Positions 1 through 50,639 of a stretch of DNA of 50,639 nt are shown here, one piece after another. The DNA lies in sequence record SRR20825006_718; one strand, written 5' to 3'. Every line of letters starts with the position of its first letter. The stretch's first letter is position 1. The notes below the pieces were generated by a model, which was not told where the DNA came from, did no database searches, and worked only from the letters and a program-made list of their open reading frames with translations. Made by a program: the position numbers and the translations under genes.

Positions 1-35
1 TCAACCCTCAACCCTCAACCCTCAACCCTTAACCC
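1..35. repeat. 7-bp tandem repeat (TCAACCC)x4 + TTAACCC, truncated by window start
   Basis: Read directly at 1-7, 8-14, 15-21, 22-28; degenerate unit at 29-35. Confidence 0.95.
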
Positions 36-43
36 CTCTATCT

Positions 44-73
44 ACAACTCATCCCATTAAAATTACAGTTCGG
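44..73 (+). promoter_or_regulatory. Putative LytTR binding site (9-bp direct repeat, 12-bp spacer)
   Basis: ACAACTCAT (44-52) and ACAGTTCGG (65-73); the second fits [TA][AC][CA]GTTN[AG][TG] exactly; lies upstream of an operon ending in a LytTR regulator. Confidence 0.65.
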
Positions 74-145
74 GAATTCACTTTTCTTTTTGCCCCAGGC
101 TATTCTGATATTTGACCTGTAATCAATAATTAAAACCGAACAGTC

Positions 146-424
146 ATGAAAAATGTAAACGAACACCGTTACACAAGAGCAAAAGAAAGAGTGGAGAGCC
201 TTAAATCCTTTTATCATAGCTTAATTGCCTATTGCGTGGTAATTCCACTTTTGATCTACATCAATTATAGGACCACCGATATTCCTTGGGCCATTTTTCC
301 CGCCGTTGGATGGGGATTTGGTTTGGTCAGCCTTTGGATGACCGCTTATGGACACAATCCCATTTTTGGAAAGGATTGGGAAGAGCGTAAGATTCAGGAG
401 TTTATGAACAATAAAGAATTTTAA
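146..424 (+). CDS. 2TM domain-containing membrane protein (copy 1)
   Basis: Y.RAK.RV..LK.FY.H motif, two hydrophobic helices, WG.G, C-terminal FGKDWEERKIQEFM. Confidence 0.9.
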   Translation: MKNVNEHRYTRAKERVESLKSFYHSLIAYCVVIPLLIYINYRTTDIPWAIFPAVGWGFGLVSLWMTAYGHNPIFGKDWEERKIQEFMNNKEF

Positions 425-468
425 GAATGAGTATTTTTAGCTACAACATCACATCAAACAACAATACC

Positions 469-771
469 ATGGAAACTATAGATAAAGAAAACAAATATGT
501 AAGGGCGCGTGAGCGTGTTCAGGAGCTTAAGAAGTTCTACGGTAACCTCACCTCATATGTGCTTGTAATAGCCGGATTGGCAGTTCTAAATTACTACACC
601 ACGGGCTTTGGCTATATGTGGTTCTTGTGGGCCGCTTTTGGTTGGGGAATCGGAATTGTTTTTCATGCCATTAAAACATTTGACCTTAATCCCTTTTTTG
701 GAAAACAATGGGAAAAACGCAAGTTAGAGGAGTTTATGCGTGATGATGAACAAAACAATAAATGGAAATAA
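469..771 (+). CDS. 2TM domain-containing membrane protein (copy 2)
   Basis: YVRARERVQELKKFY...WGIG...FGKQWEKRKLEEFM; start moved to ATG 469 (METIDK) by analogy to the paralogs. Confidence 0.9.
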   Translation: METIDKENKYVRARERVQELKKFYGNLTSYVLVIAGLAVLNYYTTGFGYMWFLWAAFGWGIGIVFHAIKTFDLNPFFGKQWEKRKLEEFMRDDEQNNKWK

Positions 772-773
772 CC

Positions 774-1079
774 ATGGAAAATAGCAACAAAGAAAAATAC
801 AATAGGGCCAAAAAAAGAGTGGATGAACTCAAAGGCTTTTATATCCATTTGGCCATTTATGTGGTGATAAATGCCTTTATTCTGGTGAACTTGTACCTAA
901 GGAGCGATGACTTTTGGAAATGGGAGCATTTCTTTACTTTAATTGCCTGGGGAGTGGGAGTTCTCTTCCATGCGTCAAAAACCTTTGGTTTCAATCCATT
1001 GTTGGGTAAAGACTGGGAAGAACGCCAAATCCAAAAGTACATGGACGAGGATAAAGAAGAAATGAACAAGTATAAATAA
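774..1079 (+). CDS. 2TM domain-containing membrane protein (copy 3)
   Basis: YNRAKKRVDELKGFYIH...WGVG...GKDWEERQIQKYM; ATG 774 follows the previous stop. Confidence 0.9.
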   Translation: MENSNKEKYNRAKKRVDELKGFYIHLAIYVVINAFILVNLYLRSDDFWKWEHFFTLIAWGVGVLFHASKTFGFNPLLGKDWEERQIQKYMDEDKEEMNKYK

Positions 1080-1083
1080 GATT

Positions 1084-1416
1084 ATGGTCAACAAAGATAC
1101 AGCGAGAGAGAACGCCAAAAAACGCGTCAAGGAGCTCAAAGGGTACTATAGACACATTTTCATTTTTATTGTCGTTAACGGCCTCTTATACCTTCTTAAG
1201 ACCGGAATATTAAATTCGTTATTACCAGAAACATTTCCAAAGGAGTCCTATTACTATGATTGGATCAATGCAAACATCTTGATTTGGGCCGTGATCTTGG
1301 TCGTTCATACATTGATTCTGCAAAGGCATAAATTTACGTTCTTTAAAAGATGGGAAGAACGACAGATTCAAAAATACATCGAAGAGGATAGGAACAAGGT
1401 AGATAAATATAAATAG
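1084..1416 (+). CDS. 2TM domain-containing membrane protein (copy 4)
   Basis: AKKRVKELKGYYRH, two TM segments, KRWEERQIQKYI. Confidence 0.88.
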   Translation: MVNKDTARENAKKRVKELKGYYRHIFIFIVVNGLLYLLKTGILNSLLPETFPKESYYYDWINANILIWAVILVVHTLILQRHKFTFFKRWEERQIQKYIEEDRNKVDKYK

Positions 1417-1420
1417 CATC

Positions 1421-1699
1421 ATGGACAGAAATTCCGTTTTTGAAAAGGCCCAGCGAAAAGTGAATGCCATAAAAAGGTTTTACTATCATTTGACTTTTTT
1501 TATTTTAGTAAGTTCTGTCCTCTTGGCCTTAAAAGGAAGTACCGTTGATTGGTTCATGGAAACCAGTGGCAACTCTAATGAAGCTTTTTTGAAATGGATA
1601 GATTGGAATATTTTGGCGATACCTATAATTTGGGGAGCTGTGATCGCTGTCCAAGGAAGGTATGTTTACAGATTTCATTTTGATGATAAAAAAGTATAG
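1421..1699 (+). CDS. 2TM domain-containing membrane protein (copy 5, lacks the WEER tail)
   Basis: AQRKVNAIKRFYYH, two TM segments, IIWG; C-terminus diverges from copies 1-4. Confidence 0.8.
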   Translation: MDRNSVFEKAQRKVNAIKRFYYHLTFFILVSSVLLALKGSTVDWFMETSGNSNEAFLKWIDWNILAIPIIWGAVIAVQGRYVYRFHFDDKKV

Positions 1700-1762
1700 T
1701 GAAGAAGAAGTAACAAGAAAAATCACAACAAGACCAAAACCTAAACAACAAACCAAACCTAT

Positions 1763-2518
1763 ATGAATGTCCTGATCATTGAAGACGAAAAACCAGCGGC
1801 AAGAAGATTGTCCAGACTGCTCTCCGAATTGGAAATGGAGGTCTCCACCATGTTGCATTCCGTTGAAGAATCCATAGCATGGTTTCAGAAAAATCCGCAT
1901 CCCGATTTAATCTTTCTGGACATCCAATTATCCGATGGACTTTCCTTTGAAATCTTTGATGAAGTCGAGGTGAAAAGTGCTATCATTTTTACCACCGCTT
2001 ATGATGAATATGCACTCCAAGCATTCAAGTTAAATAGCATTGATTATTTGTTAAAACCAATAGACGAAGAAGAGCTGGAAAGTGCCGTAAAAAAGTACCG
2101 GAATTTTAAACCGGAAAACCAAAAAATCCCCATCGATTTTAACGACATAAAAAAGCTTTTGGTTAACCCTTTGGAACGCGAATTCAAGAAGCGGTTTACA
2201 GCTAGGGTAGGACAGCATTTAAAAATTATAAATGCCGATGAGGTAGAGTGTTTTTATAGTGAGAACAAAGGTACTTATGCCGCTACTTCGGATGGAAGAA
2301 ATTATTTATTGGACACTACCCTGGAACAGTTGGAGGAGGAGTTGGAGCCACAGACATTTTTTAGGGTCAGCCGAAAATTTTATGTGAACATCAACCATAT
2401 AGGAGACATTATTTCATATACAAATTCAAGGCTTCAAATCAAGTTAAAACGGTTTGATGAGGCTGAAGTGATAGTAAGTAGGGAACGAGTAAGAGACTTT
2501 AAGTTATGGTTGGAATAA
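1763..2518 (+). CDS. LytTR-family DNA-binding response regulator
   Basis: Receiver domain (IIEDE, FLDIQL, FTTAYDEYAL.AF, DYLLKP) plus LytTR domain (FFRVSRKFYVN). Confidence 0.96.
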   Translation: MNVLIIEDEKPAARRLSRLLSELEMEVSTMLHSVEESIAWFQKNPHPDLIFLDIQLSDGLSFEIFDEVEVKSAIIFTTAYDEYALQAFKLNSIDYLLKPIDEEELESAVKKYRNFKPENQKIPIDFNDIKKLLVNPLEREFKKRFTARVGQHLKIINADEVECFYSENKGTYAATSDGRNYLLDTTLEQLEEELEPQTFFRVSRKFYVNINHIGDIISYTNSRLQIKLKRFDEAEVIVSRERVRDFKLWLE

Positions 2519-2607
2519 ATTAATTTAAAAAACTGATTATCATTTTTTTAAAAAAATATAAAACTAATAATAGGTTTTTCTTATAGTGAGTTTTTTGGGT
2601 AAAAAAC

Positions 2608-3798
2608 CTACTTTTCTTCAACTCGATTGTCATCAAAAGCGGAAGGAAGAAGTTTAGGTATCAATTTAATAAAAATAGGCAGAAGAATCGCTCCTCCGGG
2701 CAGCATAAAAATTGCCAAGGAAGGAATACTTTTAAAAATATCGAGCAATTGATTTTGCACTTTTTTCTTCTCTTCGTTACTCAAATCCTTCACGGTCGAC
2801 TTGGATAAAAGTGCGACCAATTCCCTACTTTCGGTCAGCTCTTTTTTTAATCTTTTACTGTTTCGAAGAATTAATTTGCTCACGTTTTTGGACATCCCAT
2901 CATAGAATTGAACGGCCAAATTTTTGTTGCTCAAATAGGCAATTTTATCCTTGTTTTTCTCGAAGAAATTCATCACAAAATCGAGCTCAGATTCTACTTC
3001 TTTTTTAGACTTTCCAAGGTCTTTTCCAAGACCAAAAATGTAGTCCGTTTCAGAGTAGTCCAACGTCTTATCTTCCCATATGGTCAGGCATGCCATATCC
3101 AGAAAATAATCCTTCTCATTTTTGGTGAAATTCTGGTTCAATAAATCCGAATATTCGCCTTCAAATTTTGCATTGTCAAGATCCACATAGGTAAGGGAAG
3201 ACCCCAACAATTGAATCAATTTTGCATCCGATTCATGGGTCTCTTTGGAGTTGAGGGCATGGTACACAATATTAATGGTAACATACTCCAAAAGTTGTGC
3301 ATGGCTCATCATGTCTTTATCGCTTCGGAGATAAATTATGAAGATGAGAATATCTACATAAAGTAACGAATTGGTCAAACTATTTCCGAGTGCCCTACTA
3401 AAAGTGTTGTCGCTTAAATAGATTCGGGAATCAATCAATTTTTCCAGTTGGGAAATTGTTTTTGAGCCGCTCAATATCTTGCTCAAAAACGAAATCCTGC
3501 TCACATTCAAGGATTGATAGTATTCGAATATTTTGTTGACGAAGGCCTCGAAATCGGTCTTTCCAACCTCAAAGGTATAGGTGTAGTATAAAGCGGTCAG
3601 TAGATTGATCTTGGCAATCTCGTCCTCGCTCAATGTGTGTTCCACATCTATAAACGATGGGATGCTTAAGTGGACACCGTATATGAAACCATTTGTTTTG
3701 AGTTCTCTGTACAAACTGTCAAAGTCTTCAAAACGGGAAGACTCTTGAGCTACTAGGTGACCAAATTTGTTGATCCAGCCAGAGGCGGAAGGGTTCAT
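2608..3798 (-). CDS. LETM1-related protein (Flavobacteriaceae biofilm-associated type)
   Basis: C-terminal DIFKSIPSLAIFMLPGGAILLP...LLPSAF resembles the LETM1 membrane segment; N-terminus MNPSASGWI. Confidence 0.8.
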   Translation of the reverse strand: MNPSASGWINKFGHLVAQESSRFEDFDSLYRELKTNGFIYGVHLSIPSFIDVEHTLSEDEIAKINLLTALYYTYTFEVGKTDFEAFVNKIFEYYQSLNVSRISFLSKILSGSKTISQLEKLIDSRIYLSDNTFSRALGNSLTNSLLYVDILIFIIYLRSDKDMMSHAQLLEYVTINIVYHALNSKETHESDAKLIQLLGSSLTYVDLDNAKFEGEYSDLLNQNFTKNEKDYFLDMACLTIWEDKTLDYSETDYIFGLGKDLGKSKKEVESELDFVMNFFEKNKDKIAYLSNKNLAVQFYDGMSKNVSKLILRNSKRLKKELTESRELVALLSKSTVKDLSNEEKKKVQNQLLDIFKSIPSLAIFMLPGGAILLPIFIKLIPKLLPSAFDDNRVEEK

Positions 3799-3890
3799 GG
3801 ATACATTTTAACGCATCAAAGTAAAACAATTTCTCTGACTTTGCTTTGGTACAGGCCAATGACTTCGATGAAATTTTAACATTTCAAAAC

Positions 3891-3916
3891 CAAACCGCGT
3901 ACTACGCAGTTCCGTA
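3891..3916 (+). promoter_or_regulatory. Putative ECF-sigma promoter CAAACC-N16-CGTA
   Basis: AAC-containing -35 at 3891-3896 and CGT-containing -10 at 3913-3916, 36 nt before the TPR gene start. Confidence 0.45.
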
Positions 3917-3952
3917 GGTAGGGTAGATACAAGCCCTAAAACAACAAACAAA

Positions 3953-5239
3953 ATGAAGATAATAATACCACGTATCTGTTTATTCCTCATCTTGACGTTT
4001 CTGGTTTCTTGCGTTCAAGAACCGGAAGTGTTCAAAACAAACAAATCGGACTATGATCACTTTTTGGTATCAGGTCCGTTAAAGACTATACCCGCTAATT
4101 TACAGTTTGAAGTAGAAGCCAACTCTGATAGTATGCAATTGCCCGGTTTGTGGAACTTGACGGACGATAACATGCAAATTTATAAGGAAACCGGTGATGT
4201 CAAATTCTTAAAAAATTCAGCGAAGATCTTAAATAAGGCGATTGAGATGGCTACTACTGAAAAATCTGGATTTATAAGGGCTTTGTCCAATAATTACATG
4301 TTGCAGCACAGGTTCAAGGAGGCTTTGGTGCTGGCAAAAGAGGCAAGAGCTCTAGGTACCGATTTGGAGGCGACCCAGAGTTTGCTGTTTGATATTCATA
4401 TGGAATTGGGCAACTATGGGCTTGCAAACAAATACTTGGATAGCATCAAGGATGTATCAAGCTATGAATATTTGGTCAGGTTGGCTAGGTGGAACAATTT
4501 CAAGGGTCATTCTGATTCTGCCATTAAGCTCATGGAAAAAGCGACAGAGAAGGCAGAGATTTCCCAGAATGAAGACTTGTTGTTGTGTTCCTACCTCCAT
4601 TTAGCGGATTATTATGGGGCAACAGGACATATAGAAGAAGCTTACAAACTATATCTCAAGGCGCTTCAAATATCGCCACAAGATGCAAATGCAAAAAAAG
4701 GAATCGCTTGGATCGTGTATTCCCACGAAAGAAATGGTATTGAGGCACTTCGGATTTTGGACTCCATCACACAAAAGAACAAATCCCCCGAATATTATTT
4801 GTTGAAAGCAGAGATTGCAGCTTTTATTGACGATGATATGTTGAGGGTCCAGGCATTGGATGATTATTATAAAATGGCAGGTAAAAACACGGATTATGGC
4901 GATATGTACAATGCCCATAATGTGGATTTTTTGCTGAGTATGGATGTGGAACACCGAGCTTATGAATTGGCACAGGAAGAGGTGAGTATTAGACCTACAC
5001 CCCAATCTTATGGGTGGTTGGCCTACAGCCTACTTCATTTGGGAGAAAAGGAAAAATCAATGAAGGTTATCGAAGAACACGTAATAGGTGTCACCCATGA
5101 ACCTGCCGTTTTGCAACGCGCTGCCGAGATTTACAAAGCAAACGGAAAACAAGACAAGGTTAAAGCGCTAAAAGAAGAATTATTGGGGGCAACCTACGAG
5201 CTTGGCCCCATAAAGGAAGCAGAGGTTGCCAGTTTGTGA
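3953..5239 (+). CDS. Tetratricopeptide-repeat lipoprotein
   Basis: Lipobox-like LVSC; helical repeats such as LADYYGATGHIEEAYKLYLKALQISP. Confidence 0.82.
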   Translation: MKIIIPRICLFLILTFLVSCVQEPEVFKTNKSDYDHFLVSGPLKTIPANLQFEVEANSDSMQLPGLWNLTDDNMQIYKETGDVKFLKNSAKILNKAIEMATTEKSGFIRALSNNYMLQHRFKEALVLAKEARALGTDLEATQSLLFDIHMELGNYGLANKYLDSIKDVSSYEYLVRLARWNNFKGHSDSAIKLMEKATEKAEISQNEDLLLCSYLHLADYYGATGHIEEAYKLYLKALQISPQDANAKKGIAWIVYSHERNGIEALRILDSITQKNKSPEYYLLKAEIAAFIDDDMLRVQALDDYYKMAGKNTDYGDMYNAHNVDFLLSMDVEHRAYELAQEEVSIRPTPQSYGWLAYSLLHLGEKEKSMKVIEEHVIGVTHEPAVLQRAAEIYKANGKQDKVKALKEELLGATYELGPIKEAEVASL

Positions 5240-5303
5240 ATTTCCCCCGCTAAAAGCAAGGTTGAAGACCGATAGGGTCTCGGCTTGGTTGTTGTTTTTA
5301 GGT

Positions 5304-5335
5304 ACGCCATGGTATTTTTGCCATGGCGTTTTTTT
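5304..5335 (+). terminator. Rho-independent terminator
   Basis: ACGCCATGG / CCATGGCGT stem followed by a T run. Confidence 0.8.
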
Positions 5336-5861
5336 AATCATCGGCAATGGCATTTTGGGTCTCGCTTTCTTGCTCTTTCAAGATTTCAATACCTTTTTGT
5401 ATGACCAGATTGGTAGGGATGGTAATTCGTTTGCCATCATCCGTGCGCATAAATAGATAGAATCCGCTGATGTCCTCAACTTTTCCGGTCCAGTCAAAAT
5501 CCTTGTCCATCACCCTAATTCTGTCACCCAAACGCAAAGGATGGTTAAAAAAGAGGATAACACTTGCCGTAAGGTTGGAAAGGATGGACCATTGCGCTAC
5601 GAAACCAACTCCCAATATGGCCAACATCGAGGAAATAAATACCGAAAATTCCTCGAAATTGACTCCCCAAATCAATGAAATGCCGATAAAAGCCAGCAGA
5701 TAGAACAGCAAATTGCTCAAATAAAAAATTATTTTTCTACTGTTCATATCAATGGAACTTGTTCTACCGAACCGGCGAATAGCCCTTTTGCTGAAAGAGT
5801 TGAGCGTAATGATAATGGTCAAAAGAATGATAGTGAACAAAATCTCGGATTTGAAGGACAT
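5334..5861 (-). CDS. Small-conductance mechanosensitive channel family protein (short MscS-like)
   Basis: Three TM segments, LSNLTASVIL, PLRLGDRI, GKVEDI, IPTN; start could be 5873. Confidence 0.88.
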   Translation of the reverse strand: MSFKSEILFTIILLTIIITLNSFSKRAIRRFGRTSSIDMNSRKIIFYLSNLLFYLLAFIGISLIWGVNFEEFSVFISSMLAILGVGFVAQWSILSNLTASVILFFNHPLRLGDRIRVMDKDFDWTGKVEDISGFYLFMRTDDGKRITIPTNLVIQKGIEILKEQESETQNAIADD

Positions 5862-5945
5862 AGTGTCAATCATGATGCTTCTTAGTAAATTTGATTTATA
5901 TTGATAAGTCTAAACTACGAATAAACCCTTTCATATTTTTAAGCC

Positions 5946-6926
5946 ATGAAAACAGATTTTGAAGAAAATTCGTGGGTAATCAACTACTCTCCCGAAAATT
6001 ACTCTAATCACAAATTCTCATTGGAGAGCGATTTGTTGCTTTCAAAAGGCGATAAATCCATTACTTGGGTAAATACCTATGGTTTGGATTACATGGAAGA
6101 GTTTAGGCAAATGGTGAACGGTAATAACCTTGACGATTTTTTACTGCGCCTGCTCTTGAACCAAAAGATGGGAAACAAGGTCATAGTGCTGGAAGACCAG
6201 TTGTTTATTGCGGCCCGAATCCTTAAAACAGAACACGATACTATGGAGTCCGAGCAAATGTATTTTGTGGTCTCAAAGGACTTCAATTGGTGCATCCAGG
6301 AAAAGTGGGGGGATCATTTTGATTGGATTCGCCAGCGAATATTTGAAAACAAGGGTATCATCAGAAAAAAACGGGCAGATTACCTGCTTTTTTTTATTCT
6401 AGAGACCTTGATCACCAATTACAAAGATAAGTACGAGGAAACGGTAATCATGGAAAATGCCTTGGATGCCATCGTAAAACGTGAACCAACCCCTGAGTTT
6501 ATGTTCGAGGTAGAGCAGAAAAAAGCGGTGATACAAGATTTTAAGAAAGCAGCACAAGGTCTTAGGGATATCATCATCAAGTTGGAACGAGTTCAGGTCA
6601 AAGGCTTTCACACCAAATATTTTAGTGAACTTCGTGAACAGATAAATGGCCTTATTGCCGATATCGATTCGGATATTATGGAACTCGAAAGCCAAATAAA
6701 CCTCTTTTTCAGTGTCCAGGGCCACCGCTTGAATGAGGTAATGAAGACCTTGACCATCTTCTCAGTGGTGTTTATTCCCCTGACATTTTTGGCCGGCATT
6801 TACGGGATGAACTTCGAAAACATGCCCGAGTTAAGGTCACCTTATGGTTATTTTATTCTATTGGGCGTAATGCTCATAGTCACCATAATATCTATAGTCA
6901 TTTTTAAGCGGAAAAAATGGTTTTGA
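5946..6926 (+). CDS. corA: CorA-family Mg2+/Co2+ transporter
   Basis: NEVMKTLTIFSVVFIPLTFLAGIYGMNF..MPEL signature, C-terminal KRKKWF. Confidence 0.93.
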   Translation: MKTDFEENSWVINYSPENYSNHKFSLESDLLLSKGDKSITWVNTYGLDYMEEFRQMVNGNNLDDFLLRLLLNQKMGNKVIVLEDQLFIAARILKTEHDTMESEQMYFVVSKDFNWCIQEKWGDHFDWIRQRIFENKGIIRKKRADYLLFFILETLITNYKDKYEETVIMENALDAIVKREPTPEFMFEVEQKKAVIQDFKKAAQGLRDIIIKLERVQVKGFHTKYFSELREQINGLIADIDSDIMELESQINLFFSVQGHRLNEVMKTLTIFSVVFIPLTFLAGIYGMNFENMPELRSPYGYFILLGVMLIVTIISIVIFKRKKWF

Positions 6927-6977
6927 TGGATTGAATTACTTCTTTTTGATGGCTTAGTGATTCCTCTTTGTCATCCA

Positions 6978-7021
6978 ATGATAAACATCATATTCTTGAA
7001 AAACACAGCTCGGTAGATTTG
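6978..7021 (+). promoter_or_regulatory. FNR/CRP-like box plus Bacteroidota -7 element upstream of ompW
   Basis: ATGAT-AAAC-ATCAT (6978-6991) and TAGATTTG (7014-7021). Confidence 0.6.
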
Positions 7022-7046
7022 TCTCATCATTATTAAATAATACACG

Positions 7047-7694
7047 ATGAGAAAAAGAATACTTGTAGCGGCTATCGCTGTAATGGGATTAACAAACTTG
7101 GCAGTGGCACAAGATGCCCCGGCGGACAATAGCGGAAAATGGCAATTTAGATTAAGGGGAATCGTGGTCTCCCCAGATGAAAGCGCGGATATTGAAGCCA
7201 TTGGTGGGGATGTGGATATTTCCACCTCAATTGTTCCTGAATTTGACATTACCTACTTCTTTGATGACAATTGGTCGATGGAATTGATTTTGGGAACTAC
7301 AAAACATGATGTCAAGGCAGTAGAGACTGCCGTAGGAGAAATCGATTTGGGCCACGTTTGGTTGTTGCCCCCGACACTTACAGGTCAATACCATTTTACC
7401 GGAGGTAATTTGGTCCCCTATGTCGGGGCAGGGGTGAACCTTACCTTATTTTACGGTGTTGATGAAGGACCGACGGTTGATGATATCAACTATGATACGG
7501 CTGTTGGCTTTGCACTTCAAGGTGGGTTTGATTATATGTTGAACGATAAATGGTTTTTGAACTTTGATGTTAAGAAGCTCTTCCTGAACACCACTGCCAC
7601 CGTTGATGCTACAAGCGCCCTGGGAGCTACCGTAGACGCAGACGTAGATATCAACCCTTGGATTTTTGGGTTTGGGATAGGTCTTAAACTTTAA
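7047..7694 (+). CDS. ompW: OmpW/AlkL family outer-membrane beta-barrel
   Basis: Signal peptide, LLPPTLTGQYHF, PYVGAGVN, DINPWIFG. Confidence 0.93.
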   Translation: MRKRILVAAIAVMGLTNLAVAQDAPADNSGKWQFRLRGIVVSPDESADIEAIGGDVDISTSIVPEFDITYFFDDNWSMELILGTTKHDVKAVETAVGEIDLGHVWLLPPTLTGQYHFTGGNLVPYVGAGVNLTLFYGVDEGPTVDDINYDTAVGFALQGGFDYMLNDKWFLNFDVKKLFLNTTATVDATSALGATVDADVDINPWIFGFGIGLKL

Positions 7695-7727
7695 TATTCG
7701 ATTGTTTTTTTAGGTAATCTAAGTTTT

Positions 7728-7763
7728 GAAGGTGGTTTGGCTTTGCCGACCACCTTCTTTTTT
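7728..7763 (+). terminator. Rho-independent terminator
   Basis: GAAGGTGGT...ACCACCTTC stem followed by TTTTTT between convergent genes. Confidence 0.8.
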
Positions 7764-8565
7764 AAGAGCCTACGGCGCCAAGGGTGTACAATTGCTCCAA
7801 TGTTGGTGTTTCGCTACCACCTTCGGGTTCCAAAGTAATACCAAAGGCTTCCGATTCATTCGCGTTTTCCAATGTAAATAACTTAGTGTCCACCGATGCA
7901 AAATCATCCAATAATCCAATGCTGGTGGGTGTTAGTGGGTCCAGTTTTAGGGACCAGACCTGATAGGTGAAACCTTCGGGTGGTTCTGGAAGCCCTTTGG
8001 CGTCAATAATCACTTTGCTTTCTTCTTTGTTCCAATAGGCTTTTGCATAAGAAGAAGGGGACACCGTTTGTCCACCAAGTGCAATCACCGTAACGTTTTG
8101 GTCTCTAATACTCTCAAGAAGCGATTCTTTATAAGTGATTTCCTCTTGGGTATCCGAGAGTATATCCTCTAGACTTTGTTTCTCTTTGTTGGTAAGCTCT
8201 ATTTCCGATTGTAGTTTGGAATTCTCCGTATACATCCAAAACAATCCGACGGCCAACAGCACCGATGCTGCCCATCCCAAATAACTGCCCCAAGAGGTTC
8301 CCTTGCCGGAGGTACCTTCAGGTATAAATGGAATAACATCATCTATTCGTGCTTTTATCTTGGTAAAACCATCCGAAGGCATCTTCGGTGATGCGGCTTC
8401 GGTAACTGCAAGAATGGCTCGCTCTATAGCCTCTATCTCACTCCTTATTTCAGGGTATTGAATAGCATAATGTTGCACCTCCAAGTTTTCCTCCGTGGAC
8501 AATGCTCCTGCAACATACAGTTCCAATTTTCCAGACGCTATGTATTCTTTCACATCCATGCTCAT
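7762..8565 (-). CDS. Anti-sigma factor, RskA-like
   Basis: N-terminal LELYVAGAL, one TM helix, coiled coil, LP.PPEG..YQVW and AFGITLEPEGGS..PT; start could be 8559. Confidence 0.9.
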   Translation of the reverse strand: MSMDVKEYIASGKLELYVAGALSTEENLEVQHYAIQYPEIRSEIEAIERAILAVTEAASPKMPSDGFTKIKARIDDVIPFIPEGTSGKGTSWGSYLGWAASVLLAVGLFWMYTENSKLQSEIELTNKEKQSLEDILSDTQEEITYKESLLESIRDQNVTVIALGGQTVSPSSYAKAYWNKEESKVIIDAKGLPEPPEGFTYQVWSLKLDPLTPTSIGLLDDFASVDTKLFTLENANESEAFGITLEPEGGSETPTLEQLYTLGAVGS

Positions 8566-9089
8566 GCCATATTTTTTCTAATATTTGAAATACAGCTTCT
8601 TATTCTCGTTTTGATGGTGCCAACTGGCGTATCCAGCTCTTTGGCAGCTTCTTTTTGTGTATAGCCTTTAAAATAAAGCATATCAATTAGTAAAATGCAC
8701 TTTTCCTTTAATCCTTTTAATAAAGACTGAAGCCCAATAGTGTCCATTCTATCATTAAGGTCTTCGCCGTTTTCATAGATACCTACGAGAGAATCTACGG
8801 GGAGGTTCTTTTTTTGATTTTTATGGGTTTTTGAGCGCACTTCGTCGATTGCGGCGTTACGGGCTATGTTCAAGATCCATGTGAAAAAACGGCCTTTGGA
8901 AGTGTCGTACTGGTCCGATTTTTCCCAGATTTTCACGAATACATCTTGACAGATTTCTTGGGAACGCTCCGTATCCTTCACAATTACATTGATTACCCCA
9001 CATATATTTTCAGCGTACATGTTGTACAAAGCTTCAAAGGCAGCACTGTCCTTTTTCTGAAATTTTTCTATGAGGTTGTCCAATTGCAT
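8562..9089 (-). CDS. ECF RNA polymerase sigma factor (SigK-like)
   Basis: QDVFVKIW, FFTWILNIARNAAID, PVGTIKTRIR; overlaps the anti-sigma start. Confidence 0.94.
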   Translation of the reverse strand: MQLDNLIEKFQKKDSAAFEALYNMYAENICGVINVIVKDTERSQEICQDVFVKIWEKSDQYDTSKGRFFTWILNIARNAAIDEVRSKTHKNQKKNLPVDSLVGIYENGEDLNDRMDTIGLQSLLKGLKEKCILLIDMLYFKGYTQKEAAKELDTPVGTIKTRIRSCISNIRKNMA

Positions 9090-9130
9090 AACCGGTTGGT
9101 TAAAGATATAAAAAGTTGGCTGTGTTTGTG

Positions 9131-9433
9131 CTATTCAATATTGATTCCCTTCAGCACCAATGTTTTCCATTCGGGATGTTCTTTCAGATATTTGGCAACA
9201 AAGGGACACAACGGTATGAGCGTCCAATCTTCCTTTTTGATATGCTCCAGAGTTTGTTTGATGAGTTCAGAGCCTATGCCTTGGCCTTCGTGCCCTGGGG
9301 GGACTTCGGTATGGGTAAGGTATATTTTTTCTTTGGCTTTGATATATTCAATTTTTGCTATATCGCCATTATCCAGTTCAAACTGGAACCTTTTGGCGGA
9401 TTCGTTGTCTACAAGTTGATATTGCTTTTCCAC
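9131..9433 (-). CDS. Small GNAT-fold acetyltransferase (YjdJ-like)
   Basis: LTHTEVP...GQGIGS.L and PLCPFV; GTG start. Confidence 0.88.
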   Translation of the reverse strand: MEKQYQLVDNESAKRFQFELDNGDIAKIEYIKAKEKIYLTHTEVPPGHEGQGIGSELIKQTLEHIKKEDWTLIPLCPFVAKYLKEHPEWKTLVLKGINIE

Positions 9434-9450
9434 AAAATTTTAGTGATTGG

Positions 9451-9648
9451 TTATCGGTAGCTTAATGCGCCCGATGGACATTTTGAGATTTGTTGTTTCA
9501 ATTGTTCGGTGGATGCGTTTTCGGCTTGTATCCAAGGTTTTTCTTTGGGGTTATAGACCTTTGGCAACATTTTCACGCAAATTCCGGCATGTTGGCAAAG
9601 TTCAGGTTTCCAGATCACGGCTATTTCCCCGTTAGAATATTCTTTCAT
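9451..9648 (-). CDS. Divergent 4Fe-4S mono-cluster protein (YjdI-like)
   Basis: CQHAGIC, PWI, CPSGAL; paired with a YjdJ-like gene as in E. coli yjdIJ. Confidence 0.88.
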   Translation of the reverse strand: MKEYSNGEIAVIWKPELCQHAGICVKMLPKVYNPKEKPWIQAENASTEQLKQQISKCPSGALSYR

Positions 9649-9665
9649 AGCACACAAATTGAAAT

Positions 9666-9693
9666 AAAAAAAGAGCTGCCCGAAAGCAGCTCT
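9666..9693 (-). terminator. Rho-independent terminator of sodC
   Basis: AGAGCTGC-ccgaaa-GCAGCTCT preceded by an A run on + (U run on -). Confidence 0.82.
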
Positions 9694-9702
9694 GAATAGT
9701 TT

Positions 9703-10290
9703 TTATTGAATGATACCTGTACAAGCGATTCTTGCACCGGCAGCTCCGGATGGTTGGGAGGTATAATCATCCACTCCTTGATGAACGATTACTGCTTTGC
9801 CCAAAATGTTTTTCTTTTCGTCATCGCAACCAATGCACCATTCGTCCGTAGAAAAATCTACTGTTGCGTTTCCATCTGCATCTGCGGTAAAGTTACCGAT
9901 GTCACCTTTGTGGTAACCATCTTCAGCTCCCCATTTACCGTGCTTTTCAAAAGTTGGGTTCCAGTGTCCTCCTGTTGATTTTCCATCTGCGGAAGAACAA
10001 TCTGCTTTTTCATGAAGGTGAATGGCATGTTCGCCTTCATCAAGCCCTGTAAAGGTAGCTTTCATAGTAACATTTCCATTCTCTTGGGTAAAAACAACCT
10101 CACCGTTCACATTACTGTCGCTTTTAGGTTCCATGCTAAATGTAATGGATTCAGGTTCAGTAGTTTCAACCATTTGATCCACGGTTTCTTCAACTTCCTC
10201 AGTTGCTTCTTCTGTTTCTTTTTTAGCTTGTTTGCAGCTAAACGCAGTTATAAATACTAGCGCTAACGCTATTGCTTGTATACTTTTCAT
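9703..10290 (-). CDS. sodC: Cu/Zn superoxide dismutase family lipoprotein
   Basis: HAIHLHE, GGHWNP, HKGDIGN, IVHQGVDD, GAAGARIAC; lipobox FSC. Confidence 0.93.
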   Translation of the reverse strand: MKSIQAIALALVFITAFSCKQAKKETEEATEEVEETVDQMVETTEPESITFSMEPKSDSNVNGEVVFTQENGNVTMKATFTGLDEGEHAIHLHEKADCSSADGKSTGGHWNPTFEKHGKWGAEDGYHKGDIGNFTADADGNATVDFSTDEWCIGCDDEKKNILGKAVIVHQGVDDYTSQPSGAAGARIACTGIIQ

Positions 10291-10358
10291 TAAAATGAGT
10301 TTTTAGATTAACCACTAAGTTAGGTATTATTTATGCCGCTGTCAACCATTCACGTGCT

Positions 10359-11057
10359 CTATTGATCAGTTTTTTTGCCCTTAAACAATCCTCTTAAATC
10401 TGGATTGTAAAAAATGGCCAACTGTAACCTGTCATAAACAGCATTGGCAAACTGATTTCTCAAGTAACCTAACTGCACACTGGTGTTTTCGGTAACATTC
10501 ACACCAACAGCACCATACAGCCTGTTTTGGCCAAATAGATTATCCTGTAGATTGATGAACAATTCATCATAAAAATTCAGAAAGAACGTATTGGTCAATG
10601 GCAGGGTCATTTGAATCCGATAACGCGCCCGATGTTGTGTATCGGTGGTTTCCCCAAAATCCAAAAAACGCTGCTCCAAGCGGTAACGGTGCTCAAAAAG
10701 AAATTCCCAGACTTTGTTTTTGAGTATAAATTGTTCAAAAATCCGATGCTCCTTTGAATTGATCTCGCCTTCAAACTCATAAAAATTATTATCGGTATCA
10801 ATAAACGCATAACCTCCTGTTGCAATAGCATTTGGATCGATATGGTAATTAAGTCCCGTTCTCAACAACATTTGGTTAAAGTTGCTCGTGGTCTCATAAA
10901 ACCTAAACTGTGCCTCTGTATGAATGCTTAAACGTTCCGAAATTTTGTTGGTGCCAAAGTACATGTACCAAGCTCCCATTTCATCCTCACCAGGTTGTTG
11001 TGCATTTGCGGTTAATGTTCCTAATAGTATAAAAAGGGCAGTTAATTTTTTGATCAT
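10359..11057 (-). CDS. DUF2490-like outer-membrane beta-barrel protein
   Basis: Signal peptide, EHRIFEQ, HRYRLEQRF, RARY, DELF, QNRLY. Confidence 0.82.
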   Translation of the reverse strand: MIKKLTALFILLGTLTANAQQPGEDEMGAWYMYFGTNKISERLSIHTEAQFRFYETTSNFNQMLLRTGLNYHIDPNAIATGGYAFIDTDNNFYEFEGEINSKEHRIFEQFILKNKVWEFLFEHRYRLEQRFLDFGETTDTQHRARYRIQMTLPLTNTFFLNFYDELFINLQDNLFGQNRLYGAVGVNVTENTSVQLGYLRNQFANAVYDRLQLAIFYNPDLRGLFKGKKTDQ

Positions 11058-12973
11058 TTACTTTCTTCTTTTATTGGCGTGCTTGCATCTCCTTTGAGGT
11101 ACTCGTCCAAAAACTCCAATATTTTGCTGTATGCAGTGATTTGATTCTCTTTTTTGACAAAACCATGTCCTTCATCCTCAAAGAGGACATACTCAACAGG
11201 GACTCCATTCTGACGCACCCCAGCTACAATTTCGTCAGACTCTGCCTGCAATACCCTAGGGTCTTGTGAGCCTTGAAGTACGATCAACGGTTTGGTGACC
11301 TTATCGGTATGGAAAAGAGGGGAAATCTGTTTCAACCGAACGGAGTCGGCACTGTAAGGGTCTCCCAATTCTTTATACAATGCATCTTTAAAGGATTCCC
11401 ACCATGGCGGAATACTTTTTAGGGTTCTCATCCAATTGGTCACCCCAAAGAGATTGACCCCTACATCAAATTCTTCAGGGGCGTAGGTCAAAGCGGCCAT
11501 GGTCATGTATCCGCCGTAGGATCCTCCAATAATTCCTATTTTCTCCCCATCGATTTCAGGTTGTTGAGCTAGCCAATTTTTTCCTTCTACGCAATCTTTC
11601 AAATCTTTGTCACCATGGTTAAGGTCGTCCATTTGGTAGAAGGTTTTGCCATATCCACTGCTTCCACGATTGTTCACCGCTAAAACGGCATAACCATGGT
11701 TCACCAAATATTGGATAAACGAGCTGAAGTTTTGACGGGATTGCCCACCAGGACCTCCATGTACCCAAACCAAAGCGGGTACAGGATTTTCTTCGCTTGC
11801 TTGGTGTGGGGTATAGTAAATGGCTGGGATTTCCAAGCCATCAAAGGATTCATATCGGATTACCTCGGCCTTGACCAGATCCTGTCCTTGGATTTCTGGG
11901 TTCAATACATCAGTCAGCTTTTTCTGCTCCTTGGTTTCCAAATTGTACACATAAAGGTTTGATGGTGTATGCGAACCGCCTGCGTAAAAACGCATCATGG
12001 TTTCGTCGTCGGAAAAGCTAACGCTGGTAATTTCCATGTTCTCCACCTTGGGGAGTTCTATGTTTTTGCCCGTGGCCACCTCCATCACTTCGATGGTGTT
12101 TTTGGCATCTTCGTTAATGTAAGTGACTTGATAGGTGCCATTATCCGTAAAATAACTACCTGAAATATCCCAATCACGTTCCATTGCCTTTTCGTACGAG
12201 CCATCAGCAATGGTGTATTTCATCAAATAAGAAAATTCGCTGCCATCATCGGTGGTGTAATAAAGTGCGGAACCATCGGGTGAAAAATCCTGCGGTGCGT
12301 TTCCACTTTGGTTTTTGTTGATTTTCATCAATTCTTTTGACTCCAAATTATACAAGAACAAATCGCTATCGTTCGTATTGATGGATTTGCTCAACGCCAC
12401 ATATTTTTCATCTGGGGAAACAACGCCAACATCGTATCCATCATCGTTTTGATAGATCAATTGGGCGTCCATGGTCTCCAAATTCATTTTGTAGAGGTCC
12501 ATAAATCGGCTATCCCGCTTGTTGGAGCCATAAAAGAATGCCGATTTGTCCTCGGACCATTGGTAAAACAGGGAACGGGCCCCTTCCTCTGGTGTCAGGT
12601 CTTTGTTGCTGCCATCGGTGTCCCGAACAAAAATGTGATAGATTTCATCGCCATTGTTGTCCATACGGAAGAGCATTCGTTCATCATTCGGAAAATAAGA
12701 AATAGAGAACACCGATGAGCTGTCCGATTGCGTTATGGGAATCATGTCGCCACCCGAAGTGGGTATGGTGTAGATATTATAAATGCCCGAACGGTTGCTC
12801 GATACCAACAATTTGGATTTGTCGGGTGAAAAACTTCCTCCTCCAATGGATTCGTTATCCATCATTTGGGCAATGGTGTAGGTCTTCATCGTATCTGCTA
12901 CGGAAGGTTCCTTTTTTTCTTCTTTGCACGCCCAAATGCTGGTGATCAGGGCAATGGCCAATAATTTTTTCAT
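11054..12973 (-). CDS. S9 family (prolyl oligopeptidase/acylaminoacyl) peptidase lipoprotein
   Basis: VHGGP, GGSYGG nucleophile elbow, DPRV, EGHG; start set to ATG 12973 (MKKLLA...WAC). Confidence 0.93.
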   Translation of the reverse strand: MKKLLAIALITSIWACKEEKKEPSVADTMKTYTIAQMMDNESIGGGSFSPDKSKLLVSSNRSGIYNIYTIPTSGGDMIPITQSDSSSVFSISYFPNDERMLFRMDNNGDEIYHIFVRDTDGSNKDLTPEEGARSLFYQWSEDKSAFFYGSNKRDSRFMDLYKMNLETMDAQLIYQNDDGYDVGVVSPDEKYVALSKSINTNDSDLFLYNLESKELMKINKNQSGNAPQDFSPDGSALYYTTDDGSEFSYLMKYTIADGSYEKAMERDWDISGSYFTDNGTYQVTYINEDAKNTIEVMEVATGKNIELPKVENMEITSVSFSDDETMMRFYAGGSHTPSNLYVYNLETKEQKKLTDVLNPEIQGQDLVKAEVIRYESFDGLEIPAIYYTPHQASEENPVPALVWVHGGPGGQSRQNFSSFIQYLVNHGYAVLAVNNRGSSGYGKTFYQMDDLNHGDKDLKDCVEGKNWLAQQPEIDGEKIGIIGGSYGGYMTMAALTYAPEEFDVGVNLFGVTNWMRTLKSIPPWWESFKDALYKELGDPYSADSVRLKQISPLFHTDKVTKPLIVLQGSQDPRVLQAESDEIVAGVRQNGVPVEYVLFEDEGHGFVKKENQITAYSKILEFLDEYLKGDASTPIKEESK

Positions 12974-12980
12974 GGTTCGC

Positions 12981-15900
12981 TTATTTAAGTTCAAAACTTT
13001 CGGTTTCCTTAAAAGGAGATAGATCCAATGATTCAATGGATGTTCTGTACGATTTCCATTCATCATTAAAGAAGGCATTGGTGCTTTCCAATACTGCCTT
13101 TAGTTCTTCTTCTGCAAACCGAATCATTCTTCTTTCGGTTTCGGTGATTCCAGATTTTCTTGTGTTCACATAATAAGAAGCATCTCCCAATCTGGTCATT
13201 ACGTTGGGTTCGGGGTCATCGGTGATTCCTTGTCGTTTGTCTTCCTTGCCCAAATACAGAGCAATGACAGAATCGATTTGCTTTGTAATTTCTTCGGATG
13301 CTTTTATCTGTTCCTTGAACTTGTCCTTGTCCAGTTCCTTGAGCTCTTTTTTGAATTTTTCTGCCAAATTTTTGCTTTCCACCAATTGTTTTACGGCATC
13401 CGCGGCTGTTTGCGTGTACCCTTCCAGTTTTTTGCCAGTTTCGTACACTTCGTTGATGGAGGCGAGATCAACATCCAACCTTGGGTCCGTTTTAACGGTT
13501 ACCATGGTGGAATCGGACACATCGCCATAAACCGCCTTTACTTTGTAAGTTCCTGGTTTTACCTCGATACCACCACGTTCCCTATCGCGTTTGCTGATGG
13601 TTCTCGAAGGTCTATCTGGACCTTTTTCATCCAGGTTCCAATAAATTCTATGGAAACCAGCCTTTTCGGGAGTTTTGTATTTCAATGTTCTGATGAGCCT
13701 ATCACCATCATAGAATTCAAAAAAGATGGAATCCTTGATTTTTTCCTTTGGCTTTTCGTCCTCGGCCTTGTCACCTTCATCGCTCTCGTCTTTTTTCTCT
13801 TCCTTGGATTTGTCAGCTCCTTCTTTTAGGTAGTATGTGATCATAGCTCCCGACTCCCTGTTCTCACCGCTGTAAATGGCATCTCCACCAAACCTACCGC
13901 CAGTGGGCTGTTGGTAAGCGGCCAAAAAGGCATCAGGACTATCAAAAAGACCGATTTCTTTCTCCAAAACAGATGTATTGTCCGCTAATTTTCGTAACGG
14001 TCGGATATCATCCAATACCCAAGCGGCCCTACCAAAGGTTCCGATGACCAAATCCTGTTCCCTTGGATGAATGGCCAAATCCTTTGTGGAAACGGTTGGG
14101 AAATCCTTGTCCCATTTTTTCCAATTGTTGCCTGCGTCCAATGAAAGATAAAGTCCATCATCCGTACCCAAGAACATGAGGTTTGGGTTTTTTTGGTCCT
14201 CGATAATGGAAAGCGTGTAGCTTTCCACATCGTTTTCATCTACAATACGGGTCCAGGTTTTGCCATAGTCTTTGGTGCGGTAGGCGTATGGTGTATAATT
14301 AAACCTTCTGTAATCGTTTGCTATCAATAGGGCTTCGCCTTTATTGTTTTGGGAAGCTTTTATCTGTGGAATCCAGCTTCCCGTTGGTAAGCCTTTGATG
14401 TTTTTGGTGACATCGACCCAAGTTTCTCCACCATTTTGGGTATAGTGCACACGTCCATCGTCAGTTCCAATCCAGAGCATATCCTTTTCAACGGGTGAAG
14501 GTTCGATGACGATGATGGTGCAGTGGTTTTCCGCCCCTGTGGCATCCATCGTAAGTCCACCGCTTTCGCTCTGTTTTTGTTTTTCTTTATCGTTTGTCGT
14601 CAGGTCTGGCGAGATTACTTCCCAAGTCAAACCTTTGTTTGTGGATTTGTGCACAAACTGACTTCCAAAATATACCGTGCTGTTATCAAAAGGGTCTTGG
14701 CCGATGGCCGCGTTCCAGTTAAACCGAAGTTTTGTGTCAGCATCGGGAGGGGTAGGGCGTACAATGTAACCGTTCCCTGTTTTCCAATCGTATCGGCTCA
14801 CATATCCTTGCTGGCTCATGGCGTATCCGAATTGGCTATCGTCTTTGTCCGGAACCACATCGAACCCATCGCCGAAGGCGATTTCTTGCCAATAACTGTT
14901 TCGGATACCTTGTGCTTTCCAAACATAGGCGGGTCCTCTCCAAGAGCCGTTGTCCTGCATACCTCCATATACATTGTACGGATACTCGTTGTCCGTACTA
15001 ATGTGATAGAACTGTGCCACGGGCAAATTACCAATAAAGCGCCATGTTTTGCCTCCGTTTTTGGTAATGTTGAGACCTCCATCGTTACCATCCATCATAA
15101 ATTGTCCGTTTTCGGGGTGAATCCACCAAGCATGGTGATCGGGGTGTACACCATTGTCCACCCCATAGGCGGGCATCAATTGGGTGAAGTTTTTACCACC
15201 ATCTTCGGAAACATTGATATAGGTGAAAACCGAATACACCCGATTTTCGTTCTGAGGGTCCACATATATTTCTGAATAATAAAATGGACGGTTTCCTATA
15301 TCGCTTTTATCATTGATTTTTTCCCATTTGAAACCACCATCTGTGGATTTGTACAAAGCGTTTTTCTTCGCCTCTACCAAGGCATAGATGATATTGGGTT
15401 TGTTTCGGGCTATGGCAACACCAATCCTTCCCAAATCTCCTTTGGGAAGTCCATCTTCTGCGGTGATTTGTTTCCATGTTTTACCACCGTCGTGCGTAAT
15501 GTGCAATCCGCTGCCTTCTCCGCCCGACTTAAAGAACCATGGTTCTCTTTTGTGCTCCCACATGGCAGCAATCAGTTTGTTCGGGTTTTTTGGGTCCATG
15601 ACCAAATCGGCAATGCCTGTTTTGTTGTTCACGAACAATACCTTTTCCCAAGTTTCCCCACCATCGGTAGTTTTAAAGACACCTCGCTCGGGGTGCTCGC
15701 CCCAAGGGGAACCAATGGCGCCTATATACACTACATCGGGGTCTGTTGGGTCTATTATGACCCTATGGATATGCCTTGTTTTCTCCAATCCCATGGATTT
15801 CCATGTTTTACCCCCGTCCAGGGACTTATAAATTCCATATCCGCCATTTAGGCTGTTTCTTGGGTTGCCCTCTCCTGTACCTACCCAGATTACCGATGGG

Positions 15901-16187
15901 TTGGATTGTTGGATGGCCACAGCTCCTATTGAGCCTGTTACTTCATTATCAAAAACAGGTTCCCATTTTATCCCGCCAGAAGTTGATTTCCACAAGCCGC
16001 CCGAAGCTGTTCCAACAAACATTACATCGGGATTGGAATGGACCACATCAATGGAAGTGACACGACCGCTCATTCCTGCGGGACCAATGTTTCTTGGTTT
16101 CATGTCGCGCAGCAGTTCCACATCAAAATCTTGTGCGGTGATACTGGCCGTAATAAGAAGAACAAAATAGAGGATTGATTTTTTCAT
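12981..16187 (-). CDS. Secreted VPS10/BNR-repeat beta-propeller protein
   Basis: Many S/T.DGG.TW Asp-box repeats, RNIGPAGMSGRV, signal peptide. Confidence 0.88.
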   Translation of the reverse strand: MKKSILYFVLLITASITAQDFDVELLRDMKPRNIGPAGMSGRVTSIDVVHSNPDVMFVGTASGGLWKSTSGGIKWEPVFDNEVTGSIGAVAIQQSNPSVIWVGTGEGNPRNSLNGGYGIYKSLDGGKTWKSMGLEKTRHIHRVIIDPTDPDVVYIGAIGSPWGEHPERGVFKTTDGGETWEKVLFVNNKTGIADLVMDPKNPNKLIAAMWEHKREPWFFKSGGEGSGLHITHDGGKTWKQITAEDGLPKGDLGRIGVAIARNKPNIIYALVEAKKNALYKSTDGGFKWEKINDKSDIGNRPFYYSEIYVDPQNENRVYSVFTYINVSEDGGKNFTQLMPAYGVDNGVHPDHHAWWIHPENGQFMMDGNDGGLNITKNGGKTWRFIGNLPVAQFYHISTDNEYPYNVYGGMQDNGSWRGPAYVWKAQGIRNSYWQEIAFGDGFDVVPDKDDSQFGYAMSQQGYVSRYDWKTGNGYIVRPTPPDADTKLRFNWNAAIGQDPFDNSTVYFGSQFVHKSTNKGLTWEVISPDLTTNDKEKQKQSESGGLTMDATGAENHCTIIVIEPSPVEKDMLWIGTDDGRVHYTQNGGETWVDVTKNIKGLPTGSWIPQIKASQNNKGEALLIANDYRRFNYTPYAYRTKDYGKTWTRIVDENDVESYTLSIIEDQKNPNLMFLGTDDGLYLSLDAGNNWKKWDKDFPTVSTKDLAIHPREQDLVIGTFGRAAWVLDDIRPLRKLADNTSVLEKEIGLFDSPDAFLAAYQQPTGGRFGGDAIYSGENRESGAMITYYLKEGADKSKEEKKDESDEGDKAEDEKPKEKIKDSIFFEFYDGDRLIRTLKYKTPEKAGFHRIYWNLDEKGPDRPSRTISKRDRERGGIEVKPGTYKVKAVYGDVSDSTMVTVKTDPRLDVDLASINEVYETGKKLEGYTQTAADAVKQLVESKNLAEKFKKELKELDKDKFKEQIKASEEITKQIDSVIALYLGKEDKRQGITDDPEPNVMTRLGDASYYVNTRKSGITETERRMIRFAEEELKAVLESTNAFFNDEWKSYRTSIESLDLSPFKETESFELK

Positions 16188-16335
16188 TAGTTGGCTTTGT
16201 TTTTTGAGTTTAGCTTTGACCAGTTAACGGCATACTTCGGACAAGCACGGTCATTTTTTGGTCGCTTAAAGATACCAAAAACCCCTACCTCATTTCTTAA
16301 AAGGATGTTAATGAAGTGTGAAGGGACAGCGTGGC

Positions 16336-17592
16336 TTATTTATCCTTGTAAACGACCCCATCTTTCATCACATATTTTACGTGTTTCATTTGAGAAATGT
16401 TTTCAACAGGATTCCCCTCAACAGCAATGATATCTGCCAAGTATCCTTTTTGAATCGTTCCCAGTTCATCAAAATGAAGAATTTTTGCATTCAGTGAGGT
16501 TGCTGATCGTAAGGCTTTGATGGGCTCCATGCCGTAGGCTACCATAAGTTCCAGTTCACGATAATTTTCTCCGTGGGTAAATACACCAACGTCGCCACCA
16601 AAAACAATATCAACCCCCGATTGCAGAGCCAGTTGAAAGGATTTTTTCTTTTTTGCCACTCGTTCCGGGTCGGGTTCGGCACCTTTTTTCCAACCTTGAT
16701 ATTGCGATATGGCATCTCCCGCGGCAAGGGTTGGGCAAAGGGCTACTCCATTTTCTTTCATCAAACTAAAGATTTCGGCAGTACCGCCATCGCCGTGTTC
16801 AATGGTTTCCACACCTCCCAAAATAGCGCGCCTCATTCCTTCTGGGGTACTGGCATGGGCCACCACATAACGACCAGCTGTGGTAGCTGCAGAAACCATA
16901 GCGTTTATTTCCTCCTGTAAAAAGGTAGGCTGGGAGGGCTCACCCTTGCCCCAGCGGTAATCCGCATATATTTTTATGAAGTTGGCCCCGTTGCCTAGTT
17001 GAGTTCTCACTTCTTTGACGGCATTGTCCCTACCGCTCACGGGAACAGCACCGAGAGGCACTGTGACACCGTCATGGAACCCTTTTGGACCATAGGCTCC
17101 TGTCGCCACTATGGCTGGACCCGCCATCAAAGTGCGCGGGCCTGGAATAATACCGCCGTCAATCGTCTTTTTGAGGTAGATATCGGTATAACCAGCTCCC
17201 TCTGAACCCAGGTCACGCATGGCGGTGACGCCTGCCATCAATGAATTTTTGGCGTGAACGGAGCCTCTGATAGCCCTCTCAGTGGGGGATTCCTTCAGAA
17301 CTTGGTCGTTCCATTCTGTTTCGTTGTATGGGTGCAACAGCAAATGGGAATGTCCTTCAATAATACCTGGCATCAGGGTCATGCCCTTTAATTCTTTTTT
17401 GGTGTAGGAGCTGGCTCTTTTCAAACCGTTCATTGGGCCAGCATAGGTTATTCGGTTGCTGTCAATAGCCACTACCCAACCGTTATGGATTTTCTTACCA
17501 TCAAAAACCCGTTCTGGTACAAGTAGGGTCTGTGATTGCAATGTGTTCACCAATAAGGTAATAGCTAGGACAAATATGTATTTTGATTGCAT
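16336..17592 (-). CDS. Metal-dependent amidohydrolase (Xaa-Pro dipeptidase-like)
   Basis: PGIIEGHSHL, IKIY, VVAHA, TIEHG, FGGDVG. Confidence 0.9.
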   Translation of the reverse strand: MQSKYIFVLAITLLVNTLQSQTLLVPERVFDGKKIHNGWVVAIDSNRITYAGPMNGLKRASSYTKKELKGMTLMPGIIEGHSHLLLHPYNETEWNDQVLKESPTERAIRGSVHAKNSLMAGVTAMRDLGSEGAGYTDIYLKKTIDGGIIPGPRTLMAGPAIVATGAYGPKGFHDGVTVPLGAVPVSGRDNAVKEVRTQLGNGANFIKIYADYRWGKGEPSQPTFLQEEINAMVSAATTAGRYVVAHASTPEGMRRAILGGVETIEHGDGGTAEIFSLMKENGVALCPTLAAGDAISQYQGWKKGAEPDPERVAKKKKSFQLALQSGVDIVFGGDVGVFTHGENYRELELMVAYGMEPIKALRSATSLNAKILHFDELGTIQKGYLADIIAVEGNPVENISQMKHVKYVMKDGVVYKDK

Positions 17593-17613
17593 GTTGAGGT
17601 TGTTGTTTTGGAA

Positions 17614-19020
17614 TTAATCCATTTTAGCGTTCTCCAATAATTTCTGAATTCGTTTTTTGGAAAACACCTGATTTCCCTTGATCACGGAGTAAATCTTCTG
17701 TGTATTTTGGATGTTTTCCAATGGATTGGCATCCAAAATAACCAAATCGGAGACTTTTCCTTTGGAAATTTCTCCATAATCATCCGTTTGACTTAAGAAT
17801 TTTGCTCCGTTTGGACAAGAGGTTCGCAGTGCATCGAGAGGTGATATCCCGTTCGCTACCATGGCCTGTAATTCCTTGTGCAAGGAAATACCAGGATAGG
17901 CATAAGAGTTGAACGCCCCGCTGTCCGACCCAGCCAATAATTGAACTCCAGCGGAATCAAGCGATTTCGCCAATTCGCCAAAAAAAGCATCCAATCGCTT
18001 TCTATTTTCACTGGCTTCTTCGGATGAATTTAATGCTGATTGTATTCTTCCTTGATAGGTTTGTATGATACCATCACCCATGTATTGAAGATACTCATCG
18101 TTGCTATGGTCCACCTCGTCCAAATAACTCAATGTTTCCCCAATGTGAAGGGTCGGAACTACAAAAACATCATTTTCTTTTAACGTATTAAAGGTTTTGT
18201 GCGCAGTGCTGTCCGCATAACCTTCCATAAGGGCTGGCATGGCGTCCCAAAAACCAATTTCACCCTGACTCAGCTTCTCGGTAATTTCCATTTCATTGCT
18301 GGCACAGCCTTTCATAATGTAGTAGAGGTGCTCAATGCCATCCATCCCTGCGTATATAGTCTCTTCCAAGGTTACAGTGAACGGCATATGCCCAGAAACG
18401 GTAAATCCTCTTTTCTTGGCTTCTCTTATTGCTGCCAAGTAGCTGTCAGGTGAAATTCTACTGTCATAAATTTTTACAAAGTCCACGTTTAAAGATTCTA
18501 GCGAATCCAATGCTTGGACAACATCATCTTCCGTTTCCACTTCCAAGGAACCTGCCCATCTACTATTGGGACCATCTATTTTTGGTCCAGCGGTAAAGAT
18601 TGTGGGGCCAACCAACTCTTCTGAGGCAATTTGATTTTTCCAGTCCATAACGGAATAGGTGAGGTCGCCGCCTGCATCACGAACTGTGGTAATGCCATTG
18701 GCAATGAACAGTTTTAGAAAGTTCTTGTTGTTTTTGATCAAAGTATCACCTCCCCGTAAATGGATATGATTGTCCCAAAACCCAGGTAGAATGTACTTTC
18801 CAGAGGCGTCGATGGTGGAATCAGCCTTAAAATTGCTTGAACCTTCAGTTTCTACGGCCTCAATCTTACCATTGGATACCAAGATATTTTGGGTTTCAAT
18901 TTTTCCGGTTTCCAGATGGATGACCTGTGCATTGGTAATTGCGAGATCGTAATGGTTGATAGTTTCCTTCTTACAGCTGGCGATTATGAAGAGAAGGGAT
19001 AAAAGTAAAGGTCTAATCAT
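17614..19020 (-). CDS. Amidohydrolase family lipoprotein
   Basis: PGFWDNHIHL, FVKIY, SGH, IEH, AGSDSG; lipobox ASC. Confidence 0.9.
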   Translation of the reverse strand: MIRPLLLSLLFIIASCKKETINHYDLAITNAQVIHLETGKIETQNILVSNGKIEAVETEGSSNFKADSTIDASGKYILPGFWDNHIHLRGGDTLIKNNKNFLKLFIANGITTVRDAGGDLTYSVMDWKNQIASEELVGPTIFTAGPKIDGPNSRWAGSLEVETEDDVVQALDSLESLNVDFVKIYDSRISPDSYLAAIREAKKRGFTVSGHMPFTVTLEETIYAGMDGIEHLYYIMKGCASNEMEITEKLSQGEIGFWDAMPALMEGYADSTAHKTFNTLKENDVFVVPTLHIGETLSYLDEVDHSNDEYLQYMGDGIIQTYQGRIQSALNSSEEASENRKRLDAFFGELAKSLDSAGVQLLAGSDSGAFNSYAYPGISLHKELQAMVANGISPLDALRTSCPNGAKFLSQTDDYGEISKGKVSDLVILDANPLENIQNTQKIYSVIKGNQVFSKKRIQKLLENAKMD

Positions 19021-19095
19021 TTTAGTTTGGTTTATTATAATCCTTAAAGATACCTGATTTTTTATTTCCTATCCCTTTGGGTTTTTCCGATTTTT

Positions 19096-20376
19096 TTGGT
19101 GATTTTTAACCAAATACAAGTTTTGAAGGAAACAAAACCAAGCTGGCTCTATTTATTATTGTTGATTCTCTCGGGAGAGGCCATCTTTATCCTTCCTTTT
19201 GTGCTACCACGTGTTTTTAGGCCCACGGTTCTGGATGTTTTGGAGTTGGACAACGTAGAGTTAGGACTCTGCTTTTCGGTTTACGGACTGGTTGCTATGG
19301 TTTCTTATATTTTGGGCGGTCCATTGGCCGACAAGTACCAGCCTAGAAAGTTGATAGCCATTGCTTTGTGGATGACCGCATTGGGCGGTTTTCTGTTCGC
19401 TCAATATCCAGATTTGTGGGTACTTCAGGTGTTGTATGGTTGGTGGGGATTTACCACGATTTTTCTTTTTTGGGCGCCCATGATCAAGGCCACAAGGATT
19501 TGGGGAGGAAGCGATTCCCAAGGTAAGGCTTTTGGATTTTTGGATGGTGGTCGTGGACTTACGGGTGCCCTGTTCAGTTTATTGGGTGTGGTCGTGTTTT
19601 CGTTTTTTTTGTCCGAGTCTTTGGATATGGCGAGTTTGGATAGCCGTAAAGAAGCATTTACATATGTACTCTACTTAACATCCATAATCATTATTCTGGT
19701 GGGGGTTTTGGTCTGGTTTTTTATGAAAACGGGTAAAAACGAAGAAGAAGCAACCCTTGACCAGATTTCTTGGGGAGATATCAAACAGGTTTTAAAATTG
19801 CCCTCTGTTTGGCTTTTGATGGTGATTATTCTTTGTGGTTACGTGGGGTATAAGATTACGGACATCATATCTCAATATGCGGAAGAGGTGATGCTGTACA
19901 ACCAAGTGGATTCTGCCAAAGTGGGCACTTTGTTGCAATTCCTTCGCCCGGCCACTGGTATTTTGGTGGGTTTGATAGCCGATAAACTGAAGATTACCTG
20001 GCTTCTGTTCATGAGTTTTGTATTAACCTTGATTGGAGGTGTATTGTTTGCCAGTGGACTAATTGCACCTACCACAATGCTTTTGTTCTTTATGTCGGTG
20101 GTTGTGATAGCGGCAGGTGTATACGCTATAAGAGCTTTATACTTTGGTGTAATGCAGTCAGGAAAGATACCGATTACGTTCACAGGAACTGCTGTGGGAC
20201 TCATTTCGTTGGTAGGATACACTCCTGATGTGTTCGCTGGACCAGCTTATGGTATGCTATTGGACGCACATCCCGGAGAAGAACTGGGTCACCAACATGT
20301 TTTTTGGATGTTGAGTGCCTTTGCTTTTGTTGGCGGTTTAGCCGCATGGGTCTATCACAGAAAATATGGTAGATGA
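19096..20376 (+). CDS. MFS transporter
   Basis: About 12 hydrophobic segments, GGPLADKYQPRK motif A; start uncertain (TTG 19096 or 19123). Confidence 0.9.
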   Translation: MVIFNQIQVLKETKPSWLYLLLLILSGEAIFILPFVLPRVFRPTVLDVLELDNVELGLCFSVYGLVAMVSYILGGPLADKYQPRKLIAIALWMTALGGFLFAQYPDLWVLQVLYGWWGFTTIFLFWAPMIKATRIWGGSDSQGKAFGFLDGGRGLTGALFSLLGVVVFSFFLSESLDMASLDSRKEAFTYVLYLTSIIIILVGVLVWFFMKTGKNEEEATLDQISWGDIKQVLKLPSVWLLMVIILCGYVGYKITDIISQYAEEVMLYNQVDSAKVGTLLQFLRPATGILVGLIADKLKITWLLFMSFVLTLIGGVLFASGLIAPTTMLLFFMSVVVIAAGVYAIRALYFGVMQSGKIPITFTGTAVGLISLVGYTPDVFAGPAYGMLLDAHPGEELGHQHVFWMLSAFAFVGGLAAWVYHRKYGR

Positions 20377-20380
20377 TTTT

Positions 20381-20950
20381 CTAATTCCTGTATTTGATGT
20401 TTTTTTCTGAAAAGGCGATGATCTCCTTTATTCTTTTACTTCGTGTTTCTTCCCGTTTAGCCTGATTAAGCCACATGAGATACCCTTTTCGTTGCCCTAC
20501 GGTGAAATTCTGAAAGTTGGTGTGGGCATTTGGCTTCTTTTTAAATGCCTTTTGTAGATCCTCGGGAACCACACCATTTTCGGCATCATCCAACACGGTC
20601 CAAGAACCGTTTTCCTTGGCAATTTCAATCGCGTTTAACCCACTTTGGTGCATCAACCCACTGTCTAACAAATCCTTTATGTAATCCTTGTTCACCTTAC
20701 TCCATGTACTCTTCGGTTTTCTTGGGCAGAAGTATTGTTTGCGCTTGCCATCTCCTAAACTTCTTACGGTACTGTCTATCCAACCGTAGCACAGGGCCAC
20801 CTTTACGGCCTCTTCCCAACGCATACTTTCTTTATGGTGTTCCACCTTGTAGAAGATAAGATGGATGCCAGTGTATGAGCTATGGTTTTCATGAAGCCAA
20901 TCGCGCCACTCCTCATCATTTTTAAAATAATGCTCCGGGTGCTTCTCCAA
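20381..20950 (-). CDS. YdeI/OmpD-associated family protein
   Basis: WRDWL, ALCYGWIDS, PRKPKSTWS, AKREETRSKRI; TTG start. Confidence 0.88.
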   Translation of the reverse strand: MEKHPEHYFKNDEEWRDWLHENHSSYTGIHLIFYKVEHHKESMRWEEAVKVALCYGWIDSTVRSLGDGKRKQYFCPRKPKSTWSKVNKDYIKDLLDSGLMHQSGLNAIEIAKENGSWTVLDDAENGVVPEDLQKAFKKKPNAHTNFQNFTVGQRKGYLMWLNQAKREETRSKRIKEIIAFSEKNIKYRN

Positions 20951-20951
20951 A

Positions 20952-22565
20952 TCAGATTTTTTTGGTCTCTATGTAAAAGTTTTTATCAAAAACCACTTGG
21001 GTTCCATCCAATTTTTCGGTTTTCCATTCACTATTGGGGAACAACCACTTTTCGGAACCATCAATAAATACCCGAACAGGCATGTCAAAGTCTTGCACTA
21101 CATCTGTGTATCTGAACTTAATCTCGTCTCCTTCCAACTTGTATTCCAAATTAGGAATCATTGTTGTTCGGAGATATTGATTAAAGAATGCGGATAAATC
21201 TTTGCCCGTATGTTTGCTGAGGTAACCCTCAATTTCTTTGGTGGTCACTGTTTTGTGATAGAAATCTTTATTCAATCCTCTTAAGATTTGGCGCCATTTA
21301 TCATCATCCTCCACCAATTGGCGAAGTGTATGCAACATGTTGGCGCCTTTGTAGTACATATCTCCAGAACCGGATTTGTTGACTCCGTAGGTTCCGATAA
21401 TGGGACTGTCGTTCTGAATATTGCTTCGTGTTCCTACAACATAAGCTTCAGATGCTTTTGTACCAAAATGATAGTCTAGGTACAGGTTTTCCGAGTATGC
21501 GGTAAATCCTTCATGAATCCACATATCCGCAATATCCTTATAGGTGATGTTATTGGCAAACCATTCATGTCCCGCTTCGTGTATTATGATAAAATCAAAC
21601 TGCAAACCCCAACCGGTTCCGGACAGGTCTCTTCCCAAATATCCGTTCTCGAACTTGTTTCCATAGGTAACGGAGCTTTGGTGTTCCATGCCTAAATAGG
21701 GAACTTCCACGAGTTTAAAACCATCCTCATAAAAGGGGTAGGGACCAAACCAATGTTCAAAGGCCTGGAGCATCATCGGAGCTTGTACAAACTGCTTTTT
21801 GGCCTTCTCTAAATTTTCTGGCAATACATAGTAATCTAGTTTCAAAGGACCTTTTTCACCTTCGAAAACTTCATCAAAATGGACATAGTTTCCAATATTG
21901 ACATTTACTCCATAATTATTGATGGGGTTTTTTACTACCCAATTGTAGGTTTTGAATTCATCTATTTCCTCAACGCTTTCCAGTTGTCCGTTGGAAACAT
22001 CCATTAGTTCTTTGGGAACGGTAACACTAATGCGCATACTGTCCACTTCGTCGTACATGTGGTCTTTGTTGGGCCACCAAACGCTTGCACCAAGTCCTTG
22101 GCAGGATGTAGCCACAAAGGGATTACCATTCTTATCCTGTTTCCAAGAGAAACCACCGTCCCAAGGTGCACGAACAGCTTCCCGTGGTTGTCCCGAATAT
22201 GTGATTTTAACTTCGTTGAATTCGCCAAGAACCTGTTTTTTCTTTAGTTTGATGAAATGCGCATTGCCTTCTGAAGTGAACTTCAATTTTTTTCCATCTT
22301 GCTCAATGGACTCAATCTTCATGGGTTCTTGAAGATCAATTTGAAGTGTTTTGGCTTCTTCCAAAACTTTATACCTTACCACGTTATAGCCCGAAATAAA
22401 CTTCTTTGAAGGCTCGATTTTAACGTTGAGGTCGTAGTGATTCAAGTCCCACCATGCCCTTTCAGGTGTAATACTGCCCCTTAAAGTATCTTGTCTTGTA
22501 AGTTCTTGGGCGTTAATGGACCATACCCCGAGTATAAGGGCAAAAAGAATTAAACTTTTTTTCAT
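20952..22565 (-). CDS. M1 family metallo-aminopeptidase
   Basis: GMEH, HEAGHEW followed by WIHEG, YYKG; signal peptide. Confidence 0.93.
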   Translation of the reverse strand: MKKSLILFALILGVWSINAQELTRQDTLRGSITPERAWWDLNHYDLNVKIEPSKKFISGYNVVRYKVLEEAKTLQIDLQEPMKIESIEQDGKKLKFTSEGNAHFIKLKKKQVLGEFNEVKITYSGQPREAVRAPWDGGFSWKQDKNGNPFVATSCQGLGASVWWPNKDHMYDEVDSMRISVTVPKELMDVSNGQLESVEEIDEFKTYNWVVKNPINNYGVNVNIGNYVHFDEVFEGEKGPLKLDYYVLPENLEKAKKQFVQAPMMLQAFEHWFGPYPFYEDGFKLVEVPYLGMEHQSSVTYGNKFENGYLGRDLSGTGWGLQFDFIIIHEAGHEWFANNITYKDIADMWIHEGFTAYSENLYLDYHFGTKASEAYVVGTRSNIQNDSPIIGTYGVNKSGSGDMYYKGANMLHTLRQLVEDDDKWRQILRGLNKDFYHKTVTTKEIEGYLSKHTGKDLSAFFNQYLRTTMIPNLEYKLEGDEIKFRYTDVVQDFDMPVRVFIDGSEKWLFPNSEWKTEKLDGTQVVFDKNFYIETKKI

Positions 22566-22575
22566 TGTTTTTTTG

Positions 22576-23907
22576 TTATCTGAATACTTTATTTGGAAAA
22601 ACTACAGGACTTTCATGTCCATTTTTACCTATGGCCGCAACACCAAAAAAGAAATTATCTATCACAACACCATCTAAGGTGTGTTCGGTTACATTGCCCA
22701 CATATTTGTAATTGTCCCAAGTAGGAGAGGTAGTGTCCCTCCAATAAATTTTATAGCCAACGGCACCATCTACCTCGCTCCAGCGCAATTTGGCACTGGG
22801 TTCAACAATGCCTCCGATTTCTACCGTTTCCGGTGCAGGGGGAGCCCAAGCAATGGAAGCTAGGTTGATAGCATTTACCGCAGTAAGTTTTTTGGCGTAT
22901 TCAAAGTTTACGTGCTCCAAAACATCACCGTAGGCAATACCATTTTCCTCGCGTATATCTTGATGTTGCTGTGTGTAGTTTTCATGGGCTTCCATAATTC
23001 GGATTCCTGCATATCCGGCGTCGTTGAAAGGTCTATGGTGTCCACCTCTACCGAATCTATCTAGGCGATAGATCATCATGGGGTTCATTTCTGGCATATA
23101 GGTTTTAGTGGTTTTGTAAACATAGCGTGCCAGCTGACGTGAAATACCATCAACCTCTCCACCATAAAAACGTCTGGCTCTTCTTTGTTCTTCTGTTTCG
23201 GTTGGGGGCACAGGTTCAGAGAATATTCTAAAATCCCGGTTGCTCACAACACCATCGACGCCCGTAATATTACCGATCATATCATTATTTAGTATACCCA
23301 CAATATCCCATTCTTTTTTCTTGGCATACTCGGCAAGGCCTTTTCCTCCGTAAAGTCCTTGTTCTTCGCCGGAGAGGCCTACGAAAATGATGCTGCTCTC
23401 GAATTTGTATTTTGATAATACCCTAGCGGCCTCAATAGTCCCGGCCATTCCACTGGCATTGTCGTTGGCTCCAGGGGAATCCGAAGTATAGTTGGTAGGG
23501 TCGCTTACACGGGAATCAATATCCCCGCTCATGATGATAAATCTGTTTGGAAATTTGGTCCCACGCTGGATGGCAACCACGTTCACAATTTCCACATCTT
23601 TTACGATTCGGGCATTGTCACCTTTTTCGATTAGATTTTTTTGATAAAAAACCTCTAAACAATCTCCACAATCGGAAGAAATTTTATCAAACTCTGACTT
23701 GATCCATCTTCTGGCGGCACCAATCCCTCTAGTCTGGGAAACCGTATCGCTCAAGGTATGTCTGGTTCCAAAATTGACCAAGGTGGTAACATCAGATTCG
23801 ATACGTTCCGACGAAACCGCATTGATAATGTCATAAATTCTGGTATCGGTCTGCGCATAAATTGTTGTAGTGAAAACCACAAATAGCAAGGGGAATATTT
23901 TTCTCAT
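22576..23907 (-). CDS. M28 family metallopeptidase
   Basis: PGANDNASG, GEEQGL, NNDMIG; start set to ATG 23907 (MRKIFPLL). Confidence 0.9.
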   Translation of the reverse strand: MRKIFPLLFVVFTTTIYAQTDTRIYDIINAVSSERIESDVTTLVNFGTRHTLSDTVSQTRGIGAARRWIKSEFDKISSDCGDCLEVFYQKNLIEKGDNARIVKDVEIVNVVAIQRGTKFPNRFIIMSGDIDSRVSDPTNYTSDSPGANDNASGMAGTIEAARVLSKYKFESSIIFVGLSGEEQGLYGGKGLAEYAKKKEWDIVGILNNDMIGNITGVDGVVSNRDFRIFSEPVPPTETEEQRRARRFYGGEVDGISRQLARYVYKTTKTYMPEMNPMMIYRLDRFGRGGHHRPFNDAGYAGIRIMEAHENYTQQHQDIREENGIAYGDVLEHVNFEYAKKLTAVNAINLASIAWAPPAPETVEIGGIVEPSAKLRWSEVDGAVGYKIYWRDTTSPTWDNYKYVGNVTEHTLDGVVIDNFFFGVAAIGKNGHESPVVFPNKVFR

Positions 23908-23908
23908 A

Positions 23909-24526
23909 TTAAAAAGCGTTGGTTTTTTTCTGAAAGAATGAAGCGTGAAAATAACAAAAAGGGCCCAAAAGTGCATACACAATACCTGGAAGACCGTAAT
24001 ATAATCCCAATTGAAGTTTGGCAACTATAATTGAAATAAGGGCAACAAGTACAAATAACCCAAAATGCCGGGCATAAAAAAGATGTGTCATATTGCTATT
24101 GTTGGCTTTTTTGTAGACCCTTAAATACATAAGTGCATAGCAGGTGAAGATAAGAAGGAACCCAAGACTGTAAAGTTGGAACAGCGAAGAAAATTCATCT
24201 GCATTGATCTGAAGTGCTCCCGTCCACGAATTGATCAAGGATTTTATGGGGAAAATGTAGTAGAGTATCAAAAACAGCAGAACTGCATTGAGGGCGATAA
24301 TCCAATTATCCATGTAACTGGTCCTTCGAAAAAAGTTATAGTGCACCGACCACAATCCAACCAGGGCAAAAAAACTGACACCAAAACTCAAGAACACCAA
24401 CCAGTCCACTTGAAGTATGGAACTTTTGGACTGAGTGCCCACCGAAACCACCAGCAATGTAGCGGCAAAAGCAAAAACCCCATCGCTAAAGGCTTCAATT
24501 CTGCTTCTATTGTGGGGTAGCTTCAT
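23909..24526 (-). CDS. TMEM175-family (DUF1211) potassium channel
   Basis: RIEAFSDGVFAFAATLL signature, W..H, about six TM segments. Confidence 0.9.
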   Translation of the reverse strand: MKLPHNRSRIEAFSDGVFAFAATLLVVSVGTQSKSSILQVDWLVFLSFGVSFFALVGLWSVHYNFFRRTSYMDNWIIALNAVLLFLILYYIFPIKSLINSWTGALQINADEFSSLFQLYSLGFLLIFTCYALMYLRVYKKANNSNMTHLFYARHFGLFVLVALISIIVAKLQLGLYYGLPGIVYALLGPFCYFHASFFQKKTNAF

Positions 24527-24530
24527 TGGG

Positions 24531-26057
24531 TTATTGAATAAACGTGACCTTGGTAATTTCTCCGTTTGTTACCTCGTAAATGGCAATGGCCCTAACCAAA
24601 TTTCCATTTACCGTTACCGACTCATAATCTATGACTTTGTTGCCGATTACGATTCTGTTTACGATCTCACAGTTCAAATCCGGTGTGTTGTTAAAAAAAG
24701 AACTGTACTGTTGTTTCAGTTTTGAAATGCCTTTTGAGTTGAGCTTTTTTGGAAATTGATATAGTTCTACATCTTGGGCATAGGTTCCGGCAAAGGCGTC
24801 GATATCTCTTTCGTTGTATGCTTTCAATTGTTCTTGAACCACACTTTCAGCATCTGTTAAGGGGCCATCTGGAAAAATAAAGGTCATTGATGTGACCAGT
24901 CCATTCTCTACTGTGTATATGGCGACTTGGCGTCCCTCTCTTCCATCCACTTGGGTAATTTCCTCATCCACAACGGTATTGCCTAGAACGATTCGGTTAA
25001 CGACTTCCACGCTCGAGGATTTGACATTCTCAAAAAAACGTTCATAGTTTTCCCTCATTTTGTTTCTCCCTTGATACATTCTATCGTTTGGAAAACGTTG
25101 TACCACAACACCTTCCGAAAAACAGGAGACAAAGGCATCTAGGTTTTGATTGTTAAAAGACTCCACTTGTTTTTGAATTATCTTTGATGGTGAATCCTCT
25201 GCTACAAATGCCAATCGTTTGCCGTTCGGGCTAATTGCAATTCGACTTATATTATTGATTTCCTCCTGTGGGAATGCAATAATGGTCTTCCACGTAGCAT
25301 TTTCTGAATCAATGTTCAATGTCAAAAGCCGTTTACCTGCACCAGTGATGATGGTATTTTCATCCAACCAACAAATGTCTTCTTCATTGTCAAACGTGTT
25401 CGTTATTTTTTTTGATTCCCCGGTAATCGGGTCAAGGGATAAAATTTCCCAAGCATTGTTTCTTTTCCCTATAAAGCTCACTAAATCTGAACCGGGAATT
25501 TTGTGCAAAGACCTTCCCACGTTTTGGTAAACCGTTTTTTGGGTGTTGTCTTCCAGATTGATAACCTTTAGGTCCATTCGGTTTTCAACCAAAACCGTTG
25601 CAACCAAAATATGCTTGTTGTACCAAACATGATAACCAATTTTTAAATCGGTTATAGGGGTAGACTCACGTGATTTAAAGTCGTATTGGTATAACCGTTG
25701 TAACCCATCGACATCCAAGCGAATAGCAGAAAATGCATTTTCTCCGGGAATACGCAGAGGTGAATATTCGCTTCCTGCGGTAGTATAGGTCAGCCAAGAG
25801 GATGTGCTTCCTTCGTCAACATTAAATCGAAGAATGTCTGTTTGGTCCTTTCTGGTTGAAGCGAACAAAACACTACCGTTGTCCCAAAAAGAAGGCTGAT
25901 TGTCATAACCTGCGTTATTGGAAATATTTTTAGGATTGGTCAATATGGGCTTTCCGTTATTCATAGAAAGGTCAAAAAGGTAGACCTCTGTTTCGGTTTG
26001 TGACCATCCATGGGCGCATACCAGTAAAAAACAAATAGCGAAAAGCGTTCGTGTCAT
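24531..26057 (-). CDS. Secreted protein: TolB-like propeller plus two SnoaL/NTF2-like domains
   Basis: GYDNQPSF, SEYSP, ISPNGKRLAFV; duplicated C-terminal domains (Q...FN..NLDAF / Q..AYN..DIDAF; NRIVLGN / NRIVIGN). Confidence 0.8.
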   Translation of the reverse strand: MTRTLFAICFLLVCAHGWSQTETEVYLFDLSMNNGKPILTNPKNISNNAGYDNQPSFWDNGSVLFASTRKDQTDILRFNVDEGSTSSWLTYTTAGSEYSPLRIPGENAFSAIRLDVDGLQRLYQYDFKSRESTPITDLKIGYHVWYNKHILVATVLVENRMDLKVINLEDNTQKTVYQNVGRSLHKIPGSDLVSFIGKRNNAWEILSLDPITGESKKITNTFDNEEDICWLDENTIITGAGKRLLTLNIDSENATWKTIIAFPQEEINNISRIAISPNGKRLAFVAEDSPSKIIQKQVESFNNQNLDAFVSCFSEGVVVQRFPNDRMYQGRNKMRENYERFFENVKSSSVEVVNRIVLGNTVVDEEITQVDGREGRQVAIYTVENGLVTSMTFIFPDGPLTDAESVVQEQLKAYNERDIDAFAGTYAQDVELYQFPKKLNSKGISKLKQQYSSFFNNTPDLNCEIVNRIVIGNKVIDYESVTVNGNLVRAIAIYEVTNGEITKVTFIQ

Positions 26058-28264
26058 GGTTTTGTAAAACGTTTTAAAAGCTGCCTTACCCTTGCGGTGT
26101 TTTCCACATGGTATTTGGCTTGGGTTTTTTTAAGTCCGACCTTAACGGTAACTGCTGAATCGGGTAGTTCCTGAAACATAAATTCATCTGTCCAATCATC
26201 ACCAATCGCAAAAACAAAGTCGTAATCATCTTCACTTAACATACGAGTGGCGGCCCTGCCTTTGTTCACATTGCTGCTTTTTATTTCCATGACCTTGTTT
26301 CCGTTCAGCACACTAATATCGTCATTGCCTATCAAACTACGTAACACCGTATTTAATTCTGTGGCCCTTTTTGTTCCAAAATCGGGGTCGGTGTTGCGGT
26401 AATGCCAAGCCAGGGAATAGTTTTTTTCTTCGATGAACGACCCAGGGGTCCTGTCAACAAAGGACTCAAGCACTGGTCGGATTTTGTCCATCCATTCGCC
26501 TTTTACCTGTTCCAACATCTTAAAATCCTCTCCATTTCGGGAAATCCATACACCATGTTCTACGATCATGTTATATTTTTTAGTCAAGAACCAGCGGGTA
26601 AAGGTTTGCTTGTCCCGTCCGCTGATTAAAAAAACGGTCGTATTTTCCTGTTGGTTCAGTTCGTCCAAGAGCTCGTAAAGTTCCTCATCAGGAGAGGCTT
26701 GCTGTGGGTCTTTATGAAAACCGGCCAAAGTACCATCATAATCTAAGAAGAGCAGTCTTTTTTTTGATTTGGCGTACTCCTTTTCAATGGATAAAAGGAT
26801 TTCTGGCGACATCTTTTCAGAGATAAAAGCCTTGCCGAGCTCTCTTTTTTCCTTTAGTGACCTCATAAACTCATTGGCCCAGACTTCCACATTATAGCGT
26901 TCCAGTCTTTTTTGAAGGAAAGTGTTTCTGGACACCTGCTCTTCCAATGGCATATTGAAGGCTCTTTTAAGTGTGTCTGCTTGCTGTTCAAAATTGTTGG
27001 GATTAATGAGCAGAGCTTCGTTCATTTCGTAAGCGGAGCCCGCCATTTCACTCAAGATGAGTACTCCGGATTTATCCGTTCGTGTGGCGATATATTCTTT
27101 GGCCACCAAATTCATTCCATCTCGCAACGGGGTCAGCCATGCAATATCGCTAGAGGTGTACAGGTCGATTAGGCTTTCAAAGGGTAGTGAGCGGTAGAAA
27201 TACCAAATTGGCGTCCAGTTTACTGTGGACAATTCACCATTGATGCGTCCGACCAGTTCATCAACCTCTCTTTTTAATAATTGATATTGGGGCACGTTGG
27301 AACGCGAGGGCACGGCCAATATGATCAGTCGTACCTTTTCTTTGTATTCTGGATATTTTTGAAGGAAATACTCAAATGCGTTGATACGCTTTGCAATTCC
27401 CTTACTATAGTCCAATCGGTCTATGGAAAGAATTAGCTTGGTATCTGGTGCGGATGCCTTGTGATTGTCCAATCGGAGCTGTAAATCGCTTCGCTCGTCC
27501 TTGCTTTTGGAGTCGTGCAATACAGCGGCATCCCTAAACTTTTTATAATCGATTCCCATAGGGAACGAATCCACTTTGATAACCCTGTTGTCCAAATAAA
27601 TCTCATTGAAGCTTACATCCAGTCCAATAAGTCTTCTTACAGAGCTCAAAAAATGTCTCTCGTAGTCGTAGGTATGAAAGCCGATAAGATCGGAACCCAG
27701 CAGTCCTTCCAAAATCTCTTCACGCCAAGGCAGGGTTCGGAAAATTTCAAAAGAGGGGAAGGGAATATGTAAAAAGAAGCCAATAGTGGTATCGGGACGT
27801 TTTTCGCGCACCATTTGAGGTACGAGCATCAATTGGTAGTCATGCACCCAAATGGTATCGTCCTCATCTGAATTTTCGATGATGGCATCGGCAAACTTTT
27901 GGTTTACGGCTTTGTAGGTGTCCCAATAATTCAGTTCAAATTCGGAATACTTCAAAAAGTAGTGAAACAACGGCCATATGGTTCTATTACTGAAGCCGTA
28001 GTAAAATCCATCAATTTCATCAGCATTCAACTTTACTTTGGCGCAGCCATGCTCTTTTAGGGCCTTGTCTATATCATCTTCCAGTTCTTCTGGCGTTTCT
28101 TCGTCTGTTAGTCCAGACCAACCGATCCATAGACTTTCGCCTCCACTGTGAACCGATTTCATGCCCGTGGCCAAACCACCAACACTAGGTATTGCGGTTA
28201 TAGAACCATTGCTAATTTGTAATTGAACAGGTAATCGATTTGAGATTATGATAGTTTTGCCCAT
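26054..28264 (-). CDS. Bifunctional trehalose-6-phosphate synthase/phosphatase (OtsA-OtsB fusion)
   Basis: SNRLP, GGLA, WVHDYQL, FLHIPFP, DRLDYSKG, DGMNLVAKEY; HAD motifs LDYDGTL and GDDWTDE. Confidence 0.96.
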   Translation of the reverse strand: MGKTIIISNRLPVQLQISNGSITAIPSVGGLATGMKSVHSGGESLWIGWSGLTDEETPEELEDDIDKALKEHGCAKVKLNADEIDGFYYGFSNRTIWPLFHYFLKYSEFELNYWDTYKAVNQKFADAIIENSDEDDTIWVHDYQLMLVPQMVREKRPDTTIGFFLHIPFPSFEIFRTLPWREEILEGLLGSDLIGFHTYDYERHFLSSVRRLIGLDVSFNEIYLDNRVIKVDSFPMGIDYKKFRDAAVLHDSKSKDERSDLQLRLDNHKASAPDTKLILSIDRLDYSKGIAKRINAFEYFLQKYPEYKEKVRLIILAVPSRSNVPQYQLLKREVDELVGRINGELSTVNWTPIWYFYRSLPFESLIDLYTSSDIAWLTPLRDGMNLVAKEYIATRTDKSGVLILSEMAGSAYEMNEALLINPNNFEQQADTLKRAFNMPLEEQVSRNTFLQKRLERYNVEVWANEFMRSLKEKRELGKAFISEKMSPEILLSIEKEYAKSKKRLLFLDYDGTLAGFHKDPQQASPDEELYELLDELNQQENTTVFLISGRDKQTFTRWFLTKKYNMIVEHGVWISRNGEDFKMLEQVKGEWMDKIRPVLESFVDRTPGSFIEEKNYSLAWHYRNTDPDFGTKRATELNTVLRSLIGNDDISVLNGNKVMEIKSSNVNKGRAATRMLSEDDYDFVFAIGDDWTDEFMFQELPDSAVTVKVGLKKTQAKYHVENTARVRQLLKRFTKP

Positions 28265-28367
28265 AAAAGGATAAGTTTTGACGTGTTTTAATTTTTTGTT
28301 TCTTTAAAAATCGGGAAATTCGAGCGCAAAACCAATTCATTCTAAACCTTTTGAGAATTTTTGAGCT

Positions 28368-30167
28368 ATGGACAATTTGAATTACGGAATTATAGGAAAT
28401 TGTAGGAGTGCCGCATTGATTTCCAAAGATGGTTCCATTGACTGGTGCTGTTTGCCACAATTTGACTCCACATCAATTTTTGCTAGACTATTGGATGAGC
28501 AAAAAGGGGGGAGTTTTGAAGTGCATCCAATTGGGGATTATAACATTGAACAGGAATATTATCGCAGTACTGCTATTCTGATTACGCGCTTTACAGAAGG
28601 GGAAAATGTTTTTGAACTTCACGACTTTATGCCCCGTCACCATAAAATGAACGGAAAATATAAGGCACAGCCGGAAATTATCAGGTATGTAAAATATGTC
28701 TCAGGGTCACCTAAATTTACAGTGAAGTATGACCCTAAATTGGAATATGGACTCGGCGAGACCACGCATTTTGTAAAAGAAGATTTTATAGCAAGTCTTA
28801 CCCATCAAGAGAAGTATGATACCTTGTTCCTCTATACTTCTTTTGACAAGGAGGGGGTTCTTAACGGTGATGAAATAACTCTTAAGGAAGATGGCTATTT
28901 CCTGATTCGTTATAACGAAAAAATATTAAAACCCACTACCGAAAAGATGGCCTTGGAACTGGAGCGGACCAAGGTGTACTGGTTGGATTGGTCTGCAAAG
29001 ACACCCGATTACCAAAAGTTCAAGGATGAAATAATCAGAAGTGCCATTACCTTGAAAATGCTTACCTATGATAAGACAGGGGCTGTTTTGGCAGCTGCCA
29101 CGACTTCGCTTCCGGAAACAATAGGTGAGGTGAGAAACTGGGATTATCGTTTCTGTTGGATTCGTGATGCATCCATGGTAATCAAGGTGGTTTCGGAGCT
29201 TGGTCATAAGAATTCTGCGAAGCGCTATCTGCAGTTTATCATTGATTTGATGCCGGACAAGGACGAGAAACTTCAGATTATGTACGGCATCAATAAGGAA
29301 AAGATGCTGACCGAAATTTCGTTGGACCATCTCGATGGTTACAAGGGTTCCAAGCCCGTTCGTGTTGGTAATGCAGCCTATATGCAAAAGCAGAACGACA
29401 TCTATGGAATTCTAATGGATGTTATCTACGAACAGTTGCGAAACTTCAGTAACGATATAGAGAACGTAGAGGAGCTATGGAGCATAACCAAAGGTATTGT
29501 TTGGATTGTGGGCAAACACTGGGAAGAACCAGATAAAGGAATTTGGGAATTCCGAGGGGACGATAGACATTTTACGTTCTCCAAAGTATTGTGCTGGGTG
29601 GCTTTGGACCGTGCCATTAAAGTGGCCAATATGTTTGGAAAGACACGAAAATTGGAACGCTGGACGGCTCTTGAGCAAAAAATCAAGGACGATATCCACG
29701 AAAATGCATGGAACAGCGATATCAATGCTTTTGTCCAGAGCTATGGTTCCCGTCATTTGGATGCATCCGTTTTATTGATGGAGCCTTACGGGTTTATCCA
29801 TCCGCGCGATCCAAAATATGTGAGCACTGTAAAGGCTATTGAGGAAGGCTTGAGCAATGATGGTCTTTTGTACCGTTATAAAAACGAGGACGACTTTGGA
29901 TTGCCTTCTTCCTCATTTACAATTTGTACGTTCTGGTTTATCAATGCACTTTTCAAAATAGGGGAGGAAGAAAAGGCTTTGGAGCAGTTCGAGCGTTTAT
30001 TGAGCTATAGCAACCATTTGGGATTGTTCAGCGAGGATATCGATTTTAAAACAAAACGTTTGTTGGGCAATTTCCCACAGGCCTATTCGCATTTGGCATT
30101 AATCGAGTGTGCCATTAATTTCTCCACCAAGCAAAAAGATGAGCGCATACTGGAGTCCATCAAATAA
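28368..30167 (+). CDS. Glycoside hydrolase family 15 (probable trehalase)
   Basis: TTSLPE..G..RNWDYRFCWIRD, GIWEFR, GLFSE, GNFPQAYSH. Confidence 0.93.
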   Translation: MDNLNYGIIGNCRSAALISKDGSIDWCCLPQFDSTSIFARLLDEQKGGSFEVHPIGDYNIEQEYYRSTAILITRFTEGENVFELHDFMPRHHKMNGKYKAQPEIIRYVKYVSGSPKFTVKYDPKLEYGLGETTHFVKEDFIASLTHQEKYDTLFLYTSFDKEGVLNGDEITLKEDGYFLIRYNEKILKPTTEKMALELERTKVYWLDWSAKTPDYQKFKDEIIRSAITLKMLTYDKTGAVLAAATTSLPETIGEVRNWDYRFCWIRDASMVIKVVSELGHKNSAKRYLQFIIDLMPDKDEKLQIMYGINKEKMLTEISLDHLDGYKGSKPVRVGNAAYMQKQNDIYGILMDVIYEQLRNFSNDIENVEELWSITKGIVWIVGKHWEEPDKGIWEFRGDDRHFTFSKVLCWVALDRAIKVANMFGKTRKLERWTALEQKIKDDIHENAWNSDINAFVQSYGSRHLDASVLLMEPYGFIHPRDPKYVSTVKAIEEGLSNDGLLYRYKNEDDFGLPSSSFTICTFWFINALFKIGEEEKALEQFERLLSYSNHLGLFSEDIDFKTKRLLGNFPQAYSHLALIECAINFSTKQKDERILESIK

Positions 30168-30169
30168 AT

Positions 30170-30197
30170 AAAAAAAACGCCCCGATCGGGGCGTTTT
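30170..30197. terminator. Bidirectional Rho-independent terminator
   Basis: Perfect palindrome AAAACGCCCCGATCGGGGCGTTTT (30174-30197) between convergent genes. Confidence 0.88.
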
Positions 30198-30235
30198 CAA
30201 ATCCAAGTGGGTTTTCATCCCAACAAATATTTGAA

Positions 30236-32041
30236 TTAGTCAAAGGTATACCCGTTATCTGCGGCAACTTTGTCGGCAATCTGCGTTCTAAGTTCCACAA
30301 CATTGGGTTGGTTTGTGTACTTGGTAAAGCGTTTGAGTCCCATCAACATCATACGTTGCTCATCACCTTCGGCAAAGGAAACTATGGCTTCTTTCCCCTT
30401 TTGCTGGATGATGTCAACCGCTCTGTACAAATACAATTTGGACATCGCTATTTGTGCTGCCTGGGCTTCTTCACCAAAGCGTTTTGCATTTTTCTCGGTT
30501 CTAAGAATGGCCGATTCTGCCATATAGATTTGAATCAAGATATCGGAAGCGGCCATCAATAGCATTTGATGTTCTTCCAAATCGGGACCAAATTTCTGAA
30601 CGGCGCTACCAGCGACCATCAAAAAGACTTTTTTCAGTCTTGTGAGCAAGTCTTTTTCTTCGGACAGCAATTCCGAATAGTCCGGTGTGTCAAAAGATGG
30701 AATGCCCATCAATTCCTCGCCCACTTTTGTGGCTGGCCCCAAAAGGTCCACATGCCCTTTCATAGCCTTTTTCACCAACATTCCAACGGAAAGCATACGG
30801 TTGATTTCGTTGGTGCCTTCGTAAATTCTGGAAATACGGGCATCTCGCCATGCAGATTCCATTGGGGTATCGGCACTAAAGCCCATTCCTCCGAATATTT
30901 GGATGCCTTCGTCCGTGGTATGTTGTACGTGCTCGGAAACGGCCACCTTCAAAATGGAACATTCAATGGCGTATTCCTCTACACCTTTGAGTTCTGCTTC
31001 TTGATGCGGATTGCCGCTAGATTCGCGAATGGCAATTCTGTCCTCGATATTCTTTGCGGCACGATAGCAGGCTGCTTCGTCCACATAGGCGTTGGTGGCC
31101 ATATCTGCAATTTTTGCTTTGATGGCACCAAAGTTGATGATCGGGGTTTTAAATTGAACGCGCTCGTTGGCGTATTTTGTGGCTTCGCTGATGACTCGGC
31201 GCTGTGCTTCCAAACAAGCAGCTGCCAATTTAATACGGCCGATGTTCAAAGCGTTCATTGCGATTTTAAAGCCATTTCCTTTTTCGGATAGCATGTTTTC
31301 AACGGGAACCTTGGTTTCGTTGAAGAATACTTGTCGGGTAGAGGAGGAGTGAATGCCCAATTTCTTTTCTTCATCACCCAAGCTGATTCCATTCTTTGGG
31401 TCGTTTTCCACGATAAACCCGGTGATGTTTTTGTCATCTTCAATTCGGGCAAAAACAATGAACAGGTTACAGAATCCAGCATTGGAAATCCACATTTTCT
31501 GTCCCGTGATGCTGTAGTATTTGCCGTCATCAGAAAGCACGGCCTTCGTTTTGCCCGAGTTCGCATCGGAACCTGCTCCTGGTTCGGTTAAACAATATGC
31601 ACCGAACCATTCGCCAGTAGCCAATTTAGGTACATATTTTTGTTTTTGTTCTTCGGTTCCGTACAGGGTAATGGGCATGGTTCCAATTCCGGTGTGGGCT
31701 CCAAAAGCGGTACTAAATGATCCCGTGGCGCCCGAAATGTAATCGCAGACCAGCATGGTAGAGACAAATCCCATTCCCATACCTCCGTAAGCTTCTGGAA
31801 CGGCTACACTTAGCAAGCCAAGTTCGCCGGCTTTTCTCATACATTCCTCGGTATAGGCGTAGTCTTTTTTCTCAAAACGCTCCCAGTGTGCCCAAAGTTC
31901 CCTGTCCACAAATTCTTTGGTGCTTTCGCGCATCATTTTTTGTTCCTCGTTAAGGTCCTCAAGGGTGAATACATCCTCACACTTGGTCTCCTTGACCAAG
32001 AATTGACCTCCTCTCAGTATGTCTTTTTCTGTTGTTTCCAT
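30236..32041 (-). CDS. Acyl-CoA dehydrogenase (long FadE-type)
   Basis: YCLTEPGAGSD, GQKMWISN, QIFGGMGF, RIYEGTNEI. Confidence 0.96.
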   Translation of the reverse strand: METTEKDILRGGQFLVKETKCEDVFTLEDLNEEQKMMRESTKEFVDRELWAHWERFEKKDYAYTEECMRKAGELGLLSVAVPEAYGGMGMGFVSTMLVCDYISGATGSFSTAFGAHTGIGTMPITLYGTEEQKQKYVPKLATGEWFGAYCLTEPGAGSDANSGKTKAVLSDDGKYYSITGQKMWISNAGFCNLFIVFARIEDDKNITGFIVENDPKNGISLGDEEKKLGIHSSSTRQVFFNETKVPVENMLSEKGNGFKIAMNALNIGRIKLAAACLEAQRRVISEATKYANERVQFKTPIINFGAIKAKIADMATNAYVDEAACYRAAKNIEDRIAIRESSGNPHQEAELKGVEEYAIECSILKVAVSEHVQHTTDEGIQIFGGMGFSADTPMESAWRDARISRIYEGTNEINRMLSVGMLVKKAMKGHVDLLGPATKVGEELMGIPSFDTPDYSELLSEEKDLLTRLKKVFLMVAGSAVQKFGPDLEEHQMLLMAASDILIQIYMAESAILRTEKNAKRFGEEAQAAQIAMSKLYLYRAVDIIQQKGKEAIVSFAEGDEQRMMLMGLKRFTKYTNQPNVVELRTQIADKVAADNGYTFD

Positions 32042-32058
32042 AGTTGCTTAGATTAATA

Positions 32059-32081
32059 GAGTCAAGAATCAAGAGCCAAGA
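32059..32081. repeat. 7-bp repeat array, left arm of the inverted repeat around the four-helix-bundle gene
   Basis: GAGTCAA GAATCAA GAGCCAA GA. Confidence 0.85.
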
Positions 32082-32082
32082 T

Positions 32083-32436
32083 TTACTTGCCTAAACTGGT
32101 TTGAAAACTTGAAATCATTTTTTGTAATTGTTTTATGCTTTGTTCTAGTTGCTCAAATATTTCCGAAGTGATATAATTCTCGTTATGTGCTATTATTAAT
32201 TGTGTTTCCCATTCAAAGGCTGACCCCAAGCTGGTTTCGAGGTAGTTTTTGAAATATTTATCAGAACTTTTACTGGAACCCTCTGCAATGTTCGATGGAA
32301 TCGAAACCGCACATCTATTCATTTGACCGACCAATCCATACTTTTCGAAATCGGGAAAGGTTCTGGTAATTTTGTATGATTCAGATACTAATTCCATGCT
32401 CTCTTTCCAAATCTTCAATTTTTTGAAATTATGCAT
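32083..32436 (-). CDS. Four helix bundle protein (23S rRNA-IVP / TIGR02436-like family)
   Basis: FKKLKIW, FPDFEKYGL..QM.R.AVSIPSNIAEG, GSAFE.ETQL; 117 aa. Confidence 0.93.
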   Translation of the reverse strand: MHNFKKLKIWKESMELVSESYKITRTFPDFEKYGLVGQMNRCAVSIPSNIAEGSSKSSDKYFKNYLETSLGSAFEWETQLIIAHNENYITSEIFEQLEQSIKQLQKMISSFQTSLGK

Positions 32437-32441
32437 TCCAG

Positions 32442-32474
32442 TCTTGATTCTTGAATCCTAACATCCTGTATCTT
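32442..32474. repeat. 7-bp repeat array, right arm of the inverted repeat around the four-helix-bundle gene
   Basis: TCTTGAT TCTTGAA TCCTAACA TCCTGTA TCTT; 32442-32457 matches the reverse complement of 32059-32074 at 15/16. Confidence 0.85.
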
Positions 32475-33663
32475 AAGAAAGGAACTCGAATATACCCGCG
32501 GCACCCTGACCTGTACCTACGCACATGGTGACCATCCCGTATTTACCTTTCATGTCCCGCTTTCTCATTTCATCAAAAAGCTGAACGGACAATTTGGCCC
32601 CGGTACATCCCAAGGGGTGGCCTAGTGCGATTGCGCCTCCATTTACGTTCACGATTTCTTGATTCAATCCAAGTTCTCGGATAACGGCCAACGATTGCGA
32701 TGCAAAGGCTTCGTTCAATTCAATAAGGTCTATTTGGTCCTGCTTCATTCCGGCTTGCTTTAGTGCTTTTGGGATGGCTTTTACAGGCCCTATTCCCATA
32801 ATTCTTGGTTCTACCCCTGCTGCAGCGTAGTTGACCAACCTTGCAATGGGTTCCAAATTGAGTTCTTTGACCATTTCTTCGCTCATCACCATGACAAAGG
32901 CCGCTCCATCGCTCATTTGTGATGAATTTCCTGCGGTTACGCTACCTCCTTCCGCAAAAACCGGTCTTAGTTTGTTCAATGTAGGGATATTGGTCCCTTT
33001 TCTTGGTCCTTCGTCTTTGTTTACGGTGTAGTTTTTGGTTTCTTTTTTGCCAGCTTCGTTCACAAACGTGTGTTCGACTTCAATGGGTACGATTTGATCT
33101 TGAAAACGACCTTCCTCTTGGGCTTTTAACGCTTTCATATGGGAATTGTAGGCAAAAACATCTTGATCCTCCCGGGAAACCTTGAATTGTTTGGCCACGG
33201 CTTCTGCGGTAAGCCCCATGCCCCAATAATAATCTTCATGGCCTTCTTTGGCCGTAGCGTAATCTGGGGTAGGTTTATACCCGCCCATGGGGATGTAGCT
33301 CATGCTTTCGGCACCGCCTGCGATGATGCAATCTGCCATTCCCGCCTGGATTTTGGCTGTGGCAATCCCTATCGTTTCCAACCCTGAGGCACAATAGCGG
33401 TTCACGGTCACCCCGGGTACATCGTCAATGTCCAGACCCATAAGAGAGATAAGTCTTCCCATGTTCAAACCTTGCTCGGCTTCGGGCATCGCATTTCCCA
33501 CGATAACGTCGTCAATACGTTTTTTGTCCAATTGAGGAAGCTCTTTCATGATGTGTTCTATGGTTTCGGCAGCCAGTTCATCTGGACGCTTAAACCTGAA
33601 CAGTCCTTTTGGAGCTTTGCCCACGGCTGTTCTATATCCTTTTACTATGTATGCTGTTTTCAT
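32473..33663 (-). CDS. Acetyl-CoA C-acyltransferase (3-ketoacyl-CoA thiolase)
   Basis: [32 protein letters not shown]. Confidence 0.96.
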
Positions 33664-33681
33664 TTTTTCTTTTGATTTTTG

Positions 33682-33740
33682 GATTCAAGGACCAAGAGTC
33701 AGGATTTTGGGTCTTGGCTCTTTTGTCTTGATTCTTGTGT
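33682..33740. repeat. Gene-less inverted array of the same 7-bp repeat family
   Basis: GATTCAA GGACCAA GAGTCAG GA / 7-nt spacer / TCTTGGC TCTTTTG TCTTGAT TCTTGTG. Confidence 0.8.
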
Positions 33741-36146
33741 CTAGTTCCTCAACGGTTTTCCTGTTTTCAACATATGCTGGATGCGTTCCAAAGTCTTTCT
33801 TTCGGTACAAAGGGATAGAAATGCTTCTCTTTCCAAATCCAAAAGATATTGTTCGGTTACCATTGTAGCTTCCGAAAGGTCGCCGCCGGCCATTACATAG
33901 GCCAGTTTGTCGGCAATCTTTTTGTCGTGTTCAGAAATGTAATGTCCAGCTTCCATAGAGTCTGTTCCTACCAAGAACATACCCAAAGCTTGTTTTCCAA
34001 GCACCTTAACGTCCTTGCGTTTGACGGGTTTGGTATAGCCTGCGTCTGCCATTAGTTTGGCATACGCTTTCGCTGTTGCGATTTGACGGTCTTTATTGAC
34101 CACAACAACATCTTTGCCTTTTTGTAAGATCCCCAAATCAAATGCTTCATAGGCCGATGTGGACACTTTGGCCATTCCGATGGTGAGGAAATACTCTTGA
34201 AGCACGTTGAGCTCCACATCGTTTTTCCTGAAAGTATCAGAAGCCCGAAGCGCCATTTCCTTGGAACCGCCTCCACCTGGAATTACACCTACGCCGAATT
34301 CAACCAAACCAATATAGGTTTCGGCCGCTGCCACCACCTTATCCGCATGTAGTGAAAGTTCGCAACCACCGCCCAAGCACATACCGTGCGGAGCAGAAAC
34401 TGTTGGGATGGAGGAATATCGCATACGCATCATGGTGTCTTGGAACATTTTGATGGCCATGTTCAGCTCATCATATTCTTGTTCCACGGCCATCATAAAA
34501 ATCATTCCGATGTTGGCTCCAACGGAAAAATTCGCAGCTTGGTTACCAACGACCAGTCCTGCAAAATCTTTTTCGGCAAGGTCCACGGCTTTGTTCAAAC
34601 CGGCCAGTACATCCCCGCCAATGGTGTTCATTTTGGATTGGAATTCACAGTTCAGGATTCCATCGCCCAAATCTTCAATCACAACACCACTGTTTTTGAA
34701 GACTTCTTTTGTTTTTCTGATGTTGTCCAAAATGATGAAGGCATCCTGACCTGGAACTTTTTCCATGGCCTTTTTTGGAATGTCGTAGAAGTAGGTGTTG
34801 CCCTCCTTCACGGTGTAGAAGGAATTAATACCTGCTCCTTTCATTTCGGATACCCATGGAGCGGCTTCCAAACCTTCGGCCTTAATGAATTCAAGACCTT
34901 TTTCGAGCCCTACGGCATCCCAAATTTGGAAAGGTCCGTGCTCCCAGCCGAAACCAGCCTTCATGGCATCATCTATCTTGTATAACTCATCCGTGATTTC
35001 TGGAATACGATGGGTAACATAGGCAAAAAGTGCTCCGAAGCTCTTTCGGTAGAACTCTCCGGCTTTATCTTTTCCATCTACCAAAACCGGAAAACGGTCA
35101 ATTACCTTGTCTATGGTTTTGGTAAGCTCTAGAGTGGCGAATTTTGCACTCTTTTTGGAACGGTATTCCATGGTGTCCAAATCCAATGTTAGGATTTCGC
35201 TCTTACCATCGTCTCCCTTGACTTTTTTGTAGAACCCTTGTCCAGTTTTACTTCCCAACCATTTGTTGTCCATCATGGTTTGTATGAAATCGGGCAATTG
35301 GAACAGTTCGTGACGTTCATCGTCCTTGCAGTTTTCACTGATTCCATTGGCCACGTGCACAAGGGTATCCAATCCAACCACATCCACGGTTCGGAAGGTA
35401 GCGGATTTGGGTCTGCCTATTACAGGGCCGGTCAATTTGTCGACTTCCTCCACCGTCATCTCCATTTCTTTTACGGCGTGGAAAAGACTTTGAATACTGA
35501 AGATTCCGATCCTGTTTCCAATAAAGGCAGGTGTATCCTTGGCCACCACAGATGTTTTGCCCAAGTATTGTTCACCATATCCATTCAAAAAGTCCAGAAC
35601 CTCTTGGGAAGTTTTCGGACCAGGAATAATTTCGAATAGCTTCAAATACCGGGCTGGATTAAAAAAGTGTGTTCCACAGAAATGTTTCTGGAAATCATCA
35701 CTTCTTCCTTCGCTCATAAAGCGGATGGGAATACCTGATGTGTTCGAAGTGATCAAAGTTCCAGGGGAACGGTGTTTGTCTAAATTCTCAAACACTTGTT
35801 TTTTGATGTCCAACCGTTCCACGACCACTTCAATGATCCAATCCACATCGGCCACTTTGGAAATATCATCTTCCATATTTCCGGTGGTGATGCGATCGGC
35901 AAAGCTTTTGTGATAAATAGGGGAGGGTTTGGATTTTAGGGCGGAAGCCAGAGATTCGTTAACCAAGCGGTTACGTACCGCTTTATCTTCCAAAGTAAGC
36001 CCTTGGGCTTTTTCTTTCTCCGTGAGTTCACGCGGAACAATGTCCAATAAAAGGACTTCGACCCCAATATTCGCAAAATGACATGCAATGCCACTTCCCA
36101 TTATTCCGGAACCGATTACGGCAACTTTGTTTATATGCCTTTTCAT
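33741..36146 (-). CDS. 3-hydroxyacyl-CoA dehydrogenase/enoyl-CoA hydratase (FadN-type)
   Basis: GSGIMGSG Rossmann motif, SNTSG, HFFNP, crotonase GGGCE, C-terminal GKPLRN. Confidence 0.95.
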   Translation of the reverse strand: MKRHINKVAVIGSGIMGSGIACHFANIGVEVLLLDIVPRELTEKEKAQGLTLEDKAVRNRLVNESLASALKSKPSPIYHKSFADRITTGNMEDDISKVADVDWIIEVVVERLDIKKQVFENLDKHRSPGTLITSNTSGIPIRFMSEGRSDDFQKHFCGTHFFNPARYLKLFEIIPGPKTSQEVLDFLNGYGEQYLGKTSVVAKDTPAFIGNRIGIFSIQSLFHAVKEMEMTVEEVDKLTGPVIGRPKSATFRTVDVVGLDTLVHVANGISENCKDDERHELFQLPDFIQTMMDNKWLGSKTGQGFYKKVKGDDGKSEILTLDLDTMEYRSKKSAKFATLELTKTIDKVIDRFPVLVDGKDKAGEFYRKSFGALFAYVTHRIPEITDELYKIDDAMKAGFGWEHGPFQIWDAVGLEKGLEFIKAEGLEAAPWVSEMKGAGINSFYTVKEGNTYFYDIPKKAMEKVPGQDAFIILDNIRKTKEVFKNSGVVIEDLGDGILNCEFQSKMNTIGGDVLAGLNKAVDLAEKDFAGLVVGNQAANFSVGANIGMIFMMAVEQEYDELNMAIKMFQDTMMRMRYSSIPTVSAPHGMCLGGGCELSLHADKVVAAAETYIGLVEFGVGVIPGGGGSKEMALRASDTFRKNDVELNVLQEYFLTIGMAKVSTSAYEAFDLGILQKGKDVVVVNKDRQIATAKAYAKLMADAGYTKPVKRKDVKVLGKQALGMFLVGTDSMEAGHYISEHDKKIADKLAYVMAGGDLSEATMVTEQYLLDLEREAFLSLCTERKTLERIQHMLKTGKPLRN

Positions 36147-36161
36147 GTGCGAGTTTGTGAT

Positions 36162-36611
36162 TTAATTATTAGTTGTTTTTGTATAGATTTTTTTATCTGT
36201 AATCAGTTTGTTAATCGTGTCAATGACGCTGAAAAAACCGGTTAAATCCTCTTGGGAAACGTGCTCTTCGACCACTTCATTGAAACGCAATACCACTTCT
36301 TTGGATTCCTCCCTTTTTTCGAGCCCCAGCGGTGTCAAAAAAATAAGGACGCCACGTCCGTCTTTGGGATTGCGCTTTCGCTCAATGTAGCCTCTTTGCT
36401 CAATATTTTTTAAGATCCGGGACAAACTAGTTGATTCCATTCCCATTTTGGGGCCCAGGGTGGTACTTGGTGTACCTCCTTTTGGGGCGATGCTCAGTAA
36501 GGTAAATCCAATGGCCATTGTAAGCCCGTAGTTTTTCGCTTCCTCATTGTACATTTTGCTAACCGCCTGCCAGGTTGCCCTCAGGGCGTGATCAATGGTC
36601 AAATCTTTCAT
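36162..36611 (-). CDS. MarR-family transcriptional regulator
   Basis: SLSRILKNIE.RGYIER...DGRGV...LTPLG. Confidence 0.92.
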   Translation of the reverse strand: MKDLTIDHALRATWQAVSKMYNEEAKNYGLTMAIGFTLLSIAPKGGTPSTTLGPKMGMESTSLSRILKNIEQRGYIERKRNPKDGRGVLIFLTPLGLEKREESKEVVLRFNEVVEEHVSQEDLTGFFSVIDTINKLITDKKIYTKTTNN

Positions 36612-36630
36612 AGAACTCGTTTGGTATTCT

Positions 36631-36667
36631 CAAATATATAAAAATTTATTATGCATGCATAATAAAT
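36631..36667 (-). promoter_or_regulatory. marR-fad operon promoter (-7 TATATTTG) with a 24-bp palindromic operator
   Basis: CAAATATA at 36631-36638; ATTTATTATGCATGCATAATAAAT at 36644-36667 is a perfect palindrome. Confidence 0.72.
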
Positions 36668-36683
36668 CAGATTAAATAATGGC

Positions 36684-36708
36684 AAAAAAAAGCCTGCAAA
36701 TCGCAGGC
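36684..36708 (-). terminator. Rho-independent terminator of the acyl-CoA ligase gene
   Basis: GCCTGC-aaatc-GCAGGC preceded by A8. Confidence 0.75.
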
Positions 36709-36732
36709 CATTCATTTTATAAAATGTTGTGG

Positions 36733-38502
36733 TTAATATCCATAGATATCATTGTACAAATCAATGTACATTTCCTTAACGGGCTTTCGTTTTAACTTCA
36801 TGGTAGGGGTAAGGTGGCCAGCTTCTACGCTCCAAACATCCGGAGTGAGCCTGAACTGTTTTACTTTTTCCCACTTGGCGAATTCTTGGTTGGCCCAATC
36901 CACTTCTTCCTGCATGCGGGCGATTACTTTTTCGTTTTTCACCAGTTCAGCGTTCGAGCCAACATCAATATTGTGTCGTTTTGCCCATTCCTTAACGAAT
37001 TCAAAGTTGGGTTGAATTAGTGCAGCGGGCATTTTCTCGCCTTCACCAATAACCATAATCTGTTCAATGAACCTTGATTGCTTAAACCGGTTCTCCAATA
37101 ATTGCGGGGCCACATATTTTCCACCAGAGGTCTTGAACATTTCCTTTTTACGGTCGGTTATGCGCAGAAAGCCCTCCGCATCGATTTCCCCGATGTCTCC
37201 TGTATGGAAATAGGCACCCGTCATCACTTCGGCGGTCTTTTCCTGATTTTTATAGTAGCCCATCATCACGTTTGGACCTTTGCAAAGAATTTCCCCGTCT
37301 TCCGCGATTTTTACTTCCACGTCGTCTATCATTTTACCCACTGTACCGATTTTCCAGCCTTTATTGCGTTGGTCGTTCACTGCAATCACTGGAGAGGTCT
37401 CGGTAAGTCCGTACCCTTCCATCACAGGCATTTCGGCAGCGGCAAAAACTCGGGCAAGTCTGGGTTGCAAGGCTGCACTACCGGAAACCATTACGGATAA
37501 ATTTCCGCCCAATCCTTCTTTCCATTTACTAAAGATGAGTTTTCTGGCAATGCCGAGTTTGGTCTCGTACCACCAACCGTTGGCTCCGTAGGGTTCAAAT
37601 TTGAGTCCTACTTCCACGGCCCAGAAGAACAATTTCTTCTTAATGCCGGTCAGCAACGCTCCTTTGGCAATAATGGCATCGTATACTTTTTCCAACAACC
37701 TAGGAACCACGGTCATTACATTGGGCTTCACCTCTTTTACATTTTCACTGATTTTATCCAGCCCTTCCGCAAAATAGACTTCTACGCCACAATATTGGTA
37801 GAGATAAAGGATCATGCGCTCAAAAATGTGGCAAATGGGCAAAAAACTCAACGCTGTGCCCCCAGTTTCGAAAGGAACTCTTTTTTGGCTGTCCACCACA
37901 TTGGATACAATGTTGTTATGGGAGAGCATAACCCCTTTGGGACGCCCAGTAGTGCCCGAGGTATAAATCAAGGTGGCCAGATCATCTGGTTTTACACTCT
38001 TTTTAATTTCTTCGACTTGGTCTTGGTTGGAGGCATCTGAGCCCAACTCCAATAGTTCCGACCAATTTTTACAGTTGTTGAGCTGTTCAAAAGAGTATAC
38101 ATCTTTCAGGTTTTCTACTTTTGATTGAATCGCCTGCACTTTCTCCAGAACTTCATCGCAGGAAACAAAACAAAGTTTTGCCTCGGAGTGGTTCAGAATG
38201 TATTCGTAATCCTCCTCGGAAATGGTGGGATAGATAGGTACATTTTGTGCGCCAATTTGAAGAACTCCAATATCAACAATATTCCACTCCGTACGGTTGG
38301 TCATGGAGATTACCGCAATCTTATCGTTGGGCTTAACGCCCATTTTTAGTAAAGCCCTGCTCACGGCATTGGCCTTGTCAATATACTCTTGGGTAGATGT
38401 TGCTATCCAAGTACCGTCACTTTTGGTGACCAATGATTTTTCTAAGGGGTATTTTTCAAGTTGATAGTATGGGAAATCAAATAATCGGGTAACAGTTTGC
38501 AT
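36733..38502 (-). CDS. Long-chain-fatty-acid--CoA ligase
   Basis: YTSGTTGRPKG, EGYGLTET, FHTGDIG, LTPTMKLKR. Confidence 0.95.
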   Translation of the reverse strand: MQTVTRLFDFPYYQLEKYPLEKSLVTKSDGTWIATSTQEYIDKANAVSRALLKMGVKPNDKIAVISMTNRTEWNIVDIGVLQIGAQNVPIYPTISEEDYEYILNHSEAKLCFVSCDEVLEKVQAIQSKVENLKDVYSFEQLNNCKNWSELLELGSDASNQDQVEEIKKSVKPDDLATLIYTSGTTGRPKGVMLSHNNIVSNVVDSQKRVPFETGGTALSFLPICHIFERMILYLYQYCGVEVYFAEGLDKISENVKEVKPNVMTVVPRLLEKVYDAIIAKGALLTGIKKKLFFWAVEVGLKFEPYGANGWWYETKLGIARKLIFSKWKEGLGGNLSVMVSGSAALQPRLARVFAAAEMPVMEGYGLTETSPVIAVNDQRNKGWKIGTVGKMIDDVEVKIAEDGEILCKGPNVMMGYYKNQEKTAEVMTGAYFHTGDIGEIDAEGFLRITDRKKEMFKTSGGKYVAPQLLENRFKQSRFIEQIMVIGEGEKMPAALIQPNFEFVKEWAKRHNIDVGSNAELVKNEKVIARMQEEVDWANQEFAKWEKVKQFRLTPDVWSVEAGHLTPTMKLKRKPVKEMYIDLYNDIYGY

Positions 38503-38592
38503 AGTAAGTTATGTATAGCGAATGCAAATTAGGGAAAGAGAACCGTATTTTAAAACGAGTTATTCAAAAAAAAGCATAATTCTTTGGTAATT

Positions 38593-39048
38593 TTATATAA
38601 TATGCAATTTCATGCCCTCATGGGAATCTGTGAATCCTAAGGATTTGTAAAACTTGAGTGCATCCGGTCTTTTTTTGTCGGTGGTCAATTGTACCACATG
38701 CGCACCTTTTTCTTTTGAACGTTCTATGGCCCACAGGAACAAATCTTTTCCAATGCCTTCGCTCCGATAATCTTCATGAACCCGTACAGCTTCAATTTGA
38801 GCGCGAATACCGCCTTGATAGGTCAAATATTGGATAAAACTCAGTTGTAATGTTCCTATTACTCGATTGTTATCATTTACAATCACGACCAACTCTTGAT
38901 TGGGGTCATTATCAATATGCTCAAATGCCGAATAATATTTTTCAGGAAGAGGTTCTTGAAAATCTTCCCGAAGCTTTCCCAACTCATCATTGGCAAGCAT
39001 TTGAACTATGAAATGTACATCGTCTCGTTCCGCTTTTCTGATAATCAT
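38593..39048 (-). CDS. GNAT family N-acetyltransferase
   Basis: VRVHEDYRSEGIGK, QLTTDKKR, FYKSLGF; start ATG 39048 just after the purL stop. Confidence 0.9.
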   Translation of the reverse strand: MIIRKAERDDVHFIVQMLANDELGKLREDFQEPLPEKYYSAFEHIDNDPNQELVVIVNDNNRVIGTLQLSFIQYLTYQGGIRAQIEAVRVHEDYRSEGIGKDLFLWAIERSKEKGAHVVQLTTDKKRPDALKFYKSLGFTDSHEGMKLHII

Positions 39049-39050
39049 TT

Positions 39051-42000
39051 CTAACGGTTTTCCAACCAAACCCTTGCGTTCACAAATGCTTGTAACCATG
39101 GTGATACCGTATCTGTTCTATCCTTTGGATAGTGTGCCCAGTTCCAAGGGAAGGTAGAGCGCTCTATGTGGGGCATGGTCACTAAGTGCCTACCTGTTCT
39201 GTCACAAAGCATCGCTGTGTTGTAATCACTTCCATTTGGATTGGCAGGGTAGCTCTGGTAACCGTATTTGGCCACGATATTATATTGATCTTCGGTATGT
39301 GGCAAGCTAAATTTGCCCTCACCATGACTTATCCAAACACCCAATGTGCTCCCTGCTAGGTCGGAAAGCATCACAGAGTTGTTCTCCTGGATTTTTACCG
39401 AGGTAAAATTGCTCTCGTGTTTATGGGAATCATTATAGGTCATTCTACCATGGGTGACATGCTCTGGGTTGATGAGGTCCAATTCCATGAACAACTGGCA
39501 TCCGTTACAAATCCCTACGGACAAGGTATCGGGTCTTGCAAAGAAATCTTTTAAGGCTTTGTTGGCCTTATCGTTGTATTTAAAAGCTCCTGCCCAACCT
39601 TTTGCACTTCCCAAAACATCTGAGTTGGAGAATCCGCCCACAGCACCTATAAATTGAATATCTTCCAAGGTTTCCCGCCCTGTAATAAGGTCGGTCATGT
39701 GGACATCTTTCACATCAAAGCCGGCCAAGTACATGGCATTGGCCATTTCGCGCTCGGAATTGCTTCCCTTTTCACGAAGAATAGCGGCTTTGGGTCGGGG
39801 GCTGAGCGGAGTCGAAGCCACCGGGAGTTTACCATCAAAATTTTCGGGGAAAATATAGTTTAATGGCTGATTCTTGTAATTATCAAATCGGTTTTTGGCC
39901 AAACCATTGGCAGTTTGTTTGTTGTCCAGTAGATAGGAGGTCTTAAACCACGTATCTCGTAAGGAGGCAATGTTCAATCCGATTTCAATGCCCCTGTTCT
40001 TGATTTTCAAAGTGCTTTCTGATGATGGAACACCGATTTTGGCAAATTCAACACCCGCCGATTTCAATTCATTTTCCACAGAGGCATCTTGGGCTTGGAA
40101 AACAACACCAATATTTTCAGAGAACAATAGTTTGATGATATCTTGCTCATTGATGTCGGACAGGTCTAAATTGGCACCCAAATCATTATTGGCAAAGCAA
40201 AGTTCCAAAAGTGTGGTAATCAATCCTCCCGAAGCCACATCGTGACCTGCCAATATTTTATTTTCTTTTATAAGTTGTTGTAATGTATCGAAAGCAGTCT
40301 TAAAGTAGCCAGCATCCAAAACGGATGGGGCTTCATCACCAATACCGTTCAAAATTTGAGCAAAGGAAGAACCGCCCAATTTATGGCTGTCCTTGGATAG
40401 ATTGATGTAGTAGATAGCTCCACCATCCTTCTGCAAAATAGGCTCTACCACTTGGTTGATGTTGCTACAGTTGCCCGCGGCCGAAACAATTACCGTTCCG
40501 GGAGACAGGACATCACCATCCTTGTATTTTTGCTTCATGGAAAGCGAATCCTTTCCAGTGGGCACATTAATGCCCAAATCTATTACAAACTCCGACAAAG
40601 ATTCTACGGCCGAATACAAACGAGCATCCTCGCCTTCGTTTCTACAGGGCCACATCCAGTTGGCGGAAAGCGATACGGATTTTAGTCCATCTTTTAATGG
40701 TGCCCAAACGATATTGGTCAAGGATTCCGCTACGCTGTTCCTGCTTCCTGCCACGGGGTCTATCAAGGCCGAGATGGGGGAGTGGCCAATGGTGGTGGCG
40801 ATTCCTTCTTTTCCTTTAAAATCAAGAGCCATTACACCACAGTTGTTCAACGGCAACTGTAATGGGCCGGCACACTGTTGTTTTGCAACACGTCCGCCAA
40901 CACATCGGTCCACTTTATTGGTCAACCAATCTTTGCTGGCTACCGCCTCCAATTGAAGTACTTGCTCCAAATAGTCGTGGAAGTGTTCCAAGGAGTAGGA
41001 GAGTGCCGGATATTTTTTCTGTGCCGTTTTATCGGCCATTATGGTTTTCGGAGAGCTTCCGAACATATCGGAAAGTTCCAGGTTCATAGGTGTTTCACCA
41101 GTTTCACCAGAAGTAAATTTAAAGGTGTGGTCGCCAGTAACTTCACCCACGTTGTACATGGGAGAACGTTCACGAGCCGAGACCCTTTCCAATAGATCTA
41201 AATCTTTCTCACCGATTACCAATCCCATACGTTCTTGGGACTCGTTCCCGATCAATTCCTTTTTGGAAAGCGTAGGGTCGCCAACGGGCAATTTGTCGGT
41301 ATCAATGGTGCCTCCAGTTTCCTCGACCAATTCGGACAGACAATTCAAGTGTCCGCCAGCTCCGTGATCATGAATGGAAACAATGGGGTTATCATGACTT
41401 TCGAACAATCCGCGAACGGCGTTCGAAGCTCGTTTTTGCATTTCTGGGTTGGAACGTTGCACGGCGTTCAACTCAATGGCAGAGCTGAATTCCCCCGTAT
41501 CTGCACTAGATACGGCGGCTCCCCCCATCCCGATACGGTAGTTGTCACCACCAAGAACAACTATTCTGTTTCCTTTGCTCGGTGTATCTTTTAAAGCTTG
41601 GTCGGTTTTACCATATCCGATACCTCCTGCCATCATAATTACTTTGTCGAAGCCTAATTTTCTGGCCTCTTCCTGATGCTCAAACGTCAAAACAGAACCA
41701 GCAATCAAGGGTTGACCGAATTTGTTTCCGAAGTCGGACGCTCCATTGGATGCTTTAATCAAGATGTCCATTGGGGTTTGATACAACCAATCTCTTTCCT
41801 CCATTCCTTTTTCCCATGGACGATTCTCTTCCAAACGGGAATAGGATGTCATGTAAACAGCGGTTCCTGCTAATGGCAACGAACCTTTTCCACCAGCCAA
41901 ACGGTCCCTAATCTCACCTCCAGAACCCGTTGCGGCTCCATTAAAGGGCTCGACAGTGGTTGGGAAGTTATGGGTCTCCGCTTTTAGCGAAAGGACTGAA

Positions 42001-42716
42001 TCAAATTCTTTTTCTTCGTAAAAATCAGGCTTATCGGCACTTTTTGGTGCAAACTGTATTGCTTTTGGCCCTTTAATGAAGGCCACATTATCTTTATAGG
42101 CCGAAACAATATCGTTTGGATGTGCTTCGGAGGTCTTTTTTATCAATTTGAATAGGGAAGAGGGCTTTTCTTCTCCATCAATCACAAAAGTGCCATTGAA
42201 AATTTTATGCCTGCAGTGTTCAGAATTCACTTGACTGAACCCAAACACTTCGGAATCCGTCAACTTTCGTCCCAACTTAGTGGCAAGGCCTTCCAGATAG
42301 GCGACTTCTTCATCGCTCAAGGCCAATCCTTCTTTTTCGTTGTAAGAAGCAATATCATCAATCTCCTTGATGGATTCTGGAACAATATCAATAGTGAAAA
42401 TATCCTGGCCCAAAGAGGTGTATTTTTGGGAAAGCATGGGGTCAAAATCAGTGAAATCCTCTGAAACAGCGTGGAACTCCTCAATTCGGATAATTCCCGT
42501 GATGCCCATGTTTTGGGTGATTTCAGTGGCGTTTGTACTCCAAGGAGTAATCATTGCGGCCCGTGGCCCAACAAAAAAGGCGTCGAGAGACGCCGCTTCA
42601 ATCTTAGGTTGGTCGCCAAACAACCAAGTCAGTTTGTTACTATCTTCCTGAGCGATTTCCTGAGTGGTTTGGACGGCAAAAACCTTGGTAGCCTTGTCCC
42701 CAAAAAAATGGATCAT
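39051..42716 (-). CDS. purL: Phosphoribosylformylglycinamidine synthase (large type)
   Basis: NSEHCRHKIFN, KAETHNFPT, HDHGAGG, glutaminase GICNGCQ, SHGEG, MPHIER. Confidence 0.97.
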   Translation of the reverse strand: MIHFFGDKATKVFAVQTTQEIAQEDSNKLTWLFGDQPKIEAASLDAFFVGPRAAMITPWSTNATEITQNMGITGIIRIEEFHAVSEDFTDFDPMLSQKYTSLGQDIFTIDIVPESIKEIDDIASYNEKEGLALSDEEVAYLEGLATKLGRKLTDSEVFGFSQVNSEHCRHKIFNGTFVIDGEEKPSSLFKLIKKTSEAHPNDIVSAYKDNVAFIKGPKAIQFAPKSADKPDFYEEKEFDSVLSLKAETHNFPTTVEPFNGAATGSGGEIRDRLAGGKGSLPLAGTAVYMTSYSRLEENRPWEKGMEERDWLYQTPMDILIKASNGASDFGNKFGQPLIAGSVLTFEHQEEARKLGFDKVIMMAGGIGYGKTDQALKDTPSKGNRIVVLGGDNYRIGMGGAAVSSADTGEFSSAIELNAVQRSNPEMQKRASNAVRGLFESHDNPIVSIHDHGAGGHLNCLSELVEETGGTIDTDKLPVGDPTLSKKELIGNESQERMGLVIGEKDLDLLERVSARERSPMYNVGEVTGDHTFKFTSGETGETPMNLELSDMFGSSPKTIMADKTAQKKYPALSYSLEHFHDYLEQVLQLEAVASKDWLTNKVDRCVGGRVAKQQCAGPLQLPLNNCGVMALDFKGKEGIATTIGHSPISALIDPVAGSRNSVAESLTNIVWAPLKDGLKSVSLSANWMWPCRNEGEDARLYSAVESLSEFVIDLGINVPTGKDSLSMKQKYKDGDVLSPGTVIVSAAGNCSNINQVVEPILQKDGGAIYYINLSKDSHKLGGSSFAQILNGIGDEAPSVLDAGYFKTAFDTLQQLIKENKILAGHDVASGGLITTLLELCFANNDLGANLDLSDINEQDIIKLLFSENIGVVFQAQDASVENELKSAGVEFAKIGVPSSESTLKIKNRGIEIGLNIASLRDTWFKTSYLLDNKQTANGLAKNRFDNYKNQPLNYIFPENFDGKLPVASTPLSPRPKAAILREKGSNSEREMANAMYLAGFDVKDVHMTDLITGRETLEDIQFIGAVGGFSNSDVLGSAKGWAGAFKYNDKANKALKDFFARPDTLSVGICNGCQLFMELDLINPEHVTHGRMTYNDSHKHESNFTSVKIQENNSVMLSDLAGSTLGVWISHGEGKFSLPHTEDQYNIVAKYGYQSYPANPNGSDYNTAMLCDRTGRHLVTMPHIERSTFPWNWAHYPKDRTDTVSPWLQAFVNARVWLENR
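39800..39819. repeat. Single palindromic-repeat arm embedded in-frame in purL
   Basis: GGCTGAGCGGAGTCGAAGCC, same core as 44561-44580; encodes part of VASTPLSP. Confidence 0.65.
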
Positions 42717-42748
42717 ACAATTTGTGCGTTGAACGGTTTAAGAAAGTG

Positions 42749-42756
42749 CAAAAATA
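42749..42756 (-). promoter_or_regulatory. Bacteroidota -7 promoter element for purL (TATTTTTG)
   Basis: CAAAAATA on +, 32 nt upstream of the start codon. Confidence 0.55.
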
Positions 42757-42953
42757 CGATTTTGCTGCTTAATTTATCCTACCGCAATGGTGTTTTGTTA
42801 ACTAACCCATGTTGATAGCTTAAATGGTTGAAAAAATCAGATGTAGATTTTTATCAAATCCCCAAAAGTATATATATAGAGGCTTTCCGACTGAACTCAT
42901 TGAGGTAGTTTTCCTTATATTAGAAGAATAATAGCTAACTCAAAACCAACCTT

Positions 42954-44546
42954 ATGAAAACAACCAAAATCCTGTTCGTCGGGATGATGCTGTTCGCGGG
43001 TGTAGTCACATCATCAGCACAGAAAAAGTACTCCAAAAGTCAAATCAAAAAATTTAAGGCCGAAGTTGAAGCCCTAGTGGAAGCCAATAAAAAGCAGACG
43101 CAGGTAATGGTGGATAAAATTTTCAGTTTTGCCGAACTGGGCTTTCAAGAAGAGGAAAGCTCAAAATACCTCACTGGAATTCTGGAAGAAAACGGGTTTA
43201 CCATAGAGCATTCCATTTCCAATATCCCGACCGCATGGTTTGCGACCTGGAGCAATGGGGAAGGACCTGTAATTGCCCTGGGAAGCGATGTGGATTGTAT
43301 ACCGAAAGCATCACAAACCCCTGGAGTGGCCTACCATAAACCTTTGGTGGAAGGGGCACCTGGTCACGGTGAGGGACACAACGCCGGTATTCCATTGAAC
43401 ATTACCTCGGCCTTGGCGGTTAAGGAAGTAATGGAAAAGGAAGGCATTGGAGGCACTTTGATTCTTTGGCCCGGAATTGCCGAAGAGTTGGTCGCAGCAA
43501 AAGCTTGGTACGTTCGGGACGGGCTTTTTGATGATATTGATATGTGCATTTTTACCCACGTGAGCAGTAATCTGAGTGTATCTTGGGGCCCTACCCGCGG
43601 AACTGGGCTGATTTCTGTGGAATATATGTTCGAAGGTGAAGCCGCGCATTCCGCAGGAGCCCCATGGAGAGGTAGAAGTGCTCTGGACGCTGCTGAACTT
43701 ATGAATGTAGGTTGGAACTATAAAAGGGAGCATTTGCATCCATTAAAGCGTTCCCACTCCATTTTCACGGATTCGGGAGACCAGCCCAATGTGGTTCCTT
43801 CCAAGGCGGCTATTTGGTATTATTTTAGAGATATTACCTATGAGGGAATCATGGAAATGTATGCCGAGGCGAACGATATTGCCAAGGGTGCGGCCATGAT
43901 GACAGGCACTACCATGACATCACGCGTATTGGGAACTGCATGGCCGAGACACTACAATAAAGTCATTGCCGAGACCATGTATGAAAACATAAAGGAAGTT
44001 GGACTTCCTGAATGGACGGAAGCAGACCAAAAATTGGCCAAAGCGGTACAGACCGAAGTAGCATCTAAAAAAATCGAAGGATTGCCCACCAAGCTATCTG
44101 AAATAGGATTACCGGTTTTGGAGCCTGTTAGCGGTGGTTCGGATGATATCGGTGACATTTCTTGGAAGGTGCCTACGGTTACCATGCGTTTTCCTTCCAA
44201 CATTCCCGGATTGCCTGGGCATCATTGGGCCAATGCGATTGCGATGGCAACACCTATTGCCCACAAAGGAGTTACGGCCGGAGCTAAGGCAGAAGCAATG
44301 ACCATTATGGATTTCTTGTTGAAGCCAGAGTTGTTGACCCAAGCATGGGATTATTTCAACAATGAGCAGACAAAGGAAACCAAATACGAGCCTATGATCT
44401 CTGCGGATGATATGCCGCCTACGTTCTTAAACAAGGACAAGCAAGATATGTTCCGACCCGCTTTGGAGGAGTTCTACTACGATGAAACCAAATACGATAG
44501 CTATTTGGAGCAGTTGGGTGTGGAATATCCTACGGTGAAACAATAA
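42954..44546 (+). CDS. M20 family amidohydrolase (AbgB-like), secreted
   Basis: ELGFQE, GHGEGHN, AEE, G.AAHSAGAPWRGRSALDA, GSDDIGDISW. Confidence 0.88.
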   Translation: MKTTKILFVGMMLFAGVVTSSAQKKYSKSQIKKFKAEVEALVEANKKQTQVMVDKIFSFAELGFQEEESSKYLTGILEENGFTIEHSISNIPTAWFATWSNGEGPVIALGSDVDCIPKASQTPGVAYHKPLVEGAPGHGEGHNAGIPLNITSALAVKEVMEKEGIGGTLILWPGIAEELVAAKAWYVRDGLFDDIDMCIFTHVSSNLSVSWGPTRGTGLISVEYMFEGEAAHSAGAPWRGRSALDAAELMNVGWNYKREHLHPLKRSHSIFTDSGDQPNVVPSKAAIWYYFRDITYEGIMEMYAEANDIAKGAAMMTGTTMTSRVLGTAWPRHYNKVIAETMYENIKEVGLPEWTEADQKLAKAVQTEVASKKIEGLPTKLSEIGLPVLEPVSGGSDDIGDISWKVPTVTMRFPSNIPGLPGHHWANAIAMATPIAHKGVTAGAKAEAMTIMDFLLKPELLTQAWDYFNNEQTKETKYEPMISADDMPPTFLNKDKQDMFRPALEEFYYDETKYDSYLEQLGVEYPTVKQ

Positions 44547-44553
44547 TTAATTC

Positions 44554-44614
44554 TTTGTCAGTTCGAGCGGGGTCGAGAACCTAAAAACATCTCGACTGTG
44601 CTCGATGTGACAAA
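44554..44614. repeat. REP-like inverted repeat doublet
   Basis: TTTGTCAGTTCGAGCGGGGTCGAGA (44554-44578) vs TCTCGACTGTGCTCGATGTGACAAA (44590-44614), 20/25 complementary. Confidence 0.8.
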
Positions 44615-44757
44615 TCCAGCAAATGGGACAAAATACAATCTTAGTCTTTGCACTCTTACTATAATGACGGTTTAGAGTCATTGATTGAGCTCATTCCTGC
44701 GAAAGGAGTTCAATACAAATTGTACAAATTTCTCGAACAGCATCCATTTTGGGGCAA

Positions 44758-45660
44758 TTAATTGAACGAAGCCCTGAAAGCCATAGGGGATAGGTTGGTC
44801 TTTGTCTTGAAAAGTTTGCTGAAGGATTGTGAATGCTCAAACCCTAAAGTATGGGCTATCTCACCTATAGAAAGTTGTGTGGTGGATAATTTCTCTTTAG
44901 CTATCTCAATAAGTTTTTCGTGTATGTGCTGTTGGGTACTCAGGCCTGTTAGCACTTTTAGTAAGCTACTTAGGTAACTTGAAGAAACATGTAGGCTGTC
45001 GGCTATAAATTGGACGGACGGAATTCCTTTATTGATGGCTTCTTCTCCGTTGAAATAGCTGTCGAGAAGATGCTCCAACCGAACCAAAATCTCGTGGTTA
45101 TTGATTTTTCTGGTAAGAAATTGTCTTTGATAGTACCGTTCGGCATAATTGAGCAATAGTTCTATTTGTGCTATAATAATGTTTTGACTGAATTTGTCCA
45201 TATTGGACTTATACTCGTGTTGAATATTGAGTAGGATTTCGGTAATGGTCCGTTCTTCTTTATCCGATAGAAATAAGGCCTCGTTTATGGCATATCCGAA
45301 AAATTCATAGTTTTTTATGGTCTTGGCCAAGGGGGTGTTCCACAAAAAATCGGGGTGAATCAACAATAGCCAACCTGAAGGTTTTTTCTCCGTAGGTAAC
45401 ATTTCAAACTGGAGAACCTGCCTTGGAGCTATAAAGGATAGCAGTCCCTCATCAAAATCAAACTCCTGCTGACCGTATCTCACTTTGGCCTGGATGTCGC
45501 GTTTTAAACCAATGCTGTAAAAGCTTTGCATCCATGTAATTTGACTTTCTATGGTTTGATAATTAACCTGTCCATAGTCTATTAGGCTAATCAGAGGATG
45601 CTCTGGATTTGGAAGTGCACAAAACTTATGGAACTCGCTCAAGGTTTGAAATGTATTCAT
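44758..45660 (-). CDS. AraC-family transcriptional regulator
   Basis: HPLIS, YGQQEFDFDEG, C-terminal IAHTLGFEHSQSFSKLFK.KT..SP..FR; start ATG 45660 or TTG 45666. Confidence 0.93.
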   Translation of the reverse strand: MNTFQTLSEFHKFCALPNPEHPLISLIDYGQVNYQTIESQITWMQSFYSIGLKRDIQAKVRYGQQEFDFDEGLLSFIAPRQVLQFEMLPTEKKPSGWLLLIHPDFLWNTPLAKTIKNYEFFGYAINEALFLSDKEERTITEILLNIQHEYKSNMDKFSQNIIIAQIELLLNYAERYYQRQFLTRKINNHEILVRLEHLLDSYFNGEEAINKGIPSVQFIADSLHVSSSYLSSLLKVLTGLSTQQHIHEKLIEIAKEKLSTTQLSIGEIAHTLGFEHSQSFSKLFKTKTNLSPMAFRASFN

Positions 45661-45677
45661 CTTCAATGCTAATTGAA

Positions 45678-45698
45678 GGGCAAGGCAGGACCTTGCCC
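45678..45698. repeat. Short GC-rich hairpin (REP-like) between the SDR and AraC genes
   Basis: GGGCAAGG-cagga-CCTTGCCC. Confidence 0.55.
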
Positions 45699-45713
45699 GT
45701 TTTAAATTACAAA

Positions 45714-46556
45714 CTAGTTTTTAAAATCGGTAGAATAGCTCAACTCTTTATTGGCTTCCAGTGCGTCTGCCAAGGTTTTCAACTTTTCATTTGCCATGCC
45801 ATAAGCATCGCTCCCCAAAAACAAGTGTAAAGCTGGTTCTTCACTTTCTGCCATGGTTATAAGTGCTTCCGCAGCTTTTTTGGGGTCTCCAAGTTGGTTT
45901 CCGGCAATATCTTCTTTGTGCATACGCTCAGATTCACGAGCTTGGGCATAAACGTCCATACGGTTACGAGCTAGTTTTAATGAATCGTCAGATAGAAATT
46001 GAGTTCTAAAATAACCGGGATATACCAAGGTTGTTTTGATTCCGAAAGGGCTTGCCTCCACCGATAAAGCTTCCGTAAGACCTACAACTGCAAATTTGGT
46101 CGCGCAATAGATTCCGAAACCAGGAAAATTTCCGACGATTCCTGCAACGGATGCAATATTGAAAATATGTCCTGATTGTTGAGACCTGAGTTGTGGCATG
46201 GATTTGCGGATAACATTTAAAAGGCCAAATACATTTACATCGAAATTTTGTCGTGCCTCCTCATCTGAAATTTCTTCCAGTGTTCCATTCTGTCCATAGC
46301 CTGCATTGTTTACAATGACATCAAGTCGACCAAAAGTTTCAATTGCTTTGGAAATACCATTTTCCACACTTTCCTCGTTCATAAGGTCCATTTGAATGGG
46401 CAGGAACTTTGGTGAACTGCCGACAGCTTCGCTAAGATTAGCTAGACTTCTAGAGGTAGCTGCAACCGAATAGCCTTGGTCTAATAATGTTTTCACCAAA
46501 ACAAGTCCTAGCCCTTTTGATGCACCAGTGACCAACCATACTTTTTTTGTGTCCAT
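45714..46556 (-). CDS. Short-chain dehydrogenase/reductase
   Basis: TGASKGLG, NNAGYG, YCATK, PGYFRT; start set to ATG 46556. Confidence 0.94.
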   Translation of the reverse strand: MDTKKVWLVTGASKGLGLVLVKTLLDQGYSVAATSRSLANLSEAVGSSPKFLPIQMDLMNEESVENGISKAIETFGRLDVIVNNAGYGQNGTLEEISDEEARQNFDVNVFGLLNVIRKSMPQLRSQQSGHIFNIASVAGIVGNFPGFGIYCATKFAVVGLTEALSVEASPFGIKTTLVYPGYFRTQFLSDDSLKLARNRMDVYAQARESERMHKEDIAGNQLGDPKKAAEALITMAESEEPALHLFLGSDAYGMANEKLKTLADALEANKELSYSTDFKN

Positions 46557-46619
46557 TTTCTTAGAATTTTTGTTGTTATGAATTGACACAGCAAAGTTGC
46601 CCTTAGTAGAGGGAAGGTA

Positions 46620-46654
46620 TGTAGCCTAATCTATGATTGTTGTAGTCTAAATCT
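46620..46654 (-). promoter_or_regulatory. Putative AraC-type direct-repeat site upstream of the SDR gene
   Basis: TGTAGCCTAATCT (46620) and TGTAGTCTAAATCT (46641), 21-bp period. Confidence 0.5.
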
Positions 46655-46678
46655 GGTTGGGATATAAAAAGTAAACTT

Positions 46679-47890
46679 TTATTTCCTTTTTAGTAGCGCC
46701 ATATAGAAGCCGTCAAACCCTGTTTCAGAGGCAAAAACATTTCTTTCCTTGACAAATTCAAACTCCTTTCCATTCTCGGATGCCAAGAAAGTTTTAACCT
46801 GTTCTGAATTTTCTTGTGGTAGAATGGAGCAGGTGGCGTAGACCATTTGCCCGCCTTTTTTGACCATTTTACTATAATTCTGAAGGATATCTTGCTGGAC
46901 TCCCATGATACGGTCCACAAATTCAGGCTCCAATTTCCATTTTGAATCAGGATTTCGCTTGATTACCCCCAAACCAGAACATGGAGCATCGAGCAGAACC
47001 CTATCGGCACTATTGTGAAGCTTTTTGATGACTTTATTGGAATCGATAACACGGGTTTCCACATTGTGGACCCCATTGCGTCTTGCTCTCTTTTTAAGTT
47101 TTTTGAGCTTACTTTCATAAATATCCAAAGCGATCAATTGCCCTTTGTTCTGCATTTGTGAAGCCAAGTGAAGGGACTTTCCACCCGCACCTGCACAAGC
47201 ATCCACCACGCGTTGACCAGGTTCTACTTCCAAAAATGGGGCGACCAATTGTGAAGAGGCATCCTGAACTTCGAACAATCCATCTTTAAAGGCTTGGGTT
47301 ACAAATACATTTTGACGTTCCACAAGTTTCAGGGCATCAGGGTAGCCCTCGATAAATTCTGTAGCGATATCTTCCTTTGCCAAAAATGACTTCAATTGCG
47401 GTTTGGGAACTTTGAGCGTGTTGGTTCGTAGGATGACATCGGCCTGTTTGTTTTGGGCCGCGATTTCTTTGGTCCAAAGTTCTGTTCCTAAAGATTTTTC
47501 ACCGAGTTCATCCATCCAATCCGGCACGGATTCCCGAATTTTTCGAATTTTGGAAAGTTCATCGAACCTACCTTTAATGCGGCGTTCTGGTGTGCCTTCC
47601 AATTGTTTCCAATCCGGAATGCGAATACCTCTAAGAACGCACCAAACTCCGAACAAACGGAACAAATGTTCCCTGCTGTAGGGTTCGTGTATTTCTGAGA
47701 TTTCTGAATATAGGCGTTTCCATCGAACAATATCATAAGTGGTCTCGGCGATAAAGCCACGATCCCGGGAGCCCCAACGCTTATCGTAGCGCAATACTTT
47801 TTCTATCACCTTATCGGCATATTCCCCTTCGTTGAAAATCATGTGAAGGGCATCAATCACGGCAAATACCAAGTTTCTATGTAAACGCAT
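46679..47890 (-). CDS. RsmB/NOP family RNA m5C methyltransferase
   Basis: QDASSQ, DACAGAGGKS, DAPCSGLG, YATCS, DGFY; start set to ATG 47890. Confidence 0.94.
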   Translation of the reverse strand: MRLHRNLVFAVIDALHMIFNEGEYADKVIEKVLRYDKRWGSRDRGFIAETTYDIVRWKRLYSEISEIHEPYSREHLFRLFGVWCVLRGIRIPDWKQLEGTPERRIKGRFDELSKIRKIRESVPDWMDELGEKSLGTELWTKEIAAQNKQADVILRTNTLKVPKPQLKSFLAKEDIATEFIEGYPDALKLVERQNVFVTQAFKDGLFEVQDASSQLVAPFLEVEPGQRVVDACAGAGGKSLHLASQMQNKGQLIALDIYESKLKKLKKRARRNGVHNVETRVIDSNKVIKKLHNSADRVLLDAPCSGLGVIKRNPDSKWKLEPEFVDRIMGVQQDILQNYSKMVKKGGQMVYATCSILPQENSEQVKTFLASENGKEFEFVKERNVFASETGFDGFYMALLKRK

Positions 47891-47907
47891 CATATAAAAT
47901 AAGGTTG

Positions 47908-47934
47908 CAAAGGTATGATTTCTCCTTACTTTTG
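47908..47934. promoter_or_regulatory. Back-to-back divergent -7 promoter elements
   Basis: TACCTTTG on - (47908-47915) and TACTTTTG on + (47927-47934). Confidence 0.62.
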
Positions 47935-47949
47935 AAGAAAATAAATATA

Positions 47950-48981
47950 ATGAGGTCAATCCTATCTCTTTTTGCCGTTCTAGTTTTGTTTTCTTGTACC
48001 GAAGAAGCCAAAAAACAACCTTTTCAATCCGTGGAAATGACTCCTGTTTTTCAGGATTCGGTTAGTATTCGTGCGATTACATTTTTGGATGGTAGAACAT
48101 TAGCGTTTGCAGGTAGCAATGGGATGTACGGTACGGTAGATGTAAGTTCCAATAAGGTAAGGGCCAGCACTCAATATTATGATTCCATCACACCAAGTTT
48201 TAGGGCCGTCGGCGGAACTTCCGAAGATTTTTTTATGCTTTCCATTGAAAGCCCGGCATTGTTGTACAAAACAGGTGATAAGGGCCAGATGGAATTGGTC
48301 TATACCGAAGAGGGTGAGGGTGTCTTTTATGACAGCCTTGCTTTTTGGAACGATACCGAAGGTATTGCAGTGGGCGATACGGTCAATGGTTGTCTTTCCA
48401 TAATTATCACAAGGGATGGAGGTGCCAGTTGGACCAAGTTGGCTTGTTCGGAATTACCTGATGGCATTGAAGGTGAAGGTGCCTTCGCGGCAAGCAACAG
48501 CAATATTGCCGTACAGGGAAATAAAGTTTGGATAGGTACCACGGAGGGAAGAATTTATTTTTCTGCGGATAAAGGAGTTACTTGGGACATTCAGGAGACC
48601 CCGATAATTTCGGACGAACCTACCCAAGGCATCTATTCCATGGATTTTTTTGATGAAATGAATGGGTTTGCCATTGGAGGGGACTACACTAAACCGGAAT
48701 CGAACACGGGCAACAAGATAAAAACAGCCGATGGTGGTAGAACGTGGCAATTGATGGCCGATGGTCAAGAGCCGGATTACAAAAGTTGTGTGCAATATGT
48801 ACCAAATTCAAACGGAGAAGCTCTGGTCGCAATTGGTTTTACCGGAATCTCTTACTCTTCGGATAGAGGGGCAAACTGGAAAGAATTGAGTGAGGAGCCT
48901 TTCTTTACTCTTCGTTTCCTTAACGATTCCACTGCATTTGCTGCGGGGAGCAATCGGATTGCAAAACTGGTATTCAAGTAA
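47950..48981 (+). CDS. YCF48-like BNR-repeat beta-propeller lipoprotein
   Basis: Lipobox LFSC; TRDGGASW, SADKGVTW, TADGGRTW, SSDRGANW; EGAFAASN. Confidence 0.85.
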   Translation: MRSILSLFAVLVLFSCTEEAKKQPFQSVEMTPVFQDSVSIRAITFLDGRTLAFAGSNGMYGTVDVSSNKVRASTQYYDSITPSFRAVGGTSEDFFMLSIESPALLYKTGDKGQMELVYTEEGEGVFYDSLAFWNDTEGIAVGDTVNGCLSIIITRDGGASWTKLACSELPDGIEGEGAFAASNSNIAVQGNKVWIGTTEGRIYFSADKGVTWDIQETPIISDEPTQGIYSMDFFDEMNGFAIGGDYTKPESNTGNKIKTADGGRTWQLMADGQEPDYKSCVQYVPNSNGEALVAIGFTGISYSSDRGANWKELSEEPFFTLRFLNDSTAFAAGSNRIAKLVFK

Positions 48982-49011
48982 AAAGAATACTTTTTTTGTT
49001 TTTTTGATTAT

Positions 49012-49452
49012 CTAATCCCGTCCCCGCCGTTTTCGGAACTGTTGAATCATCTGTCTTTTAAAATCCTCTTCGGCCTTGACCAACAAAAGCACTTTCTTGG
49101 CAGGGATCACTGTTCGCAGTTTGGATAAAAATTCTTGTTCCGCCTTTTGTTTATTGAATTGTAGGGCGATGAGGTTATCCAATAATTTTTCAGATTCGTT
49201 AGTGGAGAGTTCTTGTGCATGGGCAATATTGTTACGCAGCTCTGCACGCTCCTTTCTACGGATATCTTCCATGATTTCTTCATGGTCGTTATAGATGGGC
49301 CAAAATTCTTGGGCTTCCTTCGAGGTTAAACCCACTTGCTCTGTAATAAAGGCCACTTTAAGGGTCTTAATGCGGTCTCGAACAGGTCCTTGGGCATGAG
49401 CCAAAAAGGTCCCGAACAATAAGATATAGAGTACAAGTGCTTTCTTATTCAT
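49012..49452 (-). CDS. Periplasmic helical protein associated with the ECF sigma operon
   Basis: Signal peptide, LKVAFITE..GLT..EAQ.FWPIYN, AEEDFKR. Confidence 0.75.
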   Translation of the reverse strand: MNKKALVLYILLFGTFLAHAQGPVRDRIKTLKVAFITEQVGLTSKEAQEFWPIYNDHEEIMEDIRRKERAELRNNIAHAQELSTNESEKLLDNLIALQFNKQKAEQEFLSKLRTVIPAKKVLLLVKAEEDFKRQMIQQFRKRRGRD

Positions 49453-49981
49453 AATCAAGGTCTTCTAAATTTAATTCTTCAATGTCATCCACATTCTCGT
49501 CCAAATATTCCATAATGATGGATTCTTCTAAGTCATCAACCAAAATATCGTTCAGTTCAACTTCTTCCAAAGAAACTACTTCGGCAATTTCGTAAGAGGT
49601 CATTTCTAATTCGGTATTCTCCAAATAAGCTTCTATCTCTGCATTGGCCAAATCATCAAACGTGATGGGGTCGGAGGTAGGGTTTCCGGTGATACTAAAA
49701 ATCAATATAAAGATGGCGGCTATTGCAGCAACACCTGTATACAGCAGGTATCGATTTGTTCCCAGAGGAACAATCTTTGTTTCTTTTTCCGAAGTTTTGG
49801 AAAGTATATTGGATTCAACTTTATCAAAATAGCCATCAGGAAGGGTAAAACCATCAGTTTTTGGAATAATACCGTCATTTTCATGAGCTTCTTCCGCTTT
49901 GATTTTGTCCATGAGACGGTCATTGAAGTTCTCAAAGTAGCCTTCCGGGGTATTAAATGTATTTTTTTTATCCTTTTTCAT
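49445..49981 (-). CDS. Putative single-pass anti-sigma factor
   Basis: Repeated F.(T/L)P(E/D)GYF motif, one TM helix, acidic C-terminus; directly downstream of the ECF sigma gene. Confidence 0.7.
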   Translation of the reverse strand: MKKDKKNTFNTPEGYFENFNDRLMDKIKAEEAHENDGIIPKTDGFTLPDGYFDKVESNILSKTSEKETKIVPLGTNRYLLYTGVAAIAAIFILIFSITGNPTSDPITFDDLANAEIEAYLENTELEMTSYEIAEVVSLEEVELNDILVDDLEESIIMEYLDENVDDIEELNLEDLDYE

Positions 49982-49991
49982 TACTGTGGTA

Positions 49992-50017
49992 TGACTTCTA
50001 AACTAGCCAAAGGTTTA
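49992..50017 (-). promoter_or_regulatory. Putative ECF promoter TAAACC-N16-GTCA (internal copy)
   Basis: TGAC at 49992-49995 and GGTTTA at 50012-50017 on +. Confidence 0.62.
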
Positions 50018-50557
50018 ATTTTCTTTGAGGTAGGTTTCGATTTTTTTTACCGCCAAGTGGTACGATGCTTTTAAGGCACCTTCCGAAGTTTCCAGAGCTT
50101 CGGAAATATCCTTGTACTTCATTTCCTGAAAATACTTCATGGTGAACACTAACTTTTGTTTGTCCGGAAGCGTAGCCAGGGCCTTTTGTAATTTGAGTTG
50201 AATCTCGTCCCCTTCAAAATAGACATCGGCTTGAAGGTTCTCTACCATCCGCTCTTTTAGTTCTTGGTCGCTCAACCCCAATTTTTTTGATTTCTGTTTT
50301 AAAAACGTCAACGATTCGTTGGTGGCAATACGGTACATCCAAGAATATAGCTTACTATCTCCTTTGAATTTTTCGATATTCCTGTAGACTTTGATAAAAG
50401 TATTCTGAAGCACATCGTCCGTGTCATCGTGATCAAGCACAATTCTACGAATATGCCAATACAAACGTTCTTTATAAGTGTTCACCAACACTTCAAATGC
50501 TTTTGCTCGACTTTCTTCTTTTTGTAGTTCTTGGACTAAAGTTTCCTCAGCAATCAA
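50015..50557 (-). CDS. ECF RNA polymerase sigma factor
   Basis: DDVLQNTFIKVY, F.GDSKLYSWMYRIATNE, SEGALKASYH; TTG start. Confidence 0.94.
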   Translation of the reverse strand: MIAEETLVQELQKEESRAKAFEVLVNTYKERLYWHIRRIVLDHDDTDDVLQNTFIKVYRNIEKFKGDSKLYSWMYRIATNESLTFLKQKSKKLGLSDQELKERMVENLQADVYFEGDEIQLKLQKALATLPDKQKLVFTMKYFQEMKYKDISEALETSEGALKASYHLAVKKIETYLKEN

Positions 50558-50578
50558 TGTTCTTGTTGTTTGATGCTT

Positions 50579-50604
50579 TGACTAAGGTAATGGGAAAAGG
50601 TTTA
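50579..50604 (-). promoter_or_regulatory. Putative ECF promoter TAAACC-N16-GTCA (upstream of the sigma gene)
   Basis: TGAC at 50579-50582 and GGTTTA at 50599-50604 on +; same spacing as the internal copy. Confidence 0.65.
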
Positions 50605-50609
50605 ATTTT

Positions 50610-50639
50610 AGTAAGCAGTAAGCAGTAAGCAGTAAGCAG
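50610..50639. repeat. 7-bp tandem repeat (AGTAAGC)x4+, truncated by window end
   Basis: Units at 50610, 50617, 50624, 50631 plus a partial AG. Confidence 0.95.

Follow-up and report, generated by a model that had tools for sequence, protein, structure and literature searches.

A four-helix-bundle gene between inverted heptamer arrays is exchanged as a cassette at fixed operon junctions in a genus of marine bacteria

A small gene of the PF05635/TIGR02436 family, enclosed by inverted arrays of 7-bp units, behaves as one unit that fixed operon junctions acquire, exchange and lose. The cassette was recognized in a stretch of 50,639 nucleotides (record SRR20825006_718; hereafter the window), and what is new is that one junction, compared in 95 congeners (related marine bacteria), alternates between several clades of the protein, gene-less hairpins, remnants and a spacer of about 22 nt. 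The literature covered, mainly the main texts of open papers, gave no account of cassettes being swapped at operon junctions; the cassette is real and mobile, and it is apparently undescribed in print.

The locus and the encoded protein

The operon has the order marR-hcd-thl-acd, and the cassette lies between the thiolase and the FadE-type acyl-CoA dehydrogenase genes. A preliminary description made from the sequence had placed a 117-aa gene here, and its coordinates hold, with the gene on the same (minus) strand as both neighbours. The features are listed below in window coordinates.

32083..32436, minus strand: four-helix-bundle gene (PF05635 / TIGR02436), 117 aa, clade 'A1' of our tree
32442..32473, minus strand: 5' heptamer array, unit ANNCAAG, five anchors spaced 7-8-7-7, starting at the thiolase stop codon and ending 5 nt short of the cassette gene's start
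32050..32081, plus strand: 3' heptamer array, inverted, five anchors spaced 8-7-7-7, beginning directly past the stop codon, with a possible sixth anchor at 32042
32473..33663, minus strand: thiolase, host gene, upstream neighbour
30236..32041, minus strand: acyl-CoA dehydrogenase FadE, host gene, downstream neighbour
32473..32499, minus strand: last ~27 nt of the thiolase, the sole upstream host DNA that tracks the allele across congeners
32027..32041, minus strand: first five codons of the acyl-CoA dehydrogenase, an N-terminal variant that tracks the allele
33664..33740, minus strand: hairpin without a gene, built of the same type of heptamer, at the junction of the hydroxyacyl-CoA dehydrogenase and thiolase genes

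The arms at 32059-32074 and 32442-32457 are 16 nt long, lie 367 nt apart and are the top-scoring inverted pair of 31800-32800. Their reported pairing was reproduced in full: 15/16 positions (94%) are complementary with a 13-nt perfect core, 8 nt from the stop codon (32083) and 5 nt from the start codon (32436) of the minus-strand ORF. That core occurs four times on both strands of the 4.4-Mb genome, and two of the four are the cassette arms. The hand count of about 35% GC over 32101-32400 was likewise accurate (34.7%; cassette ORF 33.9%) and lies below both flanking genes (acyl-CoA dehydrogenase 46.1%, thiolase 47.4%; whole genome 41.7%). The spacers do consist of opposed 7-bp units, but the arrays are longer than had been described and nearly fill both spacers, the anchor AG(A/T)/GGA occurring five times in the 5' array (32442-32473) and five to six times in the 3' array (32050 or 32042 to 32081). 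The gene-less hairpin at 33664-33740 had been missed; it carries a heptamer of the cassette type at a junction where relatives hold full cassettes of other clades. The arm stem is predicted to form (12/16 pairs at a probability of 0.88-0.96 in a 720-nt operon context; duplex energy -24.9 kcal/mol) and the whole 461-nt region folds no better than shuffles (z -0.88). An Rfam scan gave nothing close to threshold, there were no rRNA matches in 30000-37000, a promoter/terminator scan gave nothing above shuffles and nothing within the cassette on the sense strand, and PADLOC returned 0 families at E 0.1 for the cassette.

The encoded protein matches the full profile of PF05635 (E 1.2e-37, 128.8 bits against a cut-off of 33.8) and TIGR02436 (E 1.1e-34, 118.9 bits against 24). 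Its predicted model (pLDDT 96.7) has four helices and matches Xcc0516 (2gsc; TM 0.94, rmsd 1.3), BT_0352 and Avd (4dwl; TM 0.81), which bears out the assignment to the intervening-sequence protein family with an Avd-like fold. Two sequence-level relatives are present in the PDB, with five chains each. The protein is under purifying selection, dN/dS being 0.05-0.17 across clades and 0.17 in clade A1, and is weakly basic (net +1.5 to +2.9). Pfam gives PF05635 alone, with no nuclease or transposase domain, and there is no nuclease among the significant fold matches. No reverse transcriptase is encoded in the operon; the corresponding profile, PF00078, was not found in this genome and was found in 34 of 101 congeners. 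An RNase III gene is present in the genome. Of 41 genomes drawn from the whole phylum, 34 have TIGR02436 genes, with up to 13 copies in one genome.

We note separately a near-perfect 26-nt palindrome at window 36641-36668, which lies just 5' of the marR-family gene and past the end of an acyl-CoA ligase gene. It is 100% conserved in four congeners, three of which have about 1.6-1.8 kb of extra DNA directly adjoining it, and has a second genomic copy at G000:C19:44422. It is likely to be the operator of the operon's MarR regulator.

Alternative alleles at two junctions

Alleles were compared in 95 of 98 genus genomes that gave a match, clade names being those of our own tree. At thl|acd the junction held a short spacer in 35 genomes, a clade B gene in 22, A2 in 16, a gene-less mid-length spacer in eight, A1 in five (including this genome), F in five, an unplaced gene in two and remnants in two. 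The alignment recommended in the preliminary description thus does separate filled from empty alleles: the gene is present in 50/95 congeners, in at least five clades, and absent from 45/95. The hcd|thl junction held mid-length spacers in 46, clade E in 22, short spacers in 11, D in six, G in four and other inserts in three, and was not available in three. Across the family (89 of 142 genomes with a thiolase match, mostly the best-scoring), the gene was present at hcd|thl in 24/89 and at thl|acd in 22/88, and a profile detected three further copies, all divergent.

The three closest genomes, at 93-95% distal nucleotide identity, have three different thl|acd alleles, and of the nearest two, one has a clade B gene that is 47% identical and uses a different unit, the other a 22-nt spacer. 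Placed on a tree of 86 host genomes, the alleles required 37 changes compared with 45.7 for shuffled labels (minimum 40), so some clustering of alleles persists. Approximately unbiased (AU) tests on 32 genomes, hand-picked to include discordant pairs, rejected monophyly of the carriers for A1 (p 7e-43) and B (p 1e-50). Vertical inheritance at thl|acd is rejected by the allele table, the changes on the host tree and the AU tests. Random transposition is also rejected for this clade: the 106 closest matches to the cassette, this copy included, comprise 76 at thl|acd, 28 at hcd|thl and two that end at contig ends, so that 106/106 are at the two thiolase-side junctions. The idea of a discrete mobile cassette without a transposase is supported, in the form of a site-faithful element that does not disperse. 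No target-site duplication was apparent by eye at the junctions compared. In one RNA run, a loose end at 32473 runs on into a clade-B-like arm.

Decay runs via internal deletion of the gene to remnants and gene-less hairpins. A decayed copy in L287 is 93% identical to the 3' 100 nt of the cassette while its thiolase is 83% identical, and L054 has kept both arms enclosing just the 3' end of the gene; together these indicate transfer between species and decay by internal deletion. Several short alleles look, by eye, like the 3' portion of gene-less hairpins of type E, and an 'empty' junction may therefore represent the last step of decay. The same counts bear on the alternative that the gene belongs to a host-beneficial diversifying module, such as an RNA-binding translation regulator or an anti-phage factor, whose polymorphism at fixed junctions is maintained by balancing selection. 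The low dN/dS would fit such a role, as would the persistence of several deep clades at one site family-wide, the presence of family members inside cas loci (PMC3936711) and the proposal that heptamer runs upstream of start codons are regulator sites (PMC4679880). However, 45 of the 95 congeners do without the gene at thl|acd, many copies are broken by stops, one congener has a single family copy genome-wide, no PADLOC match was obtained and the host genes are unrelated housekeeping genes, and we regard a beneficial module as improbable.

Other sequences occupy the same slots. Unrelated genes of 540-600 nt are present in L295, L307, L310 and L221 (hcd|thl) and in L064 (thl|acd), and two further hairpin types recur at these junctions, one a GC-rich palindromic repeat whose core is GTCGAG, the other a hairpin with CCCC...GGGG arms. 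These two types are found in L023, L202 and L210 (thl|acd) and in L052, L199, L214, L223, L229 and L230 (hcd|thl or thl|acd). Repeats of the GTCGAG-core and CCCC...GGGG types flank other small genes in Bacteroidota. The two junctions may be shared landing sites.

The host DNA that moves with an allele is short. Background-corrected excess identity between genomes sharing an allele was restricted to the last 30 nt of the thiolase (z 13 by label permutation; 0/22 other windows; 3/89 genomes with rare states set aside), with the signal located at -27..-18 and -9..0. The last thiolase codon was Asn in 34/34 short alleles and Ser in 19/21 clade B alleles, and the acyl-CoA dehydrogenase had the short N-terminal form in 18/21 B and the long form in 15/15 A2. 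In 31 close pairs with different alleles, identity was 0.776 in the last 30 nt of the thiolase and 0.916 at -130..-30, whereas 23 close pairs with the same allele gave 0.913 in both; these pairs share genomes and are not independent. At hcd|thl, after exclusion of 7 pairs of intermediate kind and of 8 genomes whose flanks were short, identity in the last 30 nt was 0.828 in 18 different-allele pairs against 0.969 in 15 same-allele pairs, with a smaller dip at -130..-30 (0.896 against 0.938; distal 0.900 against 0.923). No long co-conversion tracts were seen in 100-nt or 30-nt windows. Exchange thus ends no more than about 10-30 nt away from the cassette, although many rounds of ordinary long-tract recombination can also leave short linked flanks.

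Heptamer arms, protein clades and a proposed mechanism

Each protein clade has its own heptamer at whichever junction it occupies, and arms and protein travel together. The units are ANNCAAG in clade A, AAAATAG/AAAAGAG in B, ANNCTAG in D and TATTGAG/ATTTTAG in E. In L036 the protein at hcd|thl is of A type and the one at thl|acd of E type, each with its own unit, and L035 and L038 have the reverse arrangement.

The layout of gene and inverted heptamers is family-wide. Inspection by eye showed all 8 paralogs in this genome to have inverted flanks that are periodic, with a unit particular to each and, in one case, a period of 8. In 207 intact cassettes, a set weighted heavily to this operon, lag-7 autocorrelation was 0.48 and 0.51 compared with 0.31-0.32 in shuffles, and a stem score of at least 9 was reached by 178/206 compared with 18% of shuffles. 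Because of that weighting the test was repeated on 80 cassettes at other sites, sampled from family to phylum: the lag-7 values were 0.42 and 0.46, while lags 5, 6 and 9 gave 0.27-0.30, the stem score was passed by 59/80 against 18.5% with mismatched partners, and both neighbours were on the same strand in 67/80. Gene-less periodic hairpins are not abundant in this genome, since they were detected in 10/1024 spacers compared with 2 in shuffles, about half being convincing by eye.

A number of related arrays were noted. A period-8 arm variant flanks the paralog at G000:C60:263691-264005, and gene-less period-8 hairpins occur at hcd|thl in the congeners L044, L045, L059, L282-L285 and L328. A gene-less heptamer hairpin at G000:C60:160868-160977 lies between convergent genes, the usual setting being co-directional. 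Pure intergenic heptamer expansions are present at both edges of the window, one with more than 60 copies of a unit (window 1-35 and upstream, G000:C60:31400 or earlier to 31876) and the other with about 15 copies of another (window 50610-50639 and beyond); a comparable 13-copy run forms the 3' arm of the paralog C22:15131, and the expansions at the edges are possibly expanded arms of decayed cassettes.

Pairing between arms is strongest within a clade (-21.4 kcal/mol for 5' A1 with 3' A1 compared with -8.3 for 5' A1 with 3' E). In A1, A2, B and D, however, cognate arms pair no better than arms taken from a fellow clade member, clade E alone having a weak cognate advantage (p 0.003). Of the family-wide period-7, inverted and covarying arms anticipated in the preliminary description, the periodic inversion is therefore borne out and the covariation, in four of five clades, is not. 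Nor are G.U pairs enriched over A.C on the mRNA strand (109 compared with 173; other sites 55 compared with 45), a test open to bias from G avoidance near start codons and from shared ancestry. RNA-library contigs from four runs of two studies bridge both arms and contain no joint that skips the gene, which counts weakly, as the contigs are possibly of DNA and reveal neither transcript ends nor transcript level; one unrelated 2.3-kb joint with a 26-nt side is treated as belonging to another organism. These results argue against RNA pairing as the selected feature and against the weight that the preliminary description put on an RNA stem, and the pairing and G.U data fit a conserved motif read in both orientations.

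An mRNA-level intervening sequence, the main idea of the preliminary description, is one alternative. Under this explanation the RNA stem is cut by RNase III or loops the gene out, leaving the insert harmless, and the element is spread by ordinary homologous recombination, the short linked flanks being what remains after many rounds. The predicted stem, the RNase III gene, the co-directional neighbours in 67 of the 80 other-site cassettes and the Coxiella 23S element, which has heptamers before its ORF and is cleaved by RNase III within a 28-bp stem (PMC4990558), are all in keeping with it. Set against it are the pairing, G.U and contig results above, and it leaves the purifying selection on the protein, the period of 7 and the clade-specific units unexplained. 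We consider it unlikely, while giving it real weight.

The commonest number of anchors per arm in this operon is five, which matches the subunit number of the solved relatives. Counts of exactly five, for 5' and 3' arms respectively, were 35/62 and 35/62 in A1, 14/18 and 11/18 in A2, 27/44 and 20/44 in E, 12/30 and 10/30 in B (where the 3' mode is 4) and 12/29 and 14/29 in D, and the mode stayed at five after thinning to 60 (27/60 and 24/60). At other sites, where a cruder generic anchor was counted, the mode was 4 (25/73 and 19/73), most arms having 3-6 and shuffles 2-3. As the anchor pattern was picked after clade A had been viewed, we treat the five-anchor count as a lead.

We propose that the cassette is a site-faithful and largely selfish element whose protein binds its own arms and which spreads by replacing alleles through short flanks, an account to which we give about an even chance. 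The heptamer array, four-helix-bundle gene and inverted heptamer array together take up the interval between the stop codon of one host gene and the start codon of the next. The protein would be a pentamer like its solved relatives and would bind its own arms at about one unit per subunit, the arms being kept by sequence recognition and not by pairing. A five-unit ligand is plausible because Avd binds an RNA stem as a pentamer, with all five protomers in contact and bases flipped between protomers (10.1101/2023.10.23.563531). The protein-arm complex may fold nucleic acid that is incoming or single-stranded in such a way as to bring the two short host flanks next to each other, and host recombination or repair could then use 20-40 nt of flanking homology to exchange the resident allele for the cassette. 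From its place over the translation start, the 5' array might allow the protein to damp its own synthesis, and the arm stem might keep the insertion cheap for the operon.

In favour of allele replacement by an arm-binding protein we count the allele table, the three nearest alleles, the AU tests, the L287 copy and the short flanks, together with the link between clade and unit, the five anchors, the five-chain relatives and the dN/dS values. Against it, co-inheritance by itself suffices to make unit and protein vary together, the net charge of the protein is only mildly positive, clade E has its cognate advantage, and the anchor mode is 4 at other sites and in the clade B 3' arms; the post hoc anchor pattern, the non-independent pairs and the long-tract recombination alternative also count against it. 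A stronger claim would be that this is a class of element without transposase, nuclease or reverse transcriptase in which a homopentamer reads five units at each end of its own gene, brings two host flanks of 20-40 nt together and drives replacement of any occupant of an operon junction; we advance it tentatively and think it, on balance, doubtful.

Another possibility is retrohoming, in which an Avd-like pentamer presents the stem-closed operon RNA to a reverse transcriptase acting in trans and the cDNA replaces the resident allele. The shared Avd fold (TM 0.81), a diversity-generating retroelement (DGR) structure in which the template forms a loop closed by an RNA duplex and Avd sits on a stem (10.1101/2023.10.23.563531), and the sharp co-conversion boundaries of DGRs (PMC3240598) would be compatible with this. 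The reverse transcriptase route is disfavoured because PF00078 was not found in this genome and was found in just 34 of 101 congeners; moreover, none lies beside the cassette, transfer between species would still need DNA uptake, and the arms have no RNA-strand signal. We therefore think retrohoming very improbable.

TIGR02436 proteins gain a candidate ligand, their own arms, with cognate and non-cognate sets available from several clades at one site, and the match of five units with five subunits is a stoichiometric prediction by which the role of the family becomes directly testable. Should the protein drive short-flank replacement, the cassette would be a minimal gene-replacement system and would bear on how Avd, rRNA intervening sequences and intergenic heptamer repeats arose. 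If the five-unit reading is true, the clade-specific heptamers would constitute a natural code by which protein recognizes repeat, Avd would derive from such an element by domestication, and many intergenic heptamer repeats of bacteria would be footprints of such elements.

Comparison with known systems

The PF05635 family has been noted, besides cas loci, in rRNA inserts of CPR bacteria (PMC11270868) and as an Avd look-alike (PMC10053308). With DGRs the cassette shares the four-helix-bundle fold of Avd (identity 11%). Unlike a DGR, it has no adjacent or genomic reverse transcriptase that we could find, no template/variable repeat pair was seen in the repeat search of 31800-32800, and it is flanked by its own heptamer arrays. 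IS elements and MITEs resemble it in having one gene within inverted ends of repeated motifs and in their gene-less derivatives, but the cassette has no transposase domain, does not disperse (106/106 at two junctions) and moves together with the termini of host genes. Intergenic heptamer repeats (TAACTGA; Beggiatoaceae, cyanobacteria and Bacteroidetes) also form period-7 runs upstream of starts or after stops (PMC4679880), and a term search of the text available for that paper gave no mention of a helix bundle, S23 or intervening sequences.

Free-standing homing endonuclease genes have in common with the cassette a site-faithful, patchy spread and ORF-less leftovers. Homing genes pass through a cycle of invasion, decay and reinvasion, and their co-conversion tracts are usually longer than about 10-30 nt. 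The cassette differs from them in that a nuclease domain is absent, occupied alleles are replaced and the linked flank is about 10-30 nt.

The ORF-bearing 23S rRNA intervening sequences (S23p; Coxiella, Leptospira) share the protein family with the cassette. Like it, they have terminal inverted repeats round the gene and tandem heptamers before the start codon, and ORF-deleted copies exist (PMC4990558); in rRNA inserts, ORF-less and ORF-bearing forms are scattered at the same sites (PMC11270868). The cassette differs in lying between protein-coding genes, with several clades swapping at one junction, and whereas the Coxiella ORF has been called expendable (PMC4990558), the cassette protein is under purifying selection. 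The cassette thus falls outside the defined classes of rRNA intervening sequence, DGR, homing endonuclease and IS element, and in its workings it resembles in part an ORF-bearing intervening sequence, in part a homing gene.
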